The position numbers and the translations under genes are program-made. 64,000 bases of DNA from Saccostrea echinata (Eukaryota), in assembly GCF_033153115.1 (NCBI RefSeq), contig NW_026889752.1, positions 13,268,001-13,332,000 of the forward strand, written 5' to 3'. Position 1 is the first letter of the stretch. Each line of letters begins with the position of its first letter. The notes under the pieces were generated by a model. That model was not told the origin of the DNA, did not search any database, and saw nothing but the letters and a program-made list of their open reading frames with translations. Of the stretch, positions 1 to 64,000 are shown in pieces.

Positions 1-753
1 ACCTTCTCAATACAAATTCTTACCCATGCATGCATTTACAAATACATGTACATGTACTTATTTACATCTCAGAAGGTAATGTACCACATTTTAACATAAT
101 GCAAGTAATGAACAACTTTAAATTGTTCAATTACATATTTATTTTGTAATTGAAGTGGAAAGGTAGTAAATTATGTTTAAACATTACACATTATACAACC
201 AGGGAGCTATATACTATTATTATACTTCAATCATTATAATTCTGTAAAAGGTGTCATATCTGATTGATCCAGGCACTCACATAACTGTGAAAATAAAATA
301 CTGAGTATCTTTGTCAGGAAGAAAATATCCTATCCCATCCCTCTAGAACACTCTGAGATTCATGTTAACTTACTGGAGTTCTCATCTAGACTTTAAGTTA
401 ACCTACATGTAGTACATTTGTAGCAGACACAAACAGTCACTGTCTGCAGTAAGCAGGTTCTACATTCTCAGTGTGAAAATTCAACATCCAATTTACTGCA
501 CTAATATGATGTTTAAAAACACTTTTCAACTTTATATCTCATTTGGGATATCATCCCACCCTCAAGAATTTGGTACACTTCAAGATGCATGGTAACTGCA
601 TGCATGCAAAGTCAATATGCATTGATTTACCAAAATTTGTAATAGATTTCTTAATAGGAAAAAAAGAGATTTAAACAAACACGGTACAAATTTATTACAC
701 GCCACATGCACATGCGCACAGGTACTTGGGTCTTGGTTTATAAATATATATAT

Positions 754-805
754 GTACCTTATTGATATGTAAAAAAAGTACTTTTTTTACATATCAATAA
801 GGTAC
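754..805. repeat. Perfect 52-bp palindrome within a hairpin-rich MITE-like region (~660-990)
   Basis: gtaccttattgatatgtaaaaaaagt|actttttttacatatcaataaggtac. In addition, ~720-745 pairs with ~959-985 (ggtacttgggtcttggtttataaat / atttataagccaagacccaagtac). Confidence 0.85.
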
Positions 806-1362
806 TACATATTTTTAAACCATATGCCATATGGCGTGTGATAAATTATTGTATGGTATAGTTTAAATATATAGATGTCAAATGCAGTCACTAGAGCACC
901 ACACGGGTAATTGGGTCCTTGTTTATATACATGTATACCTATATCAACAGGTATACTTATTTATAAGCCAAGACCCAAGTACATGTGGAGCACCGCAGGT
1001 TCCTGAACTGCATGTATCGATATATTTAACCATGCTATGTATTTTATGTCTGTGCTCTAACCTGTCTGAGAATCTGTACAAGTTTTTCCTCGGACAAGAG
1101 TTCTGGATACAACCAGTCTTGGCTATCTCTTGTCCGAGTAGTTGACTCAGACACTTCGTTCTCTAATTCCATGTTCTCAGCCTGCATTTCCTCGGTGTTT
1201 GATTAAATTTAATGGGATCTCGATCCCGATTTCCTGTCGCAGAGATGTCATTCGTTCCTCTCTCAGACACCTCTGCAAGGGATCGCGTCAAGATTTTTTA
1301 TATAAAGTTAAAAACATGATAAGACCTGGGATCATTAACTGCCAAAATTAGAAATACGCAGC

Positions 1363-1479
1363 TTACGTCATTCCCATCTGTTACTGTCAAAACATTTAAT
1401 GATAGACAATGAAATGGGCGGGTACAATATTCGACACGGACGTCCGAGAAATCATTGGATTGAAATTCTAGTTTGAAAT
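1363..1479 (+). repeat. Left arm of a ~115-bp inverted repeat pair (partner 13240-13354)
   Basis: Hand alignment to the reverse complement of 13240-13354 shows 7 substitutions and one 2-bp indel. Confidence 0.9.
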
Positions 1480-1508
1480 ACCTTAGCTTCTCTAGAACGC
1501 ACGATGTT

Positions 1509-1706
1509 ACTGGCCCCAAGACCATAAACTGAGAACAGACTTAAGTCAAAATTTCAAACCAATATAACTTTTGAAATAATTTTGATAATAAAACAAACTT
1601 TTTATCATATATTTGAATTGAAATGTTATATAAAATTGCAATTTTTTTTAAGCAAATACATTACATATATAACTCAAAATATTAAAAATTGAAATTTTGA
1701 CTTAAG
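1509..1706. mobile_element. MITE (TIR ggccYYaagaccataaactgagaacagacttaa), right TIR interrupted at TTAA
   Basis: Same family as the complete copy at 18088-18295. The right TIR stops at gacTTAA and is followed by ggggaagaaggac. A further TIR fragment lies at ~2669-2704. Confidence 0.7.
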
Positions 1707-3002
1707 GGGAAGAAGGACCTTTAGCTGAAAAAATACTTGTCATTCAATTTTTTTTTATATTTTGTATATTTCTTATTAAGTATGTCCCACATATCTTAAA
1801 GCAGTTATATCATTAGGTTTCTTACCTTATTTTAGAGATATTGGTTGACAAATATAATGCCCTACAGTATCTAAGTGGAGTTTTAATTCTCCATGTTTCC
1901 GGGCTCATTACTCTGTCCATAATTGGATTTTTAAAGCATATATAAAAAATATGTAAGTGAACATGTATCTTTTAAAATATTTCAGAGTATGAATTGGGTT
2001 TAAAATTCGAAAAGGCAAGTTTCATCTATCACACAGCATCTGGATAAGGAAAATTACGAACTTTTTAAGACAACTTAAACAACAAAAAACGTAATTTACA
2101 AAAAATCCTATCATTCAATATTTTTAAATTTACGTTGAAATGCAAGTCCTTCAAATTATTGATTAACTGTAAAAATTTCGAATGGTGAAGCTGACTTCAA
2201 TATTGCACAGGACATCGTTAAAGACGACATAAGCAGGACAAAAACTTGTCATGTTTACATTTCTCGAGTACGGGAAAAACCAACTATGACGTCACACGTA
2301 AGCTAAATAAGCGAAATAAGATATACCTACATAAGATTTCCGTCATCAGCCATGCAAAAATAATTTTTGTGTTCCCCGTTTCTCAAAATACTTCATCATA
2401 TACTTATTGTGACCTGTTTTTACATAATAATACCGCCCTTGTATTCACCGAGTATGATCTTGCTGTACTAGCAGATCGTGTATGACGTCACCGACTTGTT
2501 GGACGCACAGTTTAAAGAAACAGAGGAGTGGATCAATCTTTTTTCATAATTTGTTAATGTTTACAAGAATGTTATACTTTTTATTTTTTTAATATAAGAT
2601 GGTAATTAAAGAAAAAAAATTGTCAATTTTTTTTTACAAGAACTGATGCTTTACACGTTTTGGGTCAATCAGGCCCTAAGACCATAAACTGATAATAGAC
2701 TTAAGGGGATGAAGGACACATGGTCACATGACTTTGATAAACTACGTCATATCTTTCAAGATAATATGCACGCATGCACATAACGCTCATGGGGTGGCAA
2801 AATAGAGAGTGGCATAAATTCACGTGTACTTTGACATTAACATGAATAAAAGTTTTGCTACAGATTATTTTAGTAAAATATTACGATAATAAATTCTATA
2901 TTTTTTCATGAGACTGTTTTTTTCTCTAATTTCCAATAATATGACTGTGCATACGTAACTAATTTCCGGCAAAGCCTTGGTTACGGCAATGTTTACATAG
3001 AG

Positions 3003-3011
3003 TAAGATGGC
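3003..3011 (+). promoter_or_regulatory. YY1-like motif AAGATGGCG overlapping the ORF2 start codon
   Basis: Sequence gtAAGATGGCGacc. This motif is common at animal transcription/translation starts; function here is untested. Confidence 0.4.
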
Positions 3012-5963
3012 GACCCGGGAAAGTTTAAACAAACTTAAAAAAAATTCCTTACAGCGGTTAGCAGAGGAGTTGGGAGTGGTTTTTGAAAAAAAGACAAAAG
3101 AGGAAATAATCAACTCCATCTTAAACCTTAATGTCCCTATCCATTTCGAGGGTAGTCCTTTAGATACGCCCCATTTTACCGAGGTACAGTATGTATCGTT
3201 AGATGCGGAGGCGATACCTGATCTACCATTCTCGGCGATTGTCCGCTTTATGGTCGATCGCCAGGTACAAGGCCGTGCAGTCCAAAATTTTCGTGGTCTA
3301 GATCGTGCTGCAAAACATTTTGAGGCAGGAGATGTGAAGGAAATCCTCATGGCCAAGGTAATCTTTATTTTGTGACGGTAGCAAAACTATTTTTAAAAAA
3401 AATAATAATAATAAGGTTGGCAAAATTAAAATAAGAAATTACCAAGCAGTACAATAATCAGGGGAAACATAATTGTATTTTAAATTTCAATTTTTAAAAA
3501 AAAAAAAAAAGTGAAACTACTTTCGTCCATATTATGATATCTCTTTTACATGTTTGTAATATACTTTTTTTCAGGTGAATGACTCAACCATATACTTCAA
3601 GGCATTCTGCCTTGCATCTATGAAGAAAATTAAATATCAGATTTTCATATCTGCTAGATGTCTGGAGGGGGAAATGACAATTAACCATGCTTACTGTCAG
3701 TGTCCTATAGGGTAGGAATTACATTTAATATACATGTATCAGATATCGTAATGTTCAAGCCCTGTGTATATATACTCAGTGTATGTATAAGTCATACAAG
3801 TATAAACACCTTATATATAATGGTACTTAACTATCAAAACTACAAGTTCCACAACTTAATAATCAGAGCGATTAATTGCTTCCTGCTTGAGGAATATGAA
3901 CCATTGTCCCTTCACATTCTGATTTTATATTGCATATGAATGATGTATAAAAAAAATCATTACTCAGTATTTTATTTATAGCACAAAAAATAGAAATAGA
4001 CATTAACTTGTTACATAAATTTGAAAAAAAAGTACTACAATTGTCACATTACTTTTAGGTTGGCTCAGTCATGCAGTCACATTGGGAGCCTTCTTTTTGC
4101 CCTTAATTCTATCAAGAAAGAAGCAGAAAATTCCTGTACATCAAAACTCTGTAAATGGAATGTGCCCAGACAACTGAATCTTCCTGCAGCACCCTTATCC
4201 GAGATGAATTTAAGAAAAGCAGGTTCAATAGGTAAAGTAACTATGGTAACTATGGTAATTGCAGCCATGAATGACAGCAGCTGCAGAAATTTAAATCAGG
4301 ATTAAGATATAAATGTTTCTGACAAATTTCAGCAAGCGGTGGAGATCAACCAATTAAAAAAACTATACAGTTTGATCCAAGACACCCAGATCACAGGGAC
4401 ACAGATTTAAGTGCTCTCCAAGCATTGAGGGATGTTTTTCCCAACACAGGTAATTACTACTGCACATTTAGATTAGGGGATATTGGAGACAATAATTCAA
4501 AGTAAAAGGTTAACTCATATTCTTTTTTCTTGTATTCAGGAATGGCATGTATATGGGATATTCCGGAAAGAACACCAACCCCAGTGAGTGAAGTAACAGT
4601 GACTTCTTACGTGAATCCTCTAGAGACTGATTTGCAAAAGTTGGTGGATTTGTCTGAATCTCTGCATGGTATACTCAATTTCTTCTGATCACTAAAATTT
4701 TATTGCCAATTTCTTCAATCAAAATTTTGATAAAACAATGCATGTACTTCAAAATGATTTTCAGTATTCTAAAACCTTTCAGCTAACATTCTGCAACCAA
4801 TCAGTGAGGAGTTATCGTCCTTTGTGGAGATGAGAACCAGATCACAGCGCAATAGTCCAGAATGGATATCACTCCATAAGGGTCGCTTAACTTCCTCAAT
4901 CTTTGGAGACATTATCAGGGCAGGAGAACATCCTAGGAGCCTCATCTCTGGAATTCTCCATGGTTCCAGTCTTCAACGGTATGATTCATTTTCTGCAGAA
5001 AAATTAAAATTAAACTTTAGAGCATTCTTACTTAATTTTACATTCTAAATATACAGACAAATCCTGTTGCCTATCAGGTAAACCAAAGAACAGAAAATTA
5101 GAATTTTGAATAATAATTTGACTAACCTCTTTAGAAAACATTTTTTACATACAATTTTTCTTACCCTCCTTTTCCTTGCAAAATATGTTAGAGTTCAGCT
5201 GGACCTGTTAGTAATTTCAATATTATACTGCATATATATGACATTTAAAAATAAGAGGCCCAGGGGCCACATCGCTCACCTGAGCACTCTGGCTAGGAAA
5301 AAGCAGAAATCAGTTCAGTCTTGAAAAGTTTTGATATAAAAGTGGTTCAGAGGGGGGGGGGGGGTGTTAATTTGAACTTGAATCTATACTTCAAAGGGAT
5401 GCTTTTGAATTAATATGACAAATAATGGCTATGCTGTTCTTAGAAAGACAATTTTTATTGATATATCATATGTATTCCTTTGTATAACAATTTGAATCTA
5501 CATTACCTGAGGATGCTTGCATTTATATATGACTAATTATTGCTTTGCAGAAGAAGATTTTAAAAGGCTTGCTTTTTCTTATGTATTCCTATGTAAAACT
5601 TTAATCACCCATAGTGGTCCCACCCTACCCCTGGGGGGTCATGATTTAAACAAATTTGAATCTACACTACCTGAGGATGCACCCATAAAAAAAACCAATC
5701 ATGGCTTTGCTGTTCTTGAGAGAAAGGTTTTTACAAATTTTTCCTATGCATTTTATGTAAAACTTTGATCGCCCATTGTGGCCCCATCCTACCCCCGGGT
5801 GTCATGATTTGAACAAACTTGAATCTACACTACCTGAGGATGCTTCCATATAAGTTTCATATTTTCAAGCACAGTGGTTCTTGCAAAGAAGATTTTTAAA
5901 TGATGCCATTAATTTTTCATGAATTCATGATTATCTCCCCTTGGAAGAAGGCGTGGCCCTTTG

Positions 5964-6026
<63 letters not shown>

Positions 6027-6099
6027 CTAGTAGTTCTGGAGAAGAAGAAGAAATTGTGAAAAGTTTACAACGACAACAACAACAACGCCGCCGCCGACA

Positions 6100-6158
<59 letters not shown>

Positions 6159-6710
6159 TAACAACCTAATAACAGGTACCCGTCAATGCCACCTGCAGTC
6201 CAGTGGGGAATTGACCATGAGGAGATGGCCAGGCAGGATTACTTAGAACTTGTGAGGAGAGTTGCAGATGTTTCTGTCCAACCACTTGGTTTGACTTTAC
6301 TAGCATTATGTCCATTTATTGGAGCATCTGGGGATGGCAAAATCCTGGACAAGAGTATGCCAGAGGGCTCTCAGGAAGGTGTCCTGGAGATCAAGTGTCC
6401 ATATTCACTTAATGGCAAAGTCATTGTCAGTAAGGAAGTGCACGAGCTATACGATCATCTGGATTTCATGGAAGTGAAAAATGGGAAAGCAAAATTAAGC
6501 TGTAAACATAAGTATTATGCTCAGGTGCAAGGGGAGATGGCTGTTTTAGGCTTACCATGGTCTGACTTCGTTATTTGGACTGCCGCTACTAAAAGCAATG
6601 TTTACATTGAAAGGATTCATTTTGACTCCACTTACGTTTCCAGTATGATTTCAAAACTTCACGAATTCTATGGGAAACATATAATACCCCATCTTAAAGA
6701 TGTTGAATAA
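3007..6710 (+). CDS. Transposon ORF2: N-terminal SAP/HeH-like helix, SWIM zinc finger and YqaJ/lambda-exonuclease-family nuclease (~545 aa, 7 exons)
   Basis: Exons 3007-3357, 3575-3711, 4059-4231, 4333-4449, 4540-4668, 4783-4978, 6176-6710. All introns are GT-AG, phases are compatible, total 1638 nt with no internal stop. SWIM CQCPIGLAQSCSH is split across exons 2/3. YqaJ motifs: TRSQRNSPEW..RLTSS, WGIDHEEMA, GASGDG, LEIKCP, YYAQVQGEM. Confidence 0.88.
5251..6158 (-). mobile_element. Non-autonomous Helentron-type element (HINE-like) with internal ~165-bp tandem repeats, in ORF2 intron 6
   Basis: Terminal blocks aagaggcccaggggccacatcgctcacctgag and agaaaagctcacttgagccttcggctcaggtgagctaa (hairpin), a short acaac/gcc microsatellite, and repeated units ttgaatctacactacctgaggatgc. 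Confidence 0.75.
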
Positions 6711-6789
6711 GTGGCCCATGGGCCTGAACATAATTGATCCACATACATGTATAATTTAATGCTGGATATAATGCGGAAATTGATTGGAT

Positions 6790-7655
6790 AAACAAGATGT
6801 GTTTGTGAAACACTGATGCCCCTGTACGGCAGCTTATGGCGAAGGTTAAAGTTTCTCAAATGCAAGTCAAAATCCAGGCCAAAAGATAAAAAATGTTGGT
6901 ACCTAAAGAAAGGTCTTGTCTCGAGGAACATACTTGTGAAATTTGAAAGCCCTAGCTGCAACTGTTCAAAAGTTATAGCGAAGGTTAAAGTTTTTTAAAA
7001 GTAAGTAAAACGTCAAAATCAAGGTCAAAGTTGTTGGTATCAAAGGAAGGTCTTGTCACAAGAATTACATAAGTATGTGAAGTATGAAAACCCTAGCAAC
7101 AACCATTAAAAAGTTATGACCAAGGTTAAAGTTTTTCGAAAGTAGGTCAAACTCCTAGGTCAAGGTCAAAGGGTCAAAGAGATTGATATCCAGAGGAAGG
7201 TCTTGTCACAAGGAATATACATGTGAAGTTTGAAACCCCAAGCACCAACTGTTCAAAAGTTATGGCCAAGGTTAAAGTTTTTCAAAAGTAGGTCAAATTC
7301 CAAGGTCAAAGTTGTTGGTATCCATAGGAAGGCCTTGTCTCAAGGAATACACATGTGAAGTCTAAAACCCCAAGCACCAACTGTTCAGAAATTATGGCCA
7401 AGGTTAAAGTCTCATAAAATTTTGCAAAAGTGGGTCAAACTCCAAGGTCAAGGTCAAAAGGTCAAATATGATGGTACATAAAGAAAGGTCTTGTCACAAG
7501 GAATACACATGCGAAATATGAAAGTCATAGCTCCAACCAATCAAAAGTTATGGGCAAGGTTAAAGTTGACAACAGACAGACAGACAAACAAACAAACAGA
7601 CAGACATGACAAAAACAATATACCCCCGGGATCTTTCGATCCCGGGGCATAAAAA
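6790..7655 (-). mobile_element. Second HINE-like family element with ~120-bp aaggtcaa-rich tandem repeats
   Basis: Repeated units aaaagttatggccaaggttaaagt..aggtcttgtcacaaggaata, an ACAG microsatellite at ~7572-7605, and a terminal hairpin cccgggatc-tttc-gatcccggg followed by an A-run. Confidence 0.7.
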
Positions 7656-7816
7656 ATTTACTTTATATTGTATAAAATGGGTTGCCTATATCACAATGAC
7701 TTGTGTCAAAAACATATCATTCCACCTGACGTTACATTTAAATTTTGTACAATTTGAAGTAATTTTTTAAGGGCAATCATCTTTTTTCTTACACTAAATG
7801 AAAGAAAATTAAAATA

Positions 7817-7956
7817 TAAGGAATGAAATTCATAGCTACCCAATTTATACGGTTACCGTATAAAGTGGGTAGGAACAGTTTATGCTGTTTTATAAATCGC
7901 TTCGCGGTTTATAAAGCTTAAACTGCCCCAACCCACCTTATTAAATTCATTCCTAA
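7817..7956. mobile_element. Short foldback/MITE-like element
   Basis: Termini taaggaatgaa / ttcattcctaa. Internal hairpins tttatacggt-taccgtataaa and gtgggt..ttataaatcgc-ttc-gcggtttataa..acccac. Confidence 0.55.
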
Positions 7957-8460
7957 ATAATTAATTTTTTTCATGTTAACTGCAAACATTTGTACTGAAA
8001 CTATCTGATTTATTTAAGACCAGAAAATATAAGCGAAACAGTTTATTTTAATCCCAGAATCTTGTATTCTTTGATTTTAATGCATTTTCTGTAACATATA
8101 TGAAGTTTAAATTCTATTTTGAAAAGAAACAGAAACATTTAAAAATATATAAACTCTTTCTACAGATATTCTTTTCTTTTCATAGATTTCAGAATAGTAG
8201 ACATTATATACAAAAGCTTTACTTAAAACTAATAACTGTTGACAATATATTTCATGTGACCTAATGTACATGAACATGTGCATTTTACAACCATTATTTG
8301 TCCAAAAACAGGGCTTGCAAATTGCATCTACATGATAAAAAAAAAAAAGAGAAAAAAAATTGATTCATTCTTCAATTCTCTATTTACATGTATAGGTAAA
8401 GTGGTTATTAAAGGTGGTTTGGAGTTTACAAAGGTAAAATTCTATGACTTTCAATAAAAA

Positions 8461-8526
8461 GCCAGACATAAAACATGTAAACAGCTTATGCCTGCCAGAC
8501 ATAAAACATGTAAACAGCTTATGCCT
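8461..8526. repeat. Perfect 33-bp tandem duplication
   Basis: gccagacataaaacatgtaaacagcttatgcct x2. Confidence 0.9.
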
Positions 8527-8673
8527 CCCAAATACATTTTTTCAAGGACCCAATATACCTCCAAACTTACCTTCCAAGCATCTACCTAACTAATAGATAC
8601 TCTCATCTCTATTTCATCAGGGTGAGCTACAAAACTGGCATTTTATAGAGTGACTAGAAATCTCTTTGTACAT

Positions 8674-11600
8674 TTAATTTTCAATAAGTGGAACATCAAG
8701 ATTTGTCAAGAAACTGGCAACTTGAAACATTTGATTTAACAGAGGTGCAAGTGAAAGTGGCATCACACCATCAAAAATATGAAAACATTTAATCCTACCT
8801 ATACTTCTCTCAACATGAATGCGAACTTTTGCAATTTCTTGTGTGTACAGGATTTCATCAACTGAAAATTGTCCTTTGGTGTTAAATGGTGGAATATTTA
8901 AAGTACAACCTCTTTCTTGCAGTAAATCTCTAATTGTAAAACCTTTATCGGCCATTACATTGTCTCCTGGTTCTAATAAATCCAAAAACCCACTATCAAT
9001 AACCATCTGTCTGTCTGAAGTTTTCCCACCCCATGCATTTGACACAAAAGAAATTACTCCAGCAGGTGAAATTCCTATCAAAAACTTCATTGTTGTATGA
9101 TGTTTATAATTTGAAAAAGTTAAATTCTGGTTAACTAAACTTGATGATTTCTGAATATATATTTCAGTACAGTCAAGAATTACTCTTAAATTTGGAAACT
9201 TTTTCATGCATTCAGGCAAACAAGATGCAATTTTTTCTCTTGAGGGAAACTTATTCAGAGCACAGAGCTCAGCATGAAGAAGACAAATCCATGTCGTGAA
9301 AAAAGAAGAAAATCTTGATGTTGAGATTCCGAACCGTTCAGCAATATCAGTTACTAAAAGCCCAACCTTCAGACGCATAAGAACGGCCAGCAACTGATCA
9401 ATGAGAGGGAGAGTACTTTTGTTTGGCCTCTGCCTTCCTGTCTCTGACGTACCTTCACCAATCCAATAGGTCATAGATCTTGCCTTAGGAAGTAGGAAAC
9501 TGCAAAAGAGAATTGAATGTCCATTCATTATGGAATATACTGTAGAAGCACAAATTTTCATGGGGATAAAATTTTGTTGATTTGCCATCTAAAAGGGTTT
9601 CGTGTGCATTAAAATTTGTTGTTACGAATGTACTCCTACTCATCATATAGTCATATAAAATTTCTTGTGGGATTTAATTTCGTTGATTATTGTTAACAAA
9701 GAAATAAATGAAATTAAATCCCCAACAAATATTTCTGATTCTACAGTACTCAGGAATTAGCTCCCTTGTGCACATGCATTTTTCTGTTCTAATCTTAAGA
9801 TGATACATGTACCTTCAACCTTGCACAAAAGTTTTTTTTTATTCTTTTTCTATTTTATTTGATATTACATGTCTTTGTATGAAATGTAGGATGCTCATTT
9901 AATACATATAAAAACAAGAGGCCCATGGGCCACAACACTCACCTGATTAACTTTGGCCTTGATCTTCTTCACCAGATTTCCACCCTTGTAATACCTATTG
10001 TTGCCCCACCTTACCCCCGGGGTCATGATTTGAACAATTTAGAATCTACACTACCCCAGGATGCTTCCATATAAGTTTCAGCTTTTCTGGCCCAGCTGTT
10101 CTTGAGAAGATTTTTTAATGACCCCACCCTATTTTTGTCTTTTCTTGATTATCTTCCTTGTAAGGGGGCTTGGCCCTTCATTTTAACAATTTACACTCCC
10201 CTTTACCCAAGGATGCTTTGTACCAACTTTGCTTAAAATTGACCCAGCGGTTCTTGAGAAGTTGGAAATATGAAAAGTTTACAGACGGACGGACGACGGA
10301 CAATGGGTGATCATGGGTGATCAGAAAAGCTCACATGAGCTTTCAACTCAGGTGACCTAAAAATACTGTACTTGTACAGCCAGAGGAAAACAGGGAAGCT
10401 GGGCAACCCAGTGTAGAATCTTGTTGCAACATCATCATCTTTAATTTTGTTTACACCCCATTGTAGTTTATGCAGCTTTTCCTTCAGAAGCATGTTTTCC
10501 TCCTTCAACAAGGCATTCTCTTGGAGAAGAGGATCAGTGTCACACTGTGAACCTATTAATGACTATACATTGCAATTGGTCTCCATCACATTAAAACATA
10601 AGTATCTTTTGTGTGTGTGAGGAGGAGCATGTTGATTTTATTAACTGCAGCTACCTGCCATTAAAGCATCATAATAAAAAGTCAACATCAATTTTGGTAT
10701 TCAAAATGTAATACAGTCAACCCTTGTTATATCAAACTCAATGGGACCGAGGAAAAACTTTGAGATATCCGAGGATTCAAGATTTCCAGGGTAAAATACT
10801 TAAACAATAAGGGGTTGGGACTTCCAAATCACTTCGACATATCCATGGTATTCGAGATATCAGTGTTCGAGATACCAAAGTTCATCTGTATTTACATTCC
10901 ACATGCTGTTTGCTTATAAAGTGTGTGCAAAGCTGTGACATTCAAAATACCATAACCAGGACACGGGGTCAAAAGATTAAAGTATGCATTTTATTTTAAC
11001 GTTAAAAATGTTGAAGGCCATGCAAGTGCAATATCATTTAAGCAAAAATTAAAAATCACACTCAGATTGAAAAGATTGCAATTGCTCTAAGTCTTCCATT
11101 AATTGTAACTTAGCGAAAGGATAATACAGGAGTTTTGAAGTGAAAATCATGTTTGCACACAAGACAAGGAGTTACAAATGTAAATATAAACATTGAATCA
11201 TTTTCTTTTTAAAGACATTGTCTCATAACAGCAACGCGGTGTGAGCAAACAAATTTTCATAACACACTAATGCATGTTGCTCAACTTGTTGCAGTTATGG
11301 GACTATATCTTTCAAAAAATAATTCAATACTTAGAAATAAGTTAACTTCAAAGCAAATACTTTTGGGAAAATAAACAGTCCAAACCTTCATCAGCTGTAA
11401 GGACTACACCTATGTCAATGTCATCATCTTCATGAAATACATTTACATTGTACAATTTCCCTGGAGATGCCTGCTGCTCTTCAGGGACACTGTAGCTATG
11501 CATTCTTATGGATGCCTCTAGTCTGGTTCTCTCTAAATGTTCTTGTTTTGCAGCTGCTTCCTCAAAAGTCTAGGGGAAAAAATCAATTACATCTAACAAT

Positions 11601-12657
11601 AATATTACAAATAAAATTAACTCTAAGCTTCGAAAACAAAAGATAAACCTCATGTTAATTGTTTATGCTTTATTCCTTAAATTTAAATATTTTTTCATTA
11701 AACACAGATATACAAAGTAAATGCACATTTTGACAAACAAAATATGTACTACACTAAATGTATAATACGGCTGTGCAGTTATATAAATATGATAAGTGCT
11801 TCTTTCCATCAAATTTAACCAGCAAATTTAACGTATATGGATAGATCTTACTTTATGGCACTAGTAGAATCCAGGTTCCCCATATAAATGACCAGCATAC
11901 TTTGACCAGCAAAGATGGGGTAGCTTGTGAAACTTTTCAAAACAAATAGCAACTGCACACTGAATATTTCAATTATTTAACAGTTTGACAGTTGCACTAT
12001 TGTTAAGAGGACAGTTTCAATTAATCAAATCACTAATCTAAAACAAATAAGTAACTGTGCCATATTTACACCAGGAAAATCTAAATAACCAGAAAAATTA
12101 GCACATTAATGAATATTAAATGACTTGCAGTGACTTGTACATATTTGAAATGGGATGAAATATTTAATCTTAATAGACTTTAATAAATAAATTTGGTACA
12201 ATAAGACGTATTTAGCCTGGAATTGCGACCAGCTCAAATCAGGCTAAATGTCACGTCAAATTAATGGGTATAAGGTAGACAACAGAGGAATCTCGGGTTG
12301 ACATGTTTGTAATGCATGTTGAAATAAGATATTCGTATTATATAATACAAATTATCATACCTTTGTCAGATTTCTCCTGAATGCTCTTGTAAATCTTTCA
12401 CTGTTTTGTTCCTTTGTACACTTATAAGAAAATAATGTCGGCCTGTAATTACGGTCTTCACGGTCATCCGAGTGCCAACCCGTCTCGAAATGTTCACTGC
12501 ATATCCTGCTGCTGCTGTTAGGCAACCAGCCTTTCCTGTTAACAGCATTAACCCATGCTCGCCTTTTCGTTTTATTTGCAGGAAACTTAAAAAACGACAC
12601 CTTACAGTCCTTTGTGGCTCGGTTAGTACACCCAACAACACAACAACTTTTCACCAT
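8674..12657 (-). CDS. THAP-domain DDE transposase (THAP, coiled coil, HTH_Tnp_4, DDE_Tnp_4), ~495 aa, 4 exons
   Basis: Exons 12657-12361, 11569-11386, 10552-10372, 9499-8674; GT-AG, in frame, 1488 nt. THAP C2CH: MVKSCCVVGC..FFKFP..W..ICSEHF..PTLF. HTH: LIDQLLAVLMRLKVGLLVTDIAERFGIS. Catalytic triad in ILDCTE / MADKGF / IHVERSIG. Confidence 0.9.
9540..9746. mobile_element. TA-flanked MITE (Tc1/mariner-type) in transposase intron 3
   Basis: TA|CTGTAGAA...TTCTACAG|TA with imperfect longer TIRs. Confidence 0.7.
9914..10362 (-). mobile_element. HINE-like element (same family as 5251-6158) in transposase intron 3
   Basis: acaagaggcccatgggccac..ctcacctga start, gacg microsatellite, agaaaagctcacatgagctttcaactcaggtgacctaa end. 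Confidence 0.75.
10714..10888. mobile_element. TA-flanked CAGT.. MITE in transposase intron 2
   Basis: TA|CAGTCAACCC..ttcgagataccaaagttcatCTG|TA. A second copy of the family lies at ~63667-63835. Confidence 0.7.
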
Positions 12658-12689
12658 GATTCTTTTTGCCACCCCATGGTACTTCAGCG

Positions 12690-12699
12690 CATGCGCGAT
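12690..12699. promoter_or_regulatory. NRF1-like palindrome GCGCATGCGC upstream of the transposase ATG, just outside the TIR
   Basis: cagcgcatgcgcga at ~12686-12699; a degenerate counterpart gcacgcatgcac lies at 2768-2779, outside the left TIR. Confidence 0.4.
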
Positions 12700-13239
12700 A
12701 TTTAATCCCGCAGTTAAGCAAAAAGGGCTTATTTCGGAATAGTTTGAAGTTTGAAATTTATATAAATGAGAATTTTTTGTCCAGTGTTACGTTTTTAAAG
12801 AAATATAATGGGACAAATATTTGATTTCTGTTTAATATGTGTGCTGGGGGGGGGGGGATCTTGGAAATGAATAAGAAAGTTTTCTTTTAGTTTGGACAAC
12901 CCTTCCATATGTTTTTGTTGTCAAACATTTTTCAGTGAAGACAAAACTAAAAAAAAAAAACTCTTGTCATCCTAGAAATAAACATATTCTGTCACGTGAA
13001 GGCATGATCTCACTTTACAGTTTTTGACAGCCCCTCCCCCCTTCTAGAATCAAATGGCTGTCCCCTGAAAAAATAATCTCTTCTATTACTTTTACATGTA
13101 CTTTAAAATTATAGGCTAAAAACTCTGACATGTAAATATGAATTTCACACAACATGTATTTGAGAATTGAAATTATTTGTCTTCTGGATCATACATTCAC
13201 ACAGTAGGTTTGAAAACAGCTCAGGTGGATTGAAAATAA

Positions 13240-13354
13240 ATTTCATACTAGAATTTCAATCCAATGTTTTCTCGGACGTCCGTGTCGAATTGTACCCGCC
13301 CATTTCATTGTCTATCATTAAACATTTTGACTGTAACAGATTGAAATGACGTAA
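13240..13354 (-). repeat. Right arm of a ~115-bp inverted repeat pair (partner 1363-1479)
   Basis: Reverse complement matches 1363-1479 (core aatgaaatgggcgggtacaa..ttcgacacggacgtccgagaa..cattggattgaaattctag). Confidence 0.9.
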
Positions 13355-13884
13355 TGTTTTGCGGTCTTATTCCATGGATTATTTCAAATTAAAGTAATAG
13401 TTCTAGATCTACTTAATAAATATTTACCTTAAGGTATGTCACTCGTGAGATGAGTTATATCAAGGATTTTTAAGAAGTACATTTTATATAATTAACTATT
13501 CATCTATAGCATGACTCAAAATTGCAAAGAAAATTGGGGTCAGTGTGCATCTTACTGAGCAATGGTACAATTAACTTGACCTTTTTGTACTAAAATTGTA
13601 ACTTTTAGGTTAATCACTAGCTTTAATCTAATCGTATTTTACAAAATGTAAAGGTGGCAATAATTATTACCTTATCGTATGTAAAATAATTTGAATAATA
13701 AATATTATGCAAATTTTAAATGCGCGTAAAGTATTGTATAACCTTTTTTGCACTTAAAAAATCATATTGGGGTATCTGTTGGATATCTACCTTCAAGATT
13801 GTAATGCCTTTTTTGAAAATTCAACAAAGCGTTTCTTGTATAAGCACATTGTGTGTGACAATTTTTCCAAAATCCATGCATATT

Positions 13885-14425
13885 TGACAAAACCTATTCA
13901 TTCTAAGTTAAAGAAGTATATTACTATAGAATAAGGCTTTCTTCCCATAGCTTAAGTATAGAAACAGGAAGATATCAGAAAATAGAAAGAAGCAATAGAA
14001 TATGTCAATTTTGTAATGATCACCGTATCGAAGATGAATATCATTTTTTGCTTGAATGTCCTGTTTATGATTCTTTAAGAAGAAAATATATCAAACCATA
14101 TTATTTCAGATCTCCAAATATGTACAAGCTTACTCAGTTACTCAGCTCTCATGATGTTGGTGTTTTAGTTGGATTAGGGAAATTTATTTTTTATGCAATG
14201 ATATTAAGAAATGATGAATAATTTAATTTATATGCATATTGTGTATAGATATTTTTCATGTAAAATGGAGAGTTTAATGCTTACTGTAATTGTTGGTGTT
14301 GAGGAGTCGGACAGATGGACACTAGGGGTTCCACCCCCGTAGACTCTCGCTATGCGTACATAATTATGTTAATTTTGTGTATACTGATGGGCCGTATGGC
14401 TTAAAGTTGTTTAATAAAGAATTAA
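13885..14425 (+). mobile_element. 5'-truncated CR1/L2-clade non-LTR retrotransposon 3' end
   Basis: Translates as RLSSHSLSIETGRY..RICQFCN..IEDEYHFLLECPVY..LRRKYI (C-terminal zf-RVT-like region), followed by a 3' UTR with a small hairpin and AATAAA. Confidence 0.75.
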
Positions 14426-14947
14426 AGCATTATTAAAAAATCTAGATAGGCAATAAAATATTTTCTTGTATCAAGCTTTTGTATGACTTAAGTGCCGATC
14501 TGTTGAATGTATCATGCCAATAAAATGCAAGAAAAAGTTTAGTTCAGTGATGTAAATTTTGAGATACTGGTTAAAATTTGCGATTTCAGGTGAAAAACAA
14601 GGTCAATTCATATTCACTTCTTTAATATGTATTCATTTTTTGACAAAGTCTGTTGAGTGAATGTGTAAAGTTTGTTTTTAGAATATTAACCGAAACCTAT
14701 ATTAGATATTCCTAGCATTAAATAACGAAAAAAATCTTCGAGTAAAAATATGTAGGGCTAAAGTTCCAAGAAATTAAATCAAACAAATGTGTAAATTTGA
14801 AGAATTATTCAATATTTATTACAATATGTACTATTGTTGATCATATAAATTTCTCTAGAGAATGTGTTTCCATACATTGCAATTGAGAATGTCAAAGCAA
14901 TGATTTCTATATCGATTAAAAAAAATTCCTAGTTTTCCAATACTGGC

Positions 14948-14950
<3 letters not shown>

Positions 14951-14984
<34 letters not shown>

Positions 14985-15025
14985 TGGGGGATAGTGTGTG
15001 TGTGTGAGGGTGTGTGTGTTTGTGT
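14951..15025. repeat. (GA)n and (GT)n microsatellites
   Basis: Directly visible. Confidence 0.95.
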
Positions 15026-16835
15026 AGATTGAATTAAAACACAAATTTTCAATTTTCTGTTAACCTTTATTCCATGAGATGATATTTCCTAGAGTGATTT
15101 GGACCAAGTGATCATAGTTAGGTCATGTCAAAAAAGGTGTGATTAATTACATTCCGGTTCACAGAGAGAAGGAATTTACAATGTGACACATGAGTGTTGG
15201 ATTCCATGAGCTTCAGGTTTTTCACAGATAATTCTTTTTTGTACAGGTCTAAATGTTACATTTATCTCGGTTGAGATTATACTTGATTTGGAAATAATGT
15301 CCTCTGTGAAAAGTCAGTCACAAGACACTGGTTGAAATTTTCCAAAATTAAGAAAAAATTAAAAAAATCTTTTGGTTTGGGGACATCAAAAATAAAGGAT
15401 GACTGCACTTAAGGACATGCGAAAATTGCGACAAAATAAACTTTCAAAACAAGCATTTTTCTTTTAATTGCAGGAATGGTCAACATCTAATCTACAACTT
15501 TGCGTAATTACATTAAATAAAAGTATGTATTTACGAAGTACGAAGCTGTTTTCAAAGGCGGGGGTCATCGCAATTTCTTGAATCTCCGTACGATAATGAG
15601 GACGCCCACTTTTTTACTGACTTTATACATAGTCAGTGCATGTTTGTCTATTGTTCTCCGTTTAACAGTAGGTGTATATTTGCATTAATAATGTTGTGTC
15701 AAAGGGAGATTAATAGACAAACATGCGCTCATAGTTTAAAAGCGAAAAAACTCCTTCTTCTTACATTCACTCTCTCTGTTGTAACCAAGGGCTGTGGCAT
15801 GTTGAATATTATACTTCACCACATGATTTCTTACCTCAGTAAACTTTGTGAATACTAAATTCCGTCACGTGACTTGTAAGATAGCATGTTTTGTGCTAAC
15901 TATAGGACACCGTGCTCGAACACGTTGAATTGTCAGGCATCAATTCAGAATATTCTTTACTTACATGGACGTGCTAATATTGTTAATTTCGTTTTGAAAC
16001 CTTTGTAAATAATGTACTTGTGCCACACAGAATAAAGGGGGAGATGAGAAAGAGTAATCTCGTATTTCTATACACGTCATTGTTATTTATCTAGTCTAAT
16101 TTTAGAGCCATTCTTACAATATTAGCTCCACCTCTCAAGCATACCTAATGTTTAATCAAGGGCAGGTAAGTGTAAATTCTCTATATTTGGAAAGCAGTAA
16201 GGACAAAAAACATAGAATTACTTTATTGTATTACAGTCTAATATCAGTTTAACATTTTAATTCGGTGCCAAATTGACAGAAATCTTTAGTAAATATACAA
16301 AAGTGAAATAAGGTTAAGATATAAAGGCAACAGAAGCGACGTAAAAAGACCCAAAACCCAGCGTTAAGTGCAGTTATCCTTTCACAATATTAGGCTTTTT
16401 GAATTTTTATAAACAGCAAACTTAATCGAATTCATATGAGTTGGTAAAGTTTCAGTGCGAAAAAACTATTAATTTTAACATATTCGTCATTTGGAAAACC
16501 AACACAAAAATTTCTGATAATTACGACACGGAACATGTTGACTCTACATGACTATGAAAATATTCGCATACATGGATAATTTTAAATATTTTACACGGAT
16601 CATTCATTATATATGCTCCCTCTCCCTTTCCTATCACCTCTTCCTCTGAAAAACAAAACCCGTAAACTTAGTTTGAATACTTTCATTCGAGTGCAGAAGT
16701 ACATTTAAAAATAAAATCTGTCAAGGACTAAAATATAGAACACTTTTATCATGTTTACCAGAGCAAATAAATACTGGGAATTCACGTTACTCGTGGTCAT
16801 CATACATAAGGTCAATCACGGTAAACAAGTATATA

Positions 16836-18012
16836 CCCTAAAACCTTGAAAATTAGCCGGATTTAATAATAAGCCGGTTTTGAAAATAAGCCACCTATTT
16901 CTTGCAATGAAAATTACTCGAAAATAAGCCTGATTTGAAAATAAGCCGGTAATGATAGTTCCATTTAGAACACAGTGTTATTTTTAATTACTATATATTT
17001 TATTTTATTATAAACATTCTATGACATAAATAATTTTATTCAACAAAGCACAAGATATTAAAGCACTATTATTTTCTTATTAGCTCACAGAAATCTTGAC
17101 ATTCATTACATGTCGTCTTTATCCTCGCAGAAATAATTTTTTATCAACAATGCACGAGAAACTGTTGAACTTCAGTTTTATAAAATCGACTTAAATCTTT
17201 ATTTAGCAACAGTAATCATGACTGTGTGCATCGCGGTAATCTCTTATTTTCAACAGAGCTCGGGTTATGTTGATAATTAAGTTTTAACAACATTTATATT
17301 TCTTTTTTTAAAAAACTATAATGGACGAAGGTTATAAATCGACCCCAATTATAACAATGAAAATAATCAAAGCCATTGATAATAGGGGTGATGAGAAAAT
17401 TATTAAACAAACATGTACACTCCTTCTCAACAATGGCTTTAATTGGGACGTATACGGGGTTGTTTACATGATCCACTGAGTTATTTAAAATCAAAATAAA
17501 CTTATAAATTGCTTTTTTTTTTTGAAAACCGAGTGTCAGACTGATTTGATACATTACGCAAGCACTTGGCAAAGGAATGTGTAAATGTCTATAAATAACA
17601 TCGTGATATGGCAGCTTGAATATGCAGCTAAAATTAATTTTAACTCGCTTTCCAATATAATTTAACCTTCAACAGATTATAAATTTAACATTTTCAACAA
17701 GTTTACGTTCTTATCATAATTTACTAAGGTTTTAAATATAGCGGTAAACAATAAGAAATTGTCTATGTCTGTTGGTTATGCTACAGTATGTCCGATAGCC
17801 GTGCATATTATACTCGGCCAAATGTGGCAGTTCAAAATCGATCGATTATAATTTATTGTTTAGATAATAAGCCGTGATTATGCTCTCGTCGCTTACCGGT
17901 TTTTGGTTTTGATAATAAGCCGCGATTTGAAAATAAGACGGTTTTGAAAATAAGCCCCCATTTTCTTACCAAAACTTAAAATAAGCCGCGGCTTATTTTC
18001 AAGGTTTTAGGG
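16836..18012. mobile_element. TA-flanked non-autonomous DNA transposon (pogo/Tigger-like)
   Basis: TA|CCCTAAAACCTTGAAAAT..ATTTTCAAGGTTTTAGGG|TA, with repeated subterminal AATAAGCC motifs at both ends. Confidence 0.8.
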
Positions 18013-18087
18013 TATTTATAGTAGAGGAAGAAACCTTTATATAGTATTTACATTCAAACTGATGCAAAATCATCACAGTGGGTCCAG

Positions 18088-18295
18088 CAGACCCGTAGAC
18101 CATAAACTGAGAACAGACATAAGTCAAAATTTTAAAATATAACTTCTGAAATTATTTTTAATAATAAAACACAATTTTCATCATGAATATTATACAAACC
18201 TGCAATTTTTAAAACACATATATCAAATAAAACTCGAGATATTAAAAATTAAAATTCCGATTTAAGTCTGTTCTCAGTTATGGTCTTGAGGCCTG
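18088..18295. mobile_element. MITE, complete copy of the 1509 family
   Basis: TIRs agaccataaactgagaacagac / gtctgttctcagttatggtct; internal AT-rich body similar to 1545-1700. Confidence 0.75.
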
Positions 18296-19544
18296 GGCAA
18301 AGCTCTGGTGGGGGCTCGCCCAGGTACCCAGCTCCCAGGTTTTCGGTGTTTTTTAAGATTAGTTTTGTGAGTTATTTTGCATATTTTTTTGTAAAAAATA
18401 GGAATATCTCTACCCCCCCCCCCAATGATTTATTCATCTTTGCTAAATTATGGGTCACAAAGGAAGGGGGAGGGGCTCTAAATCTAGCTGTCAGTGTGTG
18501 GGGAGCGGTTAGGCAATGGAAATTTGATGTAAATCGAGAGTAAGCCTACAATAATACTGCCATTCTTAATTTAACAGGTGACTGTAAATACAAATTTATA
18601 ATACCGTGGGAATAAATTCAAAATTTTACAATCACATGTATATGACAATACAGTATACTAGTAACCATCTTGTATGAATCTGTGCAATCCATTTCACTGT
18701 GAATTCCAATCCCCCCTTCCCCCATTTTACTTTTTTCTATATATTTGAGCAATCCGAAACCCTGTCTATTCCGACACAAAATTCCCCAGCACATATCGTA
18801 TTAGACAGGTTTCAATGATGAACAAACGTTTTTTAGTTATTGTGCAAACTTTTGTAGAGAACATTGGCAGCCATTTTATTACAGATATCAATGATTTTAT
18901 TAGATTTATACAAAATATATAGGTATAAAATTGACATTTATCTCGGTTGAGATTCGACTTGATATTTGGACTGATGCCTTATGTGAGACAAAAAATTCAA
19001 TCCAAATATCCAATCGAGCAAAATCAACGGAGAATTTCCTGCTAGTTCAAAATGAAGGGATGGGTAGGATATGGCGGTAGGGGTGAACCCTAAAGGTACT
19101 AGTAATTCATCCTTCCTGCATATAGATACCGGTACACCAACAGAAGAAAGCTATTTACTGTAATTTGCTGTAGTGAAAGATATTCTTTGACAGTCTGTAC
19201 TTTGATTTATATGAACAAATGAACGAAGTATAAACCCATTAAAATCGCAGATAAGAAACTTAGCCGATATTGGAAATATCTAGTTAAATTCCGCACACGG
19301 AGTTGGATCAACAGAAATTGAATAAATGTTAATGAATTTTACAAGAGATTGAATTATGTTCATAAAGCCTGGGAAGTAACCAAAGTAGTTATTACAGCGA
19401 TTGTATAATTAGCTGAGTCAATGTACCAACGCAATATTAATGCAGCAATAAATAGTACTCACGACTGACGTTTATTGCTTTTAAAAAATAAAGATTATTC
19501 TACTTTAATGTTTACATAGGAATCGCAGCAGTTTAATCAGAATG

Positions 19545-20080
19545 TCTTAAATTTAACAGACTTCCTGATTTTCTTATCAATCAGTTTATCTTATCTTAAA
19601 TAAGTACTTGATCGCCATGTGACACATGTAAATACTTAACTGGCGAGTAAGAATAATTTAATATATACATTTATATACAAATACTCAACAAATATTTTCG
19701 GAAATCTTATTGCAGACATTATAGTGTCACCGCATTTAACATTTTCTGAAAATAATTTAGTTTGACATCCGTTTGCAATGAAACTACGCATGCCAGTCAG
19801 GTTACAATTTACGCGCTAAACTGTCAATTAATAACCGAGAATCTTATGGTTTTTTCCTAATGGCAATTGATAGTTCATATAAGCACCACCAATGGCATTT
19901 CTTCTATACCCTCTTTGCTGGTTTAGTCTGCACGGATCTTTTGCAGTCTTACGTATTGTACCCGGTTCCCAATTTGCGGTATTCCAGTAACTTCTTGTGG
20001 TGTTAAAAAAACCTCTTTATGATGCTCTATGCATGGTTCACATTTTCTTTCATACATGTTTATCCCAGCAAGTCCATTTT
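19545..20080 (+). pseudogene. Decayed partial duplicate of the GPCR 5' flank and first ~100 codons
   Basis: Colinear with ~22395-22935 (gacttcctgatt.., gtacttgatcgc.., gccagtcaggtt.., tttgctggtttagtc..cacggatct). The ATG region is deleted and the frame is broken by indels. Confidence 0.8.
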
Positions 20081-20231
20081 TGTGTCTCACACATACACAT
20101 ATTTTACAAAAACAAAACAAAAAAACAAAAAAACAAAAACAAAAAACAAAAAAAACCCTCTTTACCCTCTTTTCATTACTCTCCTTTTTTACCATCCCTT
20201 TTTCATATTTTTACCAAAAAATTCTCATTAA

Positions 20232-21090
20232 TATCATATTGGATATTTTACTAAAGAAAGACGTTAATGGCAAGCTTACATCTAAACTTTATGATAAACG
20301 TGATGACTTCAACTTTTCTATCGTCAACTTCCCTTGTCACCACAATCACCTGCAAATGGAGATTATGTCTCCCAGATGATTCGATACCCAAGAGCATGTT
20401 CTACGTAGGCACACTTTCTAATAAATATATCAATTAACAATTACAGTTACTTTCATTCATATGTAGACTCGATATATCTAGGTGAACTCGAAATAAAAGA
20501 CACTACACAGTCTGTCACATCTGTTTCGTATTTGGATGTTTTACTGACTATAGACGACAATGACCAACTAATAACTATACTGAATGATAAACATGATGAC
20601 TTCAGCTTTTCCACTGTCAACTTCCCTGATTTATATAGTAATATGACAAATCACCCGCATATGGTTTAGCAAGAGCATGCTCTGAGTATCATTTTTTAAA
20701 CCAAGGCAAACTATTGACAAATAAGTTGATGTTACAAGGATTTCAACATTCCCATTTGAAGTCAGTTTTCCGCAAATTACATGGTCCTTGTAATGACATT
20801 ATTTGAAAATACATCCTATCAATGGGTCGATTTTTGACTGACATATTCCACATATAACAATTGTTAGGCCAGTGCTTTTATACTTAATTTGACTATTGAA
20901 TACTCTGTCTACCTCATCAATACATAGGGCTCACGGCGGGTTGACCGGTCAACAGGGGATGCTTACTCCTCCTAGGCACCTGATCCCACCTCTGTTGTTT
21001 CCATGGGTTCGTGTTTTTGTCCTGTTCACGGTCTGTTTTGTTTACTGGATTTATGACATTGATCACTGTTCGTTATCTTCACCGTTTACA
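20232..21090 (+). mobile_element. Penelope-like (probably Naiad-type) retroelement RT C-terminal fragments plus conserved 3' end
   Basis: SYLDILL..NGKLTSKLYDKRDDFNFSIVNFP occurs twice (~20235 and ~20525). 3' motif gaccggtcaacaggggatgcttactcctcctaggcacctgatcccacctct. Confidence 0.7.
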
Positions 21091-22612
21091 TACATGTACT
21101 CTAATGACCACGCACGTTACAAGAAATAGATTAAACTAATTGCATGGACAAAAGCGCAAGAAAGCTGTTTTAGTTCTACTAATAATAATATTGATGCTTA
21201 AATCTTTTTGCATGATGACAAATGTTTGGTTCACACATTATTTTAGTTTCAATGTCACCAAACTGCAGTCATTTGAATTCCACTTAGCCGCAAAGATTAG
21301 CAAGGTTTTAATGTTCATAATTTTTAGAGTCATTTAAATTTGTTTAAGAATTAAAATTATATTTGTATTCTTGATTTTTTTTCCAGCTAAAATGAAGGTA
21401 AAACAAGGGACTCTTTTTCCTTGAACACAAAATTTTCAAACATTAAAAAACCCACTTCATTTGGGGTTTTTGACCTTACACACATTGGTCATTTGAAAAA
21501 TGTAATAAAACTTTACATCAGTAATATTTTAGAATTTTTGTTAATTGAAAAGCAATAAAATCTTTACTATGGCGAAATGTTACTAGTCATGAAATACGAC
21601 TATGAAAAAAAGGATGTCTCTTTCATAATTAAGATAGAACCTCGTGCATTTTGCACACTAGAAGATATAAATCTATTCCCATCTGCCTTCCTCCTGAAAA
21701 TAACAGTCAAACCAATGGGTTTGGTTTAGAAAATATATTTGCATTGAGCAGAGTATCTATTGTCAAGGATTGAAATATGAACACCTTTTATCATATTTAT
21801 CAGAGCAATACTGAGAATTCATGTTATTTGTGGTCATCATCATGCTGATTAAATACTCGGTCAAGAATAGGTCATAGCAGAGAAAGTCCTTAGTATTGGC
21901 ATTTTAAATAGTAAAATTTCAGCAAAGGCTTGTGGCCAATTTGTGGTTTTTTTTAAATAGGAAGATAAGTCATCCTCACTTGTTTACTTGTATTTAACAA
22001 TAAGGAAATTTTCTGCTTGGCTTTGCTTTGATCTGAGTTCTGAATTGTTGGGCACGCGGCTCGGCTCGTCTATGGAAATTCGATGTAAACACCTTGACTC
22101 TACTGTATTATTTGCAGACTTTCGTAAAGAGCAAGAGAATCCAACACATGATTTTCAGTATTGCAGTTAAAAAAGAAACTTACTCGACATTGTCAATAGC
22201 TAATTTTAAAATTTCATAAATGAGTTCTACTAGTATTATAGCTGCAGATTTTTATGACATTTACAACACACTGAATAATGTATAACAGAGCTGCTGTTTA
22301 TTGCCTTATAAAACCCTTCTTTATATAAATATTTTAAATTTTTTACACGTATATTTAAATTGGTTCCATGATTTTATTTTAAATAAAAAAATTCTAAATT
22401 TAGTCGACTTCCTGATTGCTTTTAATCAATTAGTTTATCTAATCTGATACCGGTACTTGATCGCTATGTGACACTTGTAAATACTTAACTGGCAAATAAG
22501 AATAATTTAATCTATACATGTTTATACACATACTCAGCATATATTTCGGAAATCCATATATATTGCAGACATTAGTACCGCCTTATTCAATAATTTAGAT
22601 TGACAATCAAAA

Positions 22613-23981
22613 ATGACTTATTATCCTTATGCCGTTTGCAATGAAACTACTGATTTACATGCCAGTCAGGTTCCAACTCATGTGGAAAACTGTCTAGTAA
22701 TAGCAGGGAATCTTATAGCATTTTTCCTTATGGTGATTAATAGTAGGTACCATCAGTGGCATTCCTTTTATATACTCTTTGCTGGTTTAGTCTTCACGGA
22801 TCTCTTGCAGTCTTGCGTATTGTATCCGGTTTCCATTTTGCGTTATACCAGTAACTTCACGTGGTGCTACACGAAGCCTCTTTGTGATGCTGTGTCGTTC
22901 ACATTTTCCTTTACACAGTTATCCTCTGGTGCCATCGTTTCTAGCATGGCCATTGATCGCTATCTGTGTCTCAAACGGACAAACTTTTTACAAAGAGCTA
23001 AGTGCATTCGTTTTAGATATTTTGGCGTCCTTTGTGCCATTTGGTGTTTTGTAGCTCTTGTCTGCAGTCTCCATCTTATTGGCGTCGGAAATAGCCAGCT
23101 CTACTATCCCGGATCATGGTGCTTTATAGATTTTACACAGACATCCATTGGAAATCGTGTGAATTCCCTTATTTACTCTGTATGTGGAATATGTGTGATA
23201 ATTTCAACTTCATTCTCGAACATAGCCTCGGTCATGTTATCGTGTAAAGACAATGAATATAGAGCTAGACTTCTGGAGCAGAACAGGGTGACTGGAGTAT
23301 ATGACAGTCACGTGACTATCTTCCTCGTGGTAGCACTTTTTGTTTACGTGGCATTTTTTGGTCCATTCATTGTAAGTTAACCAAACTTGAAATTATTTTC
23401 AGTCAAATTTTAATTAATGAGACTGGATGGTCAAAAATCACTTAAAAATATGATTTAAACTACTATCGAGTAAGGAAAAAGTCTAACTTATTTCGGCATC
23501 ACATTTCATGCAATTTCTTACATCCTTTTACAAAGCTCTTTACCCCAGATTGCTTACTTTGTGTAAGAATGGTCATGGACACACAAAGTGAAATTGCGAG
23601 GTAAAATGTGAAGATAATGAACAGAAATCAACCTTTAAAGCCAGTAAACAAAACGAATCGTGACTGGGGTAAAACACGGACCCCTGGAAACATCAGAGGT
23701 GGGATCAGGTACCTAGGAGGAGTAGGGATCCCCTGTTGACCTGGTCATATCCGTATGTATTGATCAGGAATACGGAATACTCCCCAGTCAAATTTAGTAT
23801 GAATACTCAAAACAGGAATCAAGGCTTTATTTTTTCCGTTGATGTAGATTGTTTAAACACTTTATATTAAATTTTACTGAAAAATAGTTGTTAAAAGATA
23901 CACGATTTCTCCCTACTTTGAGAATCATTTTTTAAAATTCAGATTTTAACTTGATGCATAGATTTTCCACACCCCCCCCCC

Positions 23982-24023
<42 letters not shown>

Positions 24024-24728
24024 AATACCATGCAGATAAAAAGTTTAGGGAGAGTGCTAAAATAGAATGTGTCTGCTGTCCAATCCCAATCATTTTTGAA
24101 AATAAAATATTGCTTAAATTAAGTAAAAAGCACATAAAAGAGTTTGTTTTACTCATTTGGAATCAGTATTTTTTAAGTCTCATCTGAGAGAATATCACTA
24201 AAACTAGTTGATCCATAAGGTCAGGATTTTTAGTATAGAAGAAAGAATACAGCCTCTTCTACAATAAAACTGACAATTTTATGTTTTTCTTTGAATTCAT
24301 TAGAGTACAAGTTGTAACATTAAGCTCACTAAAAAGCCTGCTCTGTGCTATAGAGATAAGTAATTAGGACTCTGTTGTGATTTACTGACAACTTAAGCAA
24401 GAATTGCTGTCTGCATGGTTTTACTTAGACACTATGTAAGACCACTGTAAGAATTAAACTGTATATCAAAAAACAATATTCAGTACCTGTCAATAAGGAT
24501 GATGACATATATCTATCTTGTTTCTTTACACAGATGGACGTGTTTCTCCATGCTGTTGGCTTGGTGGAGGGCAATGGATCAGTAGAGCTATGGCTGATCA
24601 GACTCAGTTACATGAACTCCATTATTAACCCCTGGCTATACATTGTACTCCGTAAAGAGAGTCTGCTGAAGTTTGTAAGGCTGTATTATTATTGCTGTAG
24701 GTCCTCAGGGGGAAACACTCGAAATTAA
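22613..24728 (+). CDS. Rhodopsin-class GPCR, prostanoid (EP/TP)-receptor-like, ~317 aa, 2 exons
   Basis: Exons 22613-23371 and 24534-24728 (phase 0, intron at the end of TM6 as in prostanoid receptors). GN in TM1, LVFTD in TM2, MAIDRY, ECL2 YYPGSWCF, TM7 NSIINPWLYI. Confidence 0.85.
23600..23800 (-). mobile_element. Penelope-like 3' end fragment in the GPCR intron
   Basis: agaggtgggatcaggtacctaggaggagtagggatcccctgttgac is the reverse complement of the shared 3' motif. Confidence 0.65.
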
Positions 24729-25640
24729 AGCTAGCGATACTGCACTTGCTTATTATGAAATAAAAATTGATATACGAAATGTGTGTATGAGCAAACACCG
24801 ACCTCAAAATTTAGAGGTGGAATCAGGTTCCATGGAGGAATGAACATCCCCTGCCGACCGGTCACGCCCGCCGTGTGCTCCTTGTCATGATCGGGAAAAA
24901 AAGGAAAAATCCGTTCAGTGTATAAATAATGGCCTAACAATTAGTATGAAAAACGCCAGTCAGCATTTGACTCAATGATAGGTTGTATGTGCTGATAAGG
25001 TCATTGTGACGACCGTAAAACTTGCGAAATGATGACTTTAAACGAGACTGTTGATATTCTTGTTTGATCAACTTGTTTGTCAATAGCTTGCCCCATTTTA
25101 GAATTGTTCATACGTAGAGTATGCTCTTGTGTATCGAATCAACTGAGAGGCATAAACCCCATATGCAGGTGATATGGGTATATTGCTACATAAGTAAGGG
25201 AAGTTGATTGAAAAGTTGAAGTCATTACGTTTCTCATAAAGCTTTGTTGTTGGGTTACCATTAACGTATTTTTCTATTAAATATCTAAATATGAAACAGA
25301 TGTGCCAGAATCTGTGGTATCTTTTGTTTCAAGCTCACTGGGATATATCGAGTTGACATATGAACGAAAGTAACTATTGTTAATTGATAATGCGCCGTCG
25401 ATATATCGAAATGTCGAGTTGAAGGCCACAGCAAGTGTTTCCTTCTTCTCATGTAGAAGTTTTTGAATAAATTCTGCTTCATATGAATACAAAATCAGGT
25501 CTGCTAATAAGGGGGCGCAATTGGCACCCATGGGAATTCAAACAGATTGTTGGAAGACCTGATTTCCAAAAACTACATAGATGTTGTCAATCAGGAACTC
25601 AAGCATCTTTTTAACATCAACTTCAGAGTACTTGTGTGTA
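24725..25640 (-). mobile_element. Penelope-like retroelement RT fragment
   Basis: Minus-strand IPMGANCAPLLADLILYSYEAEF..FRYIDG..SYLDI (RT motifs B'/C), with the conserved 3' motif at ~24810-24885. Confidence 0.8.
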
Positions 25641-25649
25641 CAAACATAC

Positions 25650-26090
25650 ACTACGTATGAACAATTTCTAAAACGAGGCAAGCTATTGACAAACAATTTG
25701 TTAAAACAGGAATATCAACAGTCTCGTTAAAAGTCATCATTTCGCAAGTTCTATGACCTTGTCAGCAAATACAATCTATCATAAAGTTTTTCATACTAAT
25801 TGTTAGGCCAATATTTACACAATGAATTGTCTACTGTTTTTCTCGTTTTTTCCCGATCATCACAAGGAGCACACGACGGGTGTGACCGATCGGCAGGGGA
25901 TGCTCACTACTCCATGGTCACTGATCCCACCTCTAAATTTTGAGGTCCGTGTTTGCTCTGCTCAAAATTTGTATCGTTTCATTAGTTCATCTCTGATACT
26001 TTAGAGGTCCCTGTTTGCTCTGCTACTGATTTGTATTGATTGAATGGACTTTTGAGCTTGAATACTGTTCGTTATCTCAATGTTTCATTC
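25650..26090 (+). mobile_element. Inverted Penelope-like 3' fragment abutting the previous copy
   Basis: YEQFLKRGKLLTNNLLKQEYQQSR..KSSFRKFY, then gtgaccgatcggcaggggatgc..ctgatcccacctct. Confidence 0.75.
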
Positions 26091-27515
26091 AAATTCTCAT
26101 CAGATAACCACTATGTCTTAGAGATTACAATGCGTTCTCCTCAATGGGGAGAGTGCAAGATATGATGGTAAATCGTCAGATTTTCCTGATACTAATAATG
26201 CAGAGAAAAAAAAGAGGAATAAAAATTGAAAAGTTGGTAAAACAGAGAAAAATAATTGAATATGCTACAGCTGCAAATGATGCAACGATATTTTTTCTTC
26301 ACTATATGCATTTACTGTGTTGTCCATCGCCGCCCCTGGCAGCATAGTCTGCAGAAATCATTGTCACATGACAAAGATCCAGGGTATCAGCACGTGGAGA
26401 GTTTATTCCTGGAGTCATCTGAAGATCTGCATTTAACAATACAATGTCATTCTTATTCATCACTAATTTTCAAATCGATGAATCAATTTGATGAACAAAT
26501 GCACTGAAAGCTCGTGTCATTGAAATTAATCTTGCAAATATGTGTGTGTATTGGATTGTGATATGAAACTTTATGCCTCTGATGATCATCATCGTTGCAG
26601 GTATTGGTTTTGAGTCCATTCTAAATTTTGTGTCCATTCTATATCCACATAGAAATGACAAGAAACCTGTGACCCGCGACAATGTTGAACATTTACATGT
26701 ACTCTACCTGTTCAATGGAAATTTTGCTGTGTTTCCTCATACCAAAGTTTACATAAATGTTAAATCATTGATCAGTGTTGTCTTTGATAAAGTTTTTTTT
26801 TTGAAAATTAGTTTTGTGTAAAAAAAATCAAATTTAAAAAATAGGTTAGAGATTAATATGAATGTCATAATTATCAAGGAAATCATCGAAGCATCAAGAA
26901 CTGTCATTAAATTAGTGCAGGAAATTTAGAATATAATCATATTTCATTAGTTTTTGTGCCTGACTGGCATATACTTCAAGTTAATACCTCGACGATGCTG
27001 ATCAAAATTGCAGAAAAAATACGTATCTAAGAAGAAATGCTACAAACTCTTTCCCTAAAAAATATGAAAAAAAAACGACTGAATATCTGTCTATTTAAGT
27101 AAAATGAATAAGTTTAAATGCATTAAGTTCCACATTTCATTTAAAGTTTCACAGTACAGTAATGCCCTATAAAGGGAGAGATATGAGGATGATGAAAAAA
27201 ACAGAAGAAATTTGTACTACAATTTAAATCTACAATTTCATGATATCTTTTGATATATATAGACAACTTTAAAAAAACGAAATCCAATTGTGTCTTTGTA
27301 CATAATATCAAAGAATAACATTCCGGCAACAAAAACACTCAAAAAACTAACAATTTAATGGTACTCTATTTTGGACAGTAGGGAGAAATCTGAAAATCCA
27401 AAAATCACATAGTTCAGATTTATTTTTACATTAAAGTCTCGGAATAAACAGGAAGTACATGTTAATTGTACTCCAATTTGCTTCATTCAAATGCAAGTCT
27501 TTAAAAAAATCAATC

Positions 27516-28367
27516 TTAAAAATTGAGAATGGTAGTTTTCTCTCTGTATGAGAAGGGCCGAGTCTCCCTGTGCTTCCGCCTCAACAGAAGATTTCCAGCA
27601 GTGTTTGCTCGTAATAAGAGCCGAGATTTATGTTTATTAGTCACATAATCATCTCCAAAAATGCTATCTTCACTGTCAGAAGAGCACCCATCAGAGTTAA
27701 TATCGATGTCTCTCTGACTCTTTCGTCTTTGTCGTTCGGCATTCGTTCTACTCATATCCTTTCTTTCTTGCACTTTGCAAATATGTTGAATAGTTCTGTT
27801 ACCAAGAGAGCTCAATCGAAACCGCCTTACCATATTGATTAACTGTTTTTGTTCCACTTTTTCGATTGGTAATTCTGGTTTGATATCTTCGAATTCTAGT
27901 ACTTCCGGCTCATGGAATGTGTATTTGAGTTTCTTTCGTTTGTTATCATCGTCCTCATCCTCATTATCATTGCATACTTTTTTAAATCCCAATCTTAGAA
28001 ACTCCTCGGCCGTGATATTCTGCTTTAAGTTCCCCAGTTTTCTTTGCCGAACCTTTGGTCGTATCTTTGAGTATTTGGTAAGAGTGATTTTTGAAGGCCC
28101 CTTCTGAGTTTCTTCCGCGTTCCCTTTCGAGGAATCCATACCTTTTAAAGATTCTGAATTCACTCTTTTCATTTCCTTCATTTCTAGTATAAGTGCTATT
28201 TTTCGTTTACTCAAGGACTTGATGTATTTTTGCTTTTGGTCAGAGAGTATTTTAGCTGTATTACGTAGCTGGACATCTGCACACTGGTTTTTCCTTTCAA
28301 CATAAACGGATGGAAGCATTACAGAGCTCGGTAGTTTGTTTAAATGAAATAACTTGAGTGGCACCAT
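27516..28367 (-). CDS. Uncharacterised single-exon basic/charged protein (~283 aa), possible coiled coil
   Basis: 861-nt ORF in otherwise stop-rich DNA, with coding-like composition; ATG at 28367 (MVPLKLFHL). No recognised domain. Confidence 0.55.
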   Translation of the reverse strand: MVPLKLFHLNKLPSSVMLPSVYVERKNQCADVQLRNTAKILSDQKQKYIKSLSKRKIALILEMKEMKRVNSESLKGMDSSKGNAEETQKGPSKITLTKYSKIRPKVRQRKLGNLKQNITAEEFLRLGFKKVCNDNEDEDDDNKRKKLKYTFHEPEVLEFEDIKPELPIEKVEQKQLINMVRRFRLSSLGNRTIQHICKVQERKDMSRTNAERQRRKSQRDIDINSDGCSSDSEDSIFGDDYVTNKHKSRLLLRANTAGNLLLRRKHRETRPFSYREKTTILNF

Positions 28368-30689
28368 TTTTTTCACGCAACTGCTGAGTTCTAAACAGAA
28401 TGGTTAATAGAATGCTATTCTCCTGAAAACAAATACTCCATACAATTAGGTTAGAAGTTGTAGCCTCCGTACTTCCTGCGATATTAAATCGTATATTTTT
28501 CCAGACACTCGGTATTATATATATTAAGCTTTCTGCATGCATATAGGAAACATATAAGAACCCCTTTACAAATTTTAAGATCAGAAAACTTCAAAGTTAA
28601 ACTACAAAGCATGAAGACCAATTGGGAAGGACTAATCATGCGTTCTACATTATCTAGTTTCTTTTGTTCTTTTTTTAAAACTTAAGTGTTACAGAAACAA
28701 TGCAGATAGAAAACAGAGTTTAAAATTCAAAAAAAAAAATCTCCCCTGCAGTGAAAGGGACAATTTCTGAGTGTGTTCGGAGACGGCCTTGCCAGGCAAC
28801 TAGCATGATTGTACTTACGTAACGGACTAGAAGATATTGACAGAGTAATTTGAGAACATGTTTAACTTGTACTTAAAGTAATATGATTGTGTAGAACAGA
28901 GGAAAACCTAGAGAACATCGAAAGTGCGTGTATTCTAAATATATATTTTTTTCATAAGAGTGTCTGCACAAGTTTATATCCCAAATAAACATGAATCTTT
29001 ATGTAGACTGTTTGTTCGTAGCAAAACTCGTTTCTGAGTCATAGTTATTAATACGAAGTTTTGGAAGCTCAAAAATTGCTAGGACCTGAGAATAAGTCGT
29101 GTCCTTGATCCATTACGATTTTGGTTCAATTGGAGATGATAATGAAATTTTCACGTACATGTATCTTAATGTGTAATGTGAAAATTGGAAGCTCAAATTA
29201 TTGCTGTGCTTTGACTGACATAAAGAAACTGGGCAAGTGGACGATATTTAAAAAAATAAATAAAAAACTAAATTCATGTCAGGTTGATGAATTGATTTGT
29301 TGTTTGCTTTAACGGTGTTTATCCATACATTGTCAGGTTGATGGCTTTATTTGTTTTTTGCTATAACGGTGTTTATCCATACATTGGCCGATGGAAGGAG
29401 CAAGCTCAATATCTTTTGGAAACATAATGAACATTCAATTTGTTACAAACGTCTGTAGCACATTATAATGAACGTTATTATCAATCTGAAAACCTGTGTT
29501 TGTGTGTGTGTGGGTGTGTGTGTGTGTGTGTAAAGACTTTCCTTTCTGATAACTAACCCATCTTTCCTTCTAAGGGAAGAGGAGCAATCAGCGTACCTTT
29601 CTACATGTTCTATGTAAATTTAGTGGCATTGGAAATCTGAGGGGGTTCCAACTCTCTTGATATATCATGGGTGTTAACAAATAACATAATTTAAATGCTC
29701 TAAAACGAGGTATAAAATCACTTAAATTATATTTTGTTTTAATTTCATTCATTTATTTATTTAATTCATTTCTTTTAAAACGCTCACCTGCCTTTGACAG
29801 ATATTTCCTCTATGATAGATCAACGGATAGAAGGAAAAAATAGGTCATAAGTGTCACCCTAGTGAAAAAAGTAAAAGTTTCTTTTTTGCGCTCCCACTTG
29901 TTCTGTTTTCAAATTAAAATCCATTTTTGCATAATTCCCACACAAAATGCCTTGATTTTCAAACATTGCAAAGGTAGAAAATATCTGGCTTCCAAATAAT
30001 ATTATTTACTTTTAAAATGAACAAAGTAAATAAAAGAGAAAGAGAGATGGAAAACTTTTCTTCATTTAATTCTTTGTTTAATAATAAAATCAACAATTTA
30101 CATAAAATAAAACGTTTAAGCATACAATAATTCACGTTCTATTTTTTAATCAACTGAAAATCGTTTTGAGCCTTCAACTTAACAGTTGTTTTTAAAATGA
30201 AAAAAATATGTTCTTTTTTAAAGATTAATTTATTAAACTAACTGGCATGTTTAAGATAATAATGAATGAAACAGATAAGATAAATCACATCTGTGTAAAT
30301 ACGCCCCAGTCAAAGTATGTGTTTGAACAAAGAACAAAGACGATGATTAATTATTGCACAATATGTTGTAAAAATGAAAAAAAAAATTAAACTTTGTCAT
30401 TCAATATAGTACAAAACTGCATACTGTGTCTTTCAAAAATAGAAAATATCGCCTTCTACTCCATCAATCACTTGATAAATCAGAGACCAATTTAGCAGTT
30501 TCAGTAAAGTTTTATACAGTCTTAATTCTATGACCAACTCTGACATCACAGCACCGTTTTAGTTTGAAACACATTCTAGGTTTGTTTTGGCTTCACTTTG
30601 TAAGCACCATTCGATGTCACCTCATCACAGCACCAGTTACTGAGAGGAAGCTAATATGTGATATTTTCCTTTCTCCAACGCAGCATCTA

Positions 30690-31277
30690 TCATTTTTTGT
30701 CATACTTCAGTCTCCTGTTAACATTAACTATAGGCTCGGTTCGAACTTGCGCTGAATATCTCCTCTGAAGATTGTCGATTCGGGCATCCCGTAGTCTGTC
30801 TTCATAAGAGGACTTTTTAGCACTGTTCGCTTTGGATGACAAAACTGAAATATTTGATTTATATTTTGACATAGAGTTGGACTTTGGTGACAAATTTTCT
30901 TCCTCCTCGTCTTCCAGTGAGTATACACTAGAACCATCATCCGAACTATTGCCATCTGAGCGATAATTGTCTTGGTTCATATTTTCTTTTAATTTTTGGA
31001 GTCGCGCCTTCTCTGTAGCAAGAAAAGTAGGTCCGGATAACGTTGAGGTTGCTTTCTTCCTTCCTTTACCAGTTTCTTTCACATTTCTTATCTTAGCCAT
31101 GTCTTTTAATAAGTCTTTTTGTTCTTTAGACATCTTACCCATGGACAGTTGTCTTTTGAATTCGATATCAGACATCGACTGCTTCATCCTTTTTTCGACC
31201 CAGTTATTGATGTGCTCTGCAAAATCATCGGCAAGAGATTTTCCTTGTGGTGGACAAATTAGAGTCAAGTCGGACAT
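30690..31277 (-). CDS. Uncharacterised single-exon protein (195 aa), Lys/Ser-rich with N-terminal helical region
   Basis: ATG-initiated 588-nt ORF with coding-like composition. No recognised domain. Confidence 0.55.
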   Translation of the reverse strand: MSDLTLICPPQGKSLADDFAEHINNWVEKRMKQSMSDIEFKRQLSMGKMSKEQKDLLKDMAKIRNVKETGKGRKKATSTLSGPTFLATEKARLQKLKENMNQDNYRSDGNSSDDGSSVYSLEDEEEENLSPKSNSMSKYKSNISVLSSKANSAKKSSYEDRLRDARIDNLQRRYSAQVRTEPIVNVNRRLKYDKK

Positions 31278-31933
31278 CGTTTAGCAGTAAATGCTTGGAT
31301 ATGTACTTTGGTATTATTCGTTGGTCTGATAGATTCACAGTGATGACCAAGTTGTTGCTCCAGTCGTATTTATAATAAGCACGCACCCTAGCTCTCCCGC
31401 TGAGAGTTTAGGAGACATACAGTATACCCCTCAAGTACTTCAAGGGTTGTAAAGAGTGCAGAGGTAAACCTCGAAACATATATCATGTTGCACCCCTTGG
31501 TGTGAATGAGCAAGCTCAGGTATTCTTCAAACGCGACGGAGCAGCGAAATGGAAAGTAAATACCCACGGCGAGAAAGTTCGATTTTCTGATAACGGCCGT
31601 GGAAGAACCATTGTCTTTATTGTAGGCACTTTTCATAAGTGCGACACTATGTGTTTTCTCTTTGTGCCTTGCCTATGAGATAATACAAGTTACCTATTCC
31701 GTGTTGATTAAATAATCCTTTAACTATAAAGCAAATAATTAATTTATTTAAAACAAAAACAACTTGAATTTCCCCCTTCCGAATTTTAATGTTTAAGATT
31801 GTATCTTCCAAAACAATACAGAAATACATTAAACATTATGTTCTGCCGACTTTTGTGAATAATTTCTTACCATTAATTTATAATTGTAAATTTTATTCTC
31901 ACTTCACACTTCTTTTTTAAGCTCTGTCAGAAA

Positions 31934-32019
31934 CATCTTCGCTAGCCAAGGGTTTCCGATCCGAAATCTACTAGTTGTAGAGTAGATTTCGGATCGGAAA
32001 CCCTTGGCTAGCGAAGATG
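31934..32019. mobile_element. 86-bp perfect foldback MITE with 9-bp TSD
   Basis: 39-bp perfect arms around the loop agttgtag. TSD tgtcagaaa at 31925-31933 and 32020-32028. Confidence 0.9.
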
Positions 32020-32749
32020 TGTCAGAAAATCATCAATGTTGACAGAAAATACCCCCCCCCCCCCCAAAGAACTACATACTTAAATTGATAGTTGAAATAT
32101 TTCATATCTATTTTGAAATATTTTTCATATTACTTTCGTCGGAAGATCGTAAAGTGTGACTTGGCGTACTTCAAAGCATTATTTTATGTCATAAATCGTT
32201 AAAAGATCATTTAGTACCCCCTTCTATGACAATCTAGAAGAAATATTTAATACAAATGCGTTCCAAACAGCTCTTCGCTGTTGCTCGGAATCCAGTGATT
32301 TATAGGGTTTTGGCGATGTAAATGAAAAGACCAGCTAGATTACAAATGTCTGTCTCTAGTAGAGAAAAACATATATAAAATGAAATACAGCTCAAATACA
32401 ATTGTTTTTGTTTTTAAAGATATTTACACAGGTTTGTAACCTATGACATTGTTTAAAACAATTAAAAATCTGTGCAATTAGGATGGACGTGTCATAATAC
32501 TTTACCAAAGAATCCTTTGATACAAAAAATTATTAAATATATACACCGGGAAATAAATAATAATTTGGTAACTTGTTAAGTCATTTGGTATATCAATTAA
32601 ATCAATAATTTGAAACGGATATCATGTATATTGTTGAATGTGAGTTTGAAAACAATTTTGATAGCAGGAAAAATACAATCTCTCTGCTGTGTTCTTCTTT
32701 CAGTTTTAACTGATCTGATCTTTAAACACGGGTAAAATGACAGCCCATT

Positions 32750-35336
32750 TTACACTTTGTGATCAGCTACAACAGATAAATAATCATGACCTGTTTTTAA
32801 GTCCGAATCACTGGTCTCTGTTGTCTCCTTTTCAGTGAGTGATTTATTCATCTCCATATGGTAGTTTGGTGCTATGTAACCTCCTTCCATTGGATTTTCT
32901 TGTATTTTTGCTTGACGTTCGAATCTAAATGGTTTGTTGTCTTCCTCGGTTAATTTGGATTCAACACCATGAAGTTCTATCAAATATGAGCTGGAATTCA
33001 AATGTGTTATTTTTGCTTTTGTCAAGCCCTCAAATAAAATACTTTGCGAAAGGGGAGGACCAATGCCAATGGCAGAGTTTGATAATTCTATTTCAAAGTA
33101 ATGGTCCTCGGAATCGTGTTGGATCGACTTATTATTCTTGCCTTTTGTAATATTGTATTTCTTTCTGTTTTGGTAATGACATGTTACATGAAGACAGACA
33201 ATGATTAGAATAAGGCAACATATGCTACACATTCCAACTATCATGATATTCTGGAAATTCCAAAAGTTTTTTAGCACTGGTGAATCAGTAATTGTTGCAG
33301 AAGTACGGAAAATATGTTCAGCAAGACCATGTGTAGATAAACTAGTTGGGATGAAAAATGAGTTCGTTTCCTGTTGTTTTGACTCGGCACTAGGTGTTGT
33401 TTCTTTATCTTTTGTTGTTCTTGTAATTTTTTGCTCTAAAATAGTATCAAAAAATCTTGATATTAACGACAAACAATGGAAGTTACAATAACATATTCAA
33501 TATACATGTTAGCCCGAAAATAGTTGCCTTTCAAGCATGATAGTCATTTTGATTTTGATTTCAGAGAAGTAAAAGAAGCTGATCTAAAATTAATCTAAAT
33601 ATATATTTTCAAAAGTTTCTTTACCATTAGTTGTCAACGTTATACATCCCTTAGCGAAGTCGCATAAATGTTCGGGGCAATCACAAGTGCCTTGACATCT
33701 AAATCCGTACGTTGGAAATCGGCATTGTCTTGTACATTTGTCACCAACAAAGCCATCGGGACATTCTGAAGTAAAAAATACATTTTTTGTCCTTTCTAAT
33801 TCTTTTGTGTTGTTAATTTTAAGCTCACCTGAGCCAGAATCCCAAAGAACCTTTCCTGATCTAAGTTTGTTAAGCATATGTACTTATATGTACATGTACG
33901 CATGAACATATGTGCCTTTTATTATTTTTCACGTTTTCACCTTTTTCTCCAAAACGAGAACAGTTTCACAACAGTTTTCAGAATATTTAAGTATACATAA
34001 ATGTGAATGCATATCCATGTAGATTCCATTTTGTTTTAATCACGACCTCTTGGGCTGAGATGTGGCGACAATAGGTTTATAGAAATCGATATATTGCTGC
34101 AAGAATAGCAAGAATACATCTGACATAAAGCATTTATGTACTGTTAATATTGTATTATTAATATTATAACGGAAATCAGGTTTATGTTAATGACCACATT
34201 AAAATATGGCACAGGTGAGCTTTTTCATTTTGTAAGTTTTGAATTTGACGGTTGGAAGTAAAAATAAAATTTACGATATGACATTTTCACCCGGTAAATT
34301 CAGAATTTACATACAGTTTAATTGCTGATAGACATCATATTTTCAATTAAAATTACCTTGTATTCTTCTTATTTGATTTTGTCCGGTCCGTAACAAGATA
34401 TTTTTGGCCAAAGAAATTAAGTGTGAGATATTATGGTTCATGTTTAGTTAAAAAATTACTCTCTGAAGAAAATTATCATTTATCTCGAAATATACATCAA
34501 ATTAGAATACATTGCCGATGCATGTTTGTAAACAAATGTTTTCATAAAATTAATCATCGAAACATGCTGTTGTGACTTCGCTCCGAGGAATAAGTGAAAC
34601 ATGCTGGTTAACTTAACACCCGTTTTGTAAAACATGTTGGTTTTTTTTTTAAATTCTTTATTGATACCCGAATCTACTGGTATTTATCTTTTTAAAAATG
34701 ATCTGCTTAGGATATCGCACAGCTGTGGAGGTTGCCAAAGTGCATTTTGATAAATTCATTTCACTTTTCCCGAGATTCGATGTTTTGAATTTTGTACATT
34801 TCAGAATAAGTAGAAAAATTCATTTATCTACTAGGCATTTTTCCTACGCAAGTTATCACGGACCATTTAACTTTATAGAAATCTAGGTTTTTTATCATAG
34901 TAAATTTATATACAAATGTAAAGAATATCAAAAATAGATATGTTATAATGTACTACATGTATACTCAATTATGCATCGATTCCACTCCTCATGTCTTTTT
35001 CAAAATTAATCATATATGGAATACAAAAAAAAAAAATGAACTCACTTATGCATTGATTCAAAGCTTCATCAAGCATGTAACCAGAGCAGCAAACATTGCC
35101 ATACAATCTAGAAAACATTAATTTAATTTACAAGTCGGTAACTAATATTTCAGCTCTGTTTCTTTTATTTCGAATAACAAAAAATCTATAGTTTTCTTAT
35201 AAAGTCCCTACAGTATATTTTGGCTAGGTTTTTGTATTCTTCGCATAATGACCCTCCCCTACACTTACCCTGTGCACTTAGATTGACAGGAAGGCGAAGA
35301 CCACAGCAGAAGCTCGAGAATCAACAGTGGAATCAT
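32750..35336 (-). CDS. Type-I membrane protein with EMI-like/laminin-EGF module (MEGF10/CED-1/SCARF-like bivalve family), ~318 aa
   Basis: Exons 35336-35269 (signal peptide MIPLLILELLLWS), 35107-35046 (NVCCSGY..QCI), 33765-33625 (CPDGFVGDKC..CRFPTYGFRCQGTCDC..CDFAKGC) and 33435-32750 (S/T stalk, TM IMIVGMCSICCLILIIVCL, Tyr motifs YFEI/YLSV). Phases are consistent. Confidence 0.75.
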
Positions 35337-37760
35337 TATAACTAATTCTAAAGTTTATCATCCCAGACAATACGTTGATTATGATATAATTTACTTGACA
35401 CTAACTTTTTAAAGCACCAAAAATATAAATTTTTAAGTGAACACGGAAATTATAGCATTTGTATTTTACTTTCAAGAAATGTCATTTAGGGATACTGCAT
35501 AAATCTGTTTCCTTTTCATAGGCGCAAATTATATATATATAGAACCATAATACATCAAACTTCAGCTAAAGAGATTACATAAAGGAAGTGACCAGGATTT
35601 TCAATCAAGGGTTGTGAAAATAAAATATACTAGTATCTTGTTAAGGAAAAAAATACGAAGAATTAATATAATGAGAAATATAACTGACTTGTGCTTTAAG
35701 CTACAGTTTGAAATCAAAACAAGGAAAAACATTTTTTTCGATAATAAAATTTTGGGGCACTTGCAGATTCAATCAACTATCGGAGAATCGGAGAACTATC
35801 GGAAAATGATTTTTTTTATAGTTACGACTATGACGGCAATGTGTACAAATGAGTATATATACAAGACAACAAGTGTATACTTTAAAATATGAATTTCTTC
35901 AATTTCATTTTTGTTTAATTTCACCCCCTCCCATGGGTCTTAAATTTTTCACAGTCCTCTTTAACTTAATTTTCTTTCAAACGATTCAATATACAATTTT
36001 TTTTTTGGGGGGGGGGGATGAGTACTGAATGTTGTTTATTTTCACAAACGCAACCAATGTTTTTGTTATTTAAATATTCATTGGATAGCAGTACTTTGAT
36101 TTTATTTTTCTATTTTTACAAATACATTCAACAACTAATAAAGAAATAAGGTAATATACTGTTCACCTCACATCGATCATATTCATGAAGCAATTTTGTT
36201 GTATGTATGTTCAATAGAAAAATGTCATGTGAACATTAATTTTATCTAAAAAATTTAAGTTTCACTATGTATTTAATTTCTACTTTCGTTTTGTATATGA
36301 TCATAATACTTCGACATGTTCGAGGAATATATGGTGTGAAAAACTTATGTACACATTCCGGAAAAATGTTGTCTCAGTCTGAAACAATTGAAAATATTCC
36401 ACAGTGGGGAAGGTAGGAAGTTATATTAACAGTTTTGGAATTAAAATGGAAATAAGAACTCTCCAGATATTATAAAATTAGAGAGAGCGGAAGTGGGTCT
36501 ACTACGTACTAGTAATATGTATAGAACGGGAGAGGGGGAAAACAACAAACAAGTACAGCAATCTAAATGGGTTTTTCTTTTAGTGGGCATATGCTTAGCA
36601 ATTATTCCCTTGGAATCATTTTCTACTTATGACGAATATTTGAATCTATGTTAACATATAAAATTATCTAATTCAATGGTAAACAAAATATACATCTAAA
36701 GAATTGAAGATGTATAATTTCGATAGACTTTTCAGAGAGATGTGAATCCTAATATATTGTGAACAAAATAGTACCAGTGTTCTTGACCTTTAACACTATT
36801 TAACTAAGAAATGCTCGAAACAGATAGTTTCTTCCTCGTTTAGTAAGCCAAAGACCAAAGTCCAAACATATGAGCATTAAAATGCATATCATTGAGTTTT
36901 AAACTGAAGTTGTAGCAATGAAAAGTGAAAACTAGGCGATGGGAAAGGGTTGGATTGTAGCTGCAAAATTTTAAAATATTAGAAAATCGGGCCATGTATA
37001 CCCGTTGAAAACATGTGTAACATGTATTAATCTCCGCCGCCCGTCAGGCTCCGCGGTTTTTTAGCTTTTCAGTGTTAAGATGTTTAATCTCTTCCAAGTG
37101 GAGGATACATATTTATATAGCATAGTTACATGTATTTTTGTCTATCTAGTGTTTGTCTATCTCTGTAACTATCACTCTAGAACCCTTGATGGAAATGGAT
37201 TAAGGGAAAAGTACTTTATGATAAAGTCGGGGATGAAAACTACAAAATGTCGGAAATGAAAAGTTGATTATTTTAAAAAATGAAATGCAACCGTCTTCGA
37301 GACATAACTTTCAAACCCCTTTATTTATGAATGAATGAATTCAGACGAATATTTTGTTACTGATATCTTAAAGACTTAAACCTTGTGCATTGACCCTGAC
37401 AAAAAGTTCATACCTTAAAAAGTCGAAGTTACTGAACAGTGAGATAGAGAATAATATTCCCAGTCAAGTAAATAGCCAGAACAGTCGATTAAATATGTTA
37501 ATCCCTAATACTTGTTTGCTGTGAAAATTGCATTAAAGATGTCACGAAGGTCATATCAGCATGATTGTAGGGAAAAACAAGTTTTTTGGACGATAATAAA
37601 AAAAAAATGGTTTATATTCTAAATCGTTGACTGCGACTGTAACGAATTTATAAAGGTACATAATTTATCACTTTGAGCCACATTTTGCAATGTACGAGTA
37701 CTTGCAAAATTCAAGTAAATGGTTCTCGACAATTCGGTGAGTACGGCTGAAAATCATTAA

Positions 37761-38245
37761 GGTCAAGATCTAGTAAATGAAAGGTGCCTACAGATTTCTC
37801 AAATTTGAGAAATAAAGACCTTTAATGGTGCTTTATAACTTTAGCTTGGGCAAATAAGGTGTTTCGGGGCATAATTTGTAGATGAACAAGACGAAAAATC
37901 ATATTTTAAACTGTCATTTTCAATGGAAAATTAAGAAAATTAGTCATGAATACGGGAGTTTTTTTCCATATCAGACAAAGAAATGTATCCAGATTGCCTA
38001 CAGTCTCTCAGAAAACGATAATTTGTATGTTCTTGGCCTCTTCTTTAAAATAATAACAAATTGAATATAGGTATCAGGATTACTTTTCACATGATTTCAA
38101 ATTGAATTCCATGAAAGTACTTTATTTTCTACAAAATTCTACTACAGCCGTAAAGTACGGGAAAAAGAAAGTTAAAATTGATTATGACGTCATAATGGAT
38201 CTAGCACCAAAAAGCTAGTCTGAAGTCATTTACTGGATCTTGACC
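37761..38245. mobile_element. TTAA-flanked MITE (Kolobok/piggyBac-type)
   Basis: TTAA|GGTCAAGATCTAGTAAATGA...TCATTTACTGGATCTTGACC|TTAA. Confidence 0.85.
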
Positions 38246-38468
38246 TTAATTAACTATGTCTTAATATTTAAGAGAAAGTTTTGAACAAAGATTGGAAATT
38301 TTGGTTTTTTATAAAGAAGCAACAGTTTACATAATGAAATATTAGGGTTTATTTCCAAACCTTGTTGAAGATGTAAAAATATATGTCGCTTATGTTGACC
38401 CACACATCAACAGATCATTCGATTTCAGGAAGTGAAATGCATTCTATGCTATGGTAGAAAGGAGAAAT

Positions 38469-41400
38469 ATGATAAAATACTTTTGCCTACAACTACTTCA
38501 CAAAGTCTACCTTTTACTCTTTGTTATTCAGGTAAGTAAATGTCTTCCAAAACTCAATTCATTGCCTAAAAATAGTACCTACATGTAGTTTTTTTTAACT
38601 CAAGTATAGACAAAAGAATATGATGCAAAGCTATAGTTTTATCGTTTAACGACCAAACAAGCATTACATTAATTCAAGTCTAATACATCTTGATTGGTGC
38701 TTAATAATTTTTTTCACAAGGCTTCCACTTACACGGACGGATGTGTTAAGCCAAGTTCTACCGTCAGATATGTTTCTACTTGTCCTATTACGGCTGTAGA
38801 ATGGCAGATTTCTTCTCTGAGGAAAAATTGCTCTCAGTATTCAGAGAAATGTCAATATGAATACCATTGTTTAATAAATCCATTTCTTAACGCAACTCTA
38901 GAAGTTTGTGCACAAAGAGTGAATATAATAGGTACAGTATTGTGTGTTAGCATCACATAATGTGTGTAAAATTTCAATTTTAGGTTACATAAGTGAATAA
39001 ATGATCAATTAAACTTAGGTTTTATAATGATAAAATTAATCTTTTTCATGTTAGATTAAGAAATGATTGGTGATTACATGAGGCGAGGATTAATATAATG
39101 TGAAACAATTCTTACTGTTCTTGTTTTTGAATAAATGTTTCTGTAGAGAGAAAATGTGCCGAATTTAATCCAGGAGGGGAAGTTATACAAGAAAATTCTC
39201 TTGCAACTTGTCAGAGAGCAGGAGAGAATTGTTCATACACATATTCTTCGACGACTGCTTATAAATGTAAGATATGTTGTATTTATTGAACATATTAATT
39301 ATTAAGATTTTTTGTTGCTTTAGTTAAATCAAATATGGCGCTCAGAATAACCTTAAGTAATAACTGGACTGACTATGTTTTCTCTCTCGATCAGATCCTG
39401 GGTGCTATAATCTGACAAAGCTGCAACCTAATGGTGAAAGACAAATAACCCAAAACAACGAAAAGTGACTCACTCTTTTTCTCTCTCTGTATAAAATGAT
39501 CAATGGTCTAGTGAGGAGGAAAATGGTTTTGAATAATATTTTTAATATTTGGAGACAACTGCCTTTACTACGGTTATGGTTATGTGTCTGTCACATATTG
39601 TTTATCTGTCTTAACTTTTGAAACCTTACTTAGAATAAATTCAGCCAAGCACATGATTTTTAATCCATTGCAATCAAATCTTCTTAAATTGTGGCTCGAA
39701 ATCAATCTTTTTTTGATTATTTATTTATAGAAACAAGTTAATAATCCTCACCAGGGGTGCCAGGGGCTCCCTAGATCGGGTAGCATACATACAAATACAA
39801 TATACAGAATAATAATGTAGAAGAAGAATTTTTACAATTTGTCACAGTAATAAAATAAATTACATAATGACAAAGTATTTATACTAAGCTTATGGGTATT
39901 TACATATATATATTGGAAGGGGAACACACACAAACTATTGCTCGAAATCAATCTTATTATCTCATTGCTCAATAACTTTAACCCTGATTTTTGATCTTGA
40001 ATCAATTTATGATGTATCTTTATTTCAAGGACATCATTTGAATCCATTCCAATCAATTCCCCCTAGTTCGCAGGAACCAATTTCTGATGCTTATAATCTA
40101 ACGAGTATTCATGATCTTGGGTCAACGTGACATGCCAAAGGCCAAGTTCATTAGGCAATGATTATAACAAAAAGCATTCTGCGAGTATTGCATTAGCAAT
40201 ACTAGTCCCCTACTGGCATGTATGATCTGGTTCCCGTTAAAAATTGAAAATGCCATAATTCCTTCGTAAATCATTGAAACGGAACGAAATGAAAACTTGA
40301 TCTAAAAGTAATCAAGGTAAAGTCACATACCAAAAATCAGCTCAATATCTGCAAGCGTTTAGAAAAATATCGCGGAAAACCCTTAAAAATTGAAAAGGTC
40401 GTAATTCCGTCAAAGATCAATGAAGCGGAACAAAATGCAAACTTGATCTGTAACTCATCAAGATACACTCACATACCAAACATCAGCTCAATATCTGCAA
40501 GCGTTTAGGGAAAAAGTGCGGAAAACCAAATGGGACAGACTGACAGACAGAGGGACAGACTCTGAGGAAACCTATAGACCCCCCCCCCCCCGGTTTCACC
40601 GGTAGGGGACTAATAAAAACTTAGACTAAACTGAATGGAAACTGCAGTCTGTGTTTTGTTGACCATGAAAAGATTTGTTGTAATCATGACTCAGGAACTC
40701 CCAGATCAAGATCATGGGCAATTTACAATTGTAATATTCTGTCCAGACAATATATTTGTTACTGTTGATCATGATACTGTAAAATCTCTTGATTTCGTTT
40801 TGTATTTTGTTTTACTTTATGCTTTGATGTAGAAATATCAAAGGATTGAAATAGGGAAAGAACGATATGCAGATGACACGGTTCTTAATTTTTCGTCACA
40901 TGTCTGTCGTTTATCGTTGCATCTGTAAACTTTTCGACTTCTGAAGAATAACTGCGCAGGTAGGTTAAGGCTTCCCGTAGAAAATGACAGTGCACTCTGT
41001 GCCTTTACATCTCTGAACTACCAAAATGTGACGTCATAATGGAAAATGACGTCAGGTCACTGCAAACTTGAGGTGCTATGACGGGGAGAGTGTCATGAAC
41101 TTTACTCTTTATTTCAAACTGCATGTAAAATGCTAGATAGCTATTGAAAAATCCACGGGTCGTTAAAGGTTTTTTAAGTCTTATATGTCCGAATATTTTT
41201 AAAATACACCGCTTACCTACCCTTGATTGAAATTCATCATGTTCAAAATGCTAATGAAAAATATACTTTTGAAATGTACTCTATTTATACCCGTGATTGG
41301 AGGTAGAATTTGTTTTGTATGTATAAAAGAGCCTGGCGCAGGTGATTAATGAGGATTAATCTGAGAATTTTTGTGGAAATCTGTAAGAAGAGGTTGTTCT

Positions 41401-44400
41401 CTAACTGAATCTTGCTTGGGAAAAATGTGTGTTGGCTTTGTTTTAATACAGATTACGATATTGTGTGGAAAATACCCTCAATTTTGTAGGTAAGTTGAAT
41501 TTCTCAGGAAATATTTTGTACCCAAGTAATACTATGACTTTTCCCAAGCACATTTCGGATACACAAGGATACGATGAGTTTATTTATATAACAAAATGTT
41601 AATAATTATTGTGTTAATCAGCTGCGCCGAAGCGATTTATATGAAACACTTCACAAAATTATAAATGACCGTCACGTGATCAACAAAGTCATGTGATATC
41701 ATAACAAATATGCTAATATATAGCCGAGAAAACCCTTTATATGAATTGGAAGTACTAAAGTTCAATACTTATAAATTAAAACCAAAACCGACCTCGCAAT
41801 GACATATTATGTTTTGAGCGCATTTTAAAGCTTCGGGAAGCCTTAACATAGCTGCGTGAACTAATTTCAACCAGACTTGCCACAAAGCATCCCTGGGTTA
41901 AGGGGATTCAGCGGGCGATCATAGAAATATATAGGAAGGATCTTCTTGAAAATTTTCTATTCCAGAGCAGCAAAGCCATGATTAGTCACATTTATATGGC
42001 AACATCCTTATGTTGTGTAGATTTAAGTTTGTTCAAATCATGACCCCCGGGACAAAGATGGGACCAGAATGGGCGGTCAAATATTTCTATAGTGCATTTT
42101 ATACCTTTTAATCGTGTATTTTTCGTTATGTTTGTGTAAAAATCTTTCAAACTATTTTTACCGATACGCGCATTTTTATTGTACTCGTGTATATTTTTTA
42201 TCAAGCTCGTGCATAAAATCGTGATCGTTGTGCAGAAAATAATTTTTAAGCAATCGCCTTGCCATAACCGTCTGCCTCTAGTTTGTTGTCTGTAAACTTC
42301 AATTTTACGAATTCTTCTCCAGGGCCACAGTGCCAATTTCAACCAAACTTGCAGTAAAGCATCCTCAGGTAAAGGGGATTTAAATTTGCTCACATGAAGG
42401 ACCACGCCCTCCTTCAAGGGAAGAAAATCGAAAATAAGTGAAAAATTAATAACATCTTTTAAAAATCAAAATCTTCTTCTCAAGAAACACGGTGCCAGAA
42501 AAGATGAAACATGTGAAAGCTTCATAACATAGTATAGATTTAAGTTTGTTCAAATCATGACCTCGGAAGGTAGTGCGGGGCCACAACAAGGGATCAAAGT
42601 TATTCATAGGAATATATTGGAGACATCTTTAAAAACAATCTTCAAGAAAAAAACAGCAAAGCCATTATTACACATATTAATACAGAAGCATCCTAAGGAA
42701 GTTTAGATTCAAGTTTGTTCAAATCATGACCTTGGGGGTAGGTCGGGGCCACAATAGAAGGTCAAACTTTTACTTAGAAATATATAAGAATTTAAAAAAA
42801 AAAATCTTCTTAATCCATCATTTAATAAATATGGGAGTATTCTCAGTTAGTGAAGATTCAAGTTTGTTTAAATCATGACCCCCTGAGGGTAGGTATGGAC
42901 CACTTACATATTAGAACTTTTTAATCATGGACTGATTTCTGCTTTTCTCTAGCCAAAATTCTCAGGTGAGCAACGTGGTTCATGAACCTCTTGCTTTTTG
43001 ATGGATCACAAAAAATATTAAAAGTTCCTTGATCTTCTCTTCCAATTTTCAAAATTTTCAGAAATATTCCAAAAGCAAAAGCAGTCTGGGTTGGCTGTGA
43101 AATTAACACAGAAAATACACTTTACAGTAGGATCAAAATAGACAACAGAACAGTTTTCAATTCTGTGCTTTACATACTAATTTACTGAAAATCTTTTTAC
43201 GAAGAATGAGAGAAATGAAAGAACTTAATTTGACAAGAAGTTTAAACTTATTTAGAAAAAAAATTAACCAATGGTCTAAACGAAATATTTCTCCATTAGG
43301 AAAAATAACAGTTACTGTAGTAAAAGACCGGTTCTTATAAAATTTACATGTAAGTAACTTATTTATTCATTTCTCTTTCAAAACCATATTTGCAGTGTAT
43401 AACGCAATTTGAAAAAGCTCTGGACAAATTTATATATTGAAAAAAAATTGATAAAATTCCTCGAAAAACGTAAAAATTGAATTTTTAAAATGATGGAATA
43501 GAATGACTTTATAAAAACATTTATTAAATCTCTTAAGGTTGTTGGATTCTGATATTTTTTTCAACTAATTCAAGAAGGATAATATTGGCCCGAATATTAT
43601 AAAGAAGGAGCAAAATTACACATTTCTAGACAGAAGCTTCACTCCATTTTACTGATTTCTATGAAGAAAGTTTTGAGTTTAACGATTTCTATACATCACC
43701 GTGTTAAAATAATAAAATTATTTTTATTTAAACAAATGCATTTTTGTAAGACATTATATAACAAAAGGTTCAACATATATGATTTATTTGATAAAGAAGT
43801 TTTTTTTTTAGTTACGAACAACTGTAGTATCACAAATGATTATTTAGTTAAGTTAACATTCACCACATTGCTGAGACTTTCACAGCTAAATGTCAAAGAA
43901 TTCTCACAAAATATTACTATTATACTATATCAACCTGAATTTATCAAAATACTTTGAAAAATAATAAAAGGATCCAGAAGCATTCAATGTAAACGCCAAA
44001 TGGGCAAATTGGCCATTAAAACCTCTTTGAATGCAAAGATGAGTTCATTAGTAATTGATTAATAATATGAAAAAGAGTGTCAAAAAGTGAATTAATTGCT
44101 CTTATTTACAAGTCTTATCATAACGGTGGGGTTGGGGGTTGGATTAGGAGACTCTATCCATTGAAATCAGGCTTTTAAACATCACCAGATTTTAAGTAGG
44201 GAGGGAACTGCATCCTTTTACTCTCCTGTTCGAAGTTAGAATTAAAAAATTATAAAGCTTTATGTAGAAAAATATTCAGATTTTTATGTAAGTACACAGT
44301 CATAGCGCTTGGTGTCAGAATGTGGTCACACATAGGGTTAGCATTTGACATATTTATAAAGTCATCTCAAGAACAATAGAGTTTGTCAAATTAATTATTA

Positions 44401-45700
44401 GATGCTTGAATAAAAGTTTCAAATATTTCAATTCATCAGTGACAACATGTTTGAAGACATGTTGTTAAAGCGGTTGCTGATGAAATTGTATTTACCAACA
44501 TATATTAATCCGTCTTTGAAAAATCTATGAACCCTATAATATTTCTATACCTTATTACAAATTTCTCATGATAAACTTCCATTTTTTGTGCTGTTTAGCT
44601 CTACTCAGCGGTCATTTACGATATGGAAAGTGATTTTGATTTGCCTTGGCTGTGTGATAGTCATAGGAATTATGATACTCAGTATCATATGCTGGAAACG
44701 CAAAAGAGGGCAGGGATCTTTGAGACAAGGTAATTTTAATATAATTATGTTAAATGCTACTTTTTCGACGAAGAATTTTTAGAACATCACTGAGACTTCG
44801 CTGAAATTGCTTCTTCATTTTAGGCTCTAAAAAGGAAAGTGAGCCTTTTGTGCAAACGTCGGAATTAAAATCACAAACAGACACACACGAAAATAGTGAC
44901 GCAGGTACGTACACTATTCCTCATTCTGCATAAATGAAACGATGTCATACCTGTATTCACCCCACTGTATTTTTAGAATTGGTATAATTCTCTGCAAAAT
45001 CATGCGTTTCACAGTTGAATTAAGAACATACGCAACGTAGTTTGAACTTTATTGCCTTTTTCCATGGAGTTGAAGAGTTCCAATACTTGAAGGAACTGTG
45101 TGCTATATTTTTATGTCTATATATGGTGTTGTACACTTCTTCTAAAACAAGTTTGGATTTTAAAAAAAAAATATAGAATAATGTTTAGCAATTTTAATAT
45201 ATTTTTCTTTGAATCATTCAAGAAATTTCATCAGTTGATATCTTATCAAATCCCCTGGTAATACATGCTGATTTTTTGCCTATGAACATCTGATGGCACT
45301 TTAATGTTAAATTAAGAATATTTTGAAAAATTATCAGTAGGTAAGGTACATTGCGTATGTCCTTAAGGGTTGAGATATATTAAACATATCAATATATTAC
45401 AACAATAATTAAGATCAGATCGCCATATGTATTTCATATTACAGATATTCAAATGTCATAAGGGTCTGAATCTTGTCAAAATGTTTTATGTCACGCCAGT
45501 ACAAGTATTGTCTATCGTTTTCAGAGCATCCAGGAGAAAATATCATTAATATTAGTCCTGATCCAACGTACTACACAGCAACGGACAAAATAACGTCATC
45601 AGAGAAACCTCCAGTGTACAACATTTTCCCTAGTCCAGTAACTGAAGAAAAATCAGAGTCGGAATTTAATATTCGAATGGAAAACGGAAGTGAAATTTAA
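38469..45700 (+). CDS. Uncharacterised Cys-rich type-I membrane protein (~283 aa, 7 exons)
   Basis: Exons 38469-38531, 38721-38931, 39147-39266, 39395-39464, 44599-44729, 44824-44904, 45525-45700; phase-compatible, 852 nt. Motif CP...W....RKNC..YHCLIN..LEVCA..CAEFN..C..C..Y.S..YKY.GCY; TM VILICLGCVIVIGIMILSIICW followed by KRKR. The exon 4 donor is weak and extra exons are possible. Confidence 0.7.
40166..40618 (-). mobile_element. HINE-like element (third family) in intron
   Basis: tagtccccta..., two ~130-bp internal repeats (cagctcaatatctgcaagcgttta), an ACAG microsatellite, and a terminal hairpin ccggtttcaccgg-taggggacta. Confidence 0.65.
41860..42995 (+). mobile_element. HINE-like element(s) with ~165-bp satellite-like repeats
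   Basis: Repeated gattYaagtttgttcaaatcatgacc units; end ctcaggtgagcaacgtggttcatgaacctcttg is the reverse complement of the 5251 family terminus. Confidence 0.7.
43200..43560 (+). mobile_element. Degenerate L1/Tx1-clade RT fragment
   Basis: KKINQWSKRNISPLGKITV-like segment typical of the post-RT region of Tx1/L1; frameshifted. Confidence 0.5.
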
Positions 45701-46035
45701 AATTCTTGGTTTAGCGGATAATTTCGGATAATAACTTGCTTTCAGATTAACAATGTCAAAGATGGGTGGCACGGGACATGTTCAGAACTTTAAACATACA
45801 GTAACCAGACACATGAGAAAGCGGACCCGAACCGAATGCTTGTTCTTCATTGTCTGTTCGGGGTCTATTATAGGGCTGACACAAACCCCTAGGAAACCCC
45901 GGGAGGACCGAGAGCACTCTTAGAAAGCAAATATTGATTTATTATTTAATGTTTTTTTTTTTTAAATTTAGAAAAGAACTCAAAAATTTAAACTTGTATC
46001 GTCACTATATTTCTGCGTATCATTTGTCTTACAAT

Positions 46036-48500
46036 AAAAGAATGAGGGCGTACAAGGCGAGGACAATACACCGCTCTGAGAAAAGACATTTCTACAATTC
46101 TAAAAGATCATGACAAGTTATTAGCGATTCTCTGTAACCGCTTAAACTTCTTTGCCACGCATGGTCACCGATTTTGATGAAACTTTGCCCATTATTACAA
46201 CTTGACACCAGAAACATATATTAAATAAAATTTCGTTGCTATGTGTCTTGGTTGCCATGGTAACAGCCAGAAAAGTTGAAAAAATTGAGATTTTCAGCTA
46301 CTTTGAATCTTTATTACGCCTTAATAAAGACTAAGAAAAACAAACAAACCATTCTCCCAAAAACATGACACCTTGTTGCCACTTATGCTATAAAGAAACT
46401 ATTTAGAATTTATCTCTTAGTAAATGGTAACCATGGGTACATTTGGAATACATTATAGATGCTGAAAAATGCTGAAAAACGCTCAATATTCACCAATGTT
46501 AGATGTTACATGATCAAACTCAATCAACAACCTAAGAAAAACAATAAAAAATATTTGACCTTATGTAATTAGGTATTGGCAATATCATTCTAAAAATAAC
46601 TTTCATGGTTGCCATGGTAACACAGCGTAACCATGCAAAATCTGTTGCTATGATTGGGTTAATGCTACTATCTTGAGGAAAAACAATAAAATTCATGACT
46701 AACACATATGCATCCTTGGAACCTTGCAACACCAACAACATAAGAAAAATTGGGATTAAATGTTACTTTGCATTGTAACCATGGAAACAATGTATCAGTC
46801 GTTTAAAGTGATATTTTTTGCTCCTTTAGGAATTTACTTACCTTTTAATCAAGAAACATATTATTTGACTCACCTTGAATACTACTTAACTGGTAGAACT
46901 AAAGTTGAATATCATATATTGATAAAGTTTATTGAAAAATACATCACTGTTGTTATGGTTACCAAGAAGGGAAAATGTTCAATTTTGTTAATTTTATATC
47001 AATATTAAACCCTATGTGCCAGCTTTTTGCATCCAGTTAGAGATTGGGTGGTAGTCAAAATTCAAAGTCAGGTTAGTTGTTCATATTTATCAATCATAAA
47101 AGTTTTGGGAATCTACTTACAAGGGTGCGTATCCAAGGAAACAGAATATTTTTCAGATTTTTATGCATATTTTTTCGGCTAATTTCCATAGCAACGCTCT
47201 ATTTAAAGAATTGAGTTTGAATTTTTTGAAATGTGAAAATTAGGGTCACACCAATGCCTTTAAAAATTGATCATCAGTTACATAGAAATATGCTTTTTAA
47301 AAAGATAGGATAAGATTAAAACACTAAGAGAGTAAATTTAAAATCCTTTCGAGGTAAATAAACCATAGCAACCGTTGCCAACCTATAAGAAATATCATAT
47401 TTCGTCCTTGGTATATGTTACAAGGATCTCTTGTCTATTATTTGCTGGCATTTCAACCTATAATTGTTTTTATTCTTAAGTATATGACTTTATAAAATTA
47501 AATGAACAAAATTATTACTTTTGAATACTTTGTTTCCATAGTAACGTATGTAAAAGTTGATTTACCAAACATGTTTATCATGCATTTAAGACCTCAGGCC
47601 TTCAACTTTCAGAAACAGTCATTGCCACTTGTTTGCTTTGCTGCAAACGTTAACTGGGGGACTCTAAACATGTTGAAAAATGCCATTTTTCAAACGTTAG
47701 GACATGTTGCTATGGTAACCATGACACGTAGCAACCAATTTTTGCCTGATTTGAGTTTACGGTATCAAAGACTTTTATCATAGAGAGTTTGGAGAAATTC
47801 TGAGACTATGCGTGCCACAGCTCCTATATAAAAGTTCAAGTCATTACAGAGAATGACTCTTATATTTTCAAAAATTGTATGATCATTATCATCTTTTTTC
47901 ACATTTGCTTCCTTTACTTTATTGAATGAATTATTGTTAATTTATTTTCAATTTTGTTATTAAGGTATGTAAAAAGAAAAAAAAAATAAGAGCTTCACAT
48001 ATAATTCCAAAGCTCACGCTTAGGCGTTAAACTAAACGCGGTAACATTTACGCTACGAAATCTTCTTGTCGGTGATATGTGTGAGTGTGCTTTAAGTAAA
48101 CGAATTTATTGAAATATATAATTTTTTCAGAAATGTTCTATTTTCATATAGTCTAAAATGGGTTCAGACTCGGAAACAAAAAATAGATTTTACTTTTACT
48201 TTTCCGTCATTTAAACATTAATATAGAATGGAGACTTGACCCATTCATTTTAAAATCATTTTTATGGCTCCAATAAACCTTTTTTCCACTTAATATTCTT
48301 AACCGTCAACTTTAAAAAGAAAATTATCAATCAATAAGTCATTCAATGAAATAAATGAATCATATGTGTTGAAGAAGACATTACTGACATCATTATTTTA
48401 GAAAAATATAATTTTTTCGTGAACTTTTAAAATTGAAAAATACTGTGTGTATTATCTCAGAGCTGGAGATTGTCATCGCCTTGTACACCCTCTTTCTTTA
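46036..48500. mobile_element. Non-autonomous TIR element containing a nested insertion
   Basis: TIRs aaagaatgagggcgtacaaggcgaggacaat..ctctgaga / tctcagag..attgtcatcgccttgtacaccctctttcttt. Confidence 0.75.
46127..47854. mobile_element. Nested TIR element with periodic GTTGCCATGGTAAC-like palindromes
   Basis: Termini ATTCTCTGTAA / TTACAGAGAAT; about 10 X-box-like motifs at ~175-bp spacing. Confidence 0.7.
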
Positions 48501-49189
48501 ATTTGGCTTTTAATATTAACGCATCACGTATTCCTGCTTAGCAATTCCGTATAGTGAAAGAAAACTTATTCACTCTGAATTCTTGTTTTATTTTTACCTA
48601 TTCTAAAAGTTTTTTTTATAGTATACGAGCTTGTTGATGGTTAACGGTAACTAAACATCTTTGAAATTAAAATTCAAGCTTTCCTGTTTCGATTAGATCA
48701 AAAATGACAATTTAACAATTTAAAATGACAATATACATGTTTCTGACAATTTAAAGTAACAATATGCATGTTTCTGTATATACTAAGAAAAAATCCCATT
48801 ATCATGTTTATTTGTTCAATCATGTAGTGTGTGTTGTAATTATTCAAATAACAGGTACATAGATAACATAGGAATAAAAGGAGAAATTCTATGAGTTACT
48901 ATGAATGTCTTTCTGGTCTTCATTTTATTTTCTATGGGCTCTTTTATATTAGTATCTTCTCCGTCTAATTCATTTGTGTCTTTTCACTATTTTGTAGTGC
49001 TCTGAACTGATGCTGCACATGCATATGTTGAAGAAATGGTGCTTATAGGTACTGATTCTGGAAGATAAAGATCCTGTTCAATCGACTGCATAGGTGTAGA
49101 AAATAGTAGTAGCTGCATGTGTGCTTAGTACTGGTGCTGGCATTTGAAACGGATTTTGAAAATTGGAGAATGGACAGTGATAAGCATGA

Positions 49190-50160
49190 ATTTGAAGATA
49201 ACGAACCGTATAATCAAGCTCAAAAGTCCATTAGAATAAAACAAATTGGGAGTAGAGCAAACATGGACCTTTAAAACATCAGAGGTGGGATCAGGTGCCA
49301 TGGAAGAATCAGCATCCCCTGTCGACCGGTCACAACGCCGTGTGCTCCTTGTATGGTCGGTTAAACGGAAAAATCCCTAGACAATTCAGAGTGTATATAA
49401 TGTCCTAACAATTTGTATGAAAAATGTCAGTCAACATTCAACTATTTGCTATCAAGGCCATTGTATCGACCATAGTGTTTGCAAAATGTTGACTTTTAAC
49501 AAGATATGTTGATATCCGTGTATCATCAACTTATTTGTCAATAGCTTGCCTCGTTTTAGAAGTTGTTGGTACCCAGAACATGATATTGCGTATCGAATCA
49601 ACTGGGAGACAAATTCCAAGGAGGTGCACCATGGTGTACTGCTATATGAATAAGGAAAGTTGACGATAGAAAAGTTAAAATCATCACGTTTATCATATAA
49701 CTTAGTTGTCAGCTTGCCATTTATGCATTTCTCAAGTAAAATATCCAAATATGAAACATAAATGTCAGAGATTCTGTAGTGTATTATATTTCGAGTTCAG
49801 AGGGATTCATCAAATCAAATTAACGTCTAGGAATGAAAATGAATACTGTTAATTTATAAATAAAATGACGACGATATATCTAAAGACTACAGCTAGAGAC
49901 TTGTTCTTTTCTTGTAGAATTTATGAATAATTCTGCATTATATGAAACAGATTCCATCTATCCCTATCTTCTGTCTAGGGACACGACAACCAGGGGAGCG
50001 GGCCTGGTAGAATCAGCGGGGAAAGAAAACCCTGTTAAGTTGTGCAATTTATACCAGTTGGAATTTCAGCTAATGGTTGGAAGACCTAATCTCCAAAAAC
50101 TACATAGATATTGTCAATCAGAAACTCTTTTTAATAATTACTTTGGAGTACTTGTGGGTA
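49190..50160 (-). mobile_element. Penelope-like RT fragment with 3' motif
   Basis: ORF 49452-49748 LYDKRDDFNFSIVNFP..SQLIRYA..RGKLLTNKL, degenerate RT core upstream, and the 3' motif at ~49280-49345. Confidence 0.8.
49950..50041 (+). pseudogene. ~90-bp degenerate 28S rRNA fragment
   Basis: gattccatctatccctatcttctgtctagggacacgacaaccaggggagcgggcctggtagaatcagcggggaaagaaaaccctgttaagtt matches the conserved LSU segment gattcccactgtccctatctactatctagcgaaaccacagccaagggaacgggcttggc.gaatcagcggggaaagaagaccctgttgagctt (recalled consensus). Confidence 0.85.
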
Positions 50161-52379
50161 GAATCAGAATGTTTTAAACAAAATAAATTTGCAGTTGGTG
50201 TGTGTTTGTCAATCTCTCTCTCTCTTCACGACCCTGGTAAGTATTCGTCAAAAATATCTGGGTGACAAAGTGTGCAAATGTTTACAGTACATATTGTCGC
50301 CGACGACAATATGTGCCGATGCATGACTCCACATTTTAAAGGGATTTGATTATATAAGTCGTTCTTGCATTACTGAAGCAGAGGAATTGGTATTGTGTTG
50401 ATATGATTCTATCATGGATTTTGTCAGCTTCTAGATCTTTTATTTCTCTTTTTAAGATTCTCTTCCACTTGTCTCTTTTCCTGTCGAAAGTCCAATGAAA
50501 TCGTTCCTGTCCTCATTCAAAATAATTAGTGCATTTCTCAATTTGGTAATTTTCAATTTTATTCAAAAATATAAATTACCTTCAGCTTTGTGCCCAATTC
50601 GATGGCAATTTGAACAGCTTGAGACTCTGATTCCACATGGTACTGATTCAATAACTAGTGCCAGTGGATTATTTTACACCTCTTTTTCAGTCAATACTTT
50701 CTTCTTTTCTAGAAGTGTTAATTATGTCTATCTAGAGACTTTTCAGTCTTACATATAAAGCTGAAGATGTTGGAGGTTTCACTTCATTTTGCGTAAAAGG
50801 CCCATGAAATTCTGCAAAAGGCAATTGATTGAAAAGTTTAAAATGAAACCTCAAAAGCAAGATCCAGCTTATTCTTCTGTAATAAAAAGGAAGGGCTGTT
50901 ACTACATGTAGAGTATATAATGTAAGAAACAATATGAAAATACCTGTTTGATGAATGAGACAATACAGGTACTCATTTTTAGTTGATCAACAATGAAGAA
51001 AGAGTAATTATATTCTTGAGTTTTTATTATACTTATTCGCATTTATTATGTTGAAATACGGCAGCCCATTTAGGACCTATAAAAAAATTGAATTGGATAT
51101 AACGAATTGTCGAATTTATTATAACGAATTCAATTCATTTTAACAATTTCTTTGAATTCGTTATAATGAATTTAATCTGTTATATTATCTTCAATATTTA
51201 AATATATCGATAACGCGTTATCATTTTTATTTTTAAGTTGTTCGATATATCTCATTGAACTCTGAAAATTAACAACACTGATATTTTACATCAAATTTTG
51301 AGTGTAGCTGACAATTTACATTAACTTTGAAATGAAACAACGGACAAATTTCAATCAGAAAAGTTCATTTGGGCCTCTCGGCATAAATCTTGATGTGAGA
51401 TTATTGTTACATTGAAAGTTTAAATCTAAAGTTTAAACTCATCTATAACTATCTCTTATCTAATCTTTAGATTTAAACTTTTAATGTTACATTATTGCAA
51501 AGACAAAAAAAACCCAAAGCAAAACAAAAACAAACAAACAAACAAACAAAACAAAAACAAAACAAAAAAAAACAAAGAGTACAATGTTAACAATTACTTT
51601 TATATATAAACTGAAGGAGTCTTTCAGATTACAGGTATTTCAAACATTGATGAAAGTTTTAGTTTAAAATATATTTTTTTCATTATAAATGAATTGGATC
51701 GAACAGCAGGCATAAATGCCTATAATTGTTCTATGAAAGTTGTCTGAGTGGATGAAACTTGAGAGACCATTCGTGTAAAATACATGATTGATTTTCTTTG
51801 TTTTAAAGATGTTACTCTAGAATTTGTTAGCAGTATATTTTGAATGATTTATTGAAATAATTTGTTTGTACATGTTCATAACTCTTATTAACATTGTTTG
51901 TTACTTTGTTATTTTTGCATGCAGTATTAATTTGAAGATTTATGCTGCACTTTGTATCCTTTGTTTGACTTTAAAAGATAGGATGACTTTTTGAAGAATC
52001 TATTTTTTAAAAGATAAAATATGTTTAAATATAATAAATGTGTCTCTTGAGTGAAGTACTGTAACTCATTTAAAAAAGTGTTTGTCCCATGGCTACTTAA
52101 TGCTAAAAAATGTTTTTGTCCCATGGTTTTCTTCCATGAAAAAATTCATTGTCCCATGCCTGTTTGTACCGGTCCCATCATTGTGATAAATTTTGCCTGG
52201 TCCCTTATGTTATCACATGTAAAATACAACAAAGCTGTTGGTTCGAGTTAGACAGGAATGTGTCTTTTTTAAAGGATAAAGTAAATAAAAAGAAACCTTG
52301 AAATGAAATAAATTATGAATTATAGAGTTATTGATGATAGTTATATACCATGATCAAAGGGAGGAAATCCATTTACATG

Positions 52380-52900
52380 AAAGAAAGAGGGCGTACAAGG
52401 CCAGGACAACCCCCGTTATGAGAGAATATATTTCTCAATCTCAATATTTTTCTAAAATTATGTTTTCAGCATCCTCTTCAACACGTTTGATTCATTTATT
52501 TTATTGAATGACTGATTGATTGATAACTTTTTTTAAAAGTTGACAGTTTAGGATAATTAGTGGTTAATGGGTTTATTAGAGCCACAAAAAATGATTTTTA
52601 AATATGAATGGGTCAAGTCTCCATTCTTCATTAACTTTTAAATGACGGGAAAGTAAATGTAATATATATTTCATGTTTCCAAAAAATGGAGTCTGCACCC
52701 ATTCTATATGAAAATCGAACATTTCTGGAAAAAATTATACGCTTGAACAAACTTGCTTATTAAGTCTGGCACACATCGTAACGTAGTGGTTAACGCGTTC
52801 AGTCTTACGCCTAACCTTGAGCTTTGGAGAGATTTCGAATCACATTTGAAACTTTTTTTCGTTTCACATACCTGCAAAACATAGGTAAATAATAAACAAT
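52380..52900 (-). mobile_element. Truncated inverted copy of the 46036-48500 family
   Basis: Reverse complement of ~47930-48500 (e.g. aatgggtcaagtctccattc vs gaatggagacttgacccatt). Confidence 0.75.
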
Positions 52901-53263
52901 TATACATTCAATTTATACTTGCACATATTGTCGCTGGCAATATGTTGGGTTGAAGTAATAAGGATGATGATAATGATAATTAGATAAGTAAACAAGGAAT
53001 AATGTATACAGAAAATTTTTTGCTCGGAAAATTGTGTCCAGGTATGATATGCCAAGATACCGGATTCTGGATTTATCTGATAATTCGGCATGTTCTTTTT
53101 TCTCGTTATATACATTTGGAGATTAAATGTTAATTTTCTGTTCATTAGTAATTATCTGGATTATATTTTTGTGTGATTTACATGTACTGAAATTATAGAG
53201 GTTGGGGACGACATTTTATAAGTCTCATTAAATCTGCTTCTGTAGAATTTGTATAATTCTGAA

Positions 53264-53819
53264 TAGTCCGAAATATCTGACGTTTTCCAGGCTTTTTTCA
53301 CGATTTTGATATTTTACGTACCAGGAAAACGTCAGAACCGGCGCCATTACGAAAACTGGAAATTTCGCCGTCTCCAAATCGGAGTTGATTTTTGATACCT
53401 GGGAACCGAATTAAATCCCCGTTTTCACAATTTATCAATAGCACAATGCTTCTAGTACTCGACAATATCGATGAAAAGAAAACATCGCTCATCATTTCGA
53501 TACAGGACTTGAAAGATTTTAAAATGCACAAAATGAAAACAAATCTCGACAGTCAGATAAAATGTTTTCATATATTTTATAAACAAACCACAAAAACGAT
53601 GTTGGTGAATACTAAAAGCATTGTACTATTGATAAATTGTGAGTTTGACATTTCATTCGCTTTGCAAGTATCGAAAATCAACCCGAGAATCCGCCTCTGG
53701 TTGGAGGCGGCGAATTCCCAGTTTTCGTAATGGCGCCGGTTCTGATGTTTTCCTGGCACGTAAAATGTAAAAATAGTTAAAAAAAAAAAAGTCAGGAAAA
53801 CGTCAGATATTTCGGACTA
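53264..53819. mobile_element. Long-TIR MITE with 9-bp TSD (Mutator-like)
   Basis: TAGTCCGAAATATCTGACGTTTTCC termini, TIR >100 bp; TSD aattctgaa / aattcttaa. Confidence 0.85.
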
Positions 53820-54550
53820 AATTCTTAAGTGTTTCTTAATTCAGTCATATTGTGAAATTGGTTAAAACTTTTTTAGTGCACTGGATATCAGTGATCCCAT
53901 TGAAAGGGATGAACGTTCTTTCTTTTTAACAAAAAGTGGGTGTTTGCTTGAACTTTCAGAAAGAGAGTGTGAGAGAATTTTCCTATTTTTTATGAATTTA
54001 TATTAATAATGTTATTTGCACTTTTCTTCTCTTCAAAGTATTTCTTGTAATCATGTATATTCCGTCTGCCTCTCTGTGCATATTTTAGTGTGGGTCTCCC
54101 CTCAGAAAATATTTTTCAAAACAATACTTTGGCGACAAAGTTGCAGATGTTCACAGTACATATGATATTATCGCCGCAAACAGTACATGTATGTGCAGAT
54201 GCTTGTGTGTACATTTTATTGTCCATTCTGCAGGAGGAAAAAAAGGCTCGTCTCGGTACCTATTGCCGGTAACAATATTTATCGATGGGACGACAATTAA
54301 TACGTGCAGCGAGGGTAGGTACAAATTGTTTTGGCGACATGTGCAGAGCGACAATATGCACCGTCACAAGCCTGGGTATACCGTGAACAAAACTGTGTGA
54401 ATTGTAACAATAAGTTGTGACACGATTGCGGTGTTTTTCTTTGAAGTTTGCTGTTCTGTATTAGCAATACAGAACGAGACTACAGTGGGCGGAGCTACTT
54501 TCCGTTCTGTCTTAGCCCTGTTTACTGTCTTGTATTAGCGAACTGTTCTG

Positions 54551-54853
54551 GGTTTTTTTTTTTGTATGTTGTTTAACGTCCCTCTCGAGAATTTTTCACT
54601 CATATGGAGACGCCACCACTTGCCGGTGGAGAGCTGCAAATTTTGTCCTATACTCGGCACTTACGGCCATTGAGCAGTGAGGGGTCTTTTTCGTGCCAGC
54701 ACCTACTGCGACACGGGACCTCGGTTTATACGGTCTCATCCGAAGGACCGGTCTCCACGTCCCATAGTGGGATTCGAACCCGCGACGTAAGGATCAACTC
54801 CTTACTTCGCGACTCTAGAGCAAACGCTCTAACCACTGCGCCACGCGGGCGAC
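54551..54853 (-). mobile_element. tRNA-derived SINE
   Basis: Minus-strand head with A box TGGCGCAGTGG and B box GGTTCGAATCC, a central conserved body and an A-rich tail. TSD gcgaactgttctg / gccaattgttctg. Confidence 0.85.
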
Positions 54854-54929
54854 GCCAATTGTTCTGTATCTAAAATACAGCAAGGTGTAAAAATAAATCT
54901 GATTCAATTATCAAAAGCACCTATAAATA

Positions 54930-55481
54930 TTGTCCGAAATATCTGATGTTTTCCTGGCTTTTTTTTACGATTTTGATATCTTACGTGCCAGGAAAACGTC
55001 AGAACCGGCGCCATTACGAAAACTGGAAATTCGCCGCCTCCAACCGGAGGCGGCATTCTCGGGTTGATTTTCGATACTTAGGAAACCGAATTAAATATCA
55101 AACTCACAACTTATCAATAGTACAATACTTTTAGTGCTCACCAACATCGTTTTTTATGGTTTGTTTATAAAATATACCATCTGATGAAAACATTTTATCT
55201 GATTGTCGAGATTTGTTTTTCATTTCGTGCATTTTAAAATCTTGCAAGTCCTGTATCGAAATGTGGAGTGATGTTTTCTTTTGGTGAGTACCTTAGAAGC
55301 ATTGTGCTATCGATAAATTGTGAGCTCGGCATTTAATTCGGTTTGCAAGTATCGAAAATAAACTCCGGTTGGAGAAGGCGAAATTTCCACTTTTCTTAAT
55401 TGCGCCGGTTCTGACGTTTTCCTGGCACGTAAAATATCAAAATCGTAAAAAAGTAAGGAAAACGTCAGATATTTCGGACTA
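54930..55481. mobile_element. Second copy of the 53264 MITE, opposite orientation
   Basis: Same TIRs; TSD ctataaata / gtataaaca. Confidence 0.85.
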
Positions 55482-56250
55482 GTATAAACAGTAAATGCTG
55501 ATTTTTTTCCTATTATAAATTTTGAAGAAATATTTCCTTAGGAATGTAAAATATCAAAATTTCTTAATCACTTTTAAAAAATTATTCCACACAGAATTTA
55601 CACGTTATTTCGATCCAAACGAAAAGGAAAATTCGCAATTATGGAAAACATCCTATGTTGGATAAATTCCTGAAAACCTATTTGCTTTCCCTGCTTTTTG
55701 TGTCCCCTTCAAAATAGTAAAGCCAATGGGTTCGCGGATGCAGCATATACATTACGTGAAATTCGCACCCCCTCCCCCCATTTTCCACCCTTCTCGTGCA
55801 AACTCAATCAAGTCCATTTTTCAGGTTTTTTTTCTTAATTTCATCTTAAATCCTTATCGCTGACGACTGCCGCACATCTCTTTCACTTCGTTTTTTATGT
55901 CGCATTTCAATAAGAAAATAAAAATCCGTAACATCAAACTCCATCGAAAAACTGTCTGTATCGCCTGTATGTGTATCTATATTTTAAGACCCCTGAAATA
56001 AATTAGGATCAATCTCCATCTACAACAAGGTTAAATCGTCCACCTTATCAATTAAGACTGACTTCAAGTCTGTTACGTCTACCCCGTTGTCAAAACTAAT
56101 CTGACTAAATCTTACGTTGTCCGTGGAAATATATATACTGCGGATGTATACTCCCCGTCGAGGCCTAATCTACAACTCTGGCGGAAGTTTGGATGCTGCA
56201 CAGCTATGAAGTGGGCGGTGCTTTTTTTTTTATTGATCGTGTCACAAATC

Positions 56251-56371
56251 ATTTAGAGAACTCGACAGGTTCTGTGTCGTAGGTACAAATTTGGGGGTGG
56301 AGACTCGTGCTACGCACTCGTCCACCCCCAAATTTGTATCTACGATACAGTACCTGTCTCGTTCTCTAAAT
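56251..56371. mobile_element. Foldback MITE (~120 bp)
   Basis: atttagagaac..caaatttgggggtgga / tccacccccaaatttg..gttctctaaat. Confidence 0.8.
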
Positions 56372-58754
56372 AATACATTCAAAATAAATTTATGATCAAA
56401 TCAAGTACAAATGAGTTTTAGAAGCTCACAATATCAGTCCAGGGTAGTTTATAAAGGATTTTTTCAACTGTTTACATATTTCTGAAAGTGGTTGTTTTTT
56501 TAAATACTTAAAATAAATGGCACTGTACTCGGGAACCTGTATCATCAACTTACTGAAGATTAAAAAATTAAAATTACATAATTTGTCCACAAACTGTAAG
56601 GTCAACCTTGACCTTTCCATTTGGTCAGTCCATGACTTTTGTCCTGCTAGTTGAGGTCTGAGGATCAAGTGCTGCAGCACTCATCTTACTGCAAGAAAAT
56701 GGCAACATCCTACTGACACAAGAACTATGCAATTATTTTCTTTATCAAAGGAGAGAAAAACAAAATGTTAGAATCTAAATAAAAATCAGTTTATTCCATA
56801 TCTTAGAATACAAAACTTAAAGATGATCACATTTACTTCTCAATTATAAACTGTATCATACAAACAATTTGATTTTGACGGATAACTTTTTGTCAACACA
56901 CTCTTACTCATGTAATTGTAGTGATAAAATATAAATGTAATTGTAGTGATAAAAATAAATGTGACAAGAGACAAGCCATTTAATAACTCCTAAACATGAA
57001 GTCCAGGCTGGTTATTCATATTACGATATGAATTACTGCATGTGTCATGGTTAAGCATATACAAGTATATTTATATGCACAGTAACCTACAAGTCAATAA
57101 TTTTGGAAATCTACACAATTTATCATAACTACTGAATCAAAAGCTTGGAAAACATCATAGCTAAGCAAAAGTATGACTGTTAAGAAATGATCTAATAATA
57201 GTATGTATTGGTGAAAAAGAAATGCCCCAGCGGCGCTCAATTACTGCAAACTCATCATATAAAATGTAAAATCTCCATCACCTATGCAGTTACATTTGAC
57301 CTTTGCAGAGAGATCAACAGATCAAATTTTAAAATGCTGTTATGAATGTAAAATGAGCAGCGACTAGCTTTTTTTTTTTATAGGGAATACATATCAGCCC
57401 CTGCCTGTCTGACTTACACCACCATTATAATGTGACTGGATTGTGACATTATTTCAAATACATCTTAAAGTGTAGTCGGATATAAAGAACATAGACCAAA
57501 TTTTTGTTCGTGTCAACATTTAAATACCAACAAAGTTTTAAAATTAACAACCTCTGCATTATTTTTAAGAAAACACATTTGTTGAACTAATACCCATGCA
57601 CTATACATCTACAAATGATGTATAGTGCTGACCACTGCTATCTCAGATATTACAGAGATCAGAGGCATTCTGACTCAAAATAAAATCAAAACTTCTGATA
57701 ACAAGATTAATTAAAAAAAACTTCTGTCACATCCAAAACAACTCGCTCCAGTATGACATCCCTCTATGAATGTAAGCAGTCAACCAGAAAATACAAGCAC
57801 TCTTGGAAGAATGAATTAGGTGTATGATGACATTAGGTGTATCAAGACACCAGGTGTATAATGATACTACTACGAAAGAATAAAGATGGACTGAAATATT
57901 GAATGTTAGTAACTGGAATGTTTGTCCCTGCCAAAATCTATATGAAAAACTTCGTGTGGTGTCATTCATTAGGAATTAAATATTCAACAACTGGAGTCTA
58001 TTATGTCTTTAAGATTTATATAACCAAATTATCTGTCAAACTTTGAATTAAAATTATATCTCTAATCTGGAGTACTTAATAGAAGTATATGCTTAATTTA
58101 AAAAAAAAAAAAATTCTTGTTCAAAAATTTGTTCCACTACATGCAAAAAGCTTTATAAGCTTAAAGTGAAATAGTTTACATAGTTATATGTATTCTTACA
58201 TACACTGGAGATACAATATAGTAACTGCAATCTGCTAAATTTGGTAAATTCTATTCATGATCTTTTATTGAATTTTTTTCCCAAATTATGGATTTGGTTT
58301 TGTTTCATAAATTTCTTTCATGAAAAAGTAAAACATATTAGATGATTTTTAAAGCATTACGCAGATTTAGCCCTCACTTTTACAACAATAAATCTGTATT
58401 TTAGCAATAAACAGAACCTGATTTTAAATATTATATAACTTTCATAAATTTGTTCCACAATCTAAGTGACAAAACATTATCAATAAATTACAATATACAT
58501 GATATATATGGCTGTACTTAGAGTACATCCTATGTCAATTTTTCAAACAGCACACATAAATATATTTGCAATCATAATCATTAATGTGCTTTTTTTGGTC
58601 ACATGCATAATACATCTTCTCTACACACACAACAAAATTCATATAATAAAATCCAACTAAATTATCACATAACGTAAACAGACAGGAAGCATTCCCAGAT
58701 ACAATATACAAAGTAAGGTTCAGTGGATTTCATATGTAAATTGTCAAGGTGTAA

Positions 58755-61700
58755 TCATGTGTTAAATGATTGCTGTTGTGTTTGACTCCCAGAATTGCTG
58801 TAAGGATCTCTGCTGCTCCAGCGACCCCCCTCTGATACATCTGTGTATGTCACACTTAGCGGATGCTGGGAATCTTTATATCCTATGACTGAACTGTTCC
58901 CTGTAAGAAGGTAAAACGTATTAAAAGTTCCATCTGACTGACAAATAAGTGCCAATACACTCTTCAACATAGGTTTTAAGTAACCACACAAAATAAACTG
59001 GACTTCATTTTGGTTAATTATGATCTATTATGATAGAAGAACAAAAACATAACTGTGTTAGTAGCAGAACTGCATTTATGTATTTTTTTAACCAAGAAAT
59101 TGACAAGGGGACATTAAAACCCTCTCTACACAGTTTATAAAAAGGTTATTGCATATTACATGTAAACCAAACATAAAATGTATAAATGCAAAACTGAACT
59201 TTTAAATCAATCTCATATCTACATGCTTGTAATTTCTCCAAAACATTACATACTAGCTTTCAAGAAAAAAAAAAGTCACCCTGAAAAATTTTATAAAGAA
59301 AAACATTTTTGAAACAAAATTTTCCTTCTTTTCTCAACAGCTGTTCAGGTCAAATCTTCTCTAACTCAAGAATTTTCTGTTTCCCTAAAATATTACACAC
59401 TTCTTTGAAATTTGATTTCCTACTTGTTCTGCCAGTGAGTGATAGTTGGTAAATGACTGTGGTCTTTGGGTATTACAAATTTTCTATTCATATATTACCA
59501 TATGAGTTTAAATTTGTAGTCAAGTAAACAAAAAGAGATAAAATCACACAGATTTGCTTATACATGTCTATATAAAACTATCCATTAATTGATTAAATTT
59601 TTGTGTATTTCACAAGCATGATAGTTACAACAAACATCACAAAAACTCTTTAAAATATCTGCCTGCTGAGACACAGAAAAGAATAAAAGTCCTACAGCAA
59701 GTCTACAGACTCTGGGGGATTTCTATATATATATGTGGATGTATAATTATTATAAATCAAAACAAAAAAATCATATACATAAAACTTAATAAATATGTGA
59801 TGCTATATTAAACAATAGAGAAAAAAATAATATTCTACAACTTTCACATGAAAGAAAAACTTTTCTTCTAAGCACAAAAAAGCATGAAAACATCAAATAA
59901 AAGCAATATAAAATACTATGATAATACATGTATATATTTTTGGGGGCCTTGATAGTCATCAGAGTATCATGAACACATATCATATGATCAAATTAGCCCC
60001 ATCTTGGACTAAAACTCTGTATAAATGTAACATACATTGCACAGTATTGGTAGATGACTTCTTGTTCATCCATAAAATGCAGTAATACATCTATGATGAG
60101 GGATCAGTAGTAAGGAGATTTTCAAAGATAATGCATTTTCAATGTCTCATCCCCACCCTGAATCCTGCAATCTCGACCCATGGACCATAAATTTCACAAT
60201 CCTTTGTATTCATATCAAGAACTGAAGAGAAAAATTTATGTAAAATGCCCTTTCAAGATGTGATCAATTTATTTCCATTTTAGGGATTGGTAGAGGAGTT
60301 AAAGCAATCTTATTCCCTGCTAGATGTAACAGTAAAGAATGCATTATCAACACATGATTAACTTTGCCCCAATCTGAGGCTAAAATGATGGACCCAGGGG
60401 TCAAGAATTTTACAATTTTGGTAGATGCTTATTACAACAGTGCTAATTATGATAACAGTTTGCCTGCTAGATCTCCAGGAGTAAAGAAAATTTTGTTGAC
60501 TCTTTTTTTTTTCCTTTTGGCTCCACCCCACAGCCCCAAAGGACAGAGACTATGAATATTTCATGCCTTTATGTTCCTATTTACCAACAATAAAACGGAT
60601 GGAAACACACAGCAACAGGTCAACTGACTGACTCAGGTGACCTAAAACTAAACACATCAAGGTTTGCAACTACTACTGCCTTTTGAACCCAAACTGATGT
60701 GGAACTGTAAAGCCACAGTAGGGGTGCGTGACTACTCACCTACCACCCCATTACCAAAGCAGTGACAAGTTAGGGGTGATGCAGGGCTGGAAGGAAATTG
60801 TTTATAATTAGCACTTGTTTATCTCATCTACTGTTATATTTTGATTTCCATCATTTCAGATTCTGTTTATAGAAATTTCTACATCTATTAGAGTTTTCAT
60901 TCAGTCAAGGAATTTAGATATACTTTAAAATATGTCCAAATTCTCTCCCCCCCCCCCCCTCCCCCCTTTTAATTACCGGTAATATTGGTGTGTGTAACTA
61001 TTTTTCCAAAAATTTGATCCAAATGTAAACTTTTATAATGAAGATCATGAAACTTCTAGTGTTAAGCAAAATTTAAATTCACAGAGGACCCACAACTGCC
61101 CTTATAACTGATTTGTGAGGACCATTACATAACTTACCATTCTGATAAGTCAGCTGTGTCATTGTCGTATTCCACAGGGGATTTTTACCCACTGTTACAA
61201 GCAGCATTAATAAAAGAACTCATCTTAGGAACTTAGTCATAAAATCTAGCATTCACTGATGAGCTACGATTTTTATACACTGTATGATTCTCTCATCAAG
61301 AATGGCATTTCACTACTACAAAGTAATCTCATTGGGTTTTAGTATTATACTCTGCTATTTGTGAAAAATCTTCAGAATACCAATAAACATGAAGTGATGC
61401 ACACTATGTTTAAGGACCCTCTATACACTACAAATTAAAGAGTTCTAATTCAGTGGTATTTCTATGCAGTTAGAGTGATCTGCCCTTTGATCTAAAATAA
61501 AACAGAAATCTCCAGTGCATTACTCAATTTGAAACCAATTCACCATTCATAACTTTTTATCAGACTACCAGGTAAGATATATTTATTTTATCAGACCAAG
61601 ATATATTAATTGTACACTTTATTTACGTGTAATTTTCCCCTCTAAGTAAGAAAAAGTGATTTTTGTTCACTGTTACTTAGTTGTCCTTGAACATTTTTCC

Positions 61701-63514
61701 TGAGGGTAAATGGCTGGTACCCTATGTTCAAAAATGAAATAGGTGATCTCAGAATTTACACCCTTATATGATAATTTTCTTAATGTCCAAAAGAAACCCC
61801 CATTTTTCAGCAGTGTATAGAGGGCTGTTAAGTCAATAAGAATTCAATTTAAAACCCAACATACAGAGATAAGATTTGTGACATGGTATACAGTGACACT
61901 ATATGATACAAGTCCTAGGACACCGACAGACCTACCATTGGTGGGCGGGAGTCGGCTGTTGATTGACCCGTCCGCTGTCTGGTAACTTATCATCTGTTTC
62001 ATCACCGGTCCCGTGCCATTACTTCCTGTCACATGGTTACCGGTGTTTGTTCCCACATTGTTAGTCTGTGAACAGTGACAAAGGTTTGTTAGTATTTGTG
62101 TACAAATGTTCAAAGGCAACAAAAGTTATTCCTTTTGTGTCATATAAATACCTTTTCAATTTACAATTTAATGAGCAATATCTTTTAGCCTATTCTACAT
62201 TGAGACTTTTTATTTATGATACCTAGGTATATCATGTTATCACTAATTAATCTTTTCATTTAGAAAACATGTCATTTCATGGAGAAAGCTACAGAAATTT
62301 ATGTTCTTATTAACGTCTTTCATCGAATTCAACAACAATCCTCCGAACCCCTTGAAATGAAGCCTACTCTCAAAAACACTATACTCTTGAACACGTAAAC
62401 TGGGCCTCATTCATTTTCTGATATGTCATCTCATAGTTACCTAATATAAATTAATATTCCTTTACAAAATATAGAGCTTACATGTAAAAGTATAAGTACA
62501 TATGTATAGGATTTAAAACTTCCATTCATTAACATTCTTTTACATTAGTTATAACATGTATTTAACTTTAACAATGTTATAATATTACAATACATGTAAT
62601 ATTATTCAAAACTTTAAAACTAAAGTTAATTCATAAAATACCCTAATAACAAGAAATATATTGTTTATCTAATAAAAACGTCTACCTATTAGCATTTATG
62701 AAAGGGGAATAACTCATTGACATTTGTTTTCAACTTGGAAAAACAGAAAATTGAGTTATTTCCCTTTTCAATACGTTGATAAAATTGATCAATGTGACAG
62801 TTTTTGACCTGATGTGGCGGTGCCTGAGAAACTTTTTAGTAATTTTTTTTGCCCTAAGTAATATATCAGACGAATAAATGGATGTACTGATCACTACAGG
62901 ACACCTGTATAGTGGAACCCTGGTGAAATATGTACTTTTTAAAAATCATGAATATTTTGCCCATATCATTTTACGTGAAATAATTGTGTAATACAAACTA
63001 TTGCTACTACAACTATGCAAGAAGTCAGAGTTCTACATTAGAGTTAATAATTTTGTACTATTTGTGGTTGCAGTACTTTGCTCTATGTGTGCATTAGCTA
63101 TTTGGTGATGATAGTGCTGGTCAGTACAAGCTCACACCTTAGTATTGTTAGTAGATCCATAATATTCATGTTTAACATTGACTGCATTACTCTCTTTGCC
63201 AGTAGAAGCATTTACCCCTTGTGACTGTGAACTGTCAGGGATGACAAAACCTCGACGGTCTAACAGACTGAAAAATAAACACTCTAGTTAGACCAGGAAC
63301 ACACCTTAAAACTTAATAAGTCAATGATATTTTTCCTCCACTGTCAGTTATTTTTTTCAACAAATAAATAGTTCAGTAGCGTTAGTCTACTGCAGACCCC
63401 TTACCTTGGGGGAGTAGGACCACACAAAACACCCAGGCAGTTTCTAAATATAGATCCCTGACTGAAGGGGTTGAAATTGTCCTGCCCTCTCTTTGCAGAG
63501 TAGGAGCCTTTTAT
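58755..63514 (-). CDS. 3' exons of a DHHC palmitoyltransferase, ZDHHC9/14/18 (Erf2) subfamily; the 5' part lies beyond the window
   Basis: Exon 63514-63405 IKGSYSAKRGQDNFNPFSQGSIFRNCLGVLCGPTPP and exon 63267-63138 SLLDRRGFV match the post-TTxE tail of ZDHHC14/18. Further phase-compatible exons 62065-61936, 61191-61138 and 58900-58755 (stop) are less certain. Confidence 0.75.
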
Positions 63515-63666
63515 CTGAAAAATCAAACAACAGAATAGTTAATCACATCCTAAAATAACTGAACAGTTAATCAATATCAGAAAATAAAACAAGAAAATGT
63601 TTGATCACATCAAAGTAAGGATTTCATGATGACCTGTGATATAATGAATTGAAAAACACACTAATA

Positions 63667-63835
63667 CAGTCAAACCTAGTTTTCTCAAACTCCATGGGAC
63701 TGAGAAAAAACTTTGAGATATCTGAGAATTCAAGATATCAAGGATAAAATACTAAAGGAATATGTGGTTGGGACTTCCAAGTCACTTCGACATATCCATG
63801 GTACTTAAGATATCAGTGTTCGAGATACCGAACTG
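63667..63835. mobile_element. TA-flanked MITE (same family as 10714-10888)
   Basis: tacagtcaaacc..gggactgagaaaaaactttgagata..ttcgagataccgaactgta. Confidence 0.7.
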
Positions 63836-64000
63836 TATATGAATATAAATATCTCATTGTATGATATGGCTTTCATTGATAAATTGCAAGTATGTCATGG
63901 GTTCAAAATGCTAGCTAGGTTATAGATTGTCATTTAATAAATTTTTCTGAGAATTACAGATTTTTTAGACTTGAGTCTGAAACTGTGAATAATCAATTAA

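What the first reader, a model, noticed from the sequence alone, without database searches (positions are those of the whole stretch)
3007..6710. SAP-like/SWIM/YqaJ accessory nuclease with a non-canonical GASGDG motif
Seen: an N-terminal short helical module (LNKLKKNSLQRLAEELGV..KTKEEII), SWIM CxC..CxH, a conserved SCTSKLCKWNVP segment, and a YqaJ core in which the usual GASPDG reads GASGDG. Inference: a DNA-tethered 5'-3' exonuclease could resect donor or target ends, or drive homology-based gap repair that restores the excised copy. That would be a phage-recombinase-like function inside an animal transposon.
Basis: partly seen in the sequence, partly recalled or inferred. Interest (0 to 1): 0.7.

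Follow-up and report, generated by a model that had tools for sequence, protein, structure and literature searches.

The report
Oyster ISL2EU transposon's docked nuclease
This is the intact second gene of an already described two-gene jumping element (ISL2EU) in an oyster; its odd-looking motif is an ordinary variant, and the nuclease it encodes is predicted to dock on the element's cut-and-paste enzyme and likely trims the DNA ends that enzyme makes.

Summary
The motifs are real. They form a 7-exon, 545-aa ORF facing an intact 487-aa THAP-HTH-DDE transposase in a 10-kb element with three 99.9%-identical copies: the published ISL2EU layout (AT target duplication). GASGDG is neither private nor inactivating. 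The proline is replaced in 85 of 227 homologues and in all 44 members of this clade (mostly by Ser; Gly recurs), while Asp, Glu and Lys stay in 227, 226 and 226. ORF2 is under purifying selection (dN/dS about 0.27), and introns 1-5 are spliced in contigs from two studies. More telling than P>G: the residue matching lambda Arg28 (5'-phosphate and processivity) is His in 27 of 29 close relatives. A sister family's ORF2 is predicted to bind its transposase (0.78 against control 0.00), and six database proteins fuse the two. A transposase-docked, short-range nuclease therefore fits better than a lambda-Red-like recombinase. Function is untested. This scan has already reported ISL2EU, and the predicted binding, on other DNA.

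The parts
2752..12730 (.). ISL2EU-type DNA transposon (about 10 kb including three nested repeats); this copy lacks the first 4 nt of the left end
   Evidence: 99.9% identity over 9,981 nt to two other places in G000 with unrelated flanks; ends compared
12731..12732 (+). AT target-site duplication at the right end
   Evidence: AT on both sides in 6 of 8 copies of two families; 2-nt duplication supported by paralogous empty sites
2771..2802 (+). subterminal inverted repeat, left arm (partner 12664-12695)
   Evidence: I11, 78% complementary
12664..12695 (-). subterminal inverted repeat, right arm, just upstream of the transposase start
3007..3357 (+). ORF2 exon 1: helix-extension-helix module (aa 1-45; Rho-N/SAP/LEM-like) and start of the SWIM-associated domain
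   Evidence: spliced join
3575..3711 (+). ORF2 exon 2: beta-sheet and first two SWIM cysteines (C158, C160)
4059..4231 (+). ORF2 exon 3: C168/H170 of SWIM and SCTSKLCKWNVP
4333..4449 (+). ORF2 exon 4: FDPRH segment, most of the predicted transposase-docking region (aa 231-266, window 4362-4559)
   Evidence: predicted on a sister family and mapped by alignment
4540..4668 (+). ORF2 exon 5: end of the predicted docking region and linker
4783..4978 (+). ORF2 exon 6: nuclease N-terminal helices; W330, H334 (lambda Arg28 position), T339, S341
   Evidence: Viral_alk_exo E 0.022, below cut-off
6176..6710 (+). ORF2 exon 7: YqaJ core; E383, S419-G420-D421, E439, K441, Y482, Q484
   Evidence: Pfam YqaJ E 1.3e-11
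6321..6338 (+). GASGDG motif (G420 at the usual proline position)
8674..12657 (-). Transposase gene, 4 exons (12657-12361, 11569-11410, 10552-10372, 9499-8674), 487 aa, THAP-coiled coil-HTH-DDE with D322, D397, E443
   Evidence: Pfam THAP, HTH_Tnp_4, DDE_Tnp_4; model without internal stop; splicing predicted, not shown
5251..6161 (.). nested high-copy repeat in ORF2 intron 6 (approximate ends)
   Evidence: window self-matches, very high depth, shared by all three copies

Best explanation
The ORF is the intact nuclease gene of an ISL2EU DNA transposon; its protein is predicted to dock on the element's own DDE transposase and likely trims, over a short distance, the 5' strands of DNA ends that the transposase creates. 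Shown: gene structure, catalytic residues, pairing with the transposase, AT duplications, recent copying, purifying selection, splicing of introns 1-5. Predicted: lambda-exonuclease fold, helix-extension-helix and SWIM modules, and binding through the aa 231-266 segment. Inferred: 5'-to-3' polarity (from the family), low processivity (His at the Arg28 position), and that the substrate is the pair of host ends left at the donor site, where short resection would favour homology-directed repair from the sister chromatid and so restore the excised copy. G420 is a neutral variant of a non-catalytic position.
For: Layout matches ISL2EU as described. D/E/K present in 227/226/226 of 227 homologues, with the proline replaced in 85. 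dN/dS 0.26 (window v C22b, 252 codons, Fisher p 1.5e-13) and 0.27 (C29 v C6, 449 codons, p 4.4e-4). A convergent DDE gene lies next to the nuclease in 14 of 17 G000 regions examined, not all independent. Fold of homologue P0032: LHK-Exo Z 18.9 (rmsd 2.4, 179 aligned), lambda Exo Z 18.7 (rmsd 2.8, 198 aligned). Complex of sister-family P0111 and P0031: score 0.78, best of 3 controls 0.00; the mark was reached by 51 of 78 solved complexes and 2 of 108 mismatched pairs (eukaryotes: 39 of 65 and 2 of 126); runs agree in at least 67% of contacts; partner pLDDT at least 71. No solved homologue of the DDE part was found by sequence, only THAP domains. Six of the best 120 listed long DDE proteins carry a C-terminal YqaJ domain in one chain. 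His at the Arg28 position in 27 of 29 close relatives against Arg in 153 of 183 outside the clade; Arg28/Arg12 governs 5'-phosphate recognition and processivity (PMC3239189, PMC11611040).
Against: No activity or transposition data. The complex was predicted for a sister family (45% and 58% identical to the window's proteins), and ORF2 interface residues are no better conserved than the rest (38% v 45%). A conserved Arg three residues downstream (R337; 180 of 227) might replace Arg28. Spy and Harbinger relatives move without a nuclease. Splicing of intron 6, needed for the catalytic exon, was not shown: one run joins 4992 to 6180 out of frame and two runs carry foreign sequence after exon 6. 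The window copy has a damaged left end. Transposase dN/dS against the degraded C22b copy was 0.70. The fusion proteins' DNA could not be fetched.
Confidence: 0.45

Rival explanations
1. ORF2 is a TnsA-like subunit of a two-protein transposase: docked on the DDE enzyme, it cuts or clips the non-transferred strand at the element's ends so that the element is released.
For: Predicted contacts put nuclease helices (P0031 356-372) and the transposase catalytic helix region (P0111 447-464, with E464) in the interface lists. Natural fusions. Loss of the processivity arginine. TnsA is named as a PD-(D/E)XK enzyme of transposon excision in PMC3424549; its second-strand role is recalled knowledge.
Against: The fold is of the exonuclease subfamily. 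Related Spy and Harbinger transposases excise without such a partner.
Confidence: 0.2
2. ORF2 is needed as a binding partner or scaffold, like the Myb-like protein of Harbinger (end binding, nuclear import), with the nuclease activity secondary.
For: Harbinger's second protein binds the transposase and the ends (PMC9179366 passages). ORF2 has two likely DNA-binding modules and a predicted docking segment.
Against: Catalytic D, E and K are nearly invariant in 227 homologues. Fusion proteins keep the nuclease and lack the SWIM motif. The transposase has its own THAP and HTH domains.
Confidence: 0.15
3. ORF2 is a lambda-Red-like processive ring exonuclease that drives single-strand annealing or long resection.
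For: Best structural matches are LHK-Exo and lambda Exo. S341, S419 and Q484 of the phosphate pocket are kept.
Against: The Arg28 position is His. The element has two genes and no annealase domain was seen. The best viral matches are baculoviral alkaline exonucleases.
Confidence: 0.1
4. The nuclease acts on host nucleic acids (RNA or chromatin) to blunt silencing, as herpesviral alkaline nucleases degrade host mRNA.
For: Structural similarity to SOX and BGLF5 (E 7e-6 to 4e-5; Z 15.5); these enzymes have RNase activity (PMC3424549).
Against: Predicted docking on the transposase and fusions to it point to action at the transposition site.
Confidence: 0.07
5. P>G is a private, inactivating mutation and ORF2 is decaying.
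For: Only 11 of 227 homologues have Gly here.
Against: Gly is in all three genomic copies and needs 5 changes on the tree; the whole 44-row clade lacks Pro; the frame is intact; dN/dS is 0.26-0.27; the proline is known to be replaceable.
Confidence: 0.03

Closest known systems
ISL2EU group of the PHIS superfamily (Han et al. 2014 PMC4122938; Han et al. 2015 PMC4482050; four Crassostrea gigas families in its Table S2, e.g. Repbase ISL2EU-10_CGi and ISL2EU-15_CGi)
   Same: Two ORFs: THAP-HTH-DDE transposase and a YqaJ protein of about 500-550 aa; AT target duplication with A|AT|T preference; animal host.
   Different: Ends are AG...TT and imperfect, not the usual GG; about 10 kb against an average of about 4.8 kb, partly from nested repeats; proline-less, His-pocket nuclease clade. 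No sequence comparison with the Repbase entries was possible.
Lambda exonuclease / LHK-Exo (YqaJ, PF09588) of phage two-component recombinases
   Same: Fold (Z about 19) and catalytic residues E383, D421, E439, K441, Y482, Q484; phosphate-pocket serines.
   Different: His at the Arg28/Arg12 position; N-terminal helix-extension-helix, SWIM and predicted docking segments; no annealase partner seen; ring formation untested.
Viral alkaline nucleases (PF01771; baculovirus Alk-Exo, EBV BGLF5, KSHV SOX)
   Same: Extended N-terminal helices of the nuclease; best BFVD matches are baculoviral (E 1.6e-12).
   Different: Transposon-borne, intron-containing, with a SWIM module; low identity (14-20%).
KolobokE (PMC9587614)
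   Same: [quoted passage not shown]
   Different: Kolobok transposase and TTAA duplication; nuclease lies downstream of the transposase domain. Here the transposase is DDE_Tnp_4 and the nuclease is a separate convergent gene.
PIF/Harbinger two-protein system
   Same: Related DDE_Tnp_4 transposase with a second element-encoded protein that binds it.
   Different: Second protein is Myb/SANT, not a nuclease; 3-nt TWA duplication.

Membership tests
ISL2EU | Transposase with THAP, HTH and DDE domains | tested here: met
   THAP E 1.1e-15, HTH_Tnp_4 3.3e-11, DDE_Tnp_4 4.1e-44; 487 aa, D322/D397/E443
ISL2EU | Second ORF with a YqaJ exonuclease domain | tested here: met
   YqaJ E 1.3e-11; 545 aa
ISL2EU | AT target-site duplication (A|AT|T preference) | tested here: met
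   AT on both sides in both sister copies and 4 of 5 copies of a second family; paralogous empty sites at C54 and C6 fit a 2-nt duplication; the window copy has AT on the right and a rearranged left end
ISL2EU | Terminal inverted repeats (6-259 bp) | tested here: inconclusive
   Only a short imperfect terminal match (about 6 of 9 nt) plus a 32-nt subterminal inverted repeat at 78%
ISL2EU | Typical, not defining (the paper says 'usually'): ends begin with GG | tested here: not met
   Ends read AG...TT in both families examined
ISL2EU | DDE domain falls in the ISL2EU clade of a PHIS tree with reference sequences | not tested
Lambda-exonuclease (YqaJ) family | Catalytic E, D, E-x-K and Y-x-Q residues | tested here: met
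   E383, D421, E439, K441, Y482, Q484
Lambda-exonuclease (YqaJ) family | Lambda-exonuclease fold | tested here: met
   Model of homologue P0032 (mean pLDDT 86.8): Foldseek E 9.6e-10 to LHK-Exo; Z 18.9, rmsd 2.4, 179 aligned
Lambda Red-type two-component recombinase | Arg28-type 5'-phosphate and processivity residue | tested here: not met
   His334 by alignment to LHK-Exo Arg12; compensation by R337 not excluded
Lambda Red-type two-component recombinase | Ring-shaped homotrimer | not tested
Lambda Red-type two-component recombinase | Partner single-strand annealing protein | tested here: inconclusive
   None among Pfam hits of 11 element pieces or in the fold search; absence from lists does not exclude one
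Lambda-exonuclease (YqaJ) family | 5'-to-3' exonuclease activity | not testable with these tools
   Needs an assay
SWIM zinc finger | C-x-C-x(n)-C-x-H motif in a SWIM-type fold | tested here: met
   C158, C160, C168, H170; conserved in 164/166/182/182 of 227 rows, most of the rest gaps; model region 88-205 matches ZSWIM8 113-213, Z 9.4, rmsd 2.6, 98 aligned; no Pfam SWIM hit on the split exons
SAP domain | SAP-specific helix-extension-helix as opposed to Rho-N or LEM | tested here: inconclusive
   Rho-N Z 6.6, FAN1 Z 5.3, emerin LEM Z 4.9, Hcc-1 SAP Z 4.8 on a low-confidence model; Pfam Rho_N in 4 homologues, one above cut-off

The most novel reading that the evidence does not exclude
ISL2EU is an animal two-subunit transposase: a phage-type exonuclease, retuned by loss of its processivity arginine, docks on the DDE enzyme through a dedicated segment (or is fused to it in another lineage) and processes the break so that the element is cut out and then copied back, giving a cut-and-paste transposon its own built-in repair-steering nuclease.
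Probability: 0.3. Interest if true: 0.65.

Novelty: new member of a known kind. Interest (0 to 1): 0.33.

Why it matters
What remains open is the job of the ISL2EU second gene, which PMC4482050 (2015) calls unknown; my searches listed no paper that tests it. This locus supplies intact, recently copied genes and three concrete handles: a predicted docking segment, a His at the processivity position, and natural transposase-nuclease fusions. If the nuclease steers repair at the donor site or completes excision, it would be a distinct way for an animal cut-and-paste transposon to raise its copy number.

Tried and rejected
P>G as private or inactivating: rejected. A TA duplication with other ends: rejected by the C54 empty site, which is 2 nt too short for it. 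Using the window's own left flank as an empty site: failed, because 14 paralogues of the flank continue into a different repeat and none joins the right flank. First exon 6 acceptor was off by one and gave stops; corrected. IQ-TREE did not finish; FastTree was used, so supports are SH-like only. dN/dS between distant families is saturated (pS 0.69-0.83) and is not quoted as a value. Single-sequence fold of exon 1 was poor (mean pLDDT 49); only aa 1-45 were used. No run was on record as RNA; spliced joins, not depth, are the evidence. Transposase splicing was not visible (repeats crowded the tables). DNA of the fusion proteins was not found. No annealase, and no SAP or SWIM Pfam hit, appeared in the lists; this is not evidence of absence. 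The lambda Exo-DNA structure paper (PMC3141983) is not held. No earlier scan note lies near this place or matches the fusion words. Homotrimer formation was not modelled.
Full report
Observation. The span 3007-6710 holds a seven-exon gene on the + strand (3007-3357, 3575-3711, 4059-4231, 4333-4449, 4540-4668, 4783-4978, 6176-6710), all introns GT-AG, giving 545 aa without an internal stop. Exon 7 matches Pfam YqaJ above the curated cut-off (E 1.3e-11) and exon 6 weakly matches Viral_alk_exo. Contigs of four public runs (three samples, two studies; RNA status is the tool's guess) join introns 1-5 at these sites: intron 1 in 3 of 4 runs, introns 2-5 in 4 of 4. All four carry C at 3240, the letter of the two sister copies and not of the window, so this shows transcription of the family, not of this copy. 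Intron 6 was not seen spliced: one run joins 4992 to 6180 without GT-AG ends (a net shift of 10 nt, out of frame by my reading) and two runs show foreign sequence after 4978.

Context. On the - strand, facing it tail to tail, lies a four-exon gene for a 487-aa THAP-HTH-DDE transposase with D322, D397 and E443 and no internal stop. The stretch 2752-12732 is 99.9% identical to two other places in G000 with unrelated flanks; a DNA search with the left end found these three places only. Both ORFs are open in all three copies; of four coding differences in ORF2, three are silent and one is P161S in the C22 copy. Nested repeats are shared by all three, so they arrived before the last round of copying. 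The two sister copies read AT|AGAC...CTT|AT. A second family (five copies examined) has the same end type, with AT on both sides in 4 of 5. A tandem paralogue of the C54 flank without the element shows one AT, which fits a 2-nt duplication; a repeat paralogue of the C6 flank agrees in length. The window copy lacks the first four bases of the left end and abuts an unrelated repeat, so it is probably less mobile than its sisters (inference). In 17 G000 regions with a match to exon 7 that I examined (of 152 matches), a convergent DDE gene lay beside it in 14 (one only a fragment), a divergent one in 1, and none was seen in 2 within the stretch fetched; several of these are copies of one family. 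The closest named relatives are from oysters, scallops and mussels, and oyster-labelled proteins match G000 loci at 99-100% over whole exons, hence 'oyster'.

The GASGDG motif. I aligned 254 proteins (hits, six fusions and the window's) to a family profile; 227 cover motifs II and III. The position before the catalytic Asp is P in 142 and something else in 85 (S 35, V 13, G 11, L 8, C 5, others 13), while D, E and K are present in 227, 226 and 226, and the motif I Glu in 222 of 223 filled rows. The set is biased towards this clade, and only the best 150 of 20,682 representative hits were seen. On a FastTree tree of 201 rows (26 dropped for under 75% coverage; trait column removed), the window's protein sits in a 44-row group with no proline (support 83) and an inner 29-row group (support 99) with S 21, G 6, C 2; proline versus other needs 11 changes and glycine 5. 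[quoted passage not shown] So P>G is neither private nor family-wide, and there is no reason to think it inactivating.

A more informative change. A column scan for positions that mark this clade gave five, among them the residue four after the conserved Trp: His in 30 of 44 clade rows and 27 of 29 inner rows, Arg in 153 of 183 rows outside. In the profile alignment to LHK-Exo this column pairs with Arg12. PMC3239189 (passages) reports that Arg12 and lambda Arg28 bind the 5'-phosphate, that mutating Arg28 lowers rate and processivity, and that Arg12Ala is 7-fold slower and blind to 5'-phosphorylation; PMC11611040 (passages) describes the Arg28 ratchet. The other pocket residues are kept (S341, S419, Q484). 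I infer a slower, less processive enzyme; R337, conserved in 180 of 227 rows, could compensate.

Selection. Nei-Gojobori counts on in-frame aligned codons give ORF2 dN/dS of 0.26 for the window against the degraded C22b relative (252 codons, p 1.5e-13) and 0.27 for C29 against C6 (449 codons, p 4.4e-4); the transposase gives 0.19 for C29 against C6 but 0.70 against C22b, where frameshifts disturb the alignment. Comparisons between distant families are saturated. ORF2 is therefore maintained, which refutes the 'dN/dS near 1' condition.

Structure. A model of full-length homologue P0032 (132-sequence alignment; mean pLDDT 86.8, pTM 0.58) has three parts. The C-terminal domain matches LHK-Exo (Z 18.9, rmsd 2.4, 179 aligned), lambda Exo (18.7, 2.8, 198) and EBV BGLF5 (15.5, 4.4, 234); residues 88-205 match ZSWIM8 113-213 (9.4, 2.6, 98); residues 2-46 match the Rho N-terminal domain (6.0) and FAN1 (5.4). 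The best viral matches are baculoviral alkaline exonucleases. The window's own first 45 residues give Rho-N, FAN1, LEM and SAP matches at Z 4.8-6.6 on a weak model: helix-extension-helix, not specifically SAP. This module was found in 27 of 254 sequences at E below 1e-12, those of the bivalve-rich group.

Link to the transposase. The window's spliced proteins could not be submitted, so I modelled the cognate pair of the second family (P0111 150-506 with P0031 62-580; pairing checked). Score 0.78, best of 3 controls 0.00; the mark was reached by 51 of 78 solved complexes and 2 of 108 mismatched pairs (eukaryotes 39 of 65 and 2 of 126); the runs agree in at least 67% of contacts and the partner's pLDDT is at least 71. 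This supports binding and does not show it. A profile of the transposases found only THAP domains in the PDB, so a pass from memory is less likely. The most confident contacts lie in P0031 267-301, which maps to window aa 231-266 (4362-4559); nuclease residues 356-372 and transposase residues 447-464, including the catalytic Glu, are also in the interface lists. Against: ORF2 interface residues are 38% identical to the window's, against 45% overall. Separately, 6 of the best 120 listed long DDE proteins (358 hits) carry DDE_Tnp_4 followed by YqaJ in one chain, 51-86% identical to each other, one group in the nuclease tree (support 99), without the SWIM motif; three clusters have several full-length members. 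Their DNA was not retrieved, so these fusions rest on database gene calls.

Mechanism. Most likely the nuclease rides on the transposase and trims 5' strands a short way at ends the transposase makes. The transposase should cover the element's own ends, so the exposed ends are the host flanks at the donor site; short resection there would favour homology-directed repair and restore the copy (inference, 0.45 for the whole chain). Rivals: TnsA-like second-strand processing (0.2), scaffold role as in Harbinger (0.15), free lambda-Red-like ring (0.1), anti-host nuclease (0.07), dead enzyme (0.03).

Comparison with what is known. PMC4482050 (passages and Table S2 rows 255-272 of supplement 1) defines ISL2EU by AT duplications, a DDE-HTH-THAP transposase and a YqaJ ORF, lists four oyster families, and says the function of the second ORF is unknown. 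PMC4122938, PMC9179366 and PMC9587614 (passages) agree, the last describing KolobokE with a similar nuclease. PMC5718144, PMC12730594, PMC11678175 and PMC5888420 (passages) added background only. Searches listed no paper on the SWIM or helix-extension-helix modules of ISL2EU ORF2, on its binding to the transposase, or on fusions; Repbase Reports and most subscription journals are not covered.

Verdict. A real, intact, recently copied ISL2EU element; the flagged motif is ordinary; the unanswered question of ORF2 function gains testable handles. New member of a known kind, interest 0.33.

Noticed in passing
proteins P0168, P0171, P0173, P0179, P0181, P0182: Single-chain coiled coil-HTH-DDE_Tnp_4-YqaJ fusions without the SWIM motif, from several assemblies; a possible fused lineage of PHIS transposons.
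   Followed up: partly
window 1702-2751: A roughly 1-kb high-copy repeat with TTAA-GGGG ends; its terminal 60 nt lie inverted relative to the body and abut the transposon's truncated left end, suggesting a local rearrangement.
   Followed up: partly
window 1363-1479 and 13240-13354: A 117-nt inverted repeat at 92% identity encloses the whole element; probably the ends of another, older DNA transposon.
   Followed up: no
window 2771-2802 and 12664-12695; also the C58 family: A subterminal inverted repeat lies upstream of both start codons; in the C58 family it is 48 nt at 98% identity. It could be a shared promoter element or transposase-binding site.
   Followed up: no
window 4978 (exon 6 donor): Contigs of two runs continue from exon 6 into foreign sequence, and one run joins 4992 to 6180; chimeric transcripts or deleted copies may exist.
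   Followed up: no
window 5251-6161, 6790-7631, 9907-10331 (approximate): Three high-copy non-coding repeats nested in introns and between the genes, carried along in all three copies.
   Followed up: partly
L085 (G000:C9:26386001-26396000): A sibling element with transposase exons 93-95% identical in protein, cut off within the DDE exon, with no ORF2 in the stretch fetched.
   Followed up: partly
window 6534-6536 (E488): QVQGE in all 44 clade members against QVQGQ in 89% of others; a second clade-marking change near the active site.
   Followed up: no
window 13907-14221: A 104-aa open frame that resembles the C-terminal zinc-finger end of a LINE reverse transcriptase (label recalled, not tested).
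   Followed up: no
L083 (G000:C25:16918501-16928500): A YqaJ gene with canonical SPDG in divergent, not convergent, orientation to a DDE gene.
   Followed up: no
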